Shown: in pieces, positions 1 through 46,583 of the stretch
How positions within the stretch are numbered: position 1 is the first letter of the stretch
Layout of the letters: every line of letters starts with the position of its first letter
Program-made: the position numbers and the translations under genes
Notes under the pieces: model-generated
Databases searched by the model: none
What the model saw: only the letters and a program-made list of their open reading frames with translations
What the model was told of the DNA's origin: nothing
Source of the DNA: a virus
Strand: one strand, 5' to 3'
Virus genome (UHGV): UHGV-1364951
Length of the DNA: 46,583 bases

Positions 1-13
1 GACTACAAACAAG

Positions 14-502
14 ATGCACTGGAGCGCGCAAATGGACTTTAAAACGCAAATACTCACGGTGATAGAGCGCTGTGGTGGCGCAACCAATGCCATGATACGC
101 AAGCAGACTGGCATGACAAACCGAGCCAGTGTTACTGGCTATCTTATTGAACTGGAGGGCATGGGATTTATTATTAAAGAGGAAAGCGTCAGCTATGGCA
201 GGCGCTGCTTTAAGTATTTACTCAATCCCGATAATACTGCGCTTGATTTGGCAATTCAGACGTATCTTGAGGCGAATCCTGGGCGAAAAAGCAAGCAGAT
301 AGCAGAGGCTGTCGGTGTCAACTACACCATCCTCAAGGCGCGCATGCGCTATCTGGCAAGCATTGGTCAGGTTGATCGCGAAATGCTCCCAGGTGGAGCA
401 TGGAAATATTACTGGCAGGAGATCATCCCATTTGGCATGAGCCGTGACAGGATGATGTTTGAAAAGTTGCTTGCTGGGGCGCGCCAGTCATGTGGGCGGT
501 AA
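14..502 (+). CDS. winged-helix DNA-binding protein (putative transcription regulator)
   Basis: 162 aa ORF; central region has wHTH-like pattern (…ATNAMIRKQTGMTNRASVTGYLIELEGMGFI…); first gene of a rightward block. Confidence 0.45.
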   Translation: MHWSAQMDFKTQILTVIERCGGATNAMIRKQTGMTNRASVTGYLIELEGMGFIIKEESVSYGRRCFKYLLNPDNTALDLAIQTYLEANPGRKSKQIAEAVGVNYTILKARMRYLASIGQVDREMLPGGAWKYYWQEIIPFGMSRDRMMFEKLLAGARQSCGR

Positions 503-690
503 AGCATAAATCAGGAACCGTGCTGTTTGTCACCAACTGTGAACGCACAGCCAGTAATCGTAGAGAGATGGGGTGGATAGTGAAAGAAACAGAATGCCCG
601 CACGAATGGGTTAGCAAAGGAAGCTATCCAGATATTTATTATAAATGCATGTGGTGCGGAGAGTGTACTAATGACGAAAATGACGAGTAG
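490..690 (+). CDS. small Cys-rich (zinc-ribbon-like) protein
   Basis: 66 aa ORF with CxxC…CxxC (VTNCER…YYKCMWCGEC); 4-nt overlap with upstream gene. Confidence 0.35.
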   Translation: MWAVKHKSGTVLFVTNCERTASNRREMGWIVKETECPHEWVSKGSYPDIYYKCMWCGECTNDENDE

Positions 691-940
691 AGAGCAGTTT
701 GAATCATGGCTAGAAGATGTCCATGGATTATACGGGGAAGATGTCGAGTGGCAGCCAGAGCGCAATTGCTACGCTAAATTTGGCATTCATCTTGCCTGGT
801 GTGCATGGCAAGCATCACGCTCATCAATTGAGTTAAACCTTACTTCGGAATGGGACATCTCTTCTGATGGTAGTCGTCACTATGATGCTGACTCTGTTGA
901 TGAGCAATTATTGGCATTAGGAATTAAGGTGAAAAAATGA
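671..940 (+). CDS. hypothetical protein
   Basis: 89 aa ORF, translationally coupled (ATGA overlaps) with neighbours. Confidence 0.4.
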   Translation: MTKMTSREQFESWLEDVHGLYGEDVEWQPERNCYAKFGIHLAWCAWQASRSSIELNLTSEWDISSDGSRHYDADSVDEQLLALGIKVKK

Positions 941-1281
941 AACTACAACTTAACGAAATCATGGAAGCAACAGTCAGTGAACTTGAGGACCTCGATATGA
1001 TTCTTGCATTCGAGATTGAGGCGGTCGAGCGCCAGCTTTCTGGCAACCATGATGCAGGCATAGTATGGAGGGAGAAGGCAATGAAAGCTCGTGACCATAT
1101 GAAACGCACCCGCGCGCTGGTTCGCACTCGCCTTGATAAGCTCTACTACGGCGAAGAAAGAATGTTGCATGGCGCTATTCTGGCTGAAATCCGCAAAACT
1201 ATGCCTGTCGGGAAATTCATGGATGCCGTAAACCGCGCAAAAGTTAACTGCGGAATGCTAAATAAGAATAGTCCTCAATAA
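937..1281 (+). CDS. hypothetical protein
   Basis: 114 aa ORF, start overlaps previous stop. Confidence 0.45.
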   Translation: MKLQLNEIMEATVSELEDLDMILAFEIEAVERQLSGNHDAGIVWREKAMKARDHMKRTRALVRTRLDKLYYGEERMLHGAILAEIRKTMPVGKFMDAVNRAKVNCGMLNKNSPQ

Positions 1282-1325
1282 ATCTTCATCCGTGGCTGTT
1301 ACCTTGCACTCAGGAGGTAGCAGCC

Positions 1326-1448
1326 ATGCCAATCATACTGATATCATTCTTTGCTACTCTTTTCGCTTTTACCGCATCTCCGCTTTACCTTCTCGCGTCC
1401 GTTTCGTGGTGCATATTCATGGTGTGTTATAATCCGGGCATAAAGTAA
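1326..1448 (+). CDS. small hydrophobic peptide (40 aa)
   Basis: ATG preceded by a strong SD (caggaggtagcagccATG); product MPIILISFFATLFAFTASPLYLLASVSWCIFMVCYNPGIK is a single-TM-like peptide; below the 60-aa ORF-track cutoff. Confidence 0.3.
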   Translation: MPIILISFFATLFAFTASPLYLLASVSWCIFMVCYNPGIK

Positions 1449-1463
1449 GCGCGGAGAAAGGTA

Positions 1464-2864
1464 ATGATTGTCAAAATTGGCGACAAGTGGGTCGTTAAAT
1501 CTAAGGATGGCTCGCACCAGTTTGGCGAGTACGACACCGAAGAGGCGGCGAAAAAGCGCCTTGCTGAGGTGGAGGCATTTAAGCACATGAATAATAAATT
1601 ACAGGTTAACATCCTGTACACCATCAACTCAGTCAGCAACATCAGTGAAAAAATCATTGATGGCGACCCGCATTATGTCATCAAGAATGTTGTTCCGGTG
1701 GTGGATGATATTGTCATGAACGGCGGCCTGTACCCTGGCGATGAGATTAAAAAATCATTCCATGGGCTTGACGGGAAGCCAGCGCCATATGACCACCCGA
1801 AGATTGACGGCAAATATGTGTCAGCCAATATGACGCGAGCCGCCAATCAGTTCAGTGTTGGCGCATGGATTGAGAACTCATCTCATGACGGCAGCAAGGC
1901 GCTGGTAGACCTTTATATTAATAAGGTGGTAGCTGAGCGCTCTGATAAAGGCAGAGAATTGCTGTCGCGTATTGATGGACTCAAAGTTAACGGCGCCGAT
2001 GCCGAACCTGTTCAGGTGTCTACCGGATTGCTACTTAACCGCGAGCAGGCGTCTGGAACTTCTAAGGGTAAAAAATATTCCTGGATTGCCAGAAGTATGG
2101 AGTGGGACCACCTCGCCATTCTTCCGCCTGGCATTCCCGGTGCTGGCGGCCCTGCTGATGGTGTCGGTATCTTTGCTGCTAACGGCGAAGACATTGAACG
2201 TGTTGTAGTTAACCTTGAGGAATCGACAATGACCGACGAAAGTGCAAACAAAATAAAATGGTGGCAACGCGCCATCAATCGCCTGACTGGCAATCAGCTG
2301 TCATTCACTGATATTACCGAGCAACTCCGCAATATCATCAAGGCAGAGATGCCAGCTGACTCATGGCCCTATATCGTCGCTGTTTATGATAATTACTTCG
2401 GCGTTGAGATTGACGGCACCATTTATATGCAGTCCTACATCGTCCGCGAGGATATGGTAGAATTAGTCGGTGAACGGGTTAAGGCTGTTTATAAGACAGA
2501 GCTTGAACCGGTAAAAACAACTCAAGGGGAAATCTCAATGACTAACGAGGAATTACAGGCTGCATTAGCCGATGCCCTCAAACCGGTTCAGGAATCGTTG
2601 ACCGCAGTCAACCAGAAACTGGCCGATGTGGAGGCGCAAAACAAAACTCTGCGCGACCAGCTGCAAGCCAATGCTGCGCAGGAAGAAACCGCAATGCGCG
2701 CCGCCATTATGGCTGAGCTGAAGTTGCCGGAATCTGCTGTTAATGCGCTGACTGGCGAAGCACTGCGTGAAACCTATGCGCTCACCAGTAAAGCGGCTCC
2801 GATTTCCGGCGGGTTCCAGCCGAACCGTGCCGAAGAAGATTTTGATATGGAGGCACCTGAATAA
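1464..2864 (+). CDS. putative head scaffolding / prohead maturation protein (DUF2213-like)
   Basis: 466 aa ORF immediately upstream of a decoration-like gene and the major capsid gene; C-terminal third is a Q/A/E-rich coiled-coil region typical of scaffolds. Confidence 0.45.
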
Positions 2865-3328
2865 TGGCTACTATCCGTTATGGCACCATCATCGGCGGCC
2901 CGGCCCGCAAAAATGACCCGCAGTTGCGCGAAGGCCTGATGAGCACCGCCCTGCAACCGGGCGCGCTGGTCGATTTCAACTCCTCTGACAAAATCATCGC
3001 GCATGCGACTGATGGCGGTCATGGTTTCCCTTACGTTCTGCAACACAACTATGTTGGCGGCGGCGACGTGAGCGAAGCTGTACCGGCGAATGCTACCGGC
3101 ATGGCAGTACAGTGCGAATTTGGCGTAACGTATCACGCTCTGGTTGCGGCATCCTCCGAGCTGGTAAAAGGTACTCCGCTGGCAAGCAATGGCTCCGGCG
3201 CGTTAAAGGTTGCAGAAGCAGGAGAAAATATCCTGTTTTATGCGTATGAAGCCTACACCGTAGCATCTGATGGCGCTGAACTCGTTGCAGTTCGTCGTGC
3301 TGGCAATGCTGCAATGCCTGCGGCGTAA
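2864..3328 (+). CDS. putative head decoration / minor capsid protein
   Basis: 154 aa Gly/Ala-rich ORF lying between the scaffold and major capsid genes; stop/start overlap with upstream gene. Confidence 0.35.
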
Positions 3329-3339
3329 GGAGCCGAACA

Positions 3340-4428
3340 ATGGAAAAGATTATCTTTACGAAAGGCTTAATCACCAACTCGCAGGTGGTCAAAGAGCAAT
3401 GGCGCCACCTGACTGTTGACCGCAAGGTTTTCATCAATGGTGAAAACGCTCTGGCGAAAGAATACGGCGTGAATGCCACCGCACTGGTAACGAAAGACTA
3501 CTGGCGCGAAGTGGATGACGTGACCACCCGTGTATTCCGCAACGAGTCCGGCATGGACATGATGGCCGACCTGATGACGCTGGCGACCAACATCAACATC
3601 GGTAAGACCGTGGCAATCAGCCGCATGGCTTCCGATGCTGGTAAGGTTGTGCGCACCATCTCCGGGCAGGAGCCTGAAGACATGGATAAAACCCGCTACT
3701 CCTACAGCGGCGATGTAATCCCGATCTTCAAAACCGGTTATGGCCGCGAGTGGCGCGAGCTGCTGGGTATGCAGTCTGAAGGTTTCGACCCGCTGATTGA
3801 TGACCAGGAGAGCACCACCTTCAACCTGCGCGCAGACATGGCTGATTATCTGCTGGTCGGCGATGCAAGCCTGAACGTAAACGGCGTTTATACTGCTTAC
3901 GGTATCACCAACCACCCGAACACCGTGCAGCTCAACCTGAGCGCTTCCGGCACCGGTGCGCTGAACATCGACTTGCAAACGGCAACTCCTGACGAAATCG
4001 TTGAGTTCTTCAACCAGGATTTCCAGGCGGTTCTGGATGCACAGAACGTGTTCGAGCCGGTTACTCTGTGGGTATCTCCGTCTGTGCGTCGCTCCTTCAG
4101 TCGTCCGTACTCCAACGCGGCAGGCTTCAAAGGCGGCACCATTGAGGATTACATCCTCGCATTCGGCAAAACCGGCAACGTTGGCCGCATCGCGTCTATC
4201 GGCACCAACTTCAAGCTGACCGGAAACCATTTCGTCGGCTACGTGAAGAACGCGCTGTATATTCGCCCTCGCGTCGCTCAGCCGGTATCCACCTATGCAG
4301 AGCCGCGTACCACGCCTCACGCTAACTTTAACTTCCTGACCTGGGCTGCTATGGGTCTGCAAATCCGTAAGGATTTCAATGGTCGGAGCAAAGTTTTCAA
4401 CGGCTACGGCACGCAAACCGCGCTGTAA
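3340..4428 (+). CDS. major capsid protein (HK97-fold, DUF2184-like)
   Basis: 362 aa ORF with strong SD (aggagccgaacaATG); high-expression codon bias; followed by an intrinsic terminator; sits downstream of the scaffold gene. Confidence 0.65.
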   Translation: MEKIIFTKGLITNSQVVKEQWRHLTVDRKVFINGENALAKEYGVNATALVTKDYWREVDDVTTRVFRNESGMDMMADLMTLATNINIGKTVAISRMASDAGKVVRTISGQEPEDMDKTRYSYSGDVIPIFKTGYGREWRELLGMQSEGFDPLIDDQESTTFNLRADMADYLLVGDASLNVNGVYTAYGITNHPNTVQLNLSASGTGALNIDLQTATPDEIVEFFNQDFQAVLDAQNVFEPVTLWVSPSVRRSFSRPYSNAAGFKGGTIEDYILAFGKTGNVGRIASIGTNFKLTGNHFVGYVKNALYIRPRVAQPVSTYAEPRTTPHANFNFLTWAAMGLQIRKDFNGRSKVFNGYGTQTAL

Positions 4429-4432
4429 AAAT

Positions 4433-4455
4433 AAAGGGGCGAAAGCCCCTTTTAA
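4433..4455 (+). terminator. rho-independent terminator after capsid gene
   Basis: aaaggggcgaaagcccctttt hairpin plus T-run. Confidence 0.6.
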
Positions 4456-4467
4456 CTATCAGAGGTT

Positions 4468-4851
4468 ATGATGACCAGTAAAGGCATTGAGCAAGAGATT
4501 CAGGACAAAGGCAGTGAAGCGCCACGAGTAACCAGACAACACATTGAAGACGTCATTGTCAGTGAGCACTACTTTACGGGTTATGATGGCATTGGGGGGG
4601 GTGGTGCATGGGCAAAATACAAGTCAGCACTTGACTTGCTTTCGAGCCATGAATCATTAAAACTAATCACATTCTGCATCTTGGTGTTGAAAAACGGATT
4701 CACCGTGACCGGGGAAAGCGCCTGCGCCAGCCCCGCTAATTTCGATGCCGAGATTGGTCGCAAGATTGCCAGAGAGAATGCGGTAAATAAAATCTGGATA
4801 CTGGAGGGATACCTCCTCAAGCAGAACCTTTCGGAGGAAAAAAATGGCTAA
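4468..4851 (+). CDS. Gp49-like (N4 gp49 / Sf6 gp66 family-like) protein
   Basis: 127 aa ORF with its own SD; family assignment is from sequence recall only; contains a G8 homopolymer at 4594-4601. Confidence 0.4.
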   Translation: MMTSKGIEQEIQDKGSEAPRVTRQHIEDVIVSEHYFTGYDGIGGGGAWAKYKSALDLLSSHESLKLITFCILVLKNGFTVTGESACASPANFDAEIGRKIARENAVNKIWILEGYLLKQNLSEEKNG

Positions 4852-5038
4852 ATATGAAGTAATCGCCAGCGGAATCTTCGTCAAGGATAAAGACGGTCGT
4901 CTGCGCGAGCTTGCTATTGGCGATGTCATTGACGAATCCACTCCGCACATTGAGTCAAAACTTCGCCCGGTTAGTGAGAAAATTCTGGAAGTTGCAACTC
5001 CGCAAGAATCGCAGCCAAAGGCGAAGAAAACCAAGTAA
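4844..5038 (+). CDS. hypothetical protein (64 aa)
   Basis: ATGA-overlapped with the previous gene; followed by a terminator. Confidence 0.4.
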   Translation: MAKYEVIASGIFVKDKDGRLRELAIGDVIDESTPHIESKLRPVSEKILEVATPQESQPKAKKTK

Positions 5039-5043
5039 AATAA

Positions 5044-5068
5044 ACCCGCAAACAAGCGGGTTTTTTAT
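5044..5068 (+). terminator. rho-independent terminator
   Basis: acccgcaaacaagcgggtttttt. Confidence 0.6.
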
Positions 5069-5079
5069 TGGGGGTTATC

Positions 5080-5898
5080 ATGGCTGTCAGGTACGAAATA
5101 AACACAACTCCGGCTGACGGAGAGGTTTTGCTTAGCGAAACCATGTCAGCAGACTGGACTGCATTGCAGGTACAGATTGTGCCATTAAACTCTTCCGGCG
5201 GCTATGAGCCATTAACAAGCGGCTCTGTCTCCGTAATGGTATCGCCGTTTGCATCTGGTGACTTCTGGATTGACGTCAACAATAATAATTATTATGGCGT
5301 GGCATTGCGACTGAAGGTGATCAAGTCACAGCTTCCTGCTGGCGTTGCATCCCTGAAAGTCCTGGTGTGGCGAGCCGATACATCAGTACCATCAAGCCAG
5401 GTTGTCGCGCAGTCCTACTCGGAGCTTGCCAATAAGCAAGGAAAGCTATTCACCGCATCGCGTCGCGTGACTGATGTTGCTGGCGGGGCTAACCTTGACA
5501 GTATTTTTATTACCGGTTCAAAACAGGTTGTGTTTAACCAGCGTATTATCGGATACACCGGAAAAGGTGTCGTGGCGTCAATCTACCGTGGAGCCGTAGC
5601 CACTGGCGGCACCGCTGCGGAGATTAATAACCCAAATGACATCGCGCCGCATACTGAAACAGTGCAGCTTCTGACTGGCTCTACGATTACAAGTATTGGG
5701 CAGCTGACGGTAGCCGCGACGTATAGTGAAGGGAACGCATCGAATCAGGGGCAGGGTAATTCGCAGGCAAAACTTGGTGAGCAGGTCATCATGGCGCCTA
5801 ATACTACATATCTGTTGCGCATCACATCCCTGGATACTGCGGCGCAAAATATCAATGCTTACGTTTCGTGGTTTGAGGATGATGCTTATCTTCCGTGA
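5080..5898 (+). CDS. hypothetical protein, possible virion-associated (beta-rich, N/G/S/T-rich)
   Basis: ATG at 5080, in frame with the track ORF 5068..5898 (TTG); 272 aa; own terminator downstream. Confidence 0.4.
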   Translation: MAVRYEINTTPADGEVLLSETMSADWTALQVQIVPLNSSGGYEPLTSGSVSVMVSPFASGDFWIDVNNNNYYGVALRLKVIKSQLPAGVASLKVLVWRADTSVPSSQVVAQSYSELANKQGKLFTASRRVTDVAGGANLDSIFITGSKQVVFNQRIIGYTGKGVVASIYRGAVATGGTAAEINNPNDIAPHTETVQLLTGSTITSIGQLTVAATYSEGNASNQGQGNSQAKLGEQVIMAPNTTYLLRITSLDTAAQNINAYVSWFEDDAYLP

Positions 5899-5905
5899 TA
5901 AAAGA

Positions 5906-5930
5906 AAAGCCCCGTGAAGGGGCTTTATTG
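5906..5930. terminator. bidirectional intrinsic terminator
   Basis: aaagccccgtgaaggggcttt flanked by A-run and T-run; separates the rightward 5080-5898 gene from the leftward clamp-fragment gene. Confidence 0.55.
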
Positions 5931-6467
5931 CTACAGACGCATCGGCATAACAACAATCTTCGCATTCTCGCCAGATGGCGCACTAAGGCAGCAAACTGCG
6001 GCATTTGTATTTCCATTCAATTCAAACTTAACGCCACAGAATTTAGGATTAAACAGCTTCGCGGCTTTCTCGGCATCCACAAGATAGCCAGAATTGAAGC
6101 CAATTTCCTCTGCTGCTTTAGTTTCCTTTGGTATCGCGCGGTCAATATCAGGGAATCTACCATCAATCTCTTCGCAGATACCAGCGCCCCCCATCACGCC
6201 AGCTTCATCATGATACGTTGCAATTTTCGACTTAGTATCAATGATGGCGTAGTCATAGCGTTTTGTTGGTGACTTGCCAATCTTGATAATCACGTTTTCT
6301 GTCAGCTTATTGTCATGAGCGCCTCCAATGAATGCGCGATGACCGTCAGTTGACGCAATGCGACCATCAGGCATGAAGCAGATACCGTTCAGGTAATACC
6401 GCACATCGTTGCGAGCCTGAAATATTAATGCTGATTCAAGTAATAGTTTGCTGATTTTTAGTTTCAT
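5931..6467 (-). CDS. truncated DNA polymerase III beta sliding-clamp (DnaN) homologue
   Basis: 178 aa. It aligns to E. coli beta domain II plus the C-terminal tail: VRYYLNGICF…ASTDGHRAF… ~ YYLNGMLFE…ATDGHRLAV; IDGRFPDIDRAIPK ~ VDGRFPDYRRVLPK; EIGFNSGYLVD ~ EIGFNVSYVLD; KIVVMPMRL ~ AYVVMPMRL. ATG at 6467 (track gives a GTG at 6470). Confidence 0.6.
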   Translation of the reverse strand: MKLKISKLLLESALIFQARNDVRYYLNGICFMPDGRIASTDGHRAFIGGAHDNKLTENVIIKIGKSPTKRYDYAIIDTKSKIATYHDEAGVMGGAGICEEIDGRFPDIDRAIPKETKAAEEIGFNSGYLVDAEKAAKLFNPKFCGVKFELNGNTNAAVCCLSAPSGENAKIVVMPMRL

Positions 6468-6640
6468 CACTTCACCTTAATCATATGCTGTTTTGCAACC
6501 TTCAGGCATTCTTCAAAAATGCCACCCTTCTTTGCGCTCTGATTGCGCCTGTAATACTGAATAGCCGCATCAATTGCCATCTGGTCGATTTCAGGTAGTT
6601 TGGTACGAAGTTGTTTTTCGATGAATTGTTCTGGTGTCAT
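6467..6640 (-). CDS. hypothetical protein (57 aa)
   Basis: MTPEQFIEKQLRTKLPEIDQMAIDAAIQYYRRNQSAKKGGIFEECLKVAKQHMIKVK; ATGA / TGATG overlaps with both neighbours; below the track cutoff. Confidence 0.35.
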   Translation of the reverse strand: MTPEQFIEKQLRTKLPEIDQMAIDAAIQYYRRNQSAKKGGIFEECLKVAKQHMIKVK

Positions 6641-6858
6641 GGGTGTTTCGTTACCTTTTTTATTTTATCTCCAGATAAATAACAGGACGTATATCTTTTA
6701 CTACCTGCTGTTATCCTGCACACAACAAAGCTACCAATCTTTTTTACGGATTCAACAGTAGCCAGTCTATGACTTCCTGGTTGTATCTTGTCTCCGGGCA
6801 TCAATCCATCAACTCTAACTTTTATAATTGATATGCCATCATCTGTTGTAGTCATCAC
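6637..6858 (-). CDS. hypothetical protein (73 aa)
   Basis: track ORF, coupled to the ParB-like gene upstream. Confidence 0.4.
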   Translation of the reverse strand: MMTTTDDGISIIKVRVDGLMPGDKIQPGSHRLATVESVKKIGSFVVCRITAGSKRYTSCYLSGDKIKKVTKHP

Positions 6859-7670
6859 ATCTTCTCCAGAATTGCCATAACCTCGTGAATATCAGCGACA
6901 GGAATCTGGATAAATTCCTCATCCTCTGCCATCACATGACCAGCAGGGAGAATCACGTGGTCTGCTTGCTTCAATAACTCAATCAGGCGGTCTACTGGCT
7001 TAATCTTTTTCGACTTCAGTATCTTCGCTGTGACCTTGTCCTTACCTTGTGCTTTGGCTTCTTCTACTGCCTCGTCGATAACTTTAACCGCATCATCGCC
7101 ATGCTCGCGCGTCACCGCTACGGCATTTGCATAGCTGATTTGTCCTGCACTGATACGCGCTTTTACTTCCGCCGGAACATCACCCAGCGACAGGTGCATT
7201 TGCACGTCAGATACTGAGCGACCTACCTTTTTGGCGATTTCTTCATTCGTCCAGCCAAAGCCTTTCAGTCGCGTGTAAGCCTTTGCACGTTCAAACGGAT
7301 CAAGTTGCTTACCCTGACTGGATGACACCATGAAGGCGATTTTGTCTGCTTCGTCGCCAGTGAAATCCTTACACTCAATACGAACGATTGGCGCACCACG
7401 CTCAATGGCACGCAATGCGCCAAGATAACGATGCTGGCCGTCAAGAATCTTGATGCGCTTTCCGTCGGCATCAGGAATAACAGTTAACGCCGGTATTGGC
7501 TGGCCTGATTCCCAGCACTGTGCGAAGTATTCAACGTGCTGCTCATCGGCTTCGCGGATGTTGTACCCCGGCTCAAGATAAAGCTGGTCTACAGGAACAA
7601 GGTAAGTCTTGTTTACGGTAATTCCATCACGGGTTTCTTTATTTGCATATCTCTGACTTAAAGATGCCAT
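6855..7670 (-). CDS. ParB-like nuclease-domain (ParB/Srx N-terminal domain) protein
   Basis: Motif ILDGQHRYLGAL (ParB-box GxxR); ATG at 7670 preceded by SD gaggaagg (track extends to a TTG at 7706); C-terminal half is K/E-rich and helical. Confidence 0.6.
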   Translation of the reverse strand: MASLSQRYANKETRDGITVNKTYLVPVDQLYLEPGYNIREADEQHVEYFAQCWESGQPIPALTVIPDADGKRIKILDGQHRYLGALRAIERGAPIVRIECKDFTGDEADKIAFMVSSSQGKQLDPFERAKAYTRLKGFGWTNEEIAKKVGRSVSDVQMHLSLGDVPAEVKARISAGQISYANAVAVTREHGDDAVKVIDEAVEEAKAQGKDKVTAKILKSKKIKPVDRLIELLKQADHVILPAGHVMAEDEEFIQIPVADIHEVMAILEKM

Positions 7671-7677
7671 ACCTTCC

Positions 7678-7794
7678 TCACTTTGATAAACAGATTGCGC
7701 TGGCAATGGCGAATCCGATAACGATTAACGCAAGTTTGATTTTGAAGTCGCGCCACGCTTTCAGGTCTTCTTTGCGGATTTCGTGGCGGATCAT
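7678..7794 (-). CDS. small membrane peptide (38 aa)
   Basis: MIRHEIRKEDLKAWRDFKIKLALIVIGFAIASAICLSK; ATGA overlap with the upstream 115-aa gene. Confidence 0.3.
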   Translation of the reverse strand: MIRHEIRKEDLKAWRDFKIKLALIVIGFAIASAICLSK

Positions 7795-8138
7795 TGGGAT
7801 TCTCCGAGTGCTTTGGCGATTGCGGCGCGCGCTTTGTCATATGGGCACATGCATGTAAAACCATTGTGGCCGCATGACTTATTACCACCTGTTTGCTCGG
7901 CCATTAATAATTGAAGTGCTTCCAGCAATTCCGGTGCGGCGGCGATGAGCTGTGCATTAGCCATTAGATAATCCATCTGCTCATCATCCGTGGACAGAGA
8001 CACTACGCATTCGGCGAATCTGTAGTGAGGAATCTCACCGTCATGTTCAAAATCAAAGATTGCCATTCCATCCTTGATTCTCATGCTCCATGGGCCGGGA
8101 TACCCTTTAAAACCTTTCATATTCATCACCTCTAACAT
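7791..8138 (-). CDS. hypothetical protein (115 aa), first gene of leftward operon
   Basis: track ORF; SD gaggtga upstream; conserved promoter immediately upstream. Confidence 0.45.
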   Translation of the reverse strand: MLEVMNMKGFKGYPGPWSMRIKDGMAIFDFEHDGEIPHYRFAECVVSLSTDDEQMDYLMANAQLIAAAPELLEALQLLMAEQTGGNKSCGHNGFTCMCPYDKARAAIAKALGESQ

Positions 8139-8160
8139 TTATTGTTGTTTCTACGTCATC

Positions 8161-8189
8161 ACTATAGCGACACCCTCAATCTACGTCAA
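8161..8189 (-). promoter_or_regulatory. sigma70-like promoter TTGACGtagattg-N10-TATAGT (phage consensus)
   Basis: minus strand reads TTGACGTAGATTGAGGGTGTCGCTATAGT, with a 17-bp spacer. Confidence 0.5.
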
Positions 8190-8350
8190 CACTTTATGAT
8201 AAAATTAAAACAACAACACTCACCCCGCGCTGTTCCGTCCTGAAAAACGTAAGGCGGCGAAATTGGATATGGCAATCGGCGTTATCGTCATAGCGTTTTC
8301 GCTGGTTCAGGTGTGCAGATGCTGGAAGTTCATCATTCGGAGAATAATTA

Positions 8351-8638
8351 ATGAGAGACGCGCTTCAGCACGCCGCAAACCAGATAATTAGTGGCACTGT
8401 CGGCCAGGTAATCGACAAAGCAGGTTATACATCCATCGGCACTGGTCTTGGCCTGAAGGTGGCAGAGCAGACGCCGGTCGCACAATCATACATTGCCTCA
8501 ATGATCCCCCATTCGATTACCGAGTGGGCAGCGGTAGCCTCTATACTTGGCGCGCTGTCACTGGTGGCAAAAAACCTTTTTGAGATGTGGTGGAAGATTC
8601 GGGAGAGCAAAAAGAATGGCAGCACCGACAGCAAGTGA
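8351..8638 (+). CDS. hypothetical protein with C-terminal hydrophobic segment
   Basis: 95 aa track ORF; first gene of the rightward head-tail joining block. Confidence 0.4.
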   Translation: MRDALQHAANQIISGTVGQVIDKAGYTSIGTGLGLKVAEQTPVAQSYIASMIPHSITEWAAVASILGALSLVAKNLFEMWWKIRESKKNGSTDSK

Positions 8639-9008
8639 ACTTGTCGCCGCCATGGCGTCAAGAGGTGTAACTATCACCACGGCGGACGCAACGGGCATCC
8701 TGTGTCTGGTGGCGAGCATCACAGAGTGCCTTGAGCTTAATTACCCTGAAGACACATGCAGGCAGGATGCAATTCTGCTATGGGCATCTATCCTGATCGC
8801 CTCAAATACAGCCGGGAGATACATCACCAGCCACCGGGCGCCATCTGGCGCGTCGCAATCATTTGGCTATGGCAGCAAGCCGTGGATGGCCCTTTACAAT
8901 CAGATGAAACTACTCGACACGGCAGATTGCACAGGCGACCTTGTGGAAGAGCCTGATGGAAGTGCAAAGCCGTGGTTTCGAGTTGTTACCGGGAGTAAGT
9001 GCAAATGA
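8616..9008 (+). CDS. putative head-tail connector/adaptor protein
   Basis: ATG at 8616, in frame with track ORF 8547..9008; about 130 aa; position and size typical of a gp6-like adaptor. Confidence 0.35.
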   Translation: MAAPTASELVAAMASRGVTITTADATGILCLVASITECLELNYPEDTCRQDAILLWASILIASNTAGRYITSHRAPSGASQSFGYGSKPWMALYNQMKLLDTADCTGDLVEEPDGSAKPWFRVVTGSKCK

Positions 9009-9126
9009 AAACGTTAACATTAACTGTAAATATCGCAATCCGTAAATGGTGCATGCCGTTGCTGGTTATTCTGGTATTGCTGCGTCTTCCTGTTCCGCGC
9101 TGGGTTTATACTCTTGAGGCCGCGCC

Positions 9127-9471
9127 ATGTCAGCAATAGCGAGATGGAGCTATACGCAGCCATGCACAATCTGGCGGCTTACTGGCAAGGATAAGTATGG
9201 CAAGCCGACATTCGCTGCGCCAGAATCCATCATGTGTGATTATGGCTTCGATAAGAATCTGACCACCGGGACTGCTGGCAATGAGATCGCACAGAAAAAC
9301 ACATTCTGGACGGAATATCAGAATGCGTCTGTTGGCGACTTCATCATGATTGGCACCATTACCAGTGCTGACCCGCTGACCGCCGGAGCTGACCAGATTA
9401 GAAACGTAGTGAATTACGGCAATACGTTAGACCGCAATGACCTGCCTGATTTTGCGCTGGTAACGGGGTAA
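9127..9471 (+). CDS. putative head closure / neck protein
   Basis: 114 aa ORF in the head-tail joining block. Confidence 0.35.
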   Translation: MSAIARWSYTQPCTIWRLTGKDKYGKPTFAAPESIMCDYGFDKNLTTGTAGNEIAQKNTFWTEYQNASVGDFIMIGTITSADPLTAGADQIRNVVNYGNTLDRNDLPDFALVTG

Positions 9472-9474
9472 TTT

Positions 9475-9891
9475 ATGGCCGCCAAAATGCGAGGTATCCA
9501 GCAGGCGATTAAGCGCACTCAGCAGATAGTCGGCGAGATTACTGGAGAAAAGGCTGTGCGGGCCATAAAGAGCGCCAACTTTATTATCCGTACTGAAGCA
9601 GCCAGCATGACTCCAATAGCCACATCAACGCTGATAAACAGCCAGTATGACACCGTTGAGGTTAATGGCACTCGCATAACTGGAAAGATTGGATATGCTG
9701 CTAATTACGCCCTGTATGTCCATAATGCACCTGGTACGCTGCTGGGTACGAATACGCCGCGCACAGGGCGGCTCAAAGGAAAGGGCAACGTATGGGATAA
9801 GAGCGGTGAGCCTAAATTCCTTCTCAAGGCTGGCGAAAATACACGCGAGCTTGTCGATCAGGTAATTAAAAAAGAGATGACGCTAAAATGA
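9475..9891 (+). CDS. HK97 gp10-family-like tail component
   Basis: 138 aa; the motifs (…GNVWDKSG…) and the position resemble the gp10 family. Confidence 0.4.
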   Translation: MAAKMRGIQQAIKRTQQIVGEITGEKAVRAIKSANFIIRTEAASMTPIATSTLINSQYDTVEVNGTRITGKIGYAANYALYVHNAPGTLLGTNTPRTGRLKGKGNVWDKSGEPKFLLKAGENTRELVDQVIKKEMTLK

Positions 9892-10271
9892 GAGATATGC
9901 TTGAACTTGTCGACCAGTACCTTAGCGATGCCGGTCTTTATGATGGGTGGACTTCTCAGCTTGAGTTCTGGAACGATACCGAAGTTGGCACCGAGCGCTT
10001 TATGGTGCTGCAATCCAATGGTGGCACTAGCGTAAGTAAAGGACTCGGCGGAGATTACTATTTTTCGCTCTATGTTGTCGGCCAGCAGGGTCAGTACAAC
10101 ATCGAAGAGACAAAAGCAAAGGCGCTTGATATCATCGCATACATCAAAGAGCATCCAGTTGATAGTTGTATTGGCATGATTCAGTTGCAGGCGCCGCTTG
10201 GTCGCCCTACGCTTACGACAGAGCAGAGGCCGGTTTATGAATTGTTGCTGAGGGTTGTTTTTGGTGAGTAA
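9888..10271 (+). CDS. putative tail terminator / tail completion protein
   Basis: 127 aa, ATGA-coupled; last gene before the tRNAs and the major tail gene. Confidence 0.35.
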   Translation: MRDMLELVDQYLSDAGLYDGWTSQLEFWNDTEVGTERFMVLQSNGGTSVSKGLGGDYYFSLYVVGQQGQYNIEETKAKALDIIAYIKEHPVDSCIGMIQLQAPLGRPTLTTEQRPVYELLLRVVFGE

Positions 10272-10350
10272 TGGTTACCGCGACAGGATTCGAACCTGTA
10301 ATCATCCGATTATGAGTCGGGTGCTTTAACCAGTTAAGCTAAACGGGAGT
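10272..10350 (-). tRNA. tRNA-like element, anticodon CAU (Met/Ile2-type), aberrant acceptor stem
   Basis: Minus strand shows D-arm GCTT/AAGC, anticodon stem-loop CCCGA-CTCATAA-TCGGA, T-arm ACAGG-TTCGAAT-CCTGT and 3' CGCGGTA-A-CCA. The 5' strand (…CTCCCGTTTA) cannot pair with CGCGGTA as read, so this may be a pseudo or chimeric tRNA. Confidence 0.35.
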
Positions 10351-10351
10351 T

Positions 10352-10429
10352 TGGTGCACCATACTGGATTCGAACCAGTGACCTACGGATTAGAAGTCCG
10401 TTGCTACTATCCTGCTGAGCTAATGGTGC
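10352..10429 (-). tRNA. tRNA-Arg (anticodon UCU)
   Basis: Minus strand: acceptor GCACCAT/ATGGTGC, anticodon arm ACGGA-CTTCTAA-TCCGT, T-arm ACTGG-TTCGAAT-CCAGT, encoded CCA. Confidence 0.65.
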
Positions 10430-10477
10430 GTTGCGTTGTTGATTCGAATCTACACCACCAATCAAAACCTGTCAACA

Positions 10478-10486
10478 TGATATAAT
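10478..10486 (+). promoter_or_regulatory. extended -10 promoter (TGaTATAAT) upstream of major tail gene
   Basis: tgatataat lies 35 bp upstream of the ATG at 10521. Confidence 0.3.
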
Positions 10487-10520
10487 GCGATTGTTTAGCT
10501 AAACACAGAGGATTCTAAAC

Positions 10521-11276
10521 ATGGCTATTTGTGCAAATGATAACGGCATCATCACAGGTCGCCAGTCTCTCATTGAGCTGGCTGATGGCTGCTGGGATGC
10601 TGTGCCAGCAGAGGAAGACTGGAAGTTTTTTGCTCCCATGACCTCAAAAGGCGTCGACTTCAGTCCAAGCACCACCACTTCAGAGGCTGATGATGGCGAT
10701 GGCTTTGTCGCCACGCTGGTCACTACGGCAGACCTCACCATTTCCGGTGATTTTGAAGTTCGCAAGGCTGACAAGGCTGATGAGTATGGCGTGCACAACC
10801 TCATCAAATACTTTGTCACCGAAGTAAAAGCGCGTCGCCAGCCGTCGCTGTGGGTTCGCCAGACCACCGGTAATACTGTTGTCGTGTCTTACTGCAACAT
10901 TACCGCTCTGAGCTACGATGGCGGCACCAACGACATCATCACCGGCTCTGTTGAACTCAAGCCGTATGATGGCTCTACCGTTGACGTGTCCAGCATCGAA
11001 GACCTGACGCTGACTACTGATATCAGCGCAACAAAAAGCGTTACCACTGGCGCCACTCTGACGCTCGGTCCGGTGGTTGCGGCTGGCGGTGTAGAGCCTT
11101 ATACCTACCAATGGTATAAAGGCACCACGCCGATCAGCAGTGCTAATACCAACACGTTCACCAAGGCCACTGCTGCCGCAGGTGATGCTGGTACGTACTT
11201 CTGCCGCGTGATGGACTCGGCAACCAGTCCTGATTACGTTGACTCTACTAAGTGTGTCGTCACCGTGACCGAATAA
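10521..11276 (+). CDS. major tail protein with C-terminal Ig-like (Big_2-type) domain
   Basis: 251 aa; T/S/V-rich beta-strand repeats; C-terminal …YTYQWYKG…AGTYFCRV… Ig-like signature; strong terminator follows. Confidence 0.6.
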   Translation: MAICANDNGIITGRQSLIELADGCWDAVPAEEDWKFFAPMTSKGVDFSPSTTTSEADDGDGFVATLVTTADLTISGDFEVRKADKADEYGVHNLIKYFVTEVKARRQPSLWVRQTTGNTVVVSYCNITALSYDGGTNDIITGSVELKPYDGSTVDVSSIEDLTLTTDISATKSVTTGATLTLGPVVAAGGVEPYTYQWYKGTTPISSANTNTFTKATAAAGDAGTYFCRVMDSATSPDYVDSTKCVVTVTE

Positions 11277-11278
11277 AG

Positions 11279-11306
11279 AAAACCCCCGAAAGGGGGTTTA
11301 TTTTTT
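11279..11306. terminator. strong intrinsic terminator (bidirectional)
   Basis: aaacccccgaaagggggtttatttttt. Confidence 0.65.
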
Positions 11307-11483
11307 CAGCAATGAAGATACGCGGATTCTCCACAATGACAAGTTAGCGAGCGATACCGCTAACTCCATGTGAATCAATCTAAGTTTTTCAATATCAACA
11401 AAGACCGGGGCGTTGTATTGTTGATTGCTTCTTATGTACTTTGAAATAGTATCAGCATCATTATTATCAAGAGTCATCATCAT
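11298..11483 (-). CDS. hypothetical protein (61 aa)
   Basis: last gene of the leftward moron island; overlaps the 114-aa gene. Confidence 0.3.
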   Translation of the reverse strand: MMMTLDNNDADTISKYIRSNQQYNAPVFVDIEKLRLIHMELAVSLANLSLWRIRVSSLLKK

Positions 11484-11808
11484 TCTCCTCTCTGATTGCA
11501 GTATACAGTTGTCGACGCAACATACACAGCGCTCCGTGTGGCATAAACTGTGAAACCATTCCGTCGAATATCTTCCGGTTTAATTTATTATCAATTCTCG
11601 GCCTGATTGCAGACCAGCATGACCTGATTGCGTGATTTACAGGTCTGCGGTCCAGCATTGCGAGTCGTGCAGCTAACTCAATGGTCACAAGCGCATCGAG
11701 ATATTGCTCGCATGCATAGCGACTATCATCTTCCGCTGATGTCCTCACGCCTGTAAATTCACCATCAGAATGAGCGCCATCATCTTCACCTACAGATTCA
11801 ATATCCAT
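11467..11808 (-). CDS. hypothetical acidic protein (113 aa)
   Basis: ATG at 11808 (MDIES…); track ORF extends to a TTG at 11811. Confidence 0.45.
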   Translation of the reverse strand: MDIESVGEDDGAHSDGEFTGVRTSAEDDSRYACEQYLDALVTIELAARLAMLDRRPVNHAIRSCWSAIRPRIDNKLNRKIFDGMVSQFMPHGALCMLRRQLYTAIREENDDDS

Positions 11809-11960
11809 CAAGCTCTCCTGGTTTTATTCTTTATACCCCACAAAATCAGATTGGCAATAAACTCAGATCGTCTCAGGTGAATTGCTATCGCATAGTTTAT
11901 GTCGATGCGCTGGCCTGCATATGCAGATATCACATCTTCGTCATCTTTGTTAACTGGCAT
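11808..11960 (-). CDS. hypothetical protein (50 aa)
   Basis: MPVNKDDEDVISAYAGQRIDINYAIAIHLRRSEFIANLILWGIKNKTRRA; TGATG overlap with the downstream gene. Confidence 0.3.
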   Translation of the reverse strand: MPVNKDDEDVISAYAGQRIDINYAIAIHLRRSEFIANLILWGIKNKTRRA

Positions 11961-12255
11961 TTTTGGACTCCTGCATCATGAGGAAGACAATCATTGCGGC
12001 GCGGAGTGGGTTTTTGTGGTTTACGCGATGTTTAACATATGCAGTCTTGAATTGCGCTCGCCATGTTTTCTCGTGCCTGTTCACCACAATACATTCCAGA
12101 GAAATGCTATTATTAACAATAATCGGCCACGCATCTGCTGGGTTGTTGCAGTAGTCTTTTGCTTTAAATGAATCCAGCCCTGAAATTTCCATAACCTCTG
12201 AATGCACGCGGCAATTAATCTCAAAATCACTCATCTTGCTGTAATCAGTGCTCAT
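11950..12255 (-). CDS. hypothetical protein (101 aa)
   Basis: track ORF; overlaps its neighbours. Confidence 0.45.
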   Translation of the reverse strand: MSTDYSKMSDFEINCRVHSEVMEISGLDSFKAKDYCNNPADAWPIIVNNSISLECIVVNRHEKTWRAQFKTAYVKHRVNHKNPLRAAMIVFLMMQESKNAS

Positions 12256-12386
12256 CTCTTATCCTCCACCACTACGCCAATCTTAGCCAGCAACAAAATC
12301 GCCTTTACACGGGCCTCCTCATAGGTGTAGCCCTGATCAATGTAAAGGTCGATGTAAAATCTCAAATCAGCATCAGTCTCGTTCAT
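12252..12386 (-). CDS. hypothetical protein (44 aa), first gene of island
   Basis: MNETDADLRFYIDLYIDQGYTYEEARVKAILLLAKIGVVVEDKR; ATGA overlap with the 101-aa gene; SD gaggg upstream. Confidence 0.3.
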   Translation of the reverse strand: MNETDADLRFYIDLYIDQGYTYEEARVKAILLLAKIGVVVEDKR

Positions 12387-12399
12387 ATGTCAAACCCTC

Positions 12400-12428
12400 A
12401 ATCACCTTATGCTTTCAATCTACGTCAG
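12400..12428 (-). promoter_or_regulatory. consensus-type promoter cTGACGtagattg-N10-GTGATT for leftward island
   Basis: The + strand reads CAATCTACGTCAG at 12416-12428; the -10 match is weak. Confidence 0.35.
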
Positions 12429-12446
12429 TTTTGCTCCCCCTGTCAA

Positions 12447-12455
12447 TGGTATAAT
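12447..12455 (+). promoter_or_regulatory. extended -10 (TGgTATAAT) promoter for tail chaperone/TMP operon
   Basis: tggtataat lies 29 bp upstream of the ATG at 12484. Confidence 0.35.
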
Positions 12456-12483
12456 TACGTCATTGTGAAAACAGGATTTAGAC

Positions 12484-13191
12484 ATGAGACAACGCACACC
12501 GCTAACAGAAATCGGAGAGATGCGCATCTCCCTGGCTGACAAGTCTTTTTTCTTCAAGCCATCATTTGCGGCGATGAATGATCTTGGTTCACCGAAAGAG
12601 ATTGTCGAGCTGTACGCTACGCTTAATGGCTATGAATACGCGGCCATACTTGGCGCTATTCAGTCATTGCCGTATGGAGCGCAGATTCAGGTGGCAAAAA
12701 TCCTGTCACGCCCTGCCTATGGTAAGAAAGTGCTCAGCGCCGCCTGCCTCATCATGCAGTCCTGTTGCGATGATGATATCTCGGTGCTCATTGGGTCATG
12801 GAAGCCAACTCCGCGCGGTGTGAAGTACGTCACCGGAAGAATGCCAGTAAATGACATTATTATTATTGCTCGCAACCTGATGGAGCATGGCATCATCGGC
12901 AAGTCTCCACTCAAGGTTCCTCAGCGCTCGGAAAACCAAAAGCGTACAACCAGTGAGTTGAGAATGTCGGATTACATCATCTCAGCTCGCACCCATTTCG
13001 GAATCACCCGTGAGGAAGCCGAAGACCTGACCATGACCGAGTATCAGCAGATGATAAAATCAAAATACCCGGAACCGGAAGGCATGACGCGCGAGCAGTA
13101 TGATGCGTCTTATGAACGGGCCAAGCTGAATAAACAGAAACTGAAAGAGAAAGCCGCCAGAAAGGCCGCTAAAAGCAAAGGAGCAAAATAA
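12484..13191 (+). CDS. putative tail assembly chaperone
   Basis: 235 aa ORF immediately upstream of the tape-measure gene and coupled to it (ATGA); basic C-terminus. Confidence 0.4.
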   Translation: MRQRTPLTEIGEMRISLADKSFFFKPSFAAMNDLGSPKEIVELYATLNGYEYAAILGAIQSLPYGAQIQVAKILSRPAYGKKVLSAACLIMQSCCDDDISVLIGSWKPTPRGVKYVTGRMPVNDIIIIARNLMEHGIIGKSPLKVPQRSENQKRTTSELRMSDYIISARTHFGITREEAEDLTMTEYQQMIKSKYPEPEGMTREQYDASYERAKLNKQKLKEKAARKAAKSKGAK

Positions 13192-16100
13192 TGGCAGAAG
13201 AAGTTGGCGGCATTGTCTATGAGGTTGGCATTGATACATCTCAGTTAGCGGCTGGCAGTCGTGAAATAGAGTCAATGCTAAATGACCTTAGTGGGAACAT
13301 GGGGCGGCTCGAGGCCAGTGTAAACAGGACGGAGCGCTCCATAAGCTCAATGGAAGGAACCATGTCGAGCCTCACCGGGGTTGCAAAAGGCTTGCTTGCC
13401 GCGCTCTCTGTGCAACAGGTCGGAGCCTACGCTCAGGCGTGGCAGGATATGAGTAACAAACTCTCTAACGCTGTGAGAGATTCAGTTCCGCCGTTCGAAA
13501 CCCTTGCCGATGTAACTAATCGTGTTTTTGATATCGCGCAAAAAACACGCTCAGGACTGGACGCAACGGCAACCCTGTACGCCAGACTTGAGAGGTCTAC
13601 CAGAAGCTATGGTGTAAGCGTGGAAGACCTGACAAGGCTGACAACAATAATCAATCAGGGTTTTGTTGTATCCGGCGCGTCAGCTGAGGAGGCGAGCAAC
13701 GCAATTATACAGCTTGCACAAGGCATGGCATCTGGCGCCCTTCGAGGAGATGAGTTTAACTCAGTAAACGAGCAGGGAAACCGGCTCATGATAGCTCTTG
13801 CCGACTCTCTGGGTGTTGGCATCGGTGAGCTTAGAAATATGGCTGCGCAAGGGAAACTGACAACTGATGTTATAGTTAATGGCCTTCTGTCGCAGGGAGA
13901 CAGTATTGGGAGAGAGTTCGCCAAAACAACTTCTACCATCAGCCAGTCTCTGGAGATAGCCGGAAATAACGTTGCAAGATTCTTTGGGGAAAACGCAACG
14001 GTAAAAACAGGTGTAAAAATCTTTAGCGATTCAGTGATACTGGCCAGTGAAAATATTCAGGCGCTTGGCACAGCGCTGACTGTTGTTGCTGGAATCATGG
14101 GGAGTCGATATGTAGGCGCGCTGGCAATGTCCACTGCCGCGAAAATATCAGATATAGCAGCATCAAGACAGCAATTAATAGCTGAGAACCAGCAGGCACA
14201 ATCAGCACTTGTGGCTGCAAATTCCGCGCAGAGGAAGGCTTTAGCTGATAAAGAGGCGGCGCTATCATCTCTGGCGCTTGCTCAGGCTGAATATAACGTA
14301 GCAAAAGGCAGTGCAGCCGAGATGCTGGCGCTTGATGCTCTGGTTGCAGCAAAATCAAGAGCTAGTGCCGCGTCACTATCCCTTGCTCAGGCTGAAAACG
14401 CACAGGCTACGGCATCAGCGAGAGCAGCATCCGCGGCAAGCGCTGCATCGGTAGGAATTGGCCTTGCCAGAGGTGCTCTTTCATTGATAGGCGGGCCAGC
14501 AGGCGCGGCGATGTTAGCAGCGGGGGCAATATTTTACTTTTGGCAGAAAGCACAGCAAGCCAGAGAAGAAGCAATCCGCTTTGCCGATAGTCTGGACAAA
14601 GTAAACGCCTCAATGAAGGCGATGAATAATACCCAACTCAGGGGGGTGATAGCTGACGCCAATATTTCAATTTCGGCGCAAAAGGATGCTGTGAGAAATC
14701 TGCAAAGTGAAGTTGATGCACTTCGTGAGAGGTATCTTAGCTTCACTCCTGCCGCGCAAGAGGTGGCTGAGTCACTTGGTCAAGGGTCGCAATTTGCTTC
14801 TGATCAGGAAAGGGTGCTCAATGAATTAAATAAAAAATCAAGAGATTTAGCTGATGCTCAGGATAAACTAGCAAGAACTCAGGACACGGCAGCAGAAGCA
14901 AGCAGAACCCTAACAAACAACATGCTTACCTCAATGGGGGTGCACGATGGTCTGATTGAGAAAGGCTCGACTCTTGAGAGAGTGCAGGGGGCGGTGGCAA
15001 GAGCATTTGGATTGACTGCCGATGAGATAAACAGAGCAAACCAAGCCGGGCAAAACTTCAACCCCAAATCCTTGCAGGTGTCAGCCCCAACAAAAGAAGC
15101 TGATAAGATGATTCTCAGTCTTGAGGAGCAGAATCAGCTTTTAAAAATACAGGATGAAAGACAGAGGGCGGTAACAAAAGCACGACTGGAGGCCCAAAAG
15201 GTAACTGATAACCCCAATCAGATAGCCAGGGCTGCTGAACTTGCAGGACAGATATATGATTTGAATGAGGCCGAGAAAGCAAGAGAAAAAGCACAAAATA
15301 ATTCTCAATCATCGGCAAAAAAAGCAGCCACAGAGCAGGAGAATATCGCCAATAAACTTGAGCAGCTTCGCCAGAAGTCACTGCTTACCGCTGAAAGTAC
15401 AAGAGAGCTTAGCCGCGAACAGTCAATACTGGCTGCTCAGCAATCACTTGGTAAGGGGGCCACTCAGGAGCAAATTAACCTTGCCGGGCAATATGCGGCT
15501 AAGGCATGGGATAACGCCAACGCGCTCAAGGCTCAGGCAGAGGCGGAGAAAAAAAGAGCAGAAGCTGTAAAAGGCTTTGCTGCATTAAAATCGCAGACAT
15601 CCCCAATGTTTGCCGTTGAAACAAACTATCAAAAAGATTTAGCAGCGCTCAATGCTTACGCGGTGGCTTACCCGAAAAAGATAGCGGAGGTTGAGCAGGC
15701 CAGAGCAGCAATTGAGGAGCAATACCGCAAGCAGCGCCTCGATGCCATGTGGCAGGAGTGGAGCCAGCAGAACGCGGCCACACAAGCGGCCGCTGCTGCA
15801 TTTGATGCTTTTGGGCAAACCGCAAGCAACGCCTTAACTGGCGTTCTGACTGGCTCAATGTCTGTTAGCGAGGCTCTACAGTCAATAGGGAGCAATGTGT
15901 TAAATGCGGTTATTAACTCTTTCGTTCAGATGGGCGTGGAGTGGCTTAAATCGGTAATCATGGGACAGGCAGGAATGGCAGCAGCATCTGCCGCAACCGC
16001 TGCTCAGGCGGCAGGAATAGCAGCAGCCATGGCACCAGCAGCAGCGATGACATCACTTGCCACGGGTGGTGCTAACGCAGTACCTGCACAGGCTGGCATT

Positions 16101-16484
16101 GTTTCCACCATTGGTGTTGCTAAAGCAATGTCTGTTGCCGGGGCATTAAAGAATGGTGGGCCTGCGCAGGCTGGCTCAATGTATCAGGTCGGCGAGAACA
16201 ACCTCCCTGAAATCTTCCAGGCCAGCAATGGCAATCAGTACATGATACCCGGGGACAACGGAAAGGTTATCAGCAATAAAGACCTTACCGGCGGCGGCAG
16301 TGGTATCATTATTTATAATAATGTCACCAATAACAGCAGCGGAGCAACGGCCTCATCAACAGCAAGAGATAATGGTGACGGCTCTGTTACAATTGAGACT
16401 ATCGTTGCCGACATAGAAAATGGCGGCCCTATTTCTCAGGCTATTACCAGCAATACCACTGCAACCAGAAGGGCAACAGAATAA
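13191..16484 (+). CDS. tail tape measure protein
   Basis: 1097 aa; long Ala/Gln-rich helical protein with an N-terminal lambda-family TMP-like region (…QGFVVSGASAEEASNAIIQLAQGMASGALRGDEFNSVNEQ…). Confidence 0.75.
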   Translation: MAEEVGGIVYEVGIDTSQLAAGSREIESMLNDLSGNMGRLEASVNRTERSISSMEGTMSSLTGVAKGLLAALSVQQVGAYAQAWQDMSNKLSNAVRDSVPPFETLADVTNRVFDIAQKTRSGLDATATLYARLERSTRSYGVSVEDLTRLTTIINQGFVVSGASAEEASNAIIQLAQGMASGALRGDEFNSVNEQGNRLMIALADSLGVGIGELRNMAAQGKLTTDVIVNGLLSQGDSIGREFAKTTSTISQSLEIAGNNVARFFGENATVKTGVKIFSDSVILASENIQALGTALTVVAGIMGSRYVGALAMSTAAKISDIAASRQQLIAENQQAQSALVAANSAQRKALADKEAALSSLALAQAEYNVAKGSAAEMLALDALVAAKSRASAASLSLAQAENAQATASARAASAASAASVGIGLARGALSLIGGPAGAAMLAAGAIFYFWQKAQQAREEAIRFADSLDKVNASMKAMNNTQLRGVIADANISISAQKDAVRNLQSEVDALRERYLSFTPAAQEVAESLGQGSQFASDQERVLNELNKKSRDLADAQDKLARTQDTAAEASRTLTNNMLTSMGVHDGLIEKGSTLERVQGAVARAFGLTADEINRANQAGQNFNPKSLQVSAPTKEADKMILSLEEQNQLLKIQDERQRAVTKARLEAQKVTDNPNQIARAAELAGQIYDLNEAEKAREKAQNNSQSSAKKAATEQENIANKLEQLRQKSLLTAESTRELSREQSILAAQQSLGKGATQEQINLAGQYAAKAWDNANALKAQAEAEKKRAEAVKGFAALKSQTSPMFAVETNYQKDLAALNAYAVAYPKKIAEVEQARAAIEEQYRKQRLDAMWQEWSQQNAATQAAAAAFDAFGQTASNALTGVLTGSMSVSEALQSIGSNVLNAVINSFVQMGVEWLKSVIMGQAGMAAASAATAAQAAGIAAAMAPAAAMTSLATGGANAVPAQAGIVSTIGVAKAMSVAGALKNGGPAQAGSMYQVGENNLPEIFQASNGNQYMIPGDNGKVISNKDLTGGGSGIIIYNNVTNNSSGATASSTARDNGDGSVTIETIVADIENGGPISQAITSNTTATRRATE

Positions 16485-16954
16485 TGGCTATAGCTTACCC
16501 ATCATGGCTGCCGCTTGCGCAGCGTGCCAGCAAGAACATGACGACTCAAACACCATTCCGCAGCGATCAGCCTGCGGTTGGGGCGCCAATATTTCAAAAG
16601 TTAACGACCGATGTTGCAGTAACATGGAGTTTGACATGGGTTTTCACGCTCAGGCAGGAGCGGGCATTTATGCAGTGGTTGAGAAGCCCAAATTATCTCA
16701 ACAAGTGCAATGAATGGTTCACGATGGATATCGATCTTGGTGGCAGCGGATTACAGAATCAGACTTTGCACTTTACTGATTACCCCGTACAGACAAGTAT
16801 CAATGGCGGCATCGTTACATGGACTGGAAATGTCATCTGTAAAACTCTCAATAACTCCATGGATGAATTTGATGATGTGCTTGTTGAGCTTGATGAGAGA
16901 TGGTATTCATGGCTAGATGAAGTCGTTAACAGGGATTTGCCGGAGTATCCATAA
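16484..16954 (+). CDS. minor tail protein (gpM-position)
   Basis: 156 aa; ATGA-coupled to the TMP gene. Confidence 0.4.
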
Positions 16955-17424
16955 TGCCAACATTGCGTGAATACCAGTCAAAAAGGCCAAACTGGAAGCT
17001 GTATGACACCATAACCTTTTATCATTCCTCATTTGGTTATGTCCGGCTAGTTGGCAACGAGTTCTCTGATGTTGTCCTTGGCGGCCAGACCTACCAGCCA
17101 GTACGCATGGATGTAACCAGAAGCCAACAATCGAACACGCCGGTAATTAATGCCACGTTAAAGTTTGCGAGACTGGCTAATGACTTTAAGCAATATTTAA
17201 AGTTATGGTCAGGCTCTGGACGTATTGAGCCTATCACTGCTTTATACCAGCGTTTTGATGAGACTGACAAAGACGCACCATTAAAACCATATACGCTTTA
17301 TGTAAATGATGTGACGCTTGATCAGTCTGATGTAACTGTCTCCATCTCCATAAAAAACCCAATCAATGGCAACGTGGCAAAACTTTATGACATCACAGAA
17401 TTCCCAGGACTGCGTACCGTTTGA
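16954..17424 (+). CDS. minor tail protein, gpL-like N-terminal domain
   Basis: …[14 protein letters not shown]…[11 protein letters not shown]… resembles lambda L (…GRQYQPYPIQG…RPTLTVSNL…); lacks the Cys-rich C-terminal domain of lambda L. Confidence 0.45.
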
Positions 17425-17845
17425 CGATTTTGAGCGGCTGATGGCTGGAAAACCATATGTTGACAGATGCTGTCACGTTGATGCAGTTGACTGCTGGGGT
17501 CTGGTGGTGCTTTTCTATCGCCTTTGTATGAATGTCAATGTTCATCACGATAATTCATATTCAAGTGGCGGAGATTTTGTCACTTGTTTCAATGGGGAAG
17601 TTTCATTCTGGAAAGACACAGACCGGCCAAAAATTGGCGATGTGGTGGTTGCCTATCGTGGTAGTCACCCGGTACATGTCGCGCTATGGTGGGGTCGTGA
17701 TAAAATACTGCATGCGCGAGAGAAAACGGCAGTCAAGACAGACCGCCTTAAAACACTCGAAAAATTATCAACAAAATTAAGGTTCCTGACTTATGCCGGT
17801 TATTCACATTCAGAAGATGCCAGGAGTTCCAAAAGAGACGGGTAA
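17366..17845 (+). CDS. tail-associated NlpC/P60 peptidase (gpK-like)
   Basis: Cys-His-His signature (DCWGLVV…HVALWWG…H); the start is uncertain (ATG candidates at 17366, 17387 and 17448). Confidence 0.55.
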
Positions 17846-20273
17846 TGTTCCTGCTGGCACTAATCTGTGGAGATGGCTGGAGAATTCCGGTCTTCCATCT
17901 GACATCAGGATTGCACTGAATGGCCGCATTTTTGGCCCTGATGATGAATTGTCGATATCGTTAAAGCAAAACGATATTGTTAACATTTACTGTCAGCCTC
18001 GCGGCGCCATTGGCGACCTTATCAGCACGATACTCAAGCCTGTAACTAAGGTTCTTTCTTTTCTGCTGCCAAAAGCATCAACGCCATCAACCAGCACTGG
18101 CACGACGGTTGAATCACCCAATAACAGCCTGAAATCGCAAACCAATATTGCGCGAAATGGAGAGGCAAGACCTGACAACTTCGGTCAGATAAGGGCGTTC
18201 CCTGACCTGATTCAGGAATCGCTTTTTGAATACATTGACGATCTGAAGTACGTCACTGAGTTCATGAACTTTGGCCTTGGGAAATACACCATTTCATCGG
18301 TTCGCTATGCGGAAACTAATCTTGGTTCTCTACCCGGCGCTACTCATGTCATTTACAATCCTGGTGACGTGATTGGACAAATCATTGAGCCTTACCAGTT
18401 CGACGGTCTTGATGGTCAGGAGGTTCCAGGACTGAACGAATCAGAAGATACCCCGATAGAGACAGCGACCACGACATCTGTTACCAGTGGTGATTATGCT
18501 GGCGGACAGTTGTTGATGGTCATACCAAAAAACACTGATTTCGATTACTTTATGGGTTTGTCTTTGCCTCACTCAGTGTCATTAACAATAAATATTACCT
18601 ACAACTCGACATCCGGGCCAGTTACTGAAAACATTCAGCTTAGTGGCAACATCATTTCAGCTGAGGAAACTGAGACAGGCGTCATTCCTGATATTCAGTA
18701 TTTCTATAATTTCACCTTCAATAACCTGACCGGCGCAAATCTTGGCAACCTGACAGGCGCAACCATCAACAATACTTATTTCCAGATTGTGGATAATGAG
18801 GCGCTTGTTGTTGGTCCATATGTTGGAGCCGTGGAATCGACGCAGGTATGGGTTCACGTTCAATCGGAGCTTGGGCCTACCAGTGGCACGGCAGATTATC
18901 TGATCAAGGTATGGGCGGTTGATGATAATGGGGATGCCATTCCAGGAACCGAGGAGCAGCTCACAGACAGTATTGACAACCCATTTAATCAGACAACAAA
19001 AACCTATTATCGCACGTATAAGTTAACCCCTGCTTATGGGCTGGCTAAGTATGCCATCAGCATTGAAAGGACAAACAATTCAAACTCTGGCAACCGCGTA
19101 ACGTTGCAGGCGGCGCACGCTATCAACATCCGCGAGAATGTGGTTTATCCTGATGACACCCTTGTTAAAGTGACAGTGAAGGCCACGCTTCAGCCCACAT
19201 CAGTTACTGAGCGTAAATATAACGCGCTGATCACCCGCTGGACTATTGGATACAACAGAACCACCGGGACAGTCGACTATACGTTAACGCCATCAAGAAG
19301 TTTTGCAGATTCAGTGCTGCATAACTGGCTTATTACTGCTGGTCGGCCTGAAAGCACCATTGACGTGGGAAGGCTCTATGAAATAGCTGATGCGTTGCCT
19401 GATGAGCGTCTTGGGTATTTTGATTACACATTTGATGATGAGGATAAATCGATCGGTGAACGAATTCAGACCATCTGTGATGCAGCTCGCGTAACGGTGT
19501 TTTGGGATGATGGTGTTTTATCTTTTTCAAGAGATGAGCAAAAATCAACTCCTGAAACCGTGTTCAATACCAGAAATACGAAAGCTGATGGCTATAAAAT
19601 GTCTTATGACATGACTTTGCCGGGGTCATATGATGGCGTAAGCATTCAGTACCGCGACCCAAACACCAACAAACAGGCTTACGTTTATTATAAAGTTGGG
19701 ACATCTGGTATTGAACCAGGAGAGCCGACTAAGCCGAAAAAATTCGACATGCTATATGTTAGAAACCTGTATCAGGCAACAGACCGGGCCATGCTCGAGT
19801 GCAATCGTCTGATGTACTCACGCCGAGGGATGGAGATAAAGGCGCTTGCCGATGGCGAGTGGGTGAACGTTGGCGATATGATTTCTGTTGTCGACATTTA
19901 TGATTCTGTACAGCAGACTGGTGTTATCCGATCAAGGTCTGGAAACGTATTTACCACCAGTGAACAGCTCACGGTGGGAAGCGGCCTGTTTGTGGTTATC
20001 ACCGGCGCCAATGGGAATGTGTCAGAGCGTCTCGCTTGTACCGTTACTGGATTGAATACATTCGAGTGCGCATTACCATCTGACTTCGAGTTAAACATTT
20101 TTGATGGTGTTAATGTTCAGTCAGAATCAAGATATGCCATCTCAACAGAGGTTGAGCTTGACTCAACTTTATGGACAGTCAGCCAGAAAACTCCAGGTAC
20201 AGATGGCACAGTGTCGCTGACTGTAACCGAGTACAACGATGCCATGTACGCCTACACCAACCCTGTTGCGTGA
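17793..20273 (+). CDS. tail tip protein: gpI-like N-terminal domain fused to gpJ-like central tail-tip body
   Basis: 826 aa; the N-terminus (…[14 protein letters not shown]…[10 protein letters not shown]…) resembles lambda I; the remainder is a large beta-rich tip protein with an internal [13 protein letters not shown] duplication. Confidence 0.5.
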
Positions 20274-20302
20274 TACAATAGGGCAATTAATGATTACGGA
20301 GA

Positions 20303-22468
20303 TTGCAGCCGATGGCTACTACCCCAACTAACAAGCCAATCCCTTCTGAAGACCCGCGTGACCTGAAGTTTAACGCCGGGAAGATTGATGAAGAGGTTAA
20401 CGGAAGTTCTGATTACTACACCGACCGATTCGTCGTGCAGCGGCTGACGAATACCGGCAGGAATAACCAGTTTCAGACAGCACAAGATGAGCGTGAGGCA
20501 GAATTTGTTGCGTCACAGGAAAATAAAGAATTGCGCTTTCAGCAGTTCCTCTTAAATTCAGGCTATCAATTTTTAGGTGATTATGAAAACGGCCCGTATA
20601 CAATTGATGCCATTAACCAGGTGATTCGCTATCAAGGTGAATTCTGGCGCTTAAACGCATCAACAATGCCACCATATACAACCACAGGGGTTAACAGCGC
20701 CTCTTGGGCAGTAGATGTGACTCATCTTGTAAGCGTTGGTGATGCAAAATTAAGACAGGATTTAATTTCAACTACCTTGCCTGGTTTATCATTAGTCGGT
20801 CTTTCTGGCAATGGTAATTTAAACCATCTGCTAGGTAATCATACCTCTCCTGAGGCGTGGGGAGTGGTACCAAATTCAGAAGCATCAGCTCATGCAAACT
20901 CTAGAAAGATGTTTGACATGTTTGAAAGTTTAAGATCGAAAGGCGGCGGTGTCGTATTCTTTACTCCTGGTAGAACATACTGGATTGACTTTATTCAGTT
21001 CGTACCAAGTAACGTTGTTATAATTGGCTACGGCGCTACAGTAAAGCAAATAAACCCTTTATCAATGTATGGACGCGGTGGTTTTGTGTTTGGTAGCAGC
21101 AGGGAATGGAACTATCAAAAAGCTAAAACGGCATATCTTGCAAACTCCTACCCTGCATCTGTATCTGATTCATCAATGCCTGAGTTGGCTTTAGGTTCAT
21201 ATTTAAGGGATAACCAATCATATTTACAGTGTGAAAGATGTACTGTGTATGGTTTGCGTATGGAAACAAAATTTACAGATTCTACATATTGGGGTGGTTA
21301 TGCATTTAATACAGTAAACGCGCAACACATCAGATTTTACGATGTTAAAGGAAGTGGTTGGACACAGCTATTCAATTTCGGTAATGATAGTTCCGCATCA
21401 TCACCATCTTGTGATGATGTATATGCATTCAACTCAACAGTAGAAAGCGCAGATCTTGTTCGTTCTTACTATGCGATTGGTTTTATAGCCAACTCTACAA
21501 ACTGTGGCTTTGATACAGCGGTTCTTCTAAAACCAATGACAGTTGATAGTATTAATGGATCTGGTGCAGCAACAAACTACACTGAAAACTGCGTAATCAG
21601 AAATATAAACATACCAGATTTAGGGTTAACTTCATCATCTGAAGGCGTTTTATTAAATAACTCTAAAGGTTGTTTAATAGAAAATATTGATATCAGGAAT
21701 TGTAAAAACGTAGTTAGTACATACTATACCGTCGATTCATACAATGACACTGCAAAACCTAATATTTTAAGGAATATTAGCGGTCAAGGCGTTAACATTA
21801 TAGCAATCAGGGCTAAATATGCACACATTGAATCATTTGAAGGAGTAGGTACATACACGAATGAAGTTCAATTTGCAAACAACAATGCATCAGGAAATAC
21901 TATAAATAAAAAACCAAAATCAATTGGTTTTGGTGGGACTAACTTACAGTCATGGTTTTTAACAAATAATACGGTAAAAGGATGGTCGCGAAAATATTTT
22001 TATATTCGGCCATCCGAAATTTTGTTGAACGATAAAGTAGACACTTTTTCATGGAATTATAATAAACTTGTCGCAACAAAATCAGGAGTAAATCTTTACT
22101 TTATGTGGCGAGTTCCTGACGATATCAATGCAATTGATGATATTCGCGCTTTTATTAGATTTAACACTGCCGTAGATCAAGATGCTTCTGTTGCTGGATC
22201 TACAGTAGAGGCAAGTTTGATACAAATGGTCGCTTTCGATGGTAACATTGGTGAAACACCATATGTTGCTTTTTCAAACAGCAAGGTTGCAACAGCGGGT
22301 GTAGAAGACACAACGGTAGTAACGCAAATGGGTAGCAATGTACCAGGTTTGGTTTATATGGATGATAATACACATGGTTTATCCTATAGCTGGTATGTGC
22401 TGTTTAAAATGACAAATAATGTCAACAATAACTACATGAAAGAAATCAGAGTAGCGGGGTATAACTAA
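20303..22468 (+). CDS. tail fibre / tailspike (receptor-binding protein), beta-helix-like C-terminal region
   Basis: 721 aa; the N-terminal ~130 aa are of normal GC, then an abrupt shift to AT-rich sequence; repetitive N/G/S/T-rich segments consistent with a parallel beta-helix. Confidence 0.55.
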   Translation: MQPMATTPTNKPIPSEDPRDLKFNAGKIDEEVNGSSDYYTDRFVVQRLTNTGRNNQFQTAQDEREAEFVASQENKELRFQQFLLNSGYQFLGDYENGPYTIDAINQVIRYQGEFWRLNASTMPPYTTTGVNSASWAVDVTHLVSVGDAKLRQDLISTTLPGLSLVGLSGNGNLNHLLGNHTSPEAWGVVPNSEASAHANSRKMFDMFESLRSKGGGVVFFTPGRTYWIDFIQFVPSNVVIIGYGATVKQINPLSMYGRGGFVFGSSREWNYQKAKTAYLANSYPASVSDSSMPELALGSYLRDNQSYLQCERCTVYGLRMETKFTDSTYWGGYAFNTVNAQHIRFYDVKGSGWTQLFNFGNDSSASSPSCDDVYAFNSTVESADLVRSYYAIGFIANSTNCGFDTAVLLKPMTVDSINGSGAATNYTENCVIRNINIPDLGLTSSSEGVLLNNSKGCLIENIDIRNCKNVVSTYYTVDSYNDTAKPNILRNISGQGVNIIAIRAKYAHIESFEGVGTYTNEVQFANNNASGNTINKKPKSIGFGGTNLQSWFLTNNTVKGWSRKYFYIRPSEILLNDKVDTFSWNYNKLVATKSGVNLYFMWRVPDDINAIDDIRAFIRFNTAVDQDASVAGSTVEASLIQMVAFDGNIGETPYVAFSNSKVATAGVEDTTVVTQMGSNVPGLVYMDDNTHGLSYSWYVLFKMTNNVNNNYMKEIRVAGYN

Positions 22469-22737
22469 TGACCGGTTCAGAATCAAGAAAAGCACAAGAT
22501 CTCTTTTTTGGTATTATTGATTATTACGCTAATCTTTCAGGTACAGACATAACTGAAGATCAGTTGAAACAACGCGATGAAATAATAAAAAGTGGATCTA
22601 TAGAATGTGATGATTCTTTAGATAGTGAAATCTTAGAATTGCAAGATCAATTTCTTGCAAAAAAAGAAAGTAACATCATAAATAAAGATCAAATAGCGAT
22701 AGTTGAAAAAGCACTACCGCTATTAAAAAAATCTTAA
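22468..22737 (+). CDS. hypothetical acidic protein (89 aa), possible fibre assembly/accessory factor
   Basis: ATGA-coupled to the fibre gene; AT-rich like the fibre 3' region. Confidence 0.35.
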   Translation: MTGSESRKAQDLFFGIIDYYANLSGTDITEDQLKQRDEIIKSGSIECDDSLDSEILELQDQFLAKKESNIINKDQIAIVEKALPLLKKS

Positions 22738-22752
22738 TTATCATACTGGTAG

Positions 22753-22790
22753 TAACGTGCATCTCATTTGATGCACGTTATATTTATTTA
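22753..22790. terminator. bidirectional terminator hairpin
   Basis: aacgtgcatc-tcatttg-atgcacgtt plus T-rich tail, between convergent genes. Confidence 0.5.
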
Positions 22791-22796
22791 AATCAC

Positions 22797-23300
22797 TCAG
22801 AATGGGATATCATCATCAAAATCCATCGGCGGCTCGTTTGCCGGTGGTTTTGACGTGTTTGATGGTTGCTGGGGTTTGCCCCATCCTGATTGCTGATTAT
22901 TTCCTGACTGTTGCCGTTGCTGTGATTGTTGGTTTCCATTATCACTTGATTTACCACCAATCATTTGCATAACGCCGTTCATAGGCTGCAAGACGATTTC
23001 AGTAGTGTATTTTTCAACACCGCTTTGATCTGTCCATTTGCGAGTGCGTAATTTACCTTCTACATACACCTGAGATCCTTTGCGCAGGTATTCTCCAGCT
23101 ACCTCTGCCAGCTTTCCGAAGATAACCACGCGATGCCATTCAGTTTGCTCTTTCTTTTCACCTGTGGCCTTGTCATTCCACTGTTCTGATGTTGCCAGAG
23201 ACAGATTGCACACAGCGCCGCCAGATGGCATATATTTAACTTCCGGTTCTTGTCCGAGAGTTCCCAAAATGATTACTTTGTTGATTCCGCGAGATGCCAT
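22797..23300 (-). CDS. ssb: single-stranded DNA-binding protein
   Basis: OB-fold N-terminus ([30 protein letters not shown]…), Gly/Gln-rich linker, C-terminal DDDIPF tail. Confidence 0.85.
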
Positions 23301-23309
23301 AATTTACCC

Positions 23310-24350
23310 TTAAAAGTTTTCGATGTTCTGTTGAGATGTTGATGGCTTCTCTTCGTTTGCAGATGACGCAGGCGCATCTGCTTTCTGGAGTTTTGCCGGA
23401 TTAAAATCGTCCTGCGGTGTTATAGTTACCGCTGCTGGCGATTCATCATTAATGAATGATTCAATGCGCTCATACTCTTCTGCTGATGCCTTCAATGTAG
23501 GCCAGATTGCGCGAATTTTTGCTTTCACTGAATCAGGCAAGTTAACTGCCTCGGCAGTTAACGCAGCAACGCCTTTTGACGCCGTCATTTGAAGTTTAGA
23601 GCGCCAGTGCTCAAACTCTTCGTCGACCTTGACACCTGAATCTACCCATTTAATTAAACCACGACCATGAGCCTCGCCTAAGTATCCTTCGTGCACACTA
23701 TCACGGCCTGAATCAAAGAAAATTGGACGCAACTCTTCTGGTAGCTTGGTAAATTCCTGAATTTTCCCATTATCATACATCATCATGCTTACTGTCATTT
23801 CAAACATAAAATCTTTTTCGCATACAGCATGCAATCCGAGGGATTCAGGTTTCTTGGGGTTTTTAAAGCTCGTTTTCTCTCTGGCGCGTAAACATACAAT
23901 GATATGCATATTGCTCTGCAAAAGAGCGCTCATAAATTTTTTATGTTCAGACTTGGCTCGTTTCCAGTCTGCCATTGCCTTACCCTGCAATAGTGGTTGC
24001 TCTGCAATATCATTGCATCCGCCTTCACCTTCCCATTCGTGCGATCCTGAATCAATAACCAGAACCTTAACGCCAGCCTCCTGAAATTCCTCGATAGCCT
24101 GGCGGTAACGGGCAGGGCTAAATGGCGCATACAGATCAGCGTGCATAAATGGACCGTCAAGCTCTCCAGAATAAAGCCTTCCGCGACCATTTTCAGAGTC
24201 AAGAAATCCAATTTCTTCTGGTTTATCGACCATACCTCGCGCCATCTTTAGTGCCGTAAGTGTCTTACCGCTACCAGACTGACCTGAAATGCCAATCACT
24301 ACACGAGAACCAGAGCGCTCTGCTGGCTTAATGTTTAAAATACCCATCAC
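23310..24350 (-). CDS. RecA-like AAA ATPase (AAA_24/Sak4-like) with C-terminal extension
   Basis: Walker A GISGQSGSGKT; Walker B VLVIDSGS. Confidence 0.5.
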   Translation of the reverse strand: MMGILNIKPAERSGSRVVIGISGQSGSGKTLTALKMARGMVDKPEEIGFLDSENGRGRLYSGELDGPFMHADLYAPFSPARYRQAIEEFQEAGVKVLVIDSGSHEWEGEGGCNDIAEQPLLQGKAMADWKRAKSEHKKFMSALLQSNMHIIVCLRAREKTSFKNPKKPESLGLHAVCEKDFMFEMTVSMMMYDNGKIQEFTKLPEELRPIFFDSGRDSVHEGYLGEAHGRGLIKWVDSGVKVDEEFEHWRSKLQMTASKGVAALTAEAVNLPDSVKAKIRAIWPTLKASAEEYERIESFINDESPAAVTITPQDDFNPAKLQKADAPASSANEEKPSTSQQNIENF

Positions 24351-24370
24351 TTCACCTCATTTACTATAAA

Positions 24371-25327
24371 TTACAGGTTAAATTGCTTTTTGAACCATTC
24401 TGGCGTTTCCATTTCGATGACCGGATTACCCATTGAGTAACCTGGCCATGAATTTGCTTTTTTGCATGCCTTATAGATTTCCATCGCGCTGCGCAGTTGA
24501 ATGCGACCAATGCGTAACTGCTCATCCGTAAGACGAATCAGCGCAGGGATGAATGGCGATTTTTTTTCCTGCACCAGAAGATTTACCGAGCGCGGAGCAT
24601 GCCCATAAGCCTCTACAAACATGTCGTGCTGCATTGCCATTTTCATAAAGTACCCGAGCCGCGCTGCATGGCGGAAAAACTCATCAGGCTTGGCGCTAAC
24701 CGCTGTTTTGTAGTCAATAATGTCGCCACCGCGAGTAAGACAGTCAAAGCGTACCTTTGATGGTTCGCCAAGCAACTGACCGAGAATTGACACCTCGGAA
24801 TAAGCACCAGAAAGCAGGCTGCTGTAATAGCTGTTTGCATGTATTACGGCGCGCATCTGCATGATAGCGTCATAATCAGTTCCTTCAAGCATATGCTTAC
24901 CAGTAGCGGACTTCTCTGCCTCTTCTCGGATAACATCGTAAATCTGCACTGGCTCGCCAGTGGCCTGAATAATTTTAATCACATCAGCTTTCGACTTCCC
25001 TGAAAGGCCTTTGATGCCGCGCTCTTTTGCCCATGAGTTCATGTCGGAAGCAGTTACAAGCACCGTGCGATTGCCATCTTTATCTTTTAGAAAATCTTCG
25101 ACAACTGGCATGCGGGCATACTCTGCTTCGAATCGCTCAGGCTCCAGCAGTGCAGTATGGCTACCTGTTCCGAAGACAAGAGCCTTTGATTGCTCGTCTT
25201 CTTCGTCTTTATAGCGCCATGCTGCCGGACAGCGGTCGTAGATGTTCCACAGACCAGAGCCGTTGATGTGCTCGGTGTCAGCGTGGTACTGCTCATTGCT
25301 GAGTTCGTTGTTTAAATAAACTTTCAT
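24371..25327 (-). CDS. PD-(D/E)XK-family exonuclease (RecB/Cas4-like)
   Basis: 318 aa; motif …RFDCLTRGGDIIDYKT… (D…D.K). Confidence 0.45.
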   Translation of the reverse strand: MKVYLNNELSNEQYHADTEHINGSGLWNIYDRCPAAWRYKDEEDEQSKALVFGTGSHTALLEPERFEAEYARMPVVEDFLKDKDGNRTVLVTASDMNSWAKERGIKGLSGKSKADVIKIIQATGEPVQIYDVIREEAEKSATGKHMLEGTDYDAIMQMRAVIHANSYYSSLLSGAYSEVSILGQLLGEPSKVRFDCLTRGGDIIDYKTAVSAKPDEFFRHAARLGYFMKMAMQHDMFVEAYGHAPRSVNLLVQEKKSPFIPALIRLTDEQLRIGRIQLRSAMEIYKACKKANSWPGYSMGNPVIEMETPEWFKKQFNL

Positions 25328-25371
25328 CCATCACCTCTCTTTATTGTTAAATCAATCTACATCAAACTACG

Positions 25372-25788
25372 TCACTCATCAAGCCCAAAATAGAATAACG
25401 TCGCTCTTTTTAGCTCCTCAAGGCCATAAGCAATGGCACCAAAGTGACCCTCTGCAATGGCGCACTCAAGAACCTCAATCTGTGATGGTGATACCTTTGA
25501 TTTTGCCCTGTCACGCCTCTTCAGCTCAATCAGGCCGCATTTATGATTAATGCCGTGAGTTAGTATCACATTGTCGCTTACTCCGCTCCTGACGCCCATT
25601 TTTCGGCGTTTTTCGATGAATTGCGGCCCGCTCTTTGTTCCAGTTTCGTTAGACACATGAAACCACAGGACTTCAGGAAATCTGTATTGCATCCACAGAC
25701 CATAGGCCATCTGGTCAGATTCCTCCCTTGGACACTCCCCGCGATAACCGCTATCAAATACCCATATTCCACTATCAAGCTGCTTCAA
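25372..25788 (-). CDS. VRR-NUC-like nuclease
   Basis: 138 aa; …HGINHKCGLIELKRRD… matches the VRR-NUC core. Confidence 0.4.
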   Translation of the reverse strand: MKQLDSGIWVFDSGYRGECPREESDQMAYGLWMQYRFPEVLWFHVSNETGTKSGPQFIEKRRKMGVRSGVSDNVILTHGINHKCGLIELKRRDRAKSKVSPSQIEVLECAIAEGHFGAIAYGLEELKRATLFYFGLDE

Positions 25789-27682
25789 TTTGTTCTCCTA
25801 TGAAATCCTTGCGGTGGATGATATCGCGGCCTTTATCGTTAAAGCGATGCGTGATGCGCTTAGGCGCGCGGATTAAACCGGCGTAATGCATGAAAGTCTT
25901 CGCATCATGGCAGTCCATCATTTTCTTCAGCATGGACTTGTCTTCAAGATGCGGAAGCAGAGCCTTCATTTTAAACATGTCACGCAGGTGCTTTGGCTTG
26001 CCTCCGAATGGATAAAATACTTCATTTGCCCAACCTGTCTTGCCATCTGCTTTTACCACCAGGTAACGATAAAGAACCCCCTCAGCGTCTTTTGTCAACT
26101 CGACTTTAAAATCTTGCACATCTGTCCATTCTTTATCGGTATAAGCTCGCTCATTAAGCGCCGCGTTAGGGTCGCGCAAAACGTGATCGCATTGACGGCA
26201 ATAACGAGCTGTAGGGTCGTTCTTTGTGCCGCAACCATCATCAAAAATACGAATGCCGTGCTTGTCGAAACCACAGCGAATGAAGCTGAAAAACTCTTCG
26301 CATCGTCCATCTGGAGACGTTGAGTCTTTACCGATGCAGCGCCGTGCATATGGGCTGTTCATCGTCTGGCATTTAGGGCATGGAACCTGCTCTCCGCTGC
26401 GCTTTGCGCGCTGTGCTTCTGCTTCCTCAAGAATAGGGTCTTCGTACAGACCGCCCAACTCGAACATGGTTCCGGTGAAATCTAATACAAGGTGATCATC
26501 TTTCCTGTAACCTGCTGCAATTTGCTCAGGTTTTAAAAGACGCATACCACGGCCAAGCAACTGAACAAGAAGGGTAAGTGACATTATTTTTCGCAATATA
26601 ACACTCGTGTCCCATAGTGGGATATTCACACCAGTAGTAAGCGCGGCAATCTGCAACACATATTTAATGCGACCTTGGTAAGCATCCTTTAGCGCCTTCT
26701 GTCGAGCCTTGATCCCCATATCTTCAGTGACAATTGCATAAGTGCCATCTGGCAGGTATTTCGCGGCTTCTTGACAGTGTTTTTTACCAGCACACGTTAT
26801 AAGAACCCCGTTGCGATTTGCGGTTAATTCCATAACTTTAAGCATTATTTTTTGCGTGAGAGTACCCTGATCGAGAATCTCTTTTTGCATCTGCTTTAAT
26901 TGCTCAAAAGTAAAATCTTGCACTCCATCTTCATCCGATGAATGAAAGTTAGAGAGGTCATAGTGAAGGTCGTCAGCATCATGCAAGCCAAAGATGGTAG
27001 GAACCAGAAAACCACGATCAACCATGTATTTAGTATCAATGCTAACCACTTCCTTTTTCCAGAATGCGCCCTTGATTGACTCAACGCCACGAAATGGTGA
27101 GCCAGTAAGGCCGATAATTCTCAACTCATGACCATGCGTGTCTTTGCAGCGCTTCATGAAGGTATTTATTATAATTCCGTACTGCGTTGTTGCATCACCT
27201 ACAACATCAGCCCAATCCACCTGGTGACATTCGTCAATGATTAGGTAACGGGGGACAAAATCGCTTAATGGCTGTTTTTTATCATCCGCATCAAAAAGAG
27301 AGTTGACGACCGTTCCCTCTGTACCCATAAGCAACGGATAAGCAGTTGACTTGCGACCAAGCCCAGCGCTAAACAATGAATTTTTAACACCAAAATTCCA
27401 GCACTCCTCAGCATTCTGAGAAATAATTTCAGACTGTCTGGCGAGTACCATTCCTTTATAACCCATGTCTGAAAATCTTCTCGCAATCATCGCGATCATG
27501 ATTGTCTTCCCAGCGCCGACACTGGCTGTTATATAAAAAGGCCCTGCATAATGACGAATTTCCTGAGCTGCCAAGTGGTAGCAAAGAAACTGATAATCAC
27601 GAGGAGTGATTTCTCCTGTGCTTATCGTTGATTGTATTGCTGTGATGTCTATTTCACTTATTAGCTTATCTATCTTGTGCAT
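25775..27682 (-). CDS. SF2 DEAD/DEAH-box DNA helicase with C-terminal Cys-rich region
   Basis: Walker A ASVGAGKT; DECH box IIDECHQV; helicase C-terminal motifs; CPKCQ…CRQC. Confidence 0.65.
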   Translation of the reverse strand: MHKIDKLISEIDITAIQSTISTGEITPRDYQFLCYHLAAQEIRHYAGPFYITASVGAGKTIMIAMIARRFSDMGYKGMVLARQSEIISQNAEECWNFGVKNSLFSAGLGRKSTAYPLLMGTEGTVVNSLFDADDKKQPLSDFVPRYLIIDECHQVDWADVVGDATTQYGIIINTFMKRCKDTHGHELRIIGLTGSPFRGVESIKGAFWKKEVVSIDTKYMVDRGFLVPTIFGLHDADDLHYDLSNFHSSDEDGVQDFTFEQLKQMQKEILDQGTLTQKIMLKVMELTANRNGVLITCAGKKHCQEAAKYLPDGTYAIVTEDMGIKARQKALKDAYQGRIKYVLQIAALTTGVNIPLWDTSVILRKIMSLTLLVQLLGRGMRLLKPEQIAAGYRKDDHLVLDFTGTMFELGGLYEDPILEEAEAQRAKRSGEQVPCPKCQTMNSPYARRCIGKDSTSPDGRCEEFFSFIRCGFDKHGIRIFDDGCGTKNDPTARYCRQCDHVLRDPNAALNERAYTDKEWTDVQDFKVELTKDAEGVLYRYLVVKADGKTGWANEVFYPFGGKPKHLRDMFKMKALLPHLEDKSMLKKMMDCHDAKTFMHYAGLIRAPKRITHRFNDKGRDIIHRKDFIGEQIEAA

Positions 27683-27690
27683 TTAATCAC

Positions 27691-28464
27691 CTATGGCATG
27701 TCAGGCCAGTAAACGTTGCTCTTAGATCTGTTTTCGCTTGGAGTTAACAATTGAAGGTTATGCCAGCAGTGAAGACCGCAAACCAACTTGCTATTTATTG
27801 GAACAATATGGTCAACGTGCATTCCAAGACTGGCTGCCATTTCATAAACCTTCTCTATCAGAACCCTTTCAGATTCGAACCAAGATGGAATTGACCTTCT
27901 TTTTAGATATTTATATTTACGCTGGTGATATCTAACAATATTTTTATTTTCAGCCCTCCAGTGTCTTGATTGCTCATTGTGCTTATCTTTGTTTTCATTG
28001 TAATACTTCTTTGATTTTGCCTTTATCTTGTTCTTATTTGCTGCGTAATTACTTTTCTTGAACTCTGATTGGCACTTCTTACATTCAGGCCTAAGACCAT
28101 CAAGTGATGATTTGTTTTTATTGAAGTTTTCTTCATTTGCATCAAGAACTGAGTTGCATTTAGAGCAGACCTTCCTTCCATCAACAAGATATCTCAGCCT
28201 TTTACCTTTGTTTCCATCGCATGATTTACAATGAGATTTTAAACCAAGCCTCATCTTCTTGTCTGAGTAGAAGTAATCACTTGTTGCAGGAAGCATTAGA
28301 TTGCATCTTGAGCATTTCTTTTTTGTCCCTGTGCTTTCGCAACCTGCACTTTCCTGAGCAACATTTTGCTTTTGCAGTTCCGATAAACTCACTTCCGCAA
28401 ACCTCGCATTTCTTAACGGTGATAGCCATTTCTTACCCTCTATTGTAACGGTTAATTGTTTCAT
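27691..28464 (-). CDS. HNH endonuclease with multiple Cys4 zinc-ribbons (homing-endonuclease-like)
   Basis: C-terminal HNH core (HVDHIVPI…N…NLQLL…N..K); four CxxC pairs; strongly AT-rich compared with the flanking genes. Confidence 0.6.
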   Translation of the reverse strand: MKQLTVTIEGKKWLSPLRNARFAEVSLSELQKQNVAQESAGCESTGTKKKCSRCNLMLPATSDYFYSDKKMRLGLKSHCKSCDGNKGKRLRYLVDGRKVCSKCNSVLDANEENFNKNKSSLDGLRPECKKCQSEFKKSNYAANKNKIKAKSKKYYNENKDKHNEQSRHWRAENKNIVRYHQRKYKYLKRRSIPSWFESERVLIEKVYEMAASLGMHVDHIVPINSKLVCGLHCWHNLQLLTPSENRSKSNVYWPDMP

Positions 28465-28536
28465 TGCAAGTAACGATTGATTGTTTCTTGTGTAAAGATT
28501 ACAATGAATCTACATCATAGTCAACTGGAAGAAATT

Positions 28537-29421
28537 ATGCGATACGACTGGAAGGATATAGAGCCTTTAATGGTAGGAAACTGGCAGGCTGCCATCATGT
28601 CGATAGTTAATGTCGACATGAGAATTTTCAATGGCAAGCATCAGCCATGCCCGAGCTGTGGCGGCAATGATCGGTTCAGATTTGATGACCACCTCGACTA
28701 CAAAGGTGACGGCGGCGCCATCTGCAACCAGTGCGGAAACGGCAGCGGAATCACCTGGCTAATGAAGCTGTCAGGAATGACGTTTCCAGAGTCAATGGAG
28801 GCACTGGCCGGATTTCTGAACATGCACCCACGCGAAAAACTTGAGGCGATTAGAAAGCAACTTCCGAAGGTCAACCATGCTTCTGACTACCTGACAGAGG
28901 CAGAAGTGGCGGCCATCATGGGAAAGGCAGGAGGCGACACTATAACTGGTAAAACTGGCGAACTGGTGGCGATACCACTCTATATGGCTGGAACTATGAC
29001 TCCGTGCAACGTGGCTTTTCTGGCAGACGATGAAAGTGTGTCATTTCGCGCGGGTTTTAGCCATGAATACACTCGCGGAAGACTTACGCGAGGTGCAGTT
29101 ACACCCATCGGCGATAAGACTGAATGGACATACCTGGTTGCGGATTACTTAGATGCCTGGCGAGCGCATCAGCTTACCGGTGCTCATGTCTGGTGTTGCT
29201 GGTCGCCGGAAAACATGTGGGAAGTTGTGCGCAATGTGAGCGATGAACAGCGAGCTAAACTTCGCTGCATCATTAATAATAATTTCGACGAGGTATGCGC
29301 CGCCGAGAATGCTGGCCTGCCAATACTGATTACTGATGATGGTCATGATATCCGTTACAGCGGCGCCATCAGAAAAAGACTATATAAACCAGAAGAGCTA
29401 TTTGAAGCACTAAAAAAATAA
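28537..29421 (+). CDS. putative DNA primase (zinc-binding + Toprim-like)
   Basis: ATG at 28537 (track ORF starts at 28477); CPSCGG…CNQCG zinc motif; C-terminal ILITDDGHD; strong terminator follows. Confidence 0.45.
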   Translation: MRYDWKDIEPLMVGNWQAAIMSIVNVDMRIFNGKHQPCPSCGGNDRFRFDDHLDYKGDGGAICNQCGNGSGITWLMKLSGMTFPESMEALAGFLNMHPREKLEAIRKQLPKVNHASDYLTEAEVAAIMGKAGGDTITGKTGELVAIPLYMAGTMTPCNVAFLADDESVSFRAGFSHEYTRGRLTRGAVTPIGDKTEWTYLVADYLDAWRAHQLTGAHVWCCWSPENMWEVVRNVSDEQRAKLRCIINNNFDEVCAAENAGLPILITDDGHDIRYSGAIRKRLYKPEELFEALKK

Positions 29422-29445
29422 ACCCTCCTGATGGAGGGTTTTTGT
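29421..29445. terminator. bidirectional intrinsic terminator
   Basis: aaccctcctgatggagggttttt. Confidence 0.65.
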
Positions 29446-29636
29446 TATCGTATCATCAGTCTATTTATATCAACACTTGCATGAAGATGGCGATGCCAGT
29501 AACTATCAATAACATGATAGTTTGATATTAACCAGCAGCCGTGCAATTTACTCCAGAAAAACCAAACACTCCAACCATAAGGCCTAAAATGATATGCGCC
29601 TTCTGACCTTACTAAGTAACCTTTTATCTTCATCAT
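29445..29636 (-). CDS. hypothetical Trp-rich protein (63 aa)
   Basis: ATGA-coupled to the upstream ATPase gene; ends at the terminator. Confidence 0.3.
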   Translation of the reverse strand: MMKIKGYLVRSEGAYHFRPYGWSVWFFWSKLHGCWLISNYHVIDSYWHRHLHASVDINRLMIR

Positions 29637-31186
29637 TTAAGCCTTGGATTAAGGTAAACAGTGTTATTAAGGAATACGCAATATCCATCTTCTTCAAGAG
29701 ACGGCAAAACGTTTGACTTGAGTCTGTCATAAATGTGCGGTATGCCTTTGAATGGTCTAACGTTTTTTAGTGAATCATACAGCCATTTCACCGTGACATT
29801 TGTCTTTCCTTTTTGCGCAGCTGTGCGCAATTTTTCAGCAACCACATCAATTTCTGATTTCTCGCCAGCGTATCCATTTGACTCAACGGCATCGGTAAAT
29901 GTTTTTGTTAGTGCATCATAAACGCTTATGGCGCGACTTATATGCTCCTCACCAATAATTTTTGATCGACGCCCGCCATCGCACCAGTTTTCAGCGGCAT
30001 GGAATATTGCCGAAAGCCTGATTATCTGTTTGTCAGCCTTACCCATGGCACCACGAAGCAAAACGTGATCCCATTTGCCACCTGGCAGGAAATTCTTTTC
30101 CCACTGGTTTCGTAAAAGCCCAATCATACGCTGCGATTCTTTAGCGAGGGAGAAAACAACCTTCTCAGAAGCCACAAGGTTATGCACAAATCTGGCATAT
30201 TCTGCCTTTAGTTCTTTAGGCATTGGCTTACTTACCGGGCAATCATTTTCCACATCCCAATGCTCACGATAACCAAGCATTGACTGCTCACGAAGCATCA
30301 GGAATCGCTCTGACAATCCATTACCTCTGTCACCAGCAGACAGAATGGCGTCAATACTTTCATCCTGTGCAATAACGCTGATGTTACCAAGCACATAGCC
30401 AGATGAAACACCACGACCAACGCGAGCTGAGCCAACAAAACCGCCATCCCAGCCTTTAAGGATGACCTCGGCGTTAGACTTGCCACCATCTTTGCCATAT
30501 GAAAGGCCAAGACAGGTATTTAAAACGCTTGCCTCATCACTTATGAGGTTGAAAAAACCACCCTCATGAATTGCCTGGTGCTGCACTGCTTCTGGTGTCG
30601 CATCGGTTAACGGGTAGGTGATGGTGTAAAGACTTTCCAGTTTTTCCTTCTCTTTCGCGATATCATCTCCAATGATGGCTTTAGCATTCTGATTCGTCGC
30701 CTCTTTGTAGGCCTTCATAAGGTCTTCAATGCGAATGTTTATCTTTACAATTTCCTTCTCCATCTTTTTTGACAGGTTGTCATACTCAATTTTTATCGGG
30801 TTCATGTGCATTGAGTTGATAGCTGTCTTGCCAGCTGATGGCGGCTGCGACGTCACCACGTACAAGGAAACAGGCAATTCAGAACCGTAGTATTCAACGC
30901 TAAAATTTCGCGTCATGGCACTTGCTACGCATCCCAGAAGGTGCATGAATGATGTGCTAACGGGGAATTGCACAGCCCTCGCAGCTGCAACTGAGTAGCG
31001 CGTTATCAGGTCTTTCCTGTTGTCGCTGGTAAGCTCTATCTCTGAGTATGTTACATCCTTCTCCTGCCCTTCCTTGATTTCAGGCCACATGTTGTGGCTT
31101 GGTGTCATGCCATGATGAATGGCTACGCGCGCCGCAGAGGTATGCGCCTCTCTTGCCTGATTGAAGATTTCCTGTGCTGTAATCAT
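29633..31186 (-). CDS. Walker-A ATPase, putative replication initiator/helicase loader (DUF3987-like)
   Basis: 517 aa; Walker A PPSAGKT; located beside the origin-like region and the primase and helicase genes. Confidence 0.4.
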   Translation of the reverse strand: MITAQEIFNQAREAHTSAARVAIHHGMTPSHNMWPEIKEGQEKDVTYSEIELTSDNRKDLITRYSVAAARAVQFPVSTSFMHLLGCVASAMTRNFSVEYYGSELPVSLYVVTSQPPSAGKTAINSMHMNPIKIEYDNLSKKMEKEIVKINIRIEDLMKAYKEATNQNAKAIIGDDIAKEKEKLESLYTITYPLTDATPEAVQHQAIHEGGFFNLISDEASVLNTCLGLSYGKDGGKSNAEVILKGWDGGFVGSARVGRGVSSGYVLGNISVIAQDESIDAILSAGDRGNGLSERFLMLREQSMLGYREHWDVENDCPVSKPMPKELKAEYARFVHNLVASEKVVFSLAKESQRMIGLLRNQWEKNFLPGGKWDHVLLRGAMGKADKQIIRLSAIFHAAENWCDGGRRSKIIGEEHISRAISVYDALTKTFTDAVESNGYAGEKSEIDVVAEKLRTAAQKGKTNVTVKWLYDSLKNVRPFKGIPHIYDRLKSNVLPSLEEDGYCVFLNNTVYLNPRLK

Positions 31187-31444
31187 TTAAACCTCATACT
31201 CGGTTGCAAATGATTCATGTGGGTTTTCAGATAGCCATTGCTTAGCTTTAAGCACGGCTGCGTTTGCCTCTTCTGCCGTTTCAAACCTGCCAAGCTCATA
31301 CCTGAGTCTGTTAACAACAATCCTCGCCCTGAAATATCCAGAGTGCTTATGGAAGTCAACCCCTCTAAACCCGGTAGATGATGGCCTTCCGCCACCGGAT
31401 GATGAAAGTCTTTTTTTCTTAAGTAGCTTTCCATGTGCAGACAT
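31187..31444 (-). CDS. AP2-domain DNA-binding protein
   Basis: 85 aa; GFRGV…GYFRARI…LGRFETAEEA motif typical of AP2/ERF-type domains in phages; stop abuts the ATPase start. Confidence 0.5.
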   Translation of the reverse strand: MSAHGKLLKKKRLSSSGGGRPSSTGFRGVDFHKHSGYFRARIVVNRLRYELGRFETAEEANAAVLKAKQWLSENPHESFATEYEV

Positions 31445-31520
31445 AATTTACCCTCGCTCAAGAATTTTAACCATGATACCCCATAAATTACCCTTCGTAA
31501 AGCGACCACAAACAAACTCC

Positions 31521-31548
31521 GGTTAGGGTTAACTGGGTTAACTGTGGG
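31521..31548. repeat. tandem iterons GGGTTAACT x2 (plus related GGGTTA/GGGTAT copies up to 31710)
   Basis: ggttaGGGTTAACTGGGTTAACTgtgggg. Confidence 0.45.
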
Positions 31549-31810
31549 GAGGCCCATCTTCCCCAATATTTTTTACTGTAAGTGTATGTATAATAATAAT
31601 AATAGTAGTAGTTGGGTTAATTGGGTATATTATTATTCATATTATAGATTTTATTTTAACAATAAATTAACAAATGAATTATATGGGTTATATATAAGGG
31701 GATATGGGTGAAGACATACCCTGCTGCCCCTAAATTGTTAAATTACAATATTAACATTAACTTACCGCGAAAAATCTGGGGCAATTAACCTGCCCCAGCA
31801 CCTTACCCAC

Positions 31811-31827
31811 GGGGGTAAAATTTACCC
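31811..31827. promoter_or_regulatory. perfect 17-bp palindrome GGGGTAAA-A-TTTACCCC (candidate operator)
   Basis: read directly from sequence; a second hairpin ctggggca-attaacc-tgccccag lies at ~31776-31798. Confidence 0.35.
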
Positions 31828-31853
31828 CAATCGGATTTATTTTCACCATCATA

Positions 31854-31882
31854 TTGACGTAGATTGGGAGCCATCGTATAGT
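31854..31882 (+). promoter_or_regulatory. sigma70-like promoter TTGACGtagattg-N10-TATAGT
   Basis: TTGACG, a 17-bp spacer, then TATAGT, 32 bp upstream of the ATG at 31914. Confidence 0.55.
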
Positions 31883-31913
31883 TACCACACCAACAACAAA
31901 GAGGTGATGAAGA

Positions 31914-32120
31914 ATGACGAAGCTCTATAAAGCAGTAGATAAAATGGATGGCAGAGTATCTGCATTTCTTGTAAGGGATAATGGTGATGTTTGTAAAAGT
32001 TTTTGGTACATGGATGATGAGGGTGAAGTTGATGCTGCAAAGCATACCGGTAGCCTACAGACGCCATGCAGAAATGGAATGGACGACGCCATCAACCCTG
32101 TACTCATAGCGGAGTGGTAA
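31914..32120 (+). CDS. hypothetical early protein (68 aa)
   Basis: SD gaggtgatgaagaATG. Confidence 0.4.
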   Translation: MTKLYKAVDKMDGRVSAFLVRDNGDVCKSFWYMDDEGEVDAAKHTGSLQTPCRNGMDDAINPVLIAEW

Positions 32121-32122
32121 TC

Positions 32123-32308
32123 ATGACCAAAGCAATCTACACGCGCACTAAACTGGAACCAGAAATGGGCGCAGTGAAAGCGCAAAACTTTATGATGGCG
32201 CAGGCAATGCATGCATACAGCAACGGTAAGCGAGTCTGTCGCGTTTTTAGCGGAGAAGGCAAGCAGAGAGTGCTTGAGCAGGTTATCGTGTCATCTGGTG
32301 GAAACTAA
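32123..32308 (+). CDS. hypothetical protein (61 aa)
   Basis: ATG at 32123, in frame with track ORF 32066..32308. Confidence 0.35.
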   Translation: MTKAIYTRTKLEPEMGAVKAQNFMMAQAMHAYSNGKRVCRVFSGEGKQRVLEQVIVSSGGN

Positions 32309-32323
32309 ACCGGTTTAGCAACG

Positions 32324-32602
32324 ATGAATAAACTACTGGCAGTGGTTTTACTGGTTATCGCTAACGCAGCAATCGCTGAGACTATATGGGTTACGAAGTA
32401 TGCATTGACCCGTGGCATTCAGAAGTACGAAAGCGCACAGCTATTTGCTGATGGTCAGGTGGCTGTAGTTGGCGATGTTTACTTTAAACGTGGTGAATAC
32501 TGGCTTGATGAGCAACAGGCAAAAGAGCATGCAGAAACTTTGCGGCAACGCCGTGTATCTGCATTGATGCGTGAGCTTGAGCGCTTGCAGGCGGTTAAGT
32601 GA
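32324..32602 (+). CDS. small secreted protein (signal peptide)
   Basis: MNKLLAVVLLVIANAAIA-ETIW…, a cleavable signal followed by a charged helical domain. Confidence 0.45.
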   Translation: MNKLLAVVLLVIANAAIAETIWVTKYALTRGIQKYESAQLFADGQVAVVGDVYFKRGEYWLDEQQAKEHAETLRQRRVSALMRELERLQAVK

Positions 32603-32608
32603 GGATTT

Positions 32609-33058
32609 ATGGATATCGAAATTAAAGAAGTTCAGGAAATTATTAAAAACCTTGAGAGTGGCGGTGAACTCTCAATAAAAGAGGAAAAATACCTCAATGT
32701 TGCAAAGCTGTGCGTGCAGCTGGCTGCGGAGAATGTGGCGCTGAAATTGGCAATACCTGAGCCGAGAAATGTTGAATTCGATAACGACAGCATGGATGAC
32801 GTATCGCTGGCTGAAGATATTGGATTTAACGACGCAATTGGTCAGATGAAAATCAACATTAGTAAAACCCCCGTCACCGATCGCATCGTAGCCGGGATTA
32901 AGGCTGATGGGGTGGAAGAGTTTGCAGCGATGACAGAAAAAGTTGCTGATGAAGAGGAGTTTTACGATCACGGGGAGTATTCTGAGACCCTGAAATACAC
33001 GGCTAAACAAGCAAGATTATTCGCCCAGCAGCTGCGCGAGGGGGCTAATCATGACTGA
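32609..33058 (+). CDS. hypothetical acidic protein (149 aa)
   Basis: track ORF. Confidence 0.4.
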   Translation: MDIEIKEVQEIIKNLESGGELSIKEEKYLNVAKLCVQLAAENVALKLAIPEPRNVEFDNDSMDDVSLAEDIGFNDAIGQMKINISKTPVTDRIVAGIKADGVEEFAAMTEKVADEEEFYDHGEYSETLKYTAKQARLFAQQLREGANHD

Positions 33059-33470
33059 TATCACCGAACTGGCGCAGAGCCTGAAAGCGGCAGCAGAGAA
33101 TGCCGGAATAGAGCAATGGGTTAACAATCGCGGAGAGGTAAACACAGCCGATTATGAGGTGGATGGTGGCATGTATATCGACCACATTTGCGACTGTGAA
33201 ATCGTCGGAACAGAAAGCCCGTGTGCAGAGTTCATTGCCCTGGCTAACCCTGCCAACGTTCTTGCGCTGGTAGAGGCGCTGGAGAAGGCGCAGCGGAGCA
33301 TCGCCGAGCTGGAGTCACGCTTAAACTCTGCTGACAAATTGCAGGACAGTGCATTCCGTAGTGGATTGCAACACGGCTTTAGTCTCGGACAGACAGATGA
33401 CCAAAAAGGTTATGAGCAGAGCATGGCCGCTTATAGCTCCCACGCTGGCATCAAGGTGGAGGCTGAGTAG
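33051..33470 (+). CDS. Ead/Ea22-like protein
   Basis: …ALANPANVLALVEALEKAQ… resembles lambdoid Ea22/EaD-family signatures (sequence recall only). Confidence 0.35.
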   Translation: MTDITELAQSLKAAAENAGIEQWVNNRGEVNTADYEVDGGMYIDHICDCEIVGTESPCAEFIALANPANVLALVEALEKAQRSIAELESRLNSADKLQDSAFRSGLQHGFSLGQTDDQKGYEQSMAAYSSHAGIKVEAE

Positions 33471-33788
33471 ATGAAACCTGCAAATTTTGCCCCTGTGTAC
33501 TGCGCACTTTATCCGGCACTGGCAGAGATAGCCCGCAAGCACGGTTACGCAATGGCTATTCACGGAACGATGGCGCGTGACTTTGACCTTATTTGTATCC
33601 CGTGGGTCGAGACTCCATCAAAACCTGAAGAAGTCGTGGCAGAAATCACCGCAACATATGCGACTACAGATATCACTAACCCTGGCTACAAGCCTCACGG
33701 TCGCCTGGCCTATTCCGTCTGCTTTGGGTTCGGTGAGTTCTTTGCTGACATGTCGTTTATGCCTGTTATCGAAGGAGCCAACCAATGA
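33471..33788 (+). CDS. hypothetical protein (105 aa)
   Basis: track ORF; start overlaps the previous stop. Confidence 0.4.
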   Translation: MKPANFAPVYCALYPALAEIARKHGYAMAIHGTMARDFDLICIPWVETPSKPEEVVAEITATYATTDITNPGYKPHGRLAYSVCFGFGEFFADMSFMPVIEGANQ

Positions 33789-34366
33789 CCAAATCAACCA
33801 TAACCAGAGCGCGCATGCAGGAAATGCTAGAGTGGTGTGAGGTCTTCCGCCGCCACCCTCGCCTAGATGACATTGCCGAGGCTATACGCATGGCGCTGGC
33901 CGCAATGGACAGCAGAGAGTCGGTTGAACTGCCGCTTGACTACCTGCAGGGACACAAAGACGGTCTGGAATGGGCCGCCCAACTGGCAGAAGCCAATCAA
34001 CCTGAAACAGGAGACTGGCTGTACGATAACCCTATCGAGCTGGCAAAAGCAATTCGCAAAGGTCCAGATATGCCGCCAGCGAAGATGGCGGCGCACAGCG
34101 AGCCGGTGGCTTGGGTTGTGCAGAATAAAAATATTGGAGATGTTGAGATAGATGAACCTTTTGCAAAGGCAACAAATCCAAAATATTGGACTGACTCATT
34201 CCCTGTGTATCGCCACGCGCAGCAGCAGGTAGTGCCTGATGAGCTTAAAGAGGCTGCGGCTGACTTTCTCACAGTTCTTGACGAGAACCCGAAACAGTTG
34301 GTTCCGATAAATAGAGATTCAGCCGTAGTTCGCGCCCTACGCGCCGCCATGAAGGAGGTGAAGTGA
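33785..34366 (+). CDS. hypothetical protein (193 aa)
   Basis: track ORF; ATGA-coupled. Confidence 0.45.
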   Translation: MTKSTITRARMQEMLEWCEVFRRHPRLDDIAEAIRMALAAMDSRESVELPLDYLQGHKDGLEWAAQLAEANQPETGDWLYDNPIELAKAIRKGPDMPPAKMAAHSEPVAWVVQNKNIGDVEIDEPFAKATNPKYWTDSFPVYRHAQQQVVPDELKEAAADFLTVLDENPKQLVPINRDSAVVRALRAAMKEVK

Positions 34367-34659
34367 TGGAATGGTATTTCTCCACCGGACTTTTTTTGTG
34401 GATTTTTGCTCAAATAACAAGAGCAGATGAAACAACTGGCATTAAGAATAACATTCTGTGCTTGCTGCTCTTCATTGTGCTGTGGCCAAAGATCATTATG
34501 ACCATTGCTTACAAATTTATCGAGCAAAAGTGGTTGATGTCTAAGTCATCAGCAGAGGTAAAAACCATGAAACCCTACATAATCCGCATGATTATTGCTG
34601 TAGCCTGCGTTGCATTCTGGATTGCTGTTGCGTTATCCGCCTGGTTTATCATGAGGTGA
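34363..34659 (+). CDS. small membrane protein (2 TM)
   Basis: 98 aa with two hydrophobic helices. Confidence 0.4.
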   Translation: MMEWYFSTGLFLWIFAQITRADETTGIKNNILCLLLFIVLWPKIIMTIAYKFIEQKWLMSKSSAEVKTMKPYIIRMIIAVACVAFWIAVALSAWFIMR

Positions 34660-34662
34660 TTT

Positions 34663-34821
34663 ATGTTGTGGAGCAATATTCAGGCTGCATGCGAAGAGGC
34701 TGATTTTCTGTATGAGGAGACTGGTAAGCATCATGCCGTCATTCAGGTTGGCAGCATGATGATGGTGGTTGAGCATAACAGCATGCTTCGGCACATGTAC
34801 TCAACGACGAGGTATCAGTGA
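34663..34821 (+). CDS. hypothetical protein (52 aa)
   Basis: MLWSNIQAACEEADFLYEETGKHHAVIQVGSMMMVVEHNSMLRHMYSTTRYQ; fills a gap; stop overlaps the next start. Confidence 0.3.
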   Translation: MLWSNIQAACEEADFLYEETGKHHAVIQVGSMMMVVEHNSMLRHMYSTTRYQ

Positions 34822-35015
34822 TGCCGCAAAAATCAAAGCAGGAGGTGTGGCAGGCGGCGCAGGTTGAAGGAGTCGACCACTTCATATCAGCAACCGCAAA
34901 AGCCTTTCCTGATGCGATTGAGGTGGTTCACGTTCAAAGCAATAATTGTAATGTTTGGTGTTATGCGAAAACTAATGTACAATCATCTCATCAATCATCA
35001 CCCACCACCCTTTAA
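34821..35015 (+). CDS. hypothetical protein (64 aa)
   Basis: ATG at 34821 (track gives a GTG at 34818); terminator follows. Confidence 0.35.
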   Translation: MPQKSKQEVWQAAQVEGVDHFISATAKAFPDAIEVVHVQSNNCNVWCYAKTNVQSSHQSSPTTL

Positions 35016-35039
35016 CCCGCTTCGGCGGGTTCTTTTTTA
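35013..35039 (+). terminator. rho-independent terminator
   Basis: aacccgcttcggcgggttctttttt. Confidence 0.65.
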
Positions 35040-35095
35040 TCTACGCCATGTGGTAAGATATGTCCTATGTGAGTTACTCAAAGGACACATATAAA

Positions 35096-35539
35096 ATGGC
35101 AAACCCGAACCCTAAGCACAAATTTTCATCCAGCAATCAGCCGCCACCAAGAGGAAAAAGCTACAGAACAGTGCTTCTTGAAGCATTACGTGCTGCAAAT
35201 ACTCCAATGAATGAGATTGAATTCGTCACGTACTACATCAACAAGGCGATGACATGCGAAGACGCTCAGGCCACGGGCATGCTGCGTGAGATATTCCTGC
35301 GACTGAACCCAATTCCAAAGCCTGTGGCCCCCCCTGTTGAGTTTGACTTTCCCACTGACGGCACACCTGTACAGAAGATGGATGCGATTATCAAGGGCGT
35401 CTCTACTGGCGTTGTTCCAGCTGACATTGGCAAGATGATGGCAGACATTCTGAAGGCCGGGCTTGATATCGAAGAGGTAACAGAGCTTGCGGCGCGCCTT
35501 GAGCGTCTTGAGAAATTGCTGGAGCAGCAGAATGTTTAA
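35096..35539 (+). CDS. putative terminase small subunit
   Basis: 147 aa basic/helical protein immediately upstream of TerL (ATG at 35096; track ORF starts at a GTG at 35060). Confidence 0.45.
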   Translation: MANPNPKHKFSSSNQPPPRGKSYRTVLLEALRAANTPMNEIEFVTYYINKAMTCEDAQATGMLREIFLRLNPIPKPVAPPVEFDFPTDGTPVQKMDAIIKGVSTGVVPADIGKMMADILKAGLDIEEVTELAARLERLEKLLEQQNV

Positions 35540-35687
35540 ACTATCAATGTCATTAATGGTCTGCGCCATGCTCATGTTTGCTATGGGTGATAAGTCAAAC
35601 GAGATTGCGTTTGCGATATGGGGCATCATGTTCATGGCTGCATCAACAATAATTAATATTATGGGGCAGCCACGCCATGGCTCGTAA
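35532..35687 (+). CDS. small membrane peptide (51 aa)
   Basis: MFKLSMSLMVCAMLMFAMGDKSNEIAFAIWGIMFMAASTIINIMGQPRHGS; overlaps the TerS end and the TerL start. Confidence 0.3.
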   Translation: MFKLSMSLMVCAMLMFAMGDKSNEIAFAIWGIMFMAASTIINIMGQPRHGS

Positions 35688-37101
35688 ACGCCTCTCTGCA
35701 CTTGCAATCGAAAAGCTGGAGGCACAGGTGGATGATGCGCTGACCGATGTTGCTGAGTCGGCTATCTTCGGAATCTGCGACATGCAGAAGAACGTCATCA
35801 AGCGCCTAAGAATGACCGCTACGGGAGTGGAGGATGTTACCAATGAAACCACGCAGTCAGACCACTTAATCCCCGCAAAACTCGAAAGGCTGCTTTATCC
35901 GAAGCGTAATAAGGTCGTCTTTGGTGGTCGTGCATCAACAAAGACCCGTACCGTGGCAACCATACTCACCGAGTCCGCGCGATTCAGGCCGGAGCGTATT
36001 GGCTGCTTCCGCGAAATTCAGCAGTCTATCGAGGACTCCAGCTATCAGGAGCTGGTAGACGAAATAGACCGTAAAGGCGAATCATCAGAATATCGCTGCA
36101 TCGACGGCAAGATAACCCACAAGCGAACGAAATCAAAATTCAGGTTCCGTGGCCTTTATCGCAACATCACCGGCGTCAAGGGTTTTGCCGGGATATCGAA
36201 AGCATGGGTGGAGGAGGCCGAGAACGTCAGCCAGGCATCGTGGGACATTCTTGAACCAACCATTCGCGCAGAAGGCTCTGAGATATGGGTGACGTTCAAC
36301 CCCAACAAAGAAACCGATGCCACGTGGACTCAGTGGGTGGCGCCATATTACGACAAGATGGTCGATGGCATCTATGAGGATGATGATACATTAATCATTG
36401 AGTGTAATTACCGCGATAACCCGTGGTTTTATGACACCCCGCTCCCGGCATCCATGGAGAAGATGAAGGCAGTCGACTTCGACCGCTATCTCTGGATTTG
36501 GGAAGGTAAATTTAATAAGCGCAGCGATGAGCAGGTATTCGGTGGAAAATGGCGCACTGCATCGTTTGAGGTTAATCCTGAATGGCATGGCCCATATCAC
36601 GGAATGGACTTCGGTTTCAGTGGCGACCCTGCCGCAATGGTTGAGGTTTGGGTGGAAAATCTACCCGGCGACCGGCGCAACATTTATATTAATCGTGAGT
36701 ATGGCAAGGTTCACCTTGAGATTACCGACCACCCGGCAGCAATGGACCAGGCATTTCCTATGGCGCGTAAGGCCCGCTGGTATGCCGACTCCTCAAGGCC
36801 AGAAACCATAAGTCACATCAAGCGCGCTGGCTTTGACATTCATCCCTGCAACAAATGGCCGGGCAGCGTTGAGGATGGCGTCACCTGGCTCAGGGGTTGC
36901 GACAACATCATCATTCATGACCGTTGTACAGAAATGAAAAATGAGGCCGCCATGTACAGCCATAAGGTCGACAAGAATACCGGCCTTGTGCTTACTGAAA
37001 TCGTTGATAAATACAACCACTATTGGGATGCCGTGCGCTATGCGCTAAATGACTACATCGTACAGCGCGGCTCAGGATGGATTAGGCGGAGCAGGAGATA
37101 A
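35677..37101 (+). CDS. terL: terminase large subunit
   Basis: 474 aa; N-terminal ATPase region (…KVVFGGRASTKTRTV…) and a C-terminal nuclease region with acidic residues (…WYADSSRPE…DAVRYA…). Confidence 0.75.
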   Translation: MARKRLSALAIEKLEAQVDDALTDVAESAIFGICDMQKNVIKRLRMTATGVEDVTNETTQSDHLIPAKLERLLYPKRNKVVFGGRASTKTRTVATILTESARFRPERIGCFREIQQSIEDSSYQELVDEIDRKGESSEYRCIDGKITHKRTKSKFRFRGLYRNITGVKGFAGISKAWVEEAENVSQASWDILEPTIRAEGSEIWVTFNPNKETDATWTQWVAPYYDKMVDGIYEDDDTLIIECNYRDNPWFYDTPLPASMEKMKAVDFDRYLWIWEGKFNKRSDEQVFGGKWRTASFEVNPEWHGPYHGMDFGFSGDPAAMVEVWVENLPGDRRNIYINREYGKVHLEITDHPAAMDQAFPMARKARWYADSSRPETISHIKRAGFDIHPCNKWPGSVEDGVTWLRGCDNIIIHDRCTEMKNEAAMYSHKVDKNTGLVLTEIVDKYNHYWDAVRYALNDYIVQRGSGWIRRSRR

Positions 37102-37123
37102 GACCCCGGCAGGGGTCTATTTG
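37100..37123. terminator. bidirectional terminator hairpin
   Basis: agaccccggcaggggtctatttg, between convergent genes. Confidence 0.45.
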
Positions 37124-37407
37124 TAAAGCCAACAATGAATCCCCGCATTACGCATGGCGGCATAAATCACGTCATCAGAAACGACCGCCATTGCCACCCT
37201 GTCAGCATCAATCTGCTGGTGCGATGCCATGATGTCATCATAGAAAACATCGTTAGCATGCAGCCACTCATACGCATGCTTTGCCCTCATGATAAGCACA
37301 TCATGCCCGGCACAGTAGAGCGACTTAGCCAGCGCAACGTTACCAGCAATAGCATTGCCTTTAGCATCGCGCAGCACACCATCAAGCTCAAAAATGACAC
37401 ATTTCAT
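37117..37407 (-). CDS. hypothetical protein with HAD-like N-terminal motif (FELDGVL)
   Basis: 96 aa; leftward gene driven by a consensus promoter. Confidence 0.35.
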   Translation of the reverse strand: MKCVIFELDGVLRDAKGNAIAGNVALAKSLYCAGHDVLIMRAKHAYEWLHANDVFYDDIMASHQQIDADRVAMAVVSDDVIYAAMRNAGIHCWLYK

Positions 37408-37433
37408 AAGATTTCTCCGAGAGGTTTCATTTT

Positions 37434-37462
37434 AATCTACGCCATGCTAGAATCTACGTCAA
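37434..37462 (-). promoter_or_regulatory. consensus promoter TTGACGtagattc-N10-TAGATT
   Basis: The + strand carries gaatctacgtcaag (37449-37462) and taatctacgcca (37431-37442). Confidence 0.4.
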
Positions 37463-37495
37463 GACGCATTGACATAACTACATCACCGGGGCATC

Positions 37496-37735
37496 ATGAA
37501 GGCATACTCATATTTTTCGTGGGAGCAGAAGGAAAAAATATACTCACTCGCAAGAGCTGGTGTATCAGATGCAGCTCTGTGCGAAAGGTATGATGTGGAT
37601 GAGGCTATTCTTCTGCGCATGTATGATGAGGTGCTGTGTGAGTTGCAGCGTCGCCGTGGTTATAGTGGCCTAAAGACGATTAATGATTTCTTCCGGAATG
37701 TTGAGTTAAATAACGATGAGGGTGGTGATTTATGA
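37496..37735 (+). CDS. hypothetical protein (79 aa)
   Basis: track ORF; first gene of the inserted rightward cluster. Confidence 0.4.
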   Translation: MKAYSYFSWEQKEKIYSLARAGVSDAALCERYDVDEAILLRMYDEVLCELQRRRGYSGLKTINDFFRNVELNNDEGGDL

Positions 37736-37899
37736 TTATTGAAGGAAAGATTTTTACCGACTTGTCTGCCAGAGAGGTAACAAGTCAAGTGTCAATGAAC
37801 ATCAATCAAGATGGCGACGCAATCGTTATCGACAAACACCAGGCCGCGCAGCTTATCGAAGTCCTGCAACGCTGGGTTGATGGCGAGGAGATTGAGTGA
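37732..37899 (+). CDS. hypothetical protein (55 aa)
   Basis: MIIEGKIFTDLSAREVTSQVSMNINQDGDAIVIDKHQAAQLIEVLQRWVDGEEIE; ATGA overlaps at both ends. Confidence 0.3.
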   Translation: MIIEGKIFTDLSAREVTSQVSMNINQDGDAIVIDKHQAAQLIEVLQRWVDGEEIE

Positions 37900-38195
37900 T
37901 GAGCGAATACCTATGGTGGTGCGGGCTGGTTGCCAATGTCGCTGTGGTGATGTTTGCTCTGCTTGTTGTTTGGGTGTGGTTTGTTTTCCCGGCAGTAGAA
38001 GCTATAAGCATGGTCAGGTGGTGCAAGGCAATTGCCAGGGAATATCCTGATGTTAAGCTGAAGGGATTTTTTCGCATGTTTGTCGGTTGCTATGAGGTTT
38101 TTGGTCGCACATTTGAATGCACCAGATGCAAATATGGCAGCTGGTATGGGGTCGGAAATTGGCGCGTTTATAATAACGAGGATGGTGACAAATGA
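37899..38195 (+). CDS. membrane protein (98 aa) with C-terminal Cys cluster
   Basis: N-terminal TM helices; …CTRCKYGSWYG…. Confidence 0.4.
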   Translation: MSEYLWWCGLVANVAVVMFALLVVWVWFVFPAVEAISMVRWCKAIAREYPDVKLKGFFRMFVGCYEVFGRTFECTRCKYGSWYGVGNWRVYNNEDGDK

Positions 38196-38380
38196 GCATC
38201 TATTTTATTCACGCGGAAGCTATTCTCAGCAATGGCTTCGTTGCCGAGAAGGTTGGTAAAGTGGTAATTGCTACTAATGCGGCTGTCGCGCTTACTCAGT
38301 TTTGGTCAGATGATAGCGTGGTAGCGTTAACCGACCAAGGAATTAAAGTCGTAATCGACAAATTCGAAAAGGTGGAATGA
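38192..38380 (+). CDS. hypothetical protein (62 aa)
   Basis: ATGA-coupled. Confidence 0.35.
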   Translation: MSIYFIHAEAILSNGFVAEKVGKVVIATNAAVALTQFWSDDSVVALTDQGIKVVIDKFEKVE

Positions 38381-38580
38381 TGAAGAGATTCCTTTTGGCA
38401 TGGGTATATCTCTTTGCGGTGTATATAGCATGCCTTGCACTGGCCTTCCCGGTATGCTGGTTCATCAAATGGCAGCCGCCAATGCTGAGCGACATCATGA
38501 ATATCGGCGTACTGCGCATTGCATTGCTCATGCTGGTTGCGTCTATGGTTGGCGCATTGTTTCTTAGTAGAGTTGATTGA
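38377..38580 (+). CDS. small membrane protein (67 aa, 2 TM)
   Basis: hydrophobic segments; ATGA-coupled. Confidence 0.4.
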   Translation: MMKRFLLAWVYLFAVYIACLALAFPVCWFIKWQPPMLSDIMNIGVLRIALLMLVASMVGALFLSRVD

Positions 38581-38589
38581 GGTGAAGTG

Positions 38590-38835
38590 ATGGGTATCAT
38601 TCTTTTTCTTTTGTTGATGGCTTTGGCATTCCTTTTCTACATGCTCATCAGAAACAACATGGTATATAAAACGAGGCATGAGTTCATGGAATTTTTCTAT
38701 CATCATGACCAGAATGGATATGACGCCGGGAACAGGTTTCGTGATCACGTTCCATCATATGATGAGATGCTGTTTAAATTCTGGGTTTTCCCACTTAGCA
38801 GCTTCTACCCCGCATACCATAATCGCAAGCGTTGA
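38590..38835 (+). CDS. small membrane protein (81 aa)
   Basis: N-terminal TM (MGIILFLLLMALAFLFYMLI); ATG at 38590. Confidence 0.4.
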   Translation: MGIILFLLLMALAFLFYMLIRNNMVYKTRHEFMEFFYHHDQNGYDAGNRFRDHVPSYDEMLFKFWVFPLSSFYPAYHNRKR

Positions 38836-38845
38836 CCATGCTATA

Positions 38846-38873
38846 ATCCCATCCATGCGATGGGATTTTTTAT
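38846..38873 (+). terminator. terminator/attenuator hairpin upstream of portal gene
   Basis: atcccatccatgcgatgggattttttat. Confidence 0.45.
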
Positions 38874-38882
38874 GGTGACGAA

Positions 38883-40325
38883 ATGTCAAAGTTAGAGGCG
38901 GTAAACGCCTATATTCAGCAGCGAGTGGCGAACAATAACAGGCTCATCGAGCGGCAGCGTCGGGAGTTTGACGGGAAGAATATCGACCACAAACACGACA
39001 GGCTGTGGATTGAATGTGGCTACCCTGAAGAAATCACCGCCGAAATGTTCCGCTATGCCTATGAGCGCTATGCGCCGGCAGCCGCTGGCGTTAATCGCGT
39101 ACTCGATAAGTGCTGGCAGACTCCGCCGCAAATCCTCGAAGAAGGCGCCGATGATAAAGCAAGCACTCCGTGGGAGAAAGCCGCCAATAAGCTGTTTAAG
39201 CGCGCTGCGCCGTTCATTAAGGATGCAGACCGCCGCAACCTCATTAACCGCTACTCAGGCCTAATCCTGCAAATCCGCGACGGAAAGCAGTGGAATGAGC
39301 CGGTGGACACCACGAAAACAAAACGCATCAAGGATGCTGCCATTGTCCGCTACATTCCGGCATGGGAAGAACAGCTCCGCGTTAGTGAGTGGGAAAATGA
39401 TGAAGCCAGCGAGGACTATGGTCAACCGAAGATGTACGAATATCAGGAGTCGGTAGTCGGCGCCTGCAACAGCGGCGGTAAGCCAACGCGCTCCCTGAGT
39501 ATTCACCCTGACCGCATCATCGCGTTCGCTGAGGGCGCAATGGATGGCTCCATTTACTCTGGCGTCCCACTTCTTCGTGCCGGGTATAACCACCTCATCG
39601 ACATGGCGAAAGTCACCGGCTCAAGCGCCGAGGGCTTCCTGAAAAATGCAAGCCGACAGCTCAACGTTAATTATAATAAAGACAACGTTTCCGCTCAGTC
39701 TCTGGCGCAGCAAATGGGTGTGCCGCTGGAAGAACTGGCGGATGTTCTCAATGAGGATGTGGCGCGCCTGAATGAGGCGATTGACGCGGCAATGTTCACG
39801 ATGGGCGCAGATGTCAAAGTGCTCTCAGTTACGCCAGCAGACCCAAGCCCAACGTGGACTATTGCAGCCAACCAGTTTGCAGCATCTATCAAGAAGCCAT
39901 TTACTATTCTGTTTGGTCAGCAGACTGGCCGCCTTGCATCCGATGAGGATAAAACCGACGACGCCATGAGCGCCAAGCAGCGTCGTGAGGACTGGCTGGA
40001 TTACATCATCTCTGTGTTTATCGACCGGATGATTTCCTTTGGCATTCTGGATAAGGCGCCAGAAAGCGGTTATTACTGCAAATGGGACGACCTGCTTGCA
40101 CCTTCCGAGCTGAACAAGGCCGACCTGCTGGTTAAACTTGCCACTGCAAACAAATCCGTATTCGACGCAGGTCAGATGGCCCTGATGACAGCAGATGAGA
40201 TGCGCGGAATTGTCGGTATGGAGCCTCTGGAGGAGCAGCTTCCTGAGGGATTACAGGAAGGTCAACAGCAAGACCAGACAGACGACCAACAGCGGGGCCA
40301 GACCGATGCGCCTCCTAAAAATTAA
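38883..40325 (+). CDS. portal protein
   Basis: 480 aa, follows TerL in the packaging module; acidic C-terminus; size and position typical of a portal. Confidence 0.7.
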
Positions 40326-41250
40326 TGCCCGGCTTCCGCAGCCAAAATTAAGCATGAGCCTGACAGACCCACTCGGCGCAGTGGGTCGCGTCAACAAGAT
40401 GGTGCGCGATGTTGACGCCAGATATGTGACGCTAAAATCGCAGGTTGCCGGATTGTTCCGCACTATTCCTGTGGCGACCGGCAATGCGGAGACTGGAAAT
40501 TATTATTATGATTTCTCCGCCTACCGCGCATCGACATTCTTTGATGAACTTCAGCGCATTCTTGATGGTCAGCTGCTGGAAGGCGATGACTTCACGCACG
40601 GAAGGCTATGGGCATCATCCTATGTCAGCGATGCCATGTATGCTGGCACGCAGAAGGCTAACTCTGACCTGAGCGAACTGTCGTCGGCATACAAAGACAG
40701 TAGGCCGCTTGCTGAAATACTGTACTCTCAGCCGTATCTCGACAGGCTTCAGCTTGCGTACACTCGCACGTATAACGATTGGGGTGGCCTTTCAGATTAC
40801 ACGCGGCGGCAGGTGGCGGAAGTCATCACTGCTGGTATTGCAAATGGCGACGCTCCTGGAGTGGTTGAGCAAAACATCGTTAATCGCATGGACGTATCAA
40901 GGAGCTACGCACGGTCAATCGCTCAGACTGAAATCACAAACACCCTACGCGAGGCAAACAGGCGCGAGGTGAAGGAGGCGCAGGTCACGCTGGGTATGGA
41001 TACCATTATGCTCTGGCAGTCGGCGCTGATGAAGACCACCCGCGTCACTCATGCCGCGCGTCATGGGAAGTATTACACGCCTGAAGAGATCGATGAGTTC
41101 TACAGCGAGGGCGCAAACCGCCGTAACTGCCACTGCGCTCAGATACCCGCATTGGTGATGGATGGCAAGCCTGTGATACTTGAAAAAACGCAGGAAAGAC
41201 TCGATAAGCAGCGCGAAGCGTGGCAGGATGCGCATAAGAAAGCCGCCTGA
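40303..41250 (+). CDS. head morphogenesis protein (SPP1 gp7 / Mu F-like minor head protein)
   Basis: immediately downstream of the portal gene; start uncertain (track ORF from 40195; ATG candidates at 40303 and ~40351). Confidence 0.5.
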
Positions 41251-41282
41251 TGGCGGCTTCTGTCAAATATTAGTTTTTTTGT
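41239..41282 (+). terminator. intrinsic terminator
   Basis: aagccgcctgatggcggctt hairpin followed by a T-run. Confidence 0.45.
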
Positions 41283-41457
41283 TGTTTGCCAGCGGAAACT
41301 TCTTGTCAACAAAGTCAGTCATCTTAATCCTGATGCGTCTTACATGGCAACTCCAGTCATCAGCTTTGTTCAGCATCACCTCGATAATCAAAATAATGAA
41401 AAATAGTGGAGCCACTATAATTCTTCCGGCGAGGCTTTTCTTGCTCATTCTGTACAT
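41263..41457 (-). CDS. small membrane protein (64 aa)
   Basis: MYRMSKKSLAGRIIVAPLFFIILIIEVML…; starts 2 nt after the stop of the 265-aa gene. Confidence 0.35.
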   Translation of the reverse strand: MYRMSKKSLAGRIIVAPLFFIILIIEVMLNKADDWSCHVRRIRIKMTDFVDKKFPLANNKKTNI

Positions 41458-41458
41458 A

Positions 41459-42256
41459 TCAATCCTCCAGCTTAATGCCAGGAACTTTTCCAGCGGCGAT
41501 GAGGTCGTAAATTTCCTCAGCAAAAGCCTGGCACCATCCTGTTAACATAATTGTTTTCACTGCCTCATCGCGCTTCCGGTCGGCTTCTGAGCGGATGGGG
41601 CGGGTAGGGCGGAATGCGACGTCGCCAATGTTATAGGCATCCTCCCTGCCGCTTTCTTTCAACTTAACTACAACAATTTGACCGCTTGCGAAGAGTATTT
41701 TGCATGACTGCCATTCATCGCCAGCCCACGAGCGTTCGCACACGCAACCAACTGGAGGTGTCACGCCTTCTCCATTCCAAACCGGCGCAGCATCCTGGCC
41801 GATGCACTCATTCAGGTCAGCTTCGTCATCAGCTTTGGCCTGCTCTGCTTTCTGCGGATGGTGCATGCGGTAGGCGATGATGTCGCCGTCGTCGTCTTCG
41901 TGGCTCCATGGAAAATAGCAAGCTTGTCTATTATTGATATGGCCAGGAAGCGGATTGCGGTATTTGACTTCAACAACCGTGTCACCACTTACCGGGCAAT
42001 CCCCACCACCCCACTCAATCCATCCATCATCCTTTGCAGCCAGCGCGGCTTCGTACTGTTCGCGGGTGATTTTCGTGCCGCTCTTACCATGCTTGCGATG
42101 GTCAGCAGCAAGTTGATCAAGGAAGATTCCAGACCTAACATTTCCTCGACCGTAAAACATAAGTTCACGGTCGTAATCCTGTCCGATATGCGTAACCTTT
42201 TCAGGCCAACCACCAATCGCCGGTAACGCCTGAACCAACAAATCAATCGTTTTCAT
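41459..42256 (-). CDS. hypothetical protein (265 aa), Cys/Trp-containing
   Basis: track ORF; ATGA-coupled to the upstream 43-aa ORF. Confidence 0.45.
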   Translation of the reverse strand: MKTIDLLVQALPAIGGWPEKVTHIGQDYDRELMFYGRGNVRSGIFLDQLAADHRKHGKSGTKITREQYEAALAAKDDGWIEWGGGDCPVSGDTVVEVKYRNPLPGHINNRQACYFPWSHEDDDGDIIAYRMHHPQKAEQAKADDEADLNECIGQDAAPVWNGEGVTPPVGCVCERSWAGDEWQSCKILFASGQIVVVKLKESGREDAYNIGDVAFRPTRPIRSEADRKRDEAVKTIMLTGWCQAFAEEIYDLIAAGKVPGIKLED

Positions 42257-42384
42257 TTCTTATCTCCGTTATAAATGCTCTTCAGTTCACCCATCACATT
42301 CAGCCATGCTGCATGCTCATCCATGCCGCGCATCACCAGCTTAACGTAGCGATTGCGGGCCTTAAACATCAGGCGCGGGCACAT
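42253..42384 (-). CDS. hypothetical protein (43 aa)
   Basis: MCPRLMFKARNRYVKLVMRGMDEHAAWLNVMGELKSIYNGDKK; bridges the 96-aa and 265-aa genes with overlapping stop/start codons. Confidence 0.25.
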   Translation of the reverse strand: MCPRLMFKARNRYVKLVMRGMDEHAAWLNVMGELKSIYNGDKK

Positions 42385-42674
42385 TACAAGTCACCCATGC
42401 TTGATACGCAAAGCGCAATTGTGATTGCCTTGATTTCTTTTGGTGTCTTGTTCGGCATTGAGTAGGCCATCTTCACTGTTGCACCAAGCACCTTGTTGGC
42501 ATCCACGCCGTACTCAGGACTTTGTGCTACTGCCATTGCTATGCTTTGAGGCACGCCGGAATCACGAGCATCTGCCGCGGCGAATCCAACATCACCAACT
42601 TTGTTGCACACCTCACCAGCTGATGCGCCAAACGAAGCCATTGCGATAATTGCTACTGCGATAAATTTTTTCAT
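42384..42674 (-). CDS. small secreted (periplasmic) protein
   Basis: signal peptide MKKFIAVAIIAMASFGASA followed by a 77-aa mature domain. Confidence 0.5.
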   Translation of the reverse strand: MKKFIAVAIIAMASFGASAGEVCNKVGDVGFAAADARDSGVPQSIAMAVAQSPEYGVDANKVLGATVKMAYSMPNKTPKEIKAITIALCVSSMGDL

Positions 42675-42702
42675 CTTGAATCCCCTGTGTTTGTGTAACT
42701 AC

Positions 42703-42731
42703 ATCATCGCCTACGATTCAATCTACGTCAA
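42703..42731 (-). promoter_or_regulatory. consensus promoter TTGACGtagattg-N10-GATGAT
   Basis: The + strand reads CAATCTACGTCAA at 42719-42731. Confidence 0.45.
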
Positions 42732-42736
42732 TAGGA

Positions 42737-42748
42737 TTATGATAAAAT
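42737..42748 (+). promoter_or_regulatory. conserved TTATGATAAAAT element upstream of endolysin gene (candidate late promoter -10)
   Basis: identical dodecamer at ~8194-8205 and a variant aTAATGATAAAAg at ~45875-45888. Confidence 0.35.
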
Positions 42749-42772
42749 AATCTGCATCACCGGAGGTAAAAA

Positions 42773-43210
42773 ATGAAACTATCAACGCGCGGAAAGAATT
42801 TAATTAAATCTCATGAGGGGCTGGTGCTTGCAGTCTATCCTGACCCGGCAACCGGAGGCGCTCCGTACACCGCCGGGTACGGTCATACCGGGAGCGACGT
42901 TAAGCCGGGAATGAAGGTCACGCAGGCAATGGCTGACGCATGGTTTGATAAAGATGTAGCTAAATTTGAAAGCGGCGTCTCGTCACTCATAACCGCCCCA
43001 ACAACGCAGGGTCAGTTTGATGCAATGGTGTCGCTGGCCTATAACATCGGGCTTGGTAACTTTGGCAAATCAACTCTGCTGAAAAAGCATAACGCCCGCT
43101 GCTATACCTGCGCTGCTGACCAGTTCCGGGTGTGGAACCGCGCTAATGGCAAGGTAATGAATGGTCTCACCAAGCGCCGCGCAGCCGAACGTGAGGTCTA
43201 CATGGGATGA
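42773..43210 (+). CDS. endolysin, glycoside hydrolase family 24 lysozyme
   Basis: …SHEGLVLAVYPDPATGG…YTAGYGHTG… T4/P22-lysozyme-type catalytic region; strong SD ggaggt. Confidence 0.8.
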   Translation: MKLSTRGKNLIKSHEGLVLAVYPDPATGGAPYTAGYGHTGSDVKPGMKVTQAMADAWFDKDVAKFESGVSSLITAPTTQGQFDAMVSLAYNIGLGNFGKSTLLKKHNARCYTCAADQFRVWNRANGKVMNGLTKRRAAEREVYMG

Positions 43211-43452
43211 GGCGATTAAATAACTGGCTTATCGGCATCTGGGCGTCATTCTGCTCGCTGATTCAGCTCTGGCCTGACGCCATGGTTCACGTATGGGCTT
43301 TCATGCCTGAAGACCTCAAATCTGCAATTCCGCCGATTGCGGTCAAGGCGATCAGCTACAGCATCCTTCTTGCCTCGCTGTTTGGAAAAATGCACGGCAT
43401 GAAGAAAGAGATTAAGGCGCTGAAAAATGATTCTGCAAATCCTCAAAGCTAA
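43207..43452 (+). CDS. putative holin (2 TM)
   Basis: 81 aa with two hydrophobic helices and a charged C-terminus; ATGA-coupled to the endolysin gene; overlaps the Rz start. Confidence 0.4.
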   Translation: MRRLNNWLIGIWASFCSLIQLWPDAMVHVWAFMPEDLKSAIPPIAVKAISYSILLASLFGKMHGMKKEIKALKNDSANPQS

Positions 43453-43921
43453 CTGGAAAGTTATCGCGGCCATTATTGGCGTCGCTCTTCTGGCGCTGAT
43501 TATCTACGGAAAGTGGGTTAATTACGGAGCGGAGAAGTATAACTCTGGATATCTGGCCGCCGTAGAGGCGCAAAAGGCCAAAGACAAAGAGGCAAGCGAA
43601 CAACATGAACAAGACAAAAAGACCATCGAGCAAGAAGCGCAAGGCCGCATTGATGCCGCGCGTGCTGATGCTTCCGCTGCTGCTGTTAAGTCTGGCAGGT
43701 TGCAGCAACAGCTCGCCACAATCAGAAAGCAGCTCGTCGATTATTCCCGCACTGAGTCCATTGGCAATCCAGCCTCCAGTACCGGAGTTTTGCTTGCCGA
43801 CGTGCTCAGCAAATCTGTCGAAAGAAACAGACAATTGGCAGAATATGCTGACTCAGCAAGAGAAGCAGGATTGACTTGTCAGGCACAATACAATTCTCTG
43901 AGGTCAGTTAATGCTAAATAA
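43427..43921 (+). CDS. i-spanin (Rz-like)
   Basis: N-terminal TM then a coiled-coil periplasmic domain rich in A/Q/K/E. Confidence 0.6.
   Translation: MILQILKANWKVIAAIIGVALLALIIYGKWVNYGAEKYNSGYLAAVEAQKAKDKEASEQHEQDKKTIEQEAQGRIDAARADASAAAVKSGRLQQQLATIRKQLVDYSRTESIGNPASSTGVLLADVLSKSVERNRQLAEYADSAREAGLTCQAQYNSLRSVNAK
43605..43874 (+). CDS. o-spanin (Rz1-like lipoprotein) embedded in +1 frame of Rz
   Basis: signal plus lipobox LLLLSLAGC followed by Pro-rich mature peptide. Confidence 0.6.
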   Translation: MNKTKRPSSKKRKAALMPRVLMLPLLLLSLAGCSNSSPQSESSSSIIPALSPLAIQPPVPEFCLPTCSANLSKETDNWQNMLTQQEKQD

Positions 43922-44059
43922 AGAGAGACGCGAGAAGTATGACAGAGTGGCGGCCAGTGTGGCATCAGGCAGGGCAGGCTATCAACCAGCACGCAAAAGC
44001 CGGTATAGCAAGTCGGCAAAAGATGAATATGGCCCCGCACCTCAATTCCTGTAGCAATA

Positions 44060-44088
44060 AAAAAACCCCGTAAAGGGGCTTTGTTTTA
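44060..44088. terminator. bidirectional intrinsic terminator
   Basis: aaaaaaaccccgtaaaggggctttgtttt. Confidence 0.6.
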
Positions 44089-44104
44089 GAAGTCAGGGTG
44101 CTCA

Positions 44105-44317
44105 TCATGCATAAAGCGCCTCCATTTTGTACCCAAACATGGCTGCGTTCTGGTGCTCAACACTACCAGCAAAAACCAGATAGCGGCGCCCACGATTGCT
44201 GGTGATGATGTAGGCTGCTGGTTCGCCAAGCCTTGGGACATGATAATCGCGCCGGGCAGGTTCATGGAACTCCACCGTGTCAATTTCGATGCGTGGCGTT
44301 GGATTTTTGATTAGCAT
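44105..44317 (-). CDS. hypothetical protein (70 aa)
   Basis: track ORF. Confidence 0.35.
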   Translation of the reverse strand: MLIKNPTPRIEIDTVEFHEPARRDYHVPRLGEPAAYIITSNRGRRYLVFAGSVEHQNAAMFGYKMEALYA

Positions 44318-44466
44318 TATTTACCAGCCTCCTCTGCTACCTTTTCTTTCATCGCCATCATAAGGATAACCGCGGCGGCGTAAAAACCACCAAGCCAGAA
44401 GTATCCAAGGGCAAACATCGCTGCTATTTCGCAAAAAGATGTTATCGCTCCATATTTTTTGTGAAC

Positions 44467-44679
44467 TCATGGCGGCTTTTTGTATCTGTCCACCGCCTTC
44501 TTCAGCATCTCACCAGATGCAATGGTGCTGATAGCAACAATGATGCCGCCAATGCTGATGAACCAGAAAAAAGCCACAGCCATGTTATATGCATACACAT
44601 TCTGCATAAACAGGCCGAAGTAAATCAGCGACCACACCAGGAGGGTATCCCATGCGATGTTTTTTAGAAGACGGCTCAT
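44467..44679 (-). CDS. small membrane protein (70 aa)
   Basis: two hydrophobic helices. Confidence 0.4.
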   Translation of the reverse strand: MSRLLKNIAWDTLLVWSLIYFGLFMQNVYAYNMAVAFFWFISIGGIIVAISTIASGEMLKKAVDRYKKPP

Positions 44680-45152
44680 TGTTTTACTTCTCCATTCAGT
44701 TCATTAACAATTAATGTTGCATAGCCAGCAATGTCTTTCCAGCTATCGTCATATGTCGGGTCGCCATTCAGGATGCGGCCAATTTTATGCTGAATCATGT
44801 CGAGCGCTTCCTTCTGGCTAGCCGTCAGGTTATTCCAGCCGTCAACATCGCGCATGGTGTCCTTCAGTGACTGCATGATATCTGCGCCGTCTTTGAATTT
44901 GCCATAGCGGCTGCCGCGCTCGGTGATGAGGGCTTCTGTGGAGCTGGTGCGCCCATTCAAGTCATCATCAGTTACTGGCTCACGATGCGCGACAACAATA
45001 TCGCCAGCCTTTTCGATATCCTTATCTCGACCTGCATAATCCACGCTGAGGTAGTATATTTTGCCACTGGTTGCTGATTTCACAACAAGAACGGCATCTT
45101 CATGACCATTAAAATAATCAGCACTTCCCTTCAGGTATTTGTATTTCATCAC
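44676..45152 (-). CDS. hypothetical protein (158 aa)
   Basis: track ORF; ATGA-coupled. Confidence 0.45.
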   Translation of the reverse strand: MMKYKYLKGSADYFNGHEDAVLVVKSATSGKIYYLSVDYAGRDKDIEKAGDIVVAHREPVTDDDLNGRTSSTEALITERGSRYGKFKDGADIMQSLKDTMRDVDGWNNLTASQKEALDMIQHKIGRILNGDPTYDDSWKDIAGYATLIVNELNGEVKQ

Positions 45153-45346
45153 TCATTCACCCCACTCTCTTCAATTATTTTAATTTCAATCTGCGCAACG
45201 CGAGCATCAAGCCCATTGTCGTGCTCAATCAGATGCGCCCATGCATCGATGCGGTTGTTGAACACCCGGAAGCTGACGCCATGCTTTTCCTTGTCGGTCA
45301 TAGCACTCACTCCACTATTATCAAGGACTATGAACTTCATCATCAC
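45149..45346 (-). CDS. hypothetical protein (65 aa)
   Basis: track ORF. Confidence 0.4.
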   Translation of the reverse strand: MMMKFIVLDNSGVSAMTDKEKHGVSFRVFNNRIDAWAHLIEHDNGLDARVAQIEIKIIEESGVNE

Positions 45347-45380
45347 TTCACCTCCGATCTTTTATGGTGCTTGCATACAC

Positions 45381-45602
45381 TTATCGCCAGTTGCTCTCGT
45401 CTGCAATTTCTTTAATGAAAAACGCTAAATCACTCAGTTGCTCCATCTGAATCCTGCTAATCACTCTTCCGTATCTGTATTTGTTGCCATTCGCTACCCA
45501 CTCCCACACTAACGTTAATGAGCAGTTAGATGTATCGAATTGATAAAAGAATGCCTTATCTTCCTTCCAGCATGAATCAAAAATAGTGCTGTCTATAATC
45601 AT
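45381..45602 (-). CDS. hypothetical protein (73 aa)
   Basis: track ORF. Confidence 0.4.
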   Translation of the reverse strand: MIIDSTIFDSCWKEDKAFFYQFDTSNCSLTLVWEWVANGNKYRYGRVISRIQMEQLSDLAFFIKEIADESNWR

Positions 45603-45802
45603 CGCTCACCTCTCAATGTAACCTTGTTTTTCTCATCTACGCTGAAATGCTCACGCACAAACGCATACATTTCTTCAGCGCCCCATTCCCGCATTGCTAC
45701 ATAGCAGTGCGCGTAATATCTGACATCTCGCAGGCTTAACGGCTGGCGCTTAGCGATAATCTCAGTCAATACTTCCAGTGGTTCTTTGCGTTGTCTCGCC
45801 AT
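45599..45802 (-). CDS. hypothetical protein (67 aa), first gene of leftward operon
   Basis: track ORF; consensus promoter motif upstream. Confidence 0.4.
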   Translation of the reverse strand: MARQRKEPLEVLTEIIAKRQPLSLRDVRYYAHCYVAMREWGAEEMYAFVREHFSVDEKNKVTLRGER

Positions 45803-45898
45803 TGTCGCTCTCCTGTGAAAATCATCTTGACGAATCTACGTCAATTAGTCAATACTCTGTGTTGTAGATTGTACCATAATGATAAAAGGTGGTGTGGA

Positions 45899-46114
45899 AT
45901 GAAGAAGTGGCAGGAGGTGACAGAGGTTCATAAGCGCGATTGCCGGGAGACTCTGCAAATGCTTAATGTGCCGGAGTCAATCATTAAATCTATCGAGCAG
46001 CGCATTGACCTCGCTGCTATGGAGGCAGCCCATGAAGCCGAGGAAGCGCAAATGTTGTCATGGATGGACAGAACTCTACCGGGCGTTTTACATCGTGGTA
46101 AGACTACCGATTGA
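45899..46114 (+). CDS. hypothetical protein (71 aa)
   Basis: ATG with SD aaaaggtggtgtggaATG, in frame with track ORF 45791..46114. Confidence 0.4.
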   Translation: MKKWQEVTEVHKRDCRETLQMLNVPESIIKSIEQRIDLAAMEAAHEAEEAQMLSWMDRTLPGVLHRGKTTD

Positions 46115-46197
46115 AGATGATGACGGGTATCTGCATAACCATAGTCAGGTACTCAAATATTATGGCGTTCACTATAAAGTGCTGATGGAGAGAAAAA

Positions 46198-46389
46198 ATG
46201 ACTACTGATCAGGTGTGCGAAAAAGAATTGCTGAACAAGCTGGAAGAACTTGACCGTACTCGCGCTTGGGTAGAAAGCGAATTGCGCGAAGTTCGCAACC
46301 GCATGCAACGGCAGGTTAACCGCGAAATTATTGAGTGGCGCAAAGGGCGCCCGCATTTCAGCAATATTGGTGAATGGGTGGCGAAATGA
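46198..46389 (+). CDS. hypothetical coiled-coil protein (63 aa)
   Basis: track ORF. Confidence 0.4.
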   Translation: MTTDQVCEKELLNKLEELDRTRAWVESELREVRNRMQRQVNREIIEWRKGRPHFSNIGEWVAK

Positions 46390-46583
46390 AACCAATGATG
46401 AATGATAATGGGCTGCTGGAGTGTCCATTTTGCAATGAAATTAGCGTTGGTGTTGCCACTGATGAAGATGGCTGGCAATACATTGAATGTAGTGATTGTT
46501 ATTGCCGCACGGATGGTTTCAGAAATCCCAAACTCATGGTTGAAAGATGGAACACCCGCAACGGCCACCTCTATACCACTGAC
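46386..46583 (+). CDS. Lar-family-like restriction alleviation protein (partial at window end)
   Basis: MKPMMNDNGLLECPFCNE…CSDCYCRTDG; a small Cys4 protein that resembles the Lar family by recall; truncated by the window end. Confidence 0.3.
   Translation, partial: MKPMMNDNGLLECPFCNEISVGVATDEDGWQYIECSDCYCRTDGFRNPKLMVERWNTRNGHLYTTD

Follow-up and report, generated by a model that had tools for sequence, protein, structure and literature searches.

Bacterial replication and repair have their central interaction hub in the β clamp, DnaN, which is also a drug target. E. coli also makes an internal dnaN product, β*, an N-terminally shortened form consisting of domains II and III, which is said, in work by Skaliter and Paz-Elizur from 1996, to work as a trimer. 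β* starts at the same domain boundary as the phage protein described here (about residue 135) but, unlike it, keeps all of domain III together with the interface, and reportedly forms a functional ring. Monomeric β (I272A/L273A) is a clamp protein with an intact pocket that cannot form a ring, as is predicted of the phage protein; it differs in being an artificial, acidic mutant with three full domains. This mutant still binds DNA but cannot tether Pol III processively, and its affinity for the clamp-loader subunit δ is about 50-fold tighter than that of the dimer (PMC11139829). The herpesvirus non-ring processivity factors UL42, UL44, BMRF1 and PF-8 consist of two full domains with a strongly basic DNA-binding face and bind the C terminus of their cognate viral polymerase, whereas the phage studied here has no polymerase. 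Gp168 of Staphylococcus phage Twort (PDB 7EVP) is likewise a phage protein that interferes with the β-clamp interaction hub; it is not homologous and follows the opposite logic, since it binds the clamp whereas our protein would imitate the docking site of the clamp.

Short phage homologues of Pol III β (Bcep43/Bcep781 gp15, Sodalis phage SO-1 gp07 and PHROG 3007) share family, length and motifs with our protein. Such homologues were recorded by Kazlauskas and Venclovas in 2011 (PMC3201878), and earlier descriptions have them 'covering the second and third domains', with no function assigned. In GenBank notes, Bcep43 gp15 figures as a 'DNA Pol III b subunit fragment' and SO-1 gp07 as a 'possible moron', genome papers label the homologues as sliding clamps holding the polymerase on DNA, and routine annotation reads "Pol III beta" or, wrongly, "RusA-like". 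A preliminary description of this DNA had presented a truncated clamp-pocket mimic as an apparently undescribed host-takeover mechanism of phages. That overstates the novelty, since the short homologues themselves were already on record; our literature searches on short phage DnaN homologues returned homology-based annotations only, with no functional study and no pocket-mimic proposal. What appears to be new here is a predicted 1.5-domain anatomy that lacks the interface and one helix, a conservation that is statistically focused on the pocket, and genomic evidence suggesting that the gene acts alone.

The protein, hereafter the mini-clamp, is encoded in the 46,583-nt viral genome UHGV-1364951 (the window), an essentially complete ~46.6 kb genome of a small siphovirus. 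Its coding sequence lies on the minus strand at 5931..6467, with the stop codon at 5931-5933. The mechanical open reading frame spans 5931..6470 on that strand from a GTG at 6470 (179 aa), and the ATG at 6467 is its second codon. Because this ATG overlaps the stop codon of the preceding gene, orf57, as UGAUG and is preceded by a Shine-Dalgarno sequence, AAGGTG (6478-6473), with a 5-nt spacer, it is likely to be the true start, giving the 178-aa product already announced for 5931-6470; 178 aa is also the length of most homologues. Residue numbers of the mini-clamp refer throughout to the 179-aa (GTG) frame.

The mini-clamp is a derivative of DnaN, as the preliminary description had proposed. 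Its best phmmer matches among PDB sequences are enterobacterial β clamps (Enterobacter, E. coli and Klebsiella; E=5e-13 to 6e-12), in an alignment of residues 8-155 with β 136-289; a second, weaker alignment pairs residues 119-179 with β 313-366. Identity to E. coli β is ~33% over 155 aligned residues, and a hidden Markov model built from 109 diverse family members matches E. coli DnaN at 1.9e-34. Judged by sequence, the mini-clamp is thus a true DnaN derivative, and a much shortened one. As a single sequence it reaches 17.7 and 16.1 bits against the Pfam DnaN domains (PF00712/PF02767/PF02768), under the gathering threshold of 27, and 33 bits against TIGR00663, under the cutoff of 137.65, and its 178 aa contrast with the three-domain, ~366-aa architecture of DnaN. 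By contrast, phrog_3007 matches it end to end (E 1.4e-62; residues 2-179 on profile positions 1-186 of 190), and it has the features of the short phage Pol III β homologues: a length of ~170-220 aa, a start at the domain II boundary and the DVRYYLNG, TDGH, FPD and C-terminal MPMR motifs. A search of 1.84 billion cluster representatives gave 1645 matches; because the best ones are almost all 170-215 aa long, the short homologues evidently form a genuine family, of tightly conserved length, and are not broken genes.

The label RusA-like Holliday junction resolvase, attached to PHROG 3007 and copied by RefSeq, is an annotation error: the mini-clamp has no RusA match in Pfam or NCBIfam, and its predicted fold is that of a β clamp. 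PADLOC defence-system profiles matched neither the mini-clamp nor its operon partners. If the reading developed below is true, it would correct hundreds of phage records that now read 'Pol III beta subunit/sliding clamp', a name that implies processivity, or 'RusA-like resolvase'.

An AlphaFold2 model computed from the family alignment has a pLDDT of 96.6 and a pTM of 0.91, and its top 50 Foldseek matches in the PDB are all β clamps, none of them a solved structure of ~180 aa; the BFVD holds numerous viral models, 178-210 aa long, that reach TM scores of 0.8-0.87. In the model, domain II (β ~126-253) accounts for the N-terminal two thirds, and the last ~60 residues form one β-α-β-β-β unit. This unit starts with EIGFNSGY and ends with VVMPMRL, both of which have their counterparts in the second half of domain III; its middle, AAKLFNPKFCGV, resembles β 270-281 in the first half of that domain. 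DSSP assigns just two long helices, at 8-17 and 127-140, and the segment of the domain II helix α2 (β 197-208) is a short loop in the model. The mini-clamp thus lacks domain I, half of domain III and a channel helix, and the model has no counterpart of the helix-lined channel of DnaN, with its two helices per domain. The anatomy first described, domain II plus the extreme C terminus with domain I and most of domain III discarded, is accordingly refined: domain I is absent and domain II is matched, but domain II has lost α2, and about half of domain III (~60 aa) is kept.

These losses extend to the surfaces that close the ring. The head-to-tail dimer interface of β involves I78, F106 and R103 of domain I, and I272, L273, E298 and E304 in the first half of domain III (PMC11139829). 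By sequence mapping, all seven fall in segments with no counterpart in the mini-clamp, which bears out the earlier view that the pocket had been kept and the ring-forming parts lost. The same observation tells against the proposal, made in the same description, of a poison subunit that heterodimerizes with host β and blocks ring closure. The mini-clamp is a close homologue of enterobacterial β, but because both halves of the canonical interface are deleted we find this reading scarcely credible.

The fold also bears on a non-ring processivity factor of the UL42/UL44 type, in which a monomer or C-shaped dimer on DNA would tether a polymerase without a clamp loader. The family has a median pI of 8.3, as against 5.25 for β and 5.56 for the equivalent segments of β, and the net charge is ~+2; so mildly basic a pI is just as compatible with binding to DNA. 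A higher pI was linked to non-ring clamps by Kazlauskas and Venclovas (PMC3201878), and a family pI of ~8.3 falls on the non-ring side of their criterion. The two half-domains could, moreover, pair about a two-fold axis and so rebuild a domain, as the pseudo-symmetry of clamp domains would allow. We nevertheless consider this reading improbable: one of the three expected DNA-facing helices is absent from the model, the net charge is merely ~+2, monomeric β confers no processivity (PMC11139829), the window encodes no polymerase, and the PolA-type polymerases of Kagunavirus and Dhillonvirus phages carry no clamp-binding-motif-like sequence.

In contrast to the ring elements, the client-binding pocket is retained. 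In E. coli β, subsite I comprises R152, L155, T172, G174, H175, R176, L177, P242, R246, V247, V360 and M362, and subsite II comprises H175, N320, Y323, V344, M362, P363, M364 and R365 (PMC11139829). Compared with E. coli β (PDB 1MMI/2POL), a homologous but acidic protein of 366 aa, the basic, 178-aa mini-clamp has none of the interface residues and yet shares 15 of the 18 pocket residues (R24, L27, T41, G43, H44, R45, P107, R111, N126, Y129, V173, M175, P176, M177 and R178 in mini-clamp numbering); the other three are Ala (L177A, V247A and V344A), substitutions that may alter client specificity. At the level of sequence, the hydrophobic pocket of DnaN is thus present. The motifs quoted in the preliminary description are all found, at the β positions claimed for them, and the conserved segments do map to the clamp pocket.

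Five segments of the minus strand carry these residues. DVRYYLNG (aa 22-29, β 150-157; 6384..6407) holds pocket residues R152 and L155, and within the family R24 is conserved in 97% and L27 in 93%. ASTDGHR (aa 39-45, β 170-176; 6336..6356) supplies T172, G174, H175 and R176 of subsite I, with family conservation of 94% for T, 99% for G and 94% for H of its TDGH core. The domain II-III linker IDGRFPDIDRAIPK (aa 102-115, β 237-250; 6126..6167) contributes P242, R246 and V247 (Ala here), and its P107 is conserved in 99% of the family. EIGFNSGY (aa 122-129, β 316-323; 6084..6107), the start of the sole helix in the C-terminal half-domain, provides N320 and Y323 of subsite II. The pocket-closing C-terminal strand and tail, VVMPMRL (aa 173-179, β 360-366; 5934..5954), carries V360, M362, P363, M364 and R365, and its M175 and P176 are conserved in 98% and 94%, respectively.

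The 109 family members are diverse, most of them 30-50% identical to the mini-clamp, yet at ten pocket positions at least 87% of them share the residue of E. coli. Mean conservation is 0.76 in pocket columns versus 0.38 elsewhere (Mann-Whitney p=3e-8). The family alignment has no conserved positions outside the pocket and the structural Gly and Pro residues. The conserved mini-clamp residues are also the most conserved ones of DnaN generally. Going by which residues contact which in the ring, the pocket would sit exactly where the first half of domain II meets the second half of domain III. Because the kept pieces are the two halves flanking it, the mini-clamp looks like a minimized pocket carrier.

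The canonical pocket of β also binds single-stranded DNA, namely the template overhang (PDB 3BEP; PMC11139829), and a module that marks or protects primer-template junctions or phage DNA ends would fit the retention of the 148-155 loop and the YY residues as well as the mildly basic pI. This reading seems to us very improbable, for binding of single-stranded DNA is a weak, secondary activity of β, and the two subsites for the peptide are both conserved, among them subsite II, which binds Gln (N126, Y129, M175-R178).

The mini-clamp gene bears the marks of selection and of exchange. Over its first 25 kb, the window is 93.7% identical, across 92% of the length, to Aeromonas phage pIS4-A, and it belongs to the Roufvirus/Skatevirus group, with numerous relatives in Klebsiella, Salmonella and Escherichia; its earlier assignment to T1-like phages is not borne out. 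Genes flanking the mini-clamp and orf57 share 93-98% protein identity with pIS4-A (dS 0.11-0.25), versus 70% for the mini-clamp and 75% for orf57 (dS ~1.9-2.1), and mini-clamp alleles 90-93% identical to that of the window are found in other phages, which indicates that alleles are exchanged between phages. Despite this divergent, mosaic allele (dS 1.9), the dN/dS of the mini-clamp against pIS4-A is 0.12, the signature of a functional gene that is under purifying selection. Two plus-strand antisense open reading frames (5895-6272 and 5914-6087) are treated as spurious, given the homology and the purifying selection in the minus-strand frame.

Five minus-strand genes, tightly packed and antisense to the head genes on either side, form a unit that ends with the mini-clamp gene. 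The unit begins with orf115 (7791..8138, minus strand; phrog_1273, function unknown), upstream of which lies a σ70-like promoter, TTGACG-17-TATAGT (8161..8189, minus strand; 10/12 matches); promoter-like sites are no more numerous in this region than chance would give, so only the position of this one is suggestive. A 283-aa ParB/KorB-like protein follows (6855..7706, minus strand; phrog_1033 1.9e-90; Pfam HTH_ParB and KorB), for which a TIGR00180 match stayed below the cutoff. Next come orf73 (6637..6858, minus strand), with a 4-nt overlap with each neighbour, and orf57 (6467..6640, minus strand), both of unknown function and with no match in family profile searches of NCBIfam, PADLOC and Pfam. 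The overlap of the orf57 stop with the mini-clamp start indicates that the two are translationally coupled. A GC-rich hairpin terminator for the minus strand (5906..5926; an 8-bp stem, then a T-run) separates the mini-clamp from the convergent plus-strand gene at 5068-5898.

Elsewhere the window encodes two helicases, a primase, SSB, and exonuclease VIII-like, Sak4-like and HNH/EndoVII proteins, with no DNA polymerase gene in the genome. Such a repertoire is what would make an adaptor useful: the pocket would capture a host clamp-binding protein (Pol III core, Pol I, ligase or the clamp loader) and a second surface would deliver it to phage DNA or the primosome, so that the outcome is recruitment and not sequestration. 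For a phage that has helicases, primase, SSB, exonuclease and a Sak4-like protein but no polymerase, recruiting Pol III would be helpful; the family is more basic than β, the gene is co-transcribed here with a ParB/KorB-like DNA-binding protein, and in some phages (Nafs113, R20L) it lies in DNA-metabolism modules. We regard this adaptor as unlikely, if worth keeping in view, since neither a conserved phage partner gene nor a second conserved surface was detected, the family occurs equally in phages with complete T7-like replisomes, and the gene is frequently isolated inside structural modules.

Members of this short family are found in Roufvirus, Dhillonvirus, Kagunavirus, Naesvirus, Gorganvirus, Obolenskvirus, Lietduovirus and a Vibrio myovirus, in contexts that are unrelated among phages and often antisense within head or tail modules. 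Dhillonvirus SO-1, Kagunavirus XY2 and Burkholderia phage Bcep43 carry the gene antisense within their head modules, a Proteus Gorganvirus has it antisense within its tail module, and in Acinetobacter phage Cato it is inside the baseplate module. In a Vibrio myovirus and Pantoea phage Nafs113 it lies in early or DNA-metabolism regions; the Nafs113 homologue follows a helicase and a nuclease, and that of R20L is near SSB and Dam. Kagunavirus and Dhillonvirus carry their own PolA-type polymerase and helicase-primase, so the family is found both in phages with a PolA replisome and in phages without a polymerase.

Scanning IMG/VR with a back-translated DVRYYLNG pattern gave 120 loci with 110 complete open reading frames. 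Domain I is missing from 74 short ones and from 15 whose C-terminal part is longer, 9 retain a part of domain I and 12 are full length; clustering at 60% identity sorts the 85 short ones with 150 aa or more into 41 clusters. The intermediate-length forms, and the tightly conserved length of the family, would suit a ring of alternative stoichiometry, in which four 1.5-domain copies, or 12 β-α-β-β-β units, make a phage-specific sliding clamp; the arithmetic fits (three units times four), and β* offers an analogy. Such a tetramer is in our judgement a poor candidate. Head-to-tail closure would have to pair an intradomain-type with an interdomain-type surface, and the missing helix would, in the model, leave gaps in the channel lining; conserved positions beyond the pocket and the structural Gly and Pro are lacking, the basic pI is unlike that of ring clamps, and a phage clamp loader is absent.

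Candidate partners encoded by the phages themselves were sought and rejected. BLAST clustering of the six genes on either side in non-redundant IMG/VR loci found no neighbour family in more than 3 of 34 loci, and no PHROG occurred in more than 3 of the 150 neighbour proteins, those matched being HNH endonucleases, so that a conserved neighbour gene was discarded as partner. A partner with a clamp-binding motif was discarded as well: in a regular-expression search of the window, pIS4-A, XY2 and SO-1 proteomes, motif-like patterns were at chance level and non-terminal, with none in phage replication proteins, including the PolA of Kagunavirus and Dhillonvirus. A perfect QLSLF is present in Bcep43 gp17, and QVLLF in a Kagunavirus head protein. 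The distribution as a whole suggests that the mini-clamp is a stand-alone, mobile, moron-like gene.

The conserved pocket, the loss of the ring elements and of a helix, the pI of ~8.3 and the moron-like spread among phages whose replication strategies are unrelated argue against a dedicated processivity clamp of the phage replisome. They speak instead for a module acting through the clamp-binding motifs of a conserved host component. Our main reading, to which we assign a probability of roughly 0.6, is that the mini-clamp is a non-ring pocket module acting through the clamp-binding motifs of host proteins. It would be the smallest part of β that still forms the cleft for such motifs (of the Q-L-x-L-F type), in which the second half of domain III packs against the first half of domain II while the remainder of domain II serves as a scaffold. 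Its gene, translationally coupled, closes a small antisense operon with a promoter of the type used by host RNA polymerase. The protein would most likely bind, away from DNA, the motifs of host proteins for replication and repair, with clamp-loader δ, Pol III α/ε, Hda, Pol II/IV/V and MutS/MutL as candidate clients. By competing with the host β ring for these clients it could act as a stoichiometric sink or decoy, and the outcome would be host DNA transactions re-tuned in favour of the phage. Three points of this scheme are inferred: peptide binding by the pocket, clients that belong to the host, and a net effect of sequestration and not recruitment. The best experimental proxy is monomeric β I272A/L273A.

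The decoy or sink version of the pocket module is the mechanism we prefer, at somewhat less than even odds. It plausibly fits the stand-alone, moron-like genomics and sits awkwardly with a phage that has no DNA polymerase. Such a phage presumably needs host Pol III, β and clamp loader; an indiscriminate sink would hurt it, so the decoy model requires client selectivity or dosage control. Given the presumed need for Pol III, one has to assume that the clients are selected or else that the protein is an adaptor. A broader generalization, which we put forward tentatively, is that the family represents a class of host-takeover factors working by hub mimicry, in which a minimized β docking pocket travels as a mobile stand-alone gene. 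Its possible targets would be the clamp loader via δ, Hda, translesion polymerases, mismatch repair and RecBCD, and host replication and repair would be shut down or redirected independently of the phage's own replication machinery.

If true, the pocket-module reading would reveal an unrecognized phage route to manipulating the β hub, by imitation instead of binding. It would also provide a ready-made, probably monomeric scaffold on which clamp-binding motifs and pocket inhibitors could be studied or screened without a ring. Relatives of the mini-clamp occur in Dhillonvirus, Kagunavirus and Skatevirus, genera with isolates in the BASEL collection of E. coli phages, where the idea may be directly testable.

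The family of the mini-clamp, the 178-amino-acid (aa) derivative of the β-clamp (DnaN) encoded on the minus strand of the window, bears the name ‘RusA-like Holliday junction resolvase’ in PHROG 3007 and in PHROG-derived RefSeq annotations. The name thus concerns the family of window 5931–6470 and is carried by RefSeq records NC_042037, NC_013600 and others. We reject a RusA identity and regard the name as an annotation error that has spread between databases: both sequence and fold are those of a β-clamp fragment and RusA signal is absent.

The C-terminal half-domain of the mini-clamp (window 6060–6100, aa about 124–147) has a hybrid look. Its EIGFNSGY..D and VVMPMRL segments correspond to the second half of β domain III, and AAKLFNPKFCGV corresponds to AAILSNEKFRGV in the first half of that domain (residues 270–281, E. 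coli numbering), with matches at 7 of 12 positions. Judged from sequence, this hybrid pattern could stem from the ancient internal repeat or from recombination between the two domain III halves. In about one-fifth of family members, the MPMR terminus is overrun by an extra C-terminal tail (for example, IMG/VR loci L020, L052, L123 and L048, and proteins P0222, P0230, P0237, P0239, P0264 and P0267); the mini-clamp of the window has no tail. A terminal -AA (or -LV, -VA), resembling ClpX-type C-terminal degrons, is seen in many of the longer tails. Several contain P-x-W/F-(A/L), which might serve as a linear motif or as a pseudo-ligand bound by the protein itself.

A single transcription unit joins the mini-clamp to the gene for a ParB/KorB-like protein (HTH_ParB and KorB domains; 6855–7706, minus strand), with orf73 and orf57 in between and start and stop codons overlapping across all four genes. 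Some relatives carry a C-specific methylase within a unit of this type. The ParB/KorB-like protein is found here in a lytic siphovirus. Two plus-strand open reading frames lie antisense over the mini-clamp gene (125 aa, 5895–6272; 57 aa, 5914–6087); no coding evidence was found for either, and both are taken as shadows of the real mini-clamp frame.

Part of this unit is a mosaic allele. Between the window (5931–6640) and its Aeromonas phage relative pIS4-A (21530–22239), the mini-clamp and orf57 proteins are 70–75% identical with saturated dS (about 1.9–2.1), whereas the flanking genes show 93–98% protein identity and dS of 0.11–0.25. Other phages hold alleles 90–93% identical to the window’s segment. 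Taken together, these sequence comparisons indicate that the mini-clamp/orf57 cassette has been exchanged by recombination among phages.

No DNA polymerase gene is present in the whole window, and the phage must therefore depend on a host polymerase. Its replication and recombination genes encode two helicases (25775–27682 and 29633–31186), a primase (28477–29421), an SSB (22797–23300), an ExoVIII-like protein (24371–25327) and a Sak4-like protein (23310–24350). An HNH/EndoVII-type endonuclease gene (27691–28464, minus strand) sits between helicase and primase genes; among the IMG/VR loci, HNH endonucleases are the sole recurrent neighbours of mini-clamp genes, and weakly so.

Sequences resembling clamp-binding motifs, the peptides that dock in the β-clamp pocket, occur in proteins encoded near two of the mini-clamp genes. 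Burkholderia phage Bcep43 gp17 (5517–7661, minus strand), two genes away from the Bcep43 mini-clamp, has a perfect consensus motif, QLSLF, at aa 462, and a MuF-like head protein encoded near the mini-clamp of Kagunavirus XY2 (35386–36462, minus strand) has QVLLF at aa 50. Both may be chance matches, but the repeated placement of mini-clamp genes in head modules makes them of interest nonetheless. Inside the structural region of the window lie adjacent tRNA-Met(CAT) and tRNA-Arg(TCT) genes (10272–10429, minus strand), a pair also present in pIS4-A.

Follow-up and report, generated by a model that had tools for sequence, protein, structure and literature searches.

SaPI Rep and SCCmec Cch2 are helicases that, according to a passage of PMC7581432 citing Ubeda 2007, bind iterons beside their own genes through a C-terminal domain. 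A related arrangement occurs in the 46.6-kb stretch of Klebsiella phage DNA analyzed here (henceforth the window), in which, as in SaPIs and at the putative SCCmec Cch2 origin, the gene of a candidate initiator helicase adjoins non-coding short repeats. The phage element differs in lying upstream of the helicase operon between predicted divergent promoters, whereas the SaPI and SCCmec repeats are located downstream of the gene. Its boxes are G-rich, degenerate and organized in opposed arrays with two head-to-head pairs, and the helicase, whose recognition of these boxes is putative, belongs to DUF3987 rather than to DUF927 or Primase_Cterm. Published analysis places DUF3987 proteins among the SF6 replicative helicases and describes a wHTH at their C terminus (PMC4889955); one DUF3987 helicase has been demonstrated biochemically (PMC11724360).

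Phage lambda, with its O sites and AT-rich region, and satellite P4, with its alpha protein and TGTTCACC repeats, provide a second point of reference. Common to these systems and the present locus are a phage-encoded initiator specificity (putative here), short repeats of their own beside an AT-rich region, and modules that are exchangeable among relatives, some of which carry their own AGACTTTAG repeats (type C, see below). The lambda origin, however, is located inside the O gene and uses a separate loader (P) for host DnaB, whereas the candidate origin of the Klebsiella phage is intergenic and the phage encodes its own helicase and primase. At archaeal origins, inverted ORB/mini-ORB repeats surround an AT-rich unwinding element, and MCM is loaded by Orc1/Cdc6. 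The phage region resembles this general layout in that inverted G-containing repeats bracket an AT-rich melting region, but its boxes and ORB elements are dissimilar in sequence. The literature searched describes no origin for these Klebsiella and Salmonella siphophages. Here, we present computational evidence that a gene-free stretch of ca. 470 bp is probably a phage DNA replication origin served by a self-loading helicase.

Boxes, AT core and predicted promoters of the gene-free region

The gap (31445-31913) is flanked by a leftward gene for an 85-aa protein (31187-31444) and a rightward gene that starts at 31914. It is non-coding: the only open reading frames inside, of 55 aa and 43 aa (31544-31711 and 31757-31888), are unconserved among relatives, and the counterpart of the 55-aa frame in phage Vi II-E1 ends after 15 codons. 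A hidden protein-coding gene was rejected on this basis. A structured or small RNA was also rejected; the Rfam E-value scan of 31000-32400 returned a single, chance-level lncRNA match (E 0.86).

The initial annotation had treated the gap as one unit. Comparison with relatives divides it in two: the left ca. 390 bp swap together with the helicase gene as part of the replication module, whereas the right 78 bp (31836-31913) are common to all relatives. Of the gap, relatives that carry a different replication module retain this right segment alone, at 85-99% identity, and homology with these begins at query position 391-392. It contains a shared predicted promoter, P_R, and the 5' leader of the rightward operon on the plus strand: TTGACG (31854-31859), a 17-nt spacer and TATAGT (31877-31882), a 10/12 match in a consensus scan, are followed by a ribosome-binding site, AGAGGTG, at 31900. 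Judged by where homology sets in, the final 78 bp lie outside the replication-linked module.

All repeats, hairpins and AT tracts listed in the initial annotation could be located in the sequence, and the clustering of the repeats exceeds chance. The 469-bp gap holds 9 of the 43 copies of GGGTWA in the window, against 0.43 expected. For the motif GGG[GT]NA, which was chosen post hoc and some counts of which overlap, 17 copies occur in 391 bp, where the remainder of the window predicts 0.72 (Poisson P ~5e-18). The densest 400-bp bin of the window for this motif lies here (16 copies versus a mean of 0.88), and the boxes are enriched ca. 20-fold in the core. When the gap alone was block-shuffled, exact 6-mers were modestly enriched (5 copies versus a 99th percentile of 4). 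Only GGG[G/T] is fixed among these degenerate boxes. On the left, most of them face rightward, on the right, most face leftward, and pairs are often 8-10 bp apart.

From left to right, the array begins with two plus-strand copies of GGGTTAACT at 31526-31543, which have a 9-bp period and form three phased G-boxes with the left arm of the next element. Nine relatives always have two GGGK boxes at this site, with variable 3' halves (GGGGCATCT, GGGGAAACC, GGGGTAAATT and others). The next element, an inverted box pair at 31545-31565 (TGGGGAGGCCCATCTTCCCCA, hairpin 1), consists of the arms TGGGGAGG-CCCAT-CTTCCCCA and is followed by a T-run. Over 10 relatives, 90% of its cells are paired, including one A-T to C-G covarying pair; in S13e and MK54, the arms are complementary no further than TGGGG/CCCCA. 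Inside the AT core lies a central plus-strand pair, GGGTTAATT (31614) and GGGTATATT (31623), spanning 31614-31631, whose GGG...GGG is invariant in 10/10 type-A relatives and has the counterparts GGGGGTAATGGGGGTATA in Vibrio phage D81, GGGGTAACTGGGGTGGAT in metagenomic contig L021 and GGGGAAAATGGGTAATTATTATT in phage Ymer. Further copies are TGGGTTATA at 31684 and GGGGATATGGGTG at 31698-31710. The latter falls within a right-centre cluster (31698-31730) that reads GGGGAT-ATGGGTGA in plus orientation and then ATACCC-TGCTGCCCC in minus orientation; all relatives have two forward and two inverted boxes here, with shuffled 3' halves.

A second inverted box pair (CTGGGGCAATTAACCTGCCCCAG, hairpin 2) occupies 31776-31798, with the arms CTGGGGCA-ATTAACC-TGCCCCAG and GAAAAAT just before them. 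It is 92% paired and shows a compensatory change in MK54 (GGGGAAG/CTTCCCC). The two hairpins are separated by 231 bp from start to start, equal to the spacing of two 25-nt repeats of Vi II-E1, which Pickard reportedly annotated in 2008. The right flank (31803-31828) contains inverted boxes, TTACCCA and the 17-bp palindrome GGGGTAAAATTTACCCC; the latter is present as the initial annotation claimed, one base further right (31812-31828 instead of 31811-31827). Invariance is limited to its right-hand half, (A/C)TACCCCA: symmetry is perfect solely in the window and in phage ZX4, and the palindrome is 52% paired across relatives. Since the T-run behind hairpin 1 is in turn missing in most relatives, the hairpin with T-run and the perfect palindrome do not hold up as conserved elements. 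The conserved feature of the region is the G-rich boxes.

The arrays bracket an AT-rich core (31566-31700), a candidate DNA unwinding element. Within it are (ATA)n/(AGT)n tracts (ca. 31583-31612) and the block with the highest conservation in the region. For 31584-31683, duplex dG is -100 kcal/mol, whereas the mean is -139 (z 4.9). At the 50, 100 and 200-bp scales, no duplex in the window is less stable than that of 31565-31764 (z 4.5 for this interval, 4.5-4.9 over the scales). The plus strand has a 61-nt run without C (31577-31637). In the type-A alignment, CTAAGTRTATGTAATATAATAA...TTGGGTTAAT(T)GGGTAWATTATTATTCATATTATAG is near-invariant, and the block ATTATTCATATTATAG at 31632-31647 is identical in 10/10 relatives. 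On the minus strand this block reads a perfect TATAAT (31641-31646), which could serve an internal leftward promoter as its -10 element or mark a site of protein binding or melting. Matches to TTATCCACA within one mismatch, the IHF consensus and GATC are all absent from the region, on which grounds an involvement of host DnaA, IHF or Dam was rejected; the relaxed TTATNCACA has two one-mismatch matches in AT-rich DNA. The GC-skew check suggested by the initial annotation places the global cumulative G-C minimum of the window at 31520. Because this minimum coincides with the switch in transcription direction, it is weak and we did not count it as independent evidence.

A predicted promoter of the leftward operon of the small gene and the helicase, P_L, is located on the minus strand at 31473-31501 (TTTACG, a 17-nt spacer and TATCAT; 9/12 consensus matches in the scan). 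Vi II-E1, IME207 and Akira have TTGCAA-17-TAGTAT at the corresponding alignment position. The gap might serve transcription control only: P_L and P_R would be governed through the boxes, used as operators or activator sites, for example in autoregulation of the replication operon or in switching from early to late expression. The AT core would then act as an UP-element or bending region or contain an internal promoter, and replication would start elsewhere or by recombination. In line with such a role, the element lies exactly between two good sigma-70-type promoters, ca. 25 bp upstream of each -35 element, the spacer of P_L contains two G-boxes (GGGTAAT and GGGGTAT), and the invariant TATAAT lies in the core. 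Hairpin 2 scores as terminator-like on the minus strand, where it and its T5 run, kept in 8/10 relatives, resemble a terminator; neither hairpin has a gene upstream on the relevant strand that could be terminated. However, ca. 300 bp with at least 14 sites and the melting minimum of the genome far exceed what known operators need, and we regard an exclusively regulatory function as rather unlikely. Origin and transcription-control functions are compatible and do not exclude each other.

Inheritance of the core

The core layout adjoins helicase homologues at 87, 64, 51 and 38% identity. Between Klebsiella and Salmonella phages with 86-87% identical helicases, the non-coding core is near-invariant. 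The same layout accompanies deep homologues, the DNA of which can no longer be aligned, in L021 (64%), Pectobacterium phage Ymer (51%) and D81 (38%; a 79-kb genome). Classified by helicase, the relatives fall into four module types, and at this site each type surrounds an AT core with a distinct over-represented repeat: TGGATAA (four copies) in type B, GGGAAC (11 copies) in type B' and GACTTTA (five to six copies, as part of AGACTTTAG) in type C. The type-C helicase is an AEP primase-PriCT-DUF3987 fusion, annotated in the GenBank record of one relative as a putative P4-specific primase. Co-inheritance with the helicase is equally expected for long regulatory DNA belonging to the replication module itself, but the recurrence of the plan of iterons, AT core and inverted iterons with three other helicase types argues against a function in transcription alone.

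Coliphage T1 (Drexlerviridae) shares the genome plan of the window: its leftward operon encodes a DUF3987 protein of 37% identity, and its rightward operon runs through small genes towards the terminase. Yet its divergent gap of ca. 690 bp contains different repeats (CGATTAACA three times and AAATTACGCC twice) around a (TA)n core and no GGGK boxes, and the link between boxes and helicase is therefore not universal. In T1, the helicase gene is located inside the operon with no gap beside it, for which reason T1-like phages were set aside as a test of helicase-adjacent origins. In papers on the T1-like phages TLS and SU57, no origin was found. The T1 gap is suggestive as a parallel candidate and does not constitute a known origin. 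Some 1,100 phage records contain a helicase of this clade; a YDSxKK motif in box-carrying phages, against CRN in T1 and KP36, is a possible lead to covariation between box sequence and winged-helix residues.

Two comparisons separate the helicase from the terminase. ZX4 shares a 100% identical helicase and a core with 95% nucleotide identity with the window, but its TerL is only 62% and its candidate small terminase 52% identical. In SCNJ1-C, by contrast, TerL (97%) and the candidate small terminase (99%) match, whereas the helicase is unrelated (21%) and the core cannot be aligned. As these alignments indicate, the core is inherited with the helicase and not with the terminase or the rightward genes.

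This pattern bears on the reading that the gap is a packaging initiation (pac) site, as in the P1 and SPP1 pac sites, in which repeats flank a cleavage region; here, the small terminase would bind the repeats and make the first headful cut in the AT core. The GenBank records of ZCKP8, ZC2, ZCKp20p, KpV2811, Akira and Ymer start or end inside the homologous AT core, that of Akira exactly halfway between the two hairpins, which hints at DNA termini in this place. AT-rich simple repeats are also common assembly breakpoints. In Ymer, the terminase gene is only 240 bp away. Genome starts in the Ymer genus were set from PhageTerm headful predictions (PMC11445585), and PMC11769527 assigns no small terminase in this phage group. 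A pac site would be expected to co-vary with the terminase and to lie in or near the small terminase gene, but the core follows the helicase instead, a pattern that speaks against a role in packaging, and the gene for the candidate small terminase of the window (35060-35539) is 3.1 kb away. Moreover, PhageTerm found no obvious termini in KlebP_265, a carrier of this core, and in D81 the layout is kept directly upstream of the D81 helicase gene. On balance, a pac function appears improbable. The six record breaks had also raised the possibility of physical genome ends or a cos site in the gap, which was set aside in view of the headful, permuted genomes that three papers describe for relatives and the ZX4 and SCNJ1-C terminase comparison.

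Proteins encoded beside the core

The 517-aa protein encoded next to the gap (29633-31186, minus strand) is predicted by structure modeling to be an MCM-like ATPase that ends in a winged helix, which is why we favor an origin served by a self-loading helicase. The protein matches the DUF3987 profile above threshold. Since a sequence search against solved structures gave no match, we turned to a fold search, and the structure model combines the AAA+ fold of MCM-like proteins with a winged helix at the C terminus, in agreement with the analysis of DUF3987 in PMC4889955. We propose that this helicase binds the origin and loads itself. No Orc1/Cdc6-like initiator was found among the open reading frames profiled around the replication block, and the helicase would therefore have to recognize the origin itself.

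The gene context is mostly as the initial annotation had it, except that the primase gene (28477-29421) is on the plus strand and thus outside the leftward block. Its product is a DnaG/T7-type primase with a zinc ribbon (Pfam Zn_Ribbon_Prim, E 4.9e-13), annotated as DNA primase in relatives, and is the presumed partner that primes at the opened origin. The open reading frames examined around the replication block include no polymerase gene, and the KlebP_265 paper likewise notes none in that close relative.

The initial annotation had suggested that the 85-aa protein encoded on the minus strand between helicase gene and gap binds the iterons or the palindrome. As an initiator, such a small protein would bind the repeats and recruit the helicase. 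It carries the signature of an AP2-type DNA-binding fold, and its gene adjoins the repeats; in plant factors, AP2 domains recognize G/C-rich boxes. The protein is AP2-like rather than a certified AP2 member, as judged by its profile matches: its Pfam AP2 match (E 4.9e-5, 24 bits) is under the gathering cut-off of 33.3, while it matches the AP2-like region of HNH-endonuclease PHROGs with E 3e-12 and the WRI1 AP2 domain with E 0.02. A homologue of this type is present in only 24 records (tblastn). MK54, GP-1, VLCpiS13a, STGO-35-1, the ZC phages and KpV2811 keep the core without an AP2 homologue by the same search, and in Vi II-E1 the AP2-like gene is a pseudogene. In the three slots that were read (MK54, GP-1 and STGO-35-1), the gene is replaced by those of unrelated small proteins with <25% identity. 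Nor do the left boxes change with the kind of small protein encoded, as KlebP_265 (AP2) and GP-1 (non-AP2) both have GGGGCATCT boxes. We consequently consider it highly improbable that the protein in this variable slot is the initiator, and its proposed role as binder of the repeats is not borne out; it is probably an accessory protein or regulator that is dispensable for the core. The same turnover speaks against a purely transcriptional function of the gap, as the boxes are retained irrespective of which candidate regulator, the AP2-like protein or one of two unrelated small ones, occupies the neighboring slot.

Proposed initiation and its implications

The candidate origin put forward in the initial annotation passed every computational test that was run; what fell away were the AP2 protein as binder, the T-run hairpin and palindrome as conserved elements, and the last 78 bp. 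Features that characterize iteron origins, namely clustered non-coding repeats, an adjacent AT segment of low stability and co-inheritance with a cognate helicase gene, were all found at this locus. We consider it reasonably likely that 31526-31828 is the origin and forms one inherited unit with the adjacent helicase gene.

How such an origin might operate can be outlined from its anatomy. Some 14-17 G-rich boxes and two head-to-head pairs, 231 bp apart, enclose the stretch of the genome that melts most readily. The 517-aa MCM-like helicase would bind the boxes via its C-terminal winged helix, assemble on both flanks in opposite orientations, open the AT core and load itself. The zinc-ribbon primase would then prime, and a host polymerase would extend. 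Later, the downstream genes for Erf, exonuclease VIII and SSB may contribute to the formation of concatemers for headful packaging. The boxes in the P_L spacer could in addition allow the same protein to limit its own expression by autoregulation.

More tentatively, we propose a specific mode of recognition, for which our confidence is limited: the DUF3987 helicase itself might be the origin recognition protein, its winged helix reading the GGGK boxes, with the opposed arrays setting two rings head-to-head over the AT core, so that it would melt the DNA and load without a separate initiator or loader. If true, this mode of initiation would be a bacterial-virus counterpart of MCM double-hexamer loading without ORC/Cdc6. 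Many siphophages of enterobacteria and Vibrio would share it, possibly T1-like phages as well, and its specificity would pass between phages in cassette form. If the locus proves ordinary, it would be one more iteron origin. A defined origin cassette consisting of the helicase gene and ca. 300 bp would explain the mosaic exchange of replication modules among therapeutic Klebsiella phages and would offer a handle for engineering or replication-based assays. It would also give a tractable bacterial system in which an MCM-type helicase finds and opens DNA alone.

Organization of the divergent non-coding interval

The 46.6-kb genome is that of a Klebsiella siphophage and shares ~95% identity at this locus with ZX4, BUCT610, pYD38-A and pIS4-A. 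Its non-coding interval at 31445-31913 separates leftward genes for an 85-aa protein of AP2-like appearance (31187-31444), a 517-aa DUF3987 protein, the helicase (29633-31186), and, further along, an SF2 helicase, RecE-like exonuclease VIII, Erf and SSB from a rightward operon that extends from 31914 via small genes to the large terminase, TerL (35677-37101). A zinc-ribbon primase (28477-29421) is encoded on the plus strand, opposite to the leftward genes. Between it and the SF2 helicase lies a 257-aa ORF (27691-28464) with endonuclease VII/HNH-like PHROG matches, probably a homing-endonuclease insertion; its shorter ZX4 counterpart is annotated as an HNH endonuclease. The second rightward ORF, listed as 32066-32308, overlaps at its start with the first (68 aa, 31914-32120); it probably begins at the ATG at 32123, since its DUF7540 match starts at residue 20 and relatives annotate 61 aa.

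The elements from which the initial annotation proposed a replication origin, i.e., iterons, AT-rich tracts and palindromes, were all recovered where it placed them, save the 17-bp palindrome, which is present but lies at 31812-31828 and is perfect here and in ZX4 and imperfect elsewhere. The region's repeats, short G-rich boxes, exceed chance expectation: nine of the 43 GGGTWA copies in the window fall here versus 0.43 expected, and 391 bp of the region hold 17 copies of GGG[GT]NA versus 0.72 expected, the window's densest cluster by a wide margin (P ~5e-18, indicative only, as the motif was picked post hoc and some counts overlap). Exact 6-mers show a modest excess over block shuffles. Duplex stability reaches its minimum for the whole window at 31565-31764, at three scales (z 4.5-4.9), and the cumulative G-C minimum, confounded by gene orientation, lies at 31520. 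On the plus strand of the AT-rich core, C-free runs of 61 nt (31577-31637) and 43 nt (31672-31714) alternate with G-free runs of 25-29 nt, an asymmetry that could be relevant to primase site choice or R-loop formation. No Rfam family matched the region, and a search of it for DnaA boxes, IHF sites and GATC found none.

Conservation of boxes and core

In an alignment of ten such regions from Klebsiella and Salmonella phages with helicases 86-100% identical, the core (~31577-31680), which contains TTGGGTTAAT(T)GGGTAWATTATTATTCATATTATAG, is the best-conserved block; the surrounding boxes hold fixed positions, with only GGG[G/T] constant in their letters. The two presumed hairpins (31545-31565 and 31776-31798) are 90-92% paired across relatives with one covarying position apiece, and in two phages the complementarity of the first is limited to TGGGG/CCCCA; both would be better termed head-to-head box pairs. 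The T-run noted after the first is not conserved among relatives. The two pairs lie 231 bp apart, as do two 25-nt repeats annotated in Salmonella phage Vi II-E1.

The suggestion that the AP2-like protein binds the repeats found no support. Its slot is variable, housing one unrelated small protein in MK54 and another in GP-1 and STGO-35-1; tblastn detected no AP2 homologue in MK54, GP-1, STGO-35-1, VLCpiS13a, the ZC phages or KpV2811, and Vi II-E1 has it as a pseudogene. Because boxes and core are kept in all of these phages, the AP2-like protein is not an obligatory binder. The left boxes do not track the small-protein type.

Phage records contain more than 1,100 homologues of the helicase, those in T1-like phages being 35-40% identical. 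Beside the homologues of a metagenomic contig, L021 (64% identity), Pectobacterium phage Ymer (51%) and the 79-kb Vibrio phage D81 (38%), the DNA is unalignable but the plan is kept: GGGGTAA-type box pairs are followed by a head-to-head pair, an AT-rich or (TA)n core and then these boxes again in inverted orientation, with strong box enrichment at each locus. T1 differs in that its divergent early gap (AY216660, 48687-48836 and 1-538) carries another repeat set, including CGATTAACA three times at an 11-bp period, AAATTACGCC twice and GATTACGATTACG, around a (TA)n-rich core of ~90 bp. This gap is a candidate for the T1 origin. Published accounts of the T1-like phages TLS and SU57 report no origin found, and the papers searched on close relatives of the present phage contain no discussion of one.

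Replication cassettes and their helicases

When the 469 bp alone served as query, a sensitive search revealed a two-part interval. The last 78 bp, comprising a near-consensus promoter (TTGACG-17-nt spacer-TATAGT), a ribosome-binding site and a start codon, are the sole part common to many relatives (85-99% identity). The left ~390 bp are confined to phages possessing the 517-aa helicase; in other relatives, the same slot holds other replication genes and wholly different non-coding DNA. Among otherwise similar Klebsiella phages, at least four alternative cassettes occupy it (29633-31835 compared with loci L011, L013, L012, L015 and L016), each a helicase type with its own repeat-bearing non-coding DNA, and their right recombination boundary is sharp, at ~31835. 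Type B combines a 496-aa helicase-like protein with the over-represented repeat TGGATAA, type B' a 549-aa helicase-like protein with 11 copies of GGGAAC (GTTCCC on one side, GGGAAC on the other), and type C an AEP primase-PriCT-DUF3987 fusion with over-represented AGACTTTAG; in all three, the repeats surround an AT-rich core. Helicase types that each have their own repeats form the pattern that would be expected of exchangeable initiator and origin pairs.

In the type-B loci of SCNJ1-C (L011, 2660-2790) and Tbat1_6 (L014), (T/A)TGGATAA(G/A) and inverted TTATCCAA agree at 7/9 positions with TTATCCACA, the E. coli DnaA box, and this cassette might recruit host DnaA. Both also have GGGTTAAATGGGTTAAG as a pair, ~95 bp upstream of the shared promoter.

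The confident structure model of the 517-aa protein (pLDDT 90.3) is consistent with published work placing DUF3987 among MCM-related replicative helicases that carry a C-terminal wHTH (PMC4889955) and with the demonstration of a PriCT-DUF3987 protein as a 5'-3' helicase (PMC11724360). SaPI Rep and Cch2 provide precedents: each is a helicase whose C-terminal domain binds iterons next to its own gene (PMC7581432). In the C-terminal winged helix of the helicase (residues ~463-480), the GGGK-box phages (this one, IME207, L021, Ymer and D81) share (W/S/A)(L/I)(Y/R)DSxK(N/K), and T1 and KP36, whose repeats differ, carry xxxxCRN, in a comparison of few sequences with phylogeny as a confounder.

Possible roles: packaging, regulation or replication origin

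Six public records (ZCKP8, ZC2, ZCKp20p, KpV2811, Akira and Ymer) start or end within the homologous core, and the Ymer-genus authors took genome starts from PhageTerm headful predictions; we therefore seriously weighed a pac site. The breaks, in independent records, fall within ~80 bp (window 31593-31670; Akira L003/L004 ends; Ymer L022 1-40), that of Akira exactly midway between the head-to-head pairs. Genuine DNA ends are one possible cause; others are an artefact of PhageTerm, a convention of the authors or, more mundanely, assemblies that fail and drop out in AT-rich simple repeats. To assess whether the core tracks the terminase, we compared the window with two relatives. ZX4 is identical in its helicase (100% aa) and 95% identical in the core (nt), versus 62% in TerL (aa) and 52% in the protein just upstream; SCNJ1-C has an unrelated helicase type (21% aa) and an unalignable core, with TerL at 97% aa and the upstream protein at 99%. 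A terminase-specific site would be expected to show the opposite, and PhageTerm reported no termini in KlebP_265, a phage with this core. A pac site has a low probability.

With TerL at 62% versus 97%, the packaging genes form a mosaic with respect to those for replication. By its position, the 159-aa protein encoded immediately before TerL (35060-35539; phrog_9747, no Pfam hit) is the candidate for the small terminase; an HNH gene separates the two genes in ZX4 and is absent from the window.

That the interval is purely regulatory, serving its divergent promoters, is a less likely but computationally tenable alternative: the element sits ~25 bp upstream of either promoter's -35, the leftward spacer contains two boxes, and the minus strand carries an invariant TATAAT (31641-31646). 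Element size, site number and the melting minimum nevertheless favour an origin over operators alone, as does the recurrence of the same plan beside unrelated helicases. A degree of regulation, for instance autoregulation, probably exists alongside origin function.

On the strength of comparative genomics and of the neighbouring protein's fold, the origin proposed initially is the best explanation, and we regard it as moderately probable that the region serves as a replication origin. It would be an iteron and unwinding-element origin of known kind, paired with an initiator helicase; possibly, the MCM-type helicase itself recognises the origin and loads unaided.

Follow-up and report, generated by a model that had tools for sequence, protein, structure and literature searches.

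A recurrent asymmetric motif in the early promoter regions of a Roufvirus-like siphophage and its relatives

Introduction

The 13-mer TTGACGTAGATTG recurs upstream of gene modules in the genome of a Roufvirus-like siphophage, which raises the question of what reads it: the RNA polymerase of the host, as part of its promoters, or a separate protein that binds there. A preliminary description made from the sequence had offered two answers, an extended -35/spacer element for a modified host RNA polymerase, or an operator for a phage regulator that controls all early leftward operons together. The window analysed here is the whole stretch of DNA, 46.6 kb in length (46,583 nucleotides), and represents a nearly complete Roufvirus-like siphophage genome. 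Phages of the Roufvirus and Skatevirus types have been isolated in large numbers and are therapeutic candidates against Klebsiella, Salmonella and E. coli. The papers on them that were consulted contain nothing on the transcription programme, two genome papers on relatives do not mention promoters, and the motif was undescribed in the literature searched on Roufvirus, on Vi-typing phage E1 and on the motif string itself.

The source genome and its relatives

Megablast showed 87-94% identity over most of the window with Aeromonas phage pIS4-A (genus Roufvirus), Vibrio phage pYD38-A and many Klebsiella phages. The window is a virulent siphophage of Roufvirus-like type; published relatives are called lytic, and the annotations of four relatives contain neither an integrase nor a CI-like gene. 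Head, tail, packaging and lysis genes form long rightward operons, and these are broken up by short leftward modules, which encode RusA, a ParB/KorB-like protein, exonuclease VIII, a recombinase, SSB, helicases, two tRNAs and small ORFs. A search of Rfam returned nothing beyond the two tRNAs.

For comparison, seven relatives from the Roufvirus/Skatevirus group were taken from about 200 related records in a phage collection, making eight genomes together with the window. These were the Roufvirus-like pIS4-A and Klebsiella phage VLCpiS13a, the Skatevirus members Salmonella phages BS5 and SEzh_1, and in addition Escherichia phage Lewi, Salmonella phage PSH-1 (an unverified record) and Citrobacter phage K1M. 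Protein identity to the window is 35-90%, and between Roufvirus-like and Skatevirus-like genomes it is 35-80%.

The motif and its distribution

The exact 13-mer is present three times in the window, at 8177-8189 (-), 31854-31866 (+) and 42719-42731 (-), with none expected from shuffled sequences. When one mismatch was allowed, seven sites were found in the window against 0.04 expected, the additional four being at 12416 (-), 25353 (-), 37450 (-) and 45832 (-), and the 10-mer TGAYGTAGAT with up to one mismatch was observed 24 times against 4.9 expected. A weight matrix (PWM) was made from ten motif sites, and matches scoring at least 13 were taken as strong; the window contained 13 of these, against about one in Markov simulations. 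Since the matrix was derived from the sites themselves, it is circular as a statistic and serves as a detector, and the mismatch counts alone are independent statistics. Twelve of the 13 strong matches are intergenic, in a window of which 6.7% is intergenic DNA (binomial p about 1e-13), so that the equal frequency inside coding regions which would have spoken against a regulatory motif was not seen. Besides the strong copies there are at least five weaker satellites, and in total 17-18 copies are spread across nine intergenic regions, which precede, on either strand, early-type modules made up of DNA metabolism genes, tRNAs and small ORFs.

In the motif a -35-like hexamer, TTGAYG, runs straight into a -10-like hexamer, TAGATT. 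TGRYGTAGATT forms its core, and a T at position 1 and a C at position 5 occur chiefly where the first hexamer also serves as a -35. By inspection the 13-mer has no internal dyad symmetry and is non-palindromic. Neighbouring copies are irregularly spaced, at 10, 17, 24 or 29-30 bp, or are inverted. Base frequencies for each class of copy were computed among matches selected with the PWM, and being circular they were not counted as evidence of constraint.

A 14-mer scan of IMG/VR (2.9 million contigs) recovered mainly Roufvirus-like contigs together with chance matches. The same scan turned up an unrelated E. coli element that holds an inverted pair of the motif, AAATCTACATCAA-N7-TTGACGTAGATTG. 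We also observed that TTATGATAAAA adjoins three motif copies; taken as a late-promoter consensus it has three good sites only, which come without a -35 or TGn.

Position of the motif relative to sigma-70 promoters

Judged by consensus matches, the copies are associated with promoters of sigma-70 type, that is, with -35-like and -10-like hexamers 16-18 bp apart and a gene downstream in the same orientation. Registers were obtained with a consensus promoter scanner and by separate scoring, the offset being the start of the motif relative to the start of the -35. Over six genomes the offsets clustered at 0 (22 cases), 16-18 (36), 6-8 (16), 31-32 (7) and 39-41 (5), an analysis that is partly circular because the promoter finder detects the motif's own hexamers. 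An extended -35/spacer element would keep a constant distance from the -35 and -10, and no such constancy was found. That part of the preliminary description therefore fails, because the same 11-13-mer occupies different positions relative to the local promoter.

At 8177, 31854 and 42719 the motif supplies the -35. The copy at 31854 forms, over 31854-31882 (+), the promoter TTGACG-N17-TATAGT, in which TTGACGTAGATTG is followed after N10 by TATAGT; it is the promoter of a rightward cluster of small early-type genes at 31914-35015, and its Skatevirus orthologue is a two-copy version, TTGACGTAGAATA-N4-CTGATGTAGATTG. The copy at 8177-8189 (-) likewise forms TTGACG-N17-TATAGT (8189 to 8161), and the identical spacing noted earlier for these two best examples was borne out. 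This promoter serves a leftward module (8138 to 5931) encoding a 115-aa ORF, the ParB/KorB-like protein, 73-aa and 57-aa ORFs and RusA. A satellite, ATGACGTAGAAAC, follows directly after its -10 at 8147-8159 (-), at about +1, and opens a 5'UTR that is conserved across genera. The third copy, at 42719-42731 (-), is the -35 of TTGACG-N17-GATGAT (42731 to 42703). It belongs to a three-copy cluster at 42695-42760 (-), with GTGATGCAGATTA at 42748-42760 and ATGATGTAGTTAC at 42695-42707, which lies between a leftward ORF (42674 to 42384) and the rightward lysis cassette (42773).

At 10446, 12416, 25353 and 37433 the TAGATT of the motif serves instead as the -10, with TTGACA, TTGACG or TTGATG 17-18 bp upstream. 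These copies cannot be -35 elements, because the start codon is only about 26 nt downstream. The copy at 10446-10458 (-), GTGGTGTAGATTC, belongs to TTGACA-N17-TAGATT (10475 to 10447), the predicted promoter of the tRNA-Arg/tRNA-Met pair (10429 to 10272), directly upstream of which it lies. That at 12416-12428 (-), CTGACGTAGATTG, belongs to TTGACA-N18-TAGATT (12446 to 12417), which serves the leftward module 12255 to 11298 (NinX-like and others); here the ATG is only 25 nt past the orthologous copy in pIS4-A, which again precludes a -35. At 25353-25375 (-) two copies lie 10 bp apart, GTGACGTAGTTTG (25363-25375) and TTGATGTAGATTG (25353-25365), and the proximal TAGATT is the -10 of TTGATG-N17-TAGATT (25382 to 25354), upstream of exonuclease VIII, the recombinase and SSB. 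The cluster at 37433-37486 (-) has three copies, GTGATGTAGTTAT at 37474-37486, TTGACGTAGATTC at 37450-37462 and ATGGCGTAGATTA at 37433-37445. Its promoter TTGACG-N17-TAGATT (37462 to 37434) takes the -35 from the middle copy and the -10 from the proximal one, and the cluster lies between a leftward 96-aa ORF (37407 to 37117) and a rightward gene at 37496 for a 79-aa protein, here called p79.

In a further class, at 28506 and 45832, the motif lies wholly in the spacer and neither of its hexamers is used by the promoter. The copy at 28506-28518 (-), ATGATGTAGATTC, is within the spacer of TTGACT-N17-TAATCT (28524 to 28496), the promoter of a leftward module (28464 to 25372) with an HNH-like ORF and a helicase; it also follows closely after the -10 of a rightward promoter, predicted at 28477-28505, that precedes the primase gene. 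The region 45827-45871 contains face-to-face divergent promoters, with copies on both strands. Here the copy at 45832-45844 (-), TTGACGTAGATTC, is common to two spacers, those of the leftward TTGACT-N17-CAAGAT (45852 to 45824) and the rightward TTGACG-N18-AATACT (45827-45856), and a second copy at 45859-45871 (+), GTGTTGTAGATTG, is at about +1 of the rightward promoter. The copies at 8147 and 45859 thus both lie near +1.

The site coordinates given in the preliminary description all hold, and its degenerate copies at 25363, 37433 and 28506 proved real. The one at 35037-35049 (-), ATGGCGTAGATAA, is weak (PWM 10.5) and abuts a terminator at 35014-35031, and we regard it as doubtful. The statement that almost every leftward operon is preceded by the motif was slightly overstated, since the leftward operon at 29445-31566 has no copy upstream. 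Copies that had been missed are those at 10446-10458 (-), 45859-45871 (+), 8147-8159, 37474-37486, 42695-42707, 42748-42760 and 4872-4884 (-). The last of these, TTGACGAAGATTC, is antisense within the ORF at 4844-5038 and is the sole strong match in a coding region. It is found in Roufvirus relatives only, and a C to T difference there in VLCpiS13a is non-synonymous; the match is probably fortuitous and was left out of the regulon count.

Conservation across relatives

PWM matches numbered 13-21 per genome in the eight genomes, against about 1.8 by chance, and they were located at orthologous promoters. In alignments of six promoter regions the motif was an invariant island between diverging flanks. 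At the 8189 promoter, which precedes the ParB operon, TTGACGTAGATTG is invariant in seven genomes while the rest of the spacer diverges: the 13-mer, the TATAG and the +1 copy are fixed and other spacer bases change. The +1 copy reads TGAYGTAGAAAC in all seven genomes, with C/T variation solely at the degenerate position of the motif. In the divergent region next to the lysis cassette, TTGACGTAGATTGA is the sole long conserved block, and both of its flanks have been rewritten between lineages. Copies of the spacer class (28506, 45832) are invariant across genera except at motif positions 1, 5 and 13. Bases beyond the hexamers are constrained at sites that coincide with sigma-70-type promoters, in agreement with the preliminary description.

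Copies outside the -35 and -10 are also kept. Downstream of the lysis-divergent promoter there is a second copy, which is direct in Roufvirus (ATGATGTAGTTAC) and inverted in Skatevirus (TTGATGTAGATAC); the TAGATA of TTGATGTAGATAC would make a poor -10. In Lewi and PSH-1 one copy is located 8-11 nt before an ATG. Since RNA polymerase does not read the registers and orientations in which these copies have been kept, they point to a separate trans-acting reader. In silico, the motif outlines an early regulon of nine promoter regions that is conserved in all eight genomes examined.

Operator or promoter element

We consider that the motif may well be an asymmetric operator with the core TGRYGTAGATT, at which a repressor acting in trans would keep RNA polymerase out, a reading which we hold to be about as probable as all the others together. 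The motif itself, its statistics, its association with promoters, its variable position and its conservation across genera are direct observations from the genomes compared; that a protein binds it, that binding represses, and which protein does so, we infer. Of the two answers offered earlier, an operator for a common regulator is the better supported, but the proposed tie to leftward operons is not, since the copies at 31854 (+) and 45859 (+) drive rightward early operons. What the sites have in common is a temporal class rather than a leftward orientation: they serve early-type genes (exonuclease, SSB, helicase, RusA, tRNAs, small ORFs), and late operons carry the motif only where they abut an early-type module.

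The motif would then be a discrete cis-regulatory unit embedded in the host-sigma-70-type promoters of the early modules. A sequence-specific binder, probably phage-encoded and probably a monomer or a flexible oligomer, would occupy the one to four copies of each promoter region and exclude RNA polymerase, so that all early modules would be repressed or auto-limited together. Repression is expected because all copies lie between about -35 and +25 of a promoter, within the polymerase footprint. Such a common shut-off could halt convergent transcription at the onset of late expression, a rationale suggested by the genome layout, in which small leftward early modules alternate with the long rightward operons for structure and lysis and face them head-on. 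It offers a testable account of how a virulent phage manages early modules that are antisense in late operons. For engineering, the motif marks portable early promoters and the bases in them to leave unchanged.

Several points run counter to an operator. Good -35 and -10 hexamers are present within the motif, and RNA polymerase alone explains part of its conservation; the irregular spacing of copies is unusual among cooperative repressors; and the best conserved DNA-binding candidate, the protein with tandem winged helices described below, is only 35-44% identical between genera though the motif is identical. In addition, what speaks for a global early repressor in a phage without lysogeny genes is its rationale.

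The main alternative is that the motif is nothing other than the -35 (TTGACG) and the -10 (TAGATT) that this lineage prefers, standing next to each other, with the host sigma-70 polymerase as sole reader. The copies would then stem from shared ancestry, from duplicated promoter cassettes and from tandem promoters that overlap. A plausible sigma-70 promoter accompanies every strong copy, and 58 of 100 matches use a motif hexamer as -35 or -10 at the correct 16-18-bp spacing. Promoters with two copies offset by 17 bp use the -35 of the first copy and the -10 of the second. The early promoters of T4 have a shared consensus which reaches beyond the E. coli hexamers, and this too is in keeping with a promoter element. 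All of this accounts for the offsets 0 and 17. It leaves unexplained the copies that are inverted or that lie in the spacer, at +1 or in the 5'UTR, and copies in these positions, which sigma-70 does not read, are conserved across genera. The unused halves of the motif are more degenerate (TAGAATA and TGGATAC; GTGATG and GTGGTG), as this alternative would have it, but are clearly non-random. Moreover, TAGATT is a sub-optimal -10 and yet is fixed, and the TG at -17/-16 and G at -13 do not match an extended -10, which has TGn at -15/-14. We therefore think it rather unlikely that promoter function is the whole explanation.

Candidate binding proteins

If the operator reading is correct, TGRYGTAGATT (duplex TGACGTAGATTG) would be a precise bait for finding the regulator. 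Among the proteins encoded in the window, the winged-helix protein named in the preliminary description survives as a candidate, with the correction that its start is probably at 32, as indicated by homologues, and not at 14. This 'MarR-like' protein (32-502 (+), phrog_1687, 156 aa) has two winged-helix domains in tandem in its AlphaFold model (pLDDT 78), and Foldseek matched it, at low TM scores, to proteins that have tandem winged helices. All eight genomes have it, with a frameshift in the unverified PSH-1 record, and its gene is downstream of the motif-bearing rightward promoter in 45827-45871. The putative recognition helix of the second domain retains Y, K, R and R between genera. On this model, a two-domain monomer would suit an asymmetric 11-13-bp site.

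A second candidate is p79 (37496-37735 (+)), a conserved protein whose gene always adjoins the densest motif cluster. AlphaFold predicts a confident three-helix N-terminal bundle, and the homologue in Citrobacter phage K1M was annotated 'sigma-70 region 4' by its depositor. Searches with Foldseek and against PDB sequences and Pfam gave no significant match, and an HTH or sigma-4-like identity is only a lead. The third candidate, p67 (45599-45802 (-)), is conserved and 67 aa long, and its gene comes first in the leftward operon at the face-to-face promoters; scans of Pfam and PHROG found no family for it. The same scans of about 25 small early proteins detected none of the Cro, CI, Arc or MotA-type families.

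The AP2 protein (31187-31444) had also been proposed as the regulator. It has homologues in only 24 phage records, with no match in BS5, SEzh_1 or VLCpiS13a, all of which keep the motif, and it was rejected.

A bolder version of the operator reading, which we judge to be decidedly unlikely, would have the motif mimic a promoter, with a -35 fused to a -10 so as to be read by a single phage protein of two modules, for global early shut-off in a virulent phage; this protein would be the tandem winged-helix protein (32-502) or a sigma-region-4-like p79. If true, one monomeric repressor would vie with sigma-70 for one hexamer or the other of any early promoter and would resolve the head-on conflict between leftward early modules and rightward late transcription.

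A modified polymerase, the first suggestion of the preliminary description, could also be the reader, through appropriation of the MotA/AsiA kind or through a sigma-region-4-like protein (e.g. p79) that directs or boosts transcription, the motif then being an activator site. The motif is specific to a phage lineage and characterises one temporal class of promoters, some genes have a copy ahead of them but no -35 that can be recognised (45859 (+); 10573 in L078), and the K1M annotation of the p79 homologue points the same way. We find this improbable nevertheless, because activator boxes stand at a fixed distance from the -10 and the register here runs from the -35 to the 5'UTR, and because the near-consensus hexamers of most promoters need no activator. 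In addition, among the roughly 25 proteins scanned there was no Pfam or PHROG match to the sigma, AsiA or MotA families, from which remote homologues could escape, and p79 itself has no significant sequence or fold match.

An equally improbable reader is a DNA-binding protein of the Enterobacteriaceae, exploited by these phages for early timing or a boost. In its favour, phages of Klebsiella, Salmonella, Escherichia and Citrobacter share the motif in identical form whereas their candidate DNA-binding proteins differ, and the inverted pair occurs in the unrelated E. coli element; the latter may have come up by chance, given a 14-mer query and 2.9 million contigs. We know of no enterobacterial regulator with such a recognition sequence, and the literature search for the motif string (GACGTAGATT) returned matches to unrelated PCR primers only.

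That the copies are parS-type or other DNA-transaction sites of the phage ParB/KorB-like protein, for segregation, condensation or KorB-style global repression, is very unlikely: its ORF at 6855-7706 has HTH_ParB (Pfam E 2.6e-11) and KorB (26.2 bits, above the cut-off) domains, and its identity of about 90% across genera parallels the invariance of the motif, but sites of this family are palindromes whereas the motif is asymmetric. As a binder the protein is disfavoured, because VLCpiS13a lacks the gene (only a 50-aa C-terminal remnant is left) yet retains every motif site unchanged, although the deletion may be recent and the sites not yet eroded.

Comparison with known systems

Short operators reused at many promoters are known from other replicons. 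In plasmid RK2 (IncP), the KorA/KorB regulon coordinates the expression of the entire genome through one short operator that recurs at about a dozen promoters, and KorB represses a dozen dispersed promoters; the likeness extends to a ParB/KorB-family protein being encoded here. Unlike the motif, the KorA and KorB operators are palindromic, and the ParB-like gene is dispensable for retention of the motif in VLCpiS13a; neither a palindrome nor dependence on a ParB-family protein, as expected of parS or OB sites, was found. The MotA boxes of T4 and PHIRE-type phage consensuses are similar in being lineage-specific motifs that mark a temporal class of host-polymerase promoters and replace or overlap the -35. 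MotA boxes differ in being fixed at about -30 and in needing AsiA and MotA, whereas the motif has a variable register and good -35 hexamers of its own: we found neither a fixed distance of about -30 nor a missing -35 replaced by the motif, most promoters having a TTGACN -35.

Closer parallels are found in two temperate phages. The 'stoperators' of mycobacteriophage L5 are 13-bp asymmetric sites (GGTGGMTGTCAAG), about 30 per genome, that are bound by gp71, the immunity repressor. Like them, the motif is asymmetric and 13 bp long, and its many copies are scattered over short intergenic regions, mostly co-oriented with transcription, with a -35-like hexamer inside and with copies overlapping the promoter or downstream of it. 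Many L5 sites, however, are inside operons and block elongation, whereas almost all copies here are within promoter footprints, and lysogeny genes are lacking here; judged by the annotations of four relatives, there is no temperate immunity context (integrase or lysogeny module). The C1 operators of phage P1 are 17-bp asymmetric sites (ATTGCTCTAATAAATTT), with more than 14 dispersed in the genome. They resemble the motif in being asymmetric, in being dispersed at many promoters singly or paired in either orientation, and in overlapping the hexamers, and they are read by a monomer. The P1 sites differ in belonging to the immunity system of a temperate phage, whose repressor and antirepressors are known; they show no similarity in sequence to the motif, and no C1 homologue was detected here.

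Several features of operators of the P1 C1 and L5 gp71 kind were nevertheless found for the motif, namely a non-palindromic site of 11-17 bp at many dispersed promoters, overlap with the polymerase footprint, variable registers and either orientation, as in the change of the second copy from direct to inverted. By analogy, and with no homology of sequence or protein, the motif resembles most closely in function the P1 C1 and L5 gp71 operators and the operator reuse of RK2, without belonging to those systems. We regard it as a previously undescribed operator or promoter signature that marks the early regulon in the Roufvirus/Skatevirus group.

The ParB operon and modular organisation

The promoter driving the leftward module that carries the ParB/KorB-like gene is followed by a 5'UTR (ACGTAGAAACAAYAATAAATGTTAGAGGTGA; window 8090-8160 and its orthologues) which showed no variation in seven genomes belonging to two genera. 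The first gene after this invariant leader varies, being a 115-aa ORF in the window and an anti-restriction gene in the Skatevirus BS5. The region resembles either a cassette in which promoter and leader move together or an element acting at the RNA level; no match for the 5'UTR was obtained in Rfam. Within the module, RusA, a 57-aa ORF and the ParB/KorB-like protein (window 5931-7706, minus strand) share 87-96% identity with their Skatevirus homologues, as against 50-85% for the structural proteins, and this difference in sequence identity points to a recent exchange of the segment. In the Roufvirus-like Klebsiella phage VLCpiS13a, the ParB-like gene is deleted.

Strong bidirectional terminator hairpins were predicted at 5042-5063, 11280-11299 and 29420-29441, where leftward modules meet rightward operons. 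Each leftward module is thus self-contained, from promoter through terminator. The tRNA-Met(CAT)/tRNA-Arg(TCT) pair (window 10272-10429, minus strand) is predicted to have its own leftward promoter of the motif type, TTGACA-N17-TAGATT. This promoter is retained in Skatevirus, with no tRNA annotated at that place.

Other sequence elements

At 45827-45844, the sequence TTGACGTAGATTCGTCAA forms a perfect 6-bp inverted repeat surrounding TAGATT, so that one copy of the motif is flanked by the -35 hexamers of two face-to-face promoters; the same interval was also called as a hairpin by the terminator scanner. A second element, TTATGATAAAA, was observed on the plus strand at 8194-8204, 42737-42747 and 45877-45887 (two exact copies and one with a single mismatch), each time 4-6 bp away from a motif copy and oriented toward the genes read rightward. 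Possible roles are a -10 for divergent promoters that serve the lysis cassette and a membrane protein on the rightward side, or an UP-like element. Neither a -35 nor a TGn was found at these three sites. The Skatevirus lysis promoter differs in having an extended -10 (TGgTAGAAT).

Divergent operons are also separated by a highly AT-rich non-coding stretch of approximately 290 bp (31567-31853). It contains triplet runs (ataataataataatagtagtag), two hairpins are present at this region (31545-31565 and 31776-31798), and the leftward helicase operon (29445-31566) begins there without a motif copy. This gap may serve as an origin or have some other control function.

Outside these phages, an unrelated E. 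coli element (L005 6959-6991, L019 8501-8533, L064 471-503), which also occurs in E. coli plasmid and chromosome records, has an inverted motif pair, AAATCTACATCAA-N7-TTGACGTAGATTG, directly 3' of its serine-recombinase gene. The 11.8-kb L019 fragment, the sole one compared, contains no proteins resembling those of the window. The pair may be a coincidence or may hint at a wider binder family. As for one of the candidate binders, a frameshift in the unverified record of Salmonella phage PSH-1 (L124 10051-10546) divides the tandem winged-helix gene into two ORFs, each encoding one winged-helix domain; the gene is either naturally split in this phage or was misread in sequencing.
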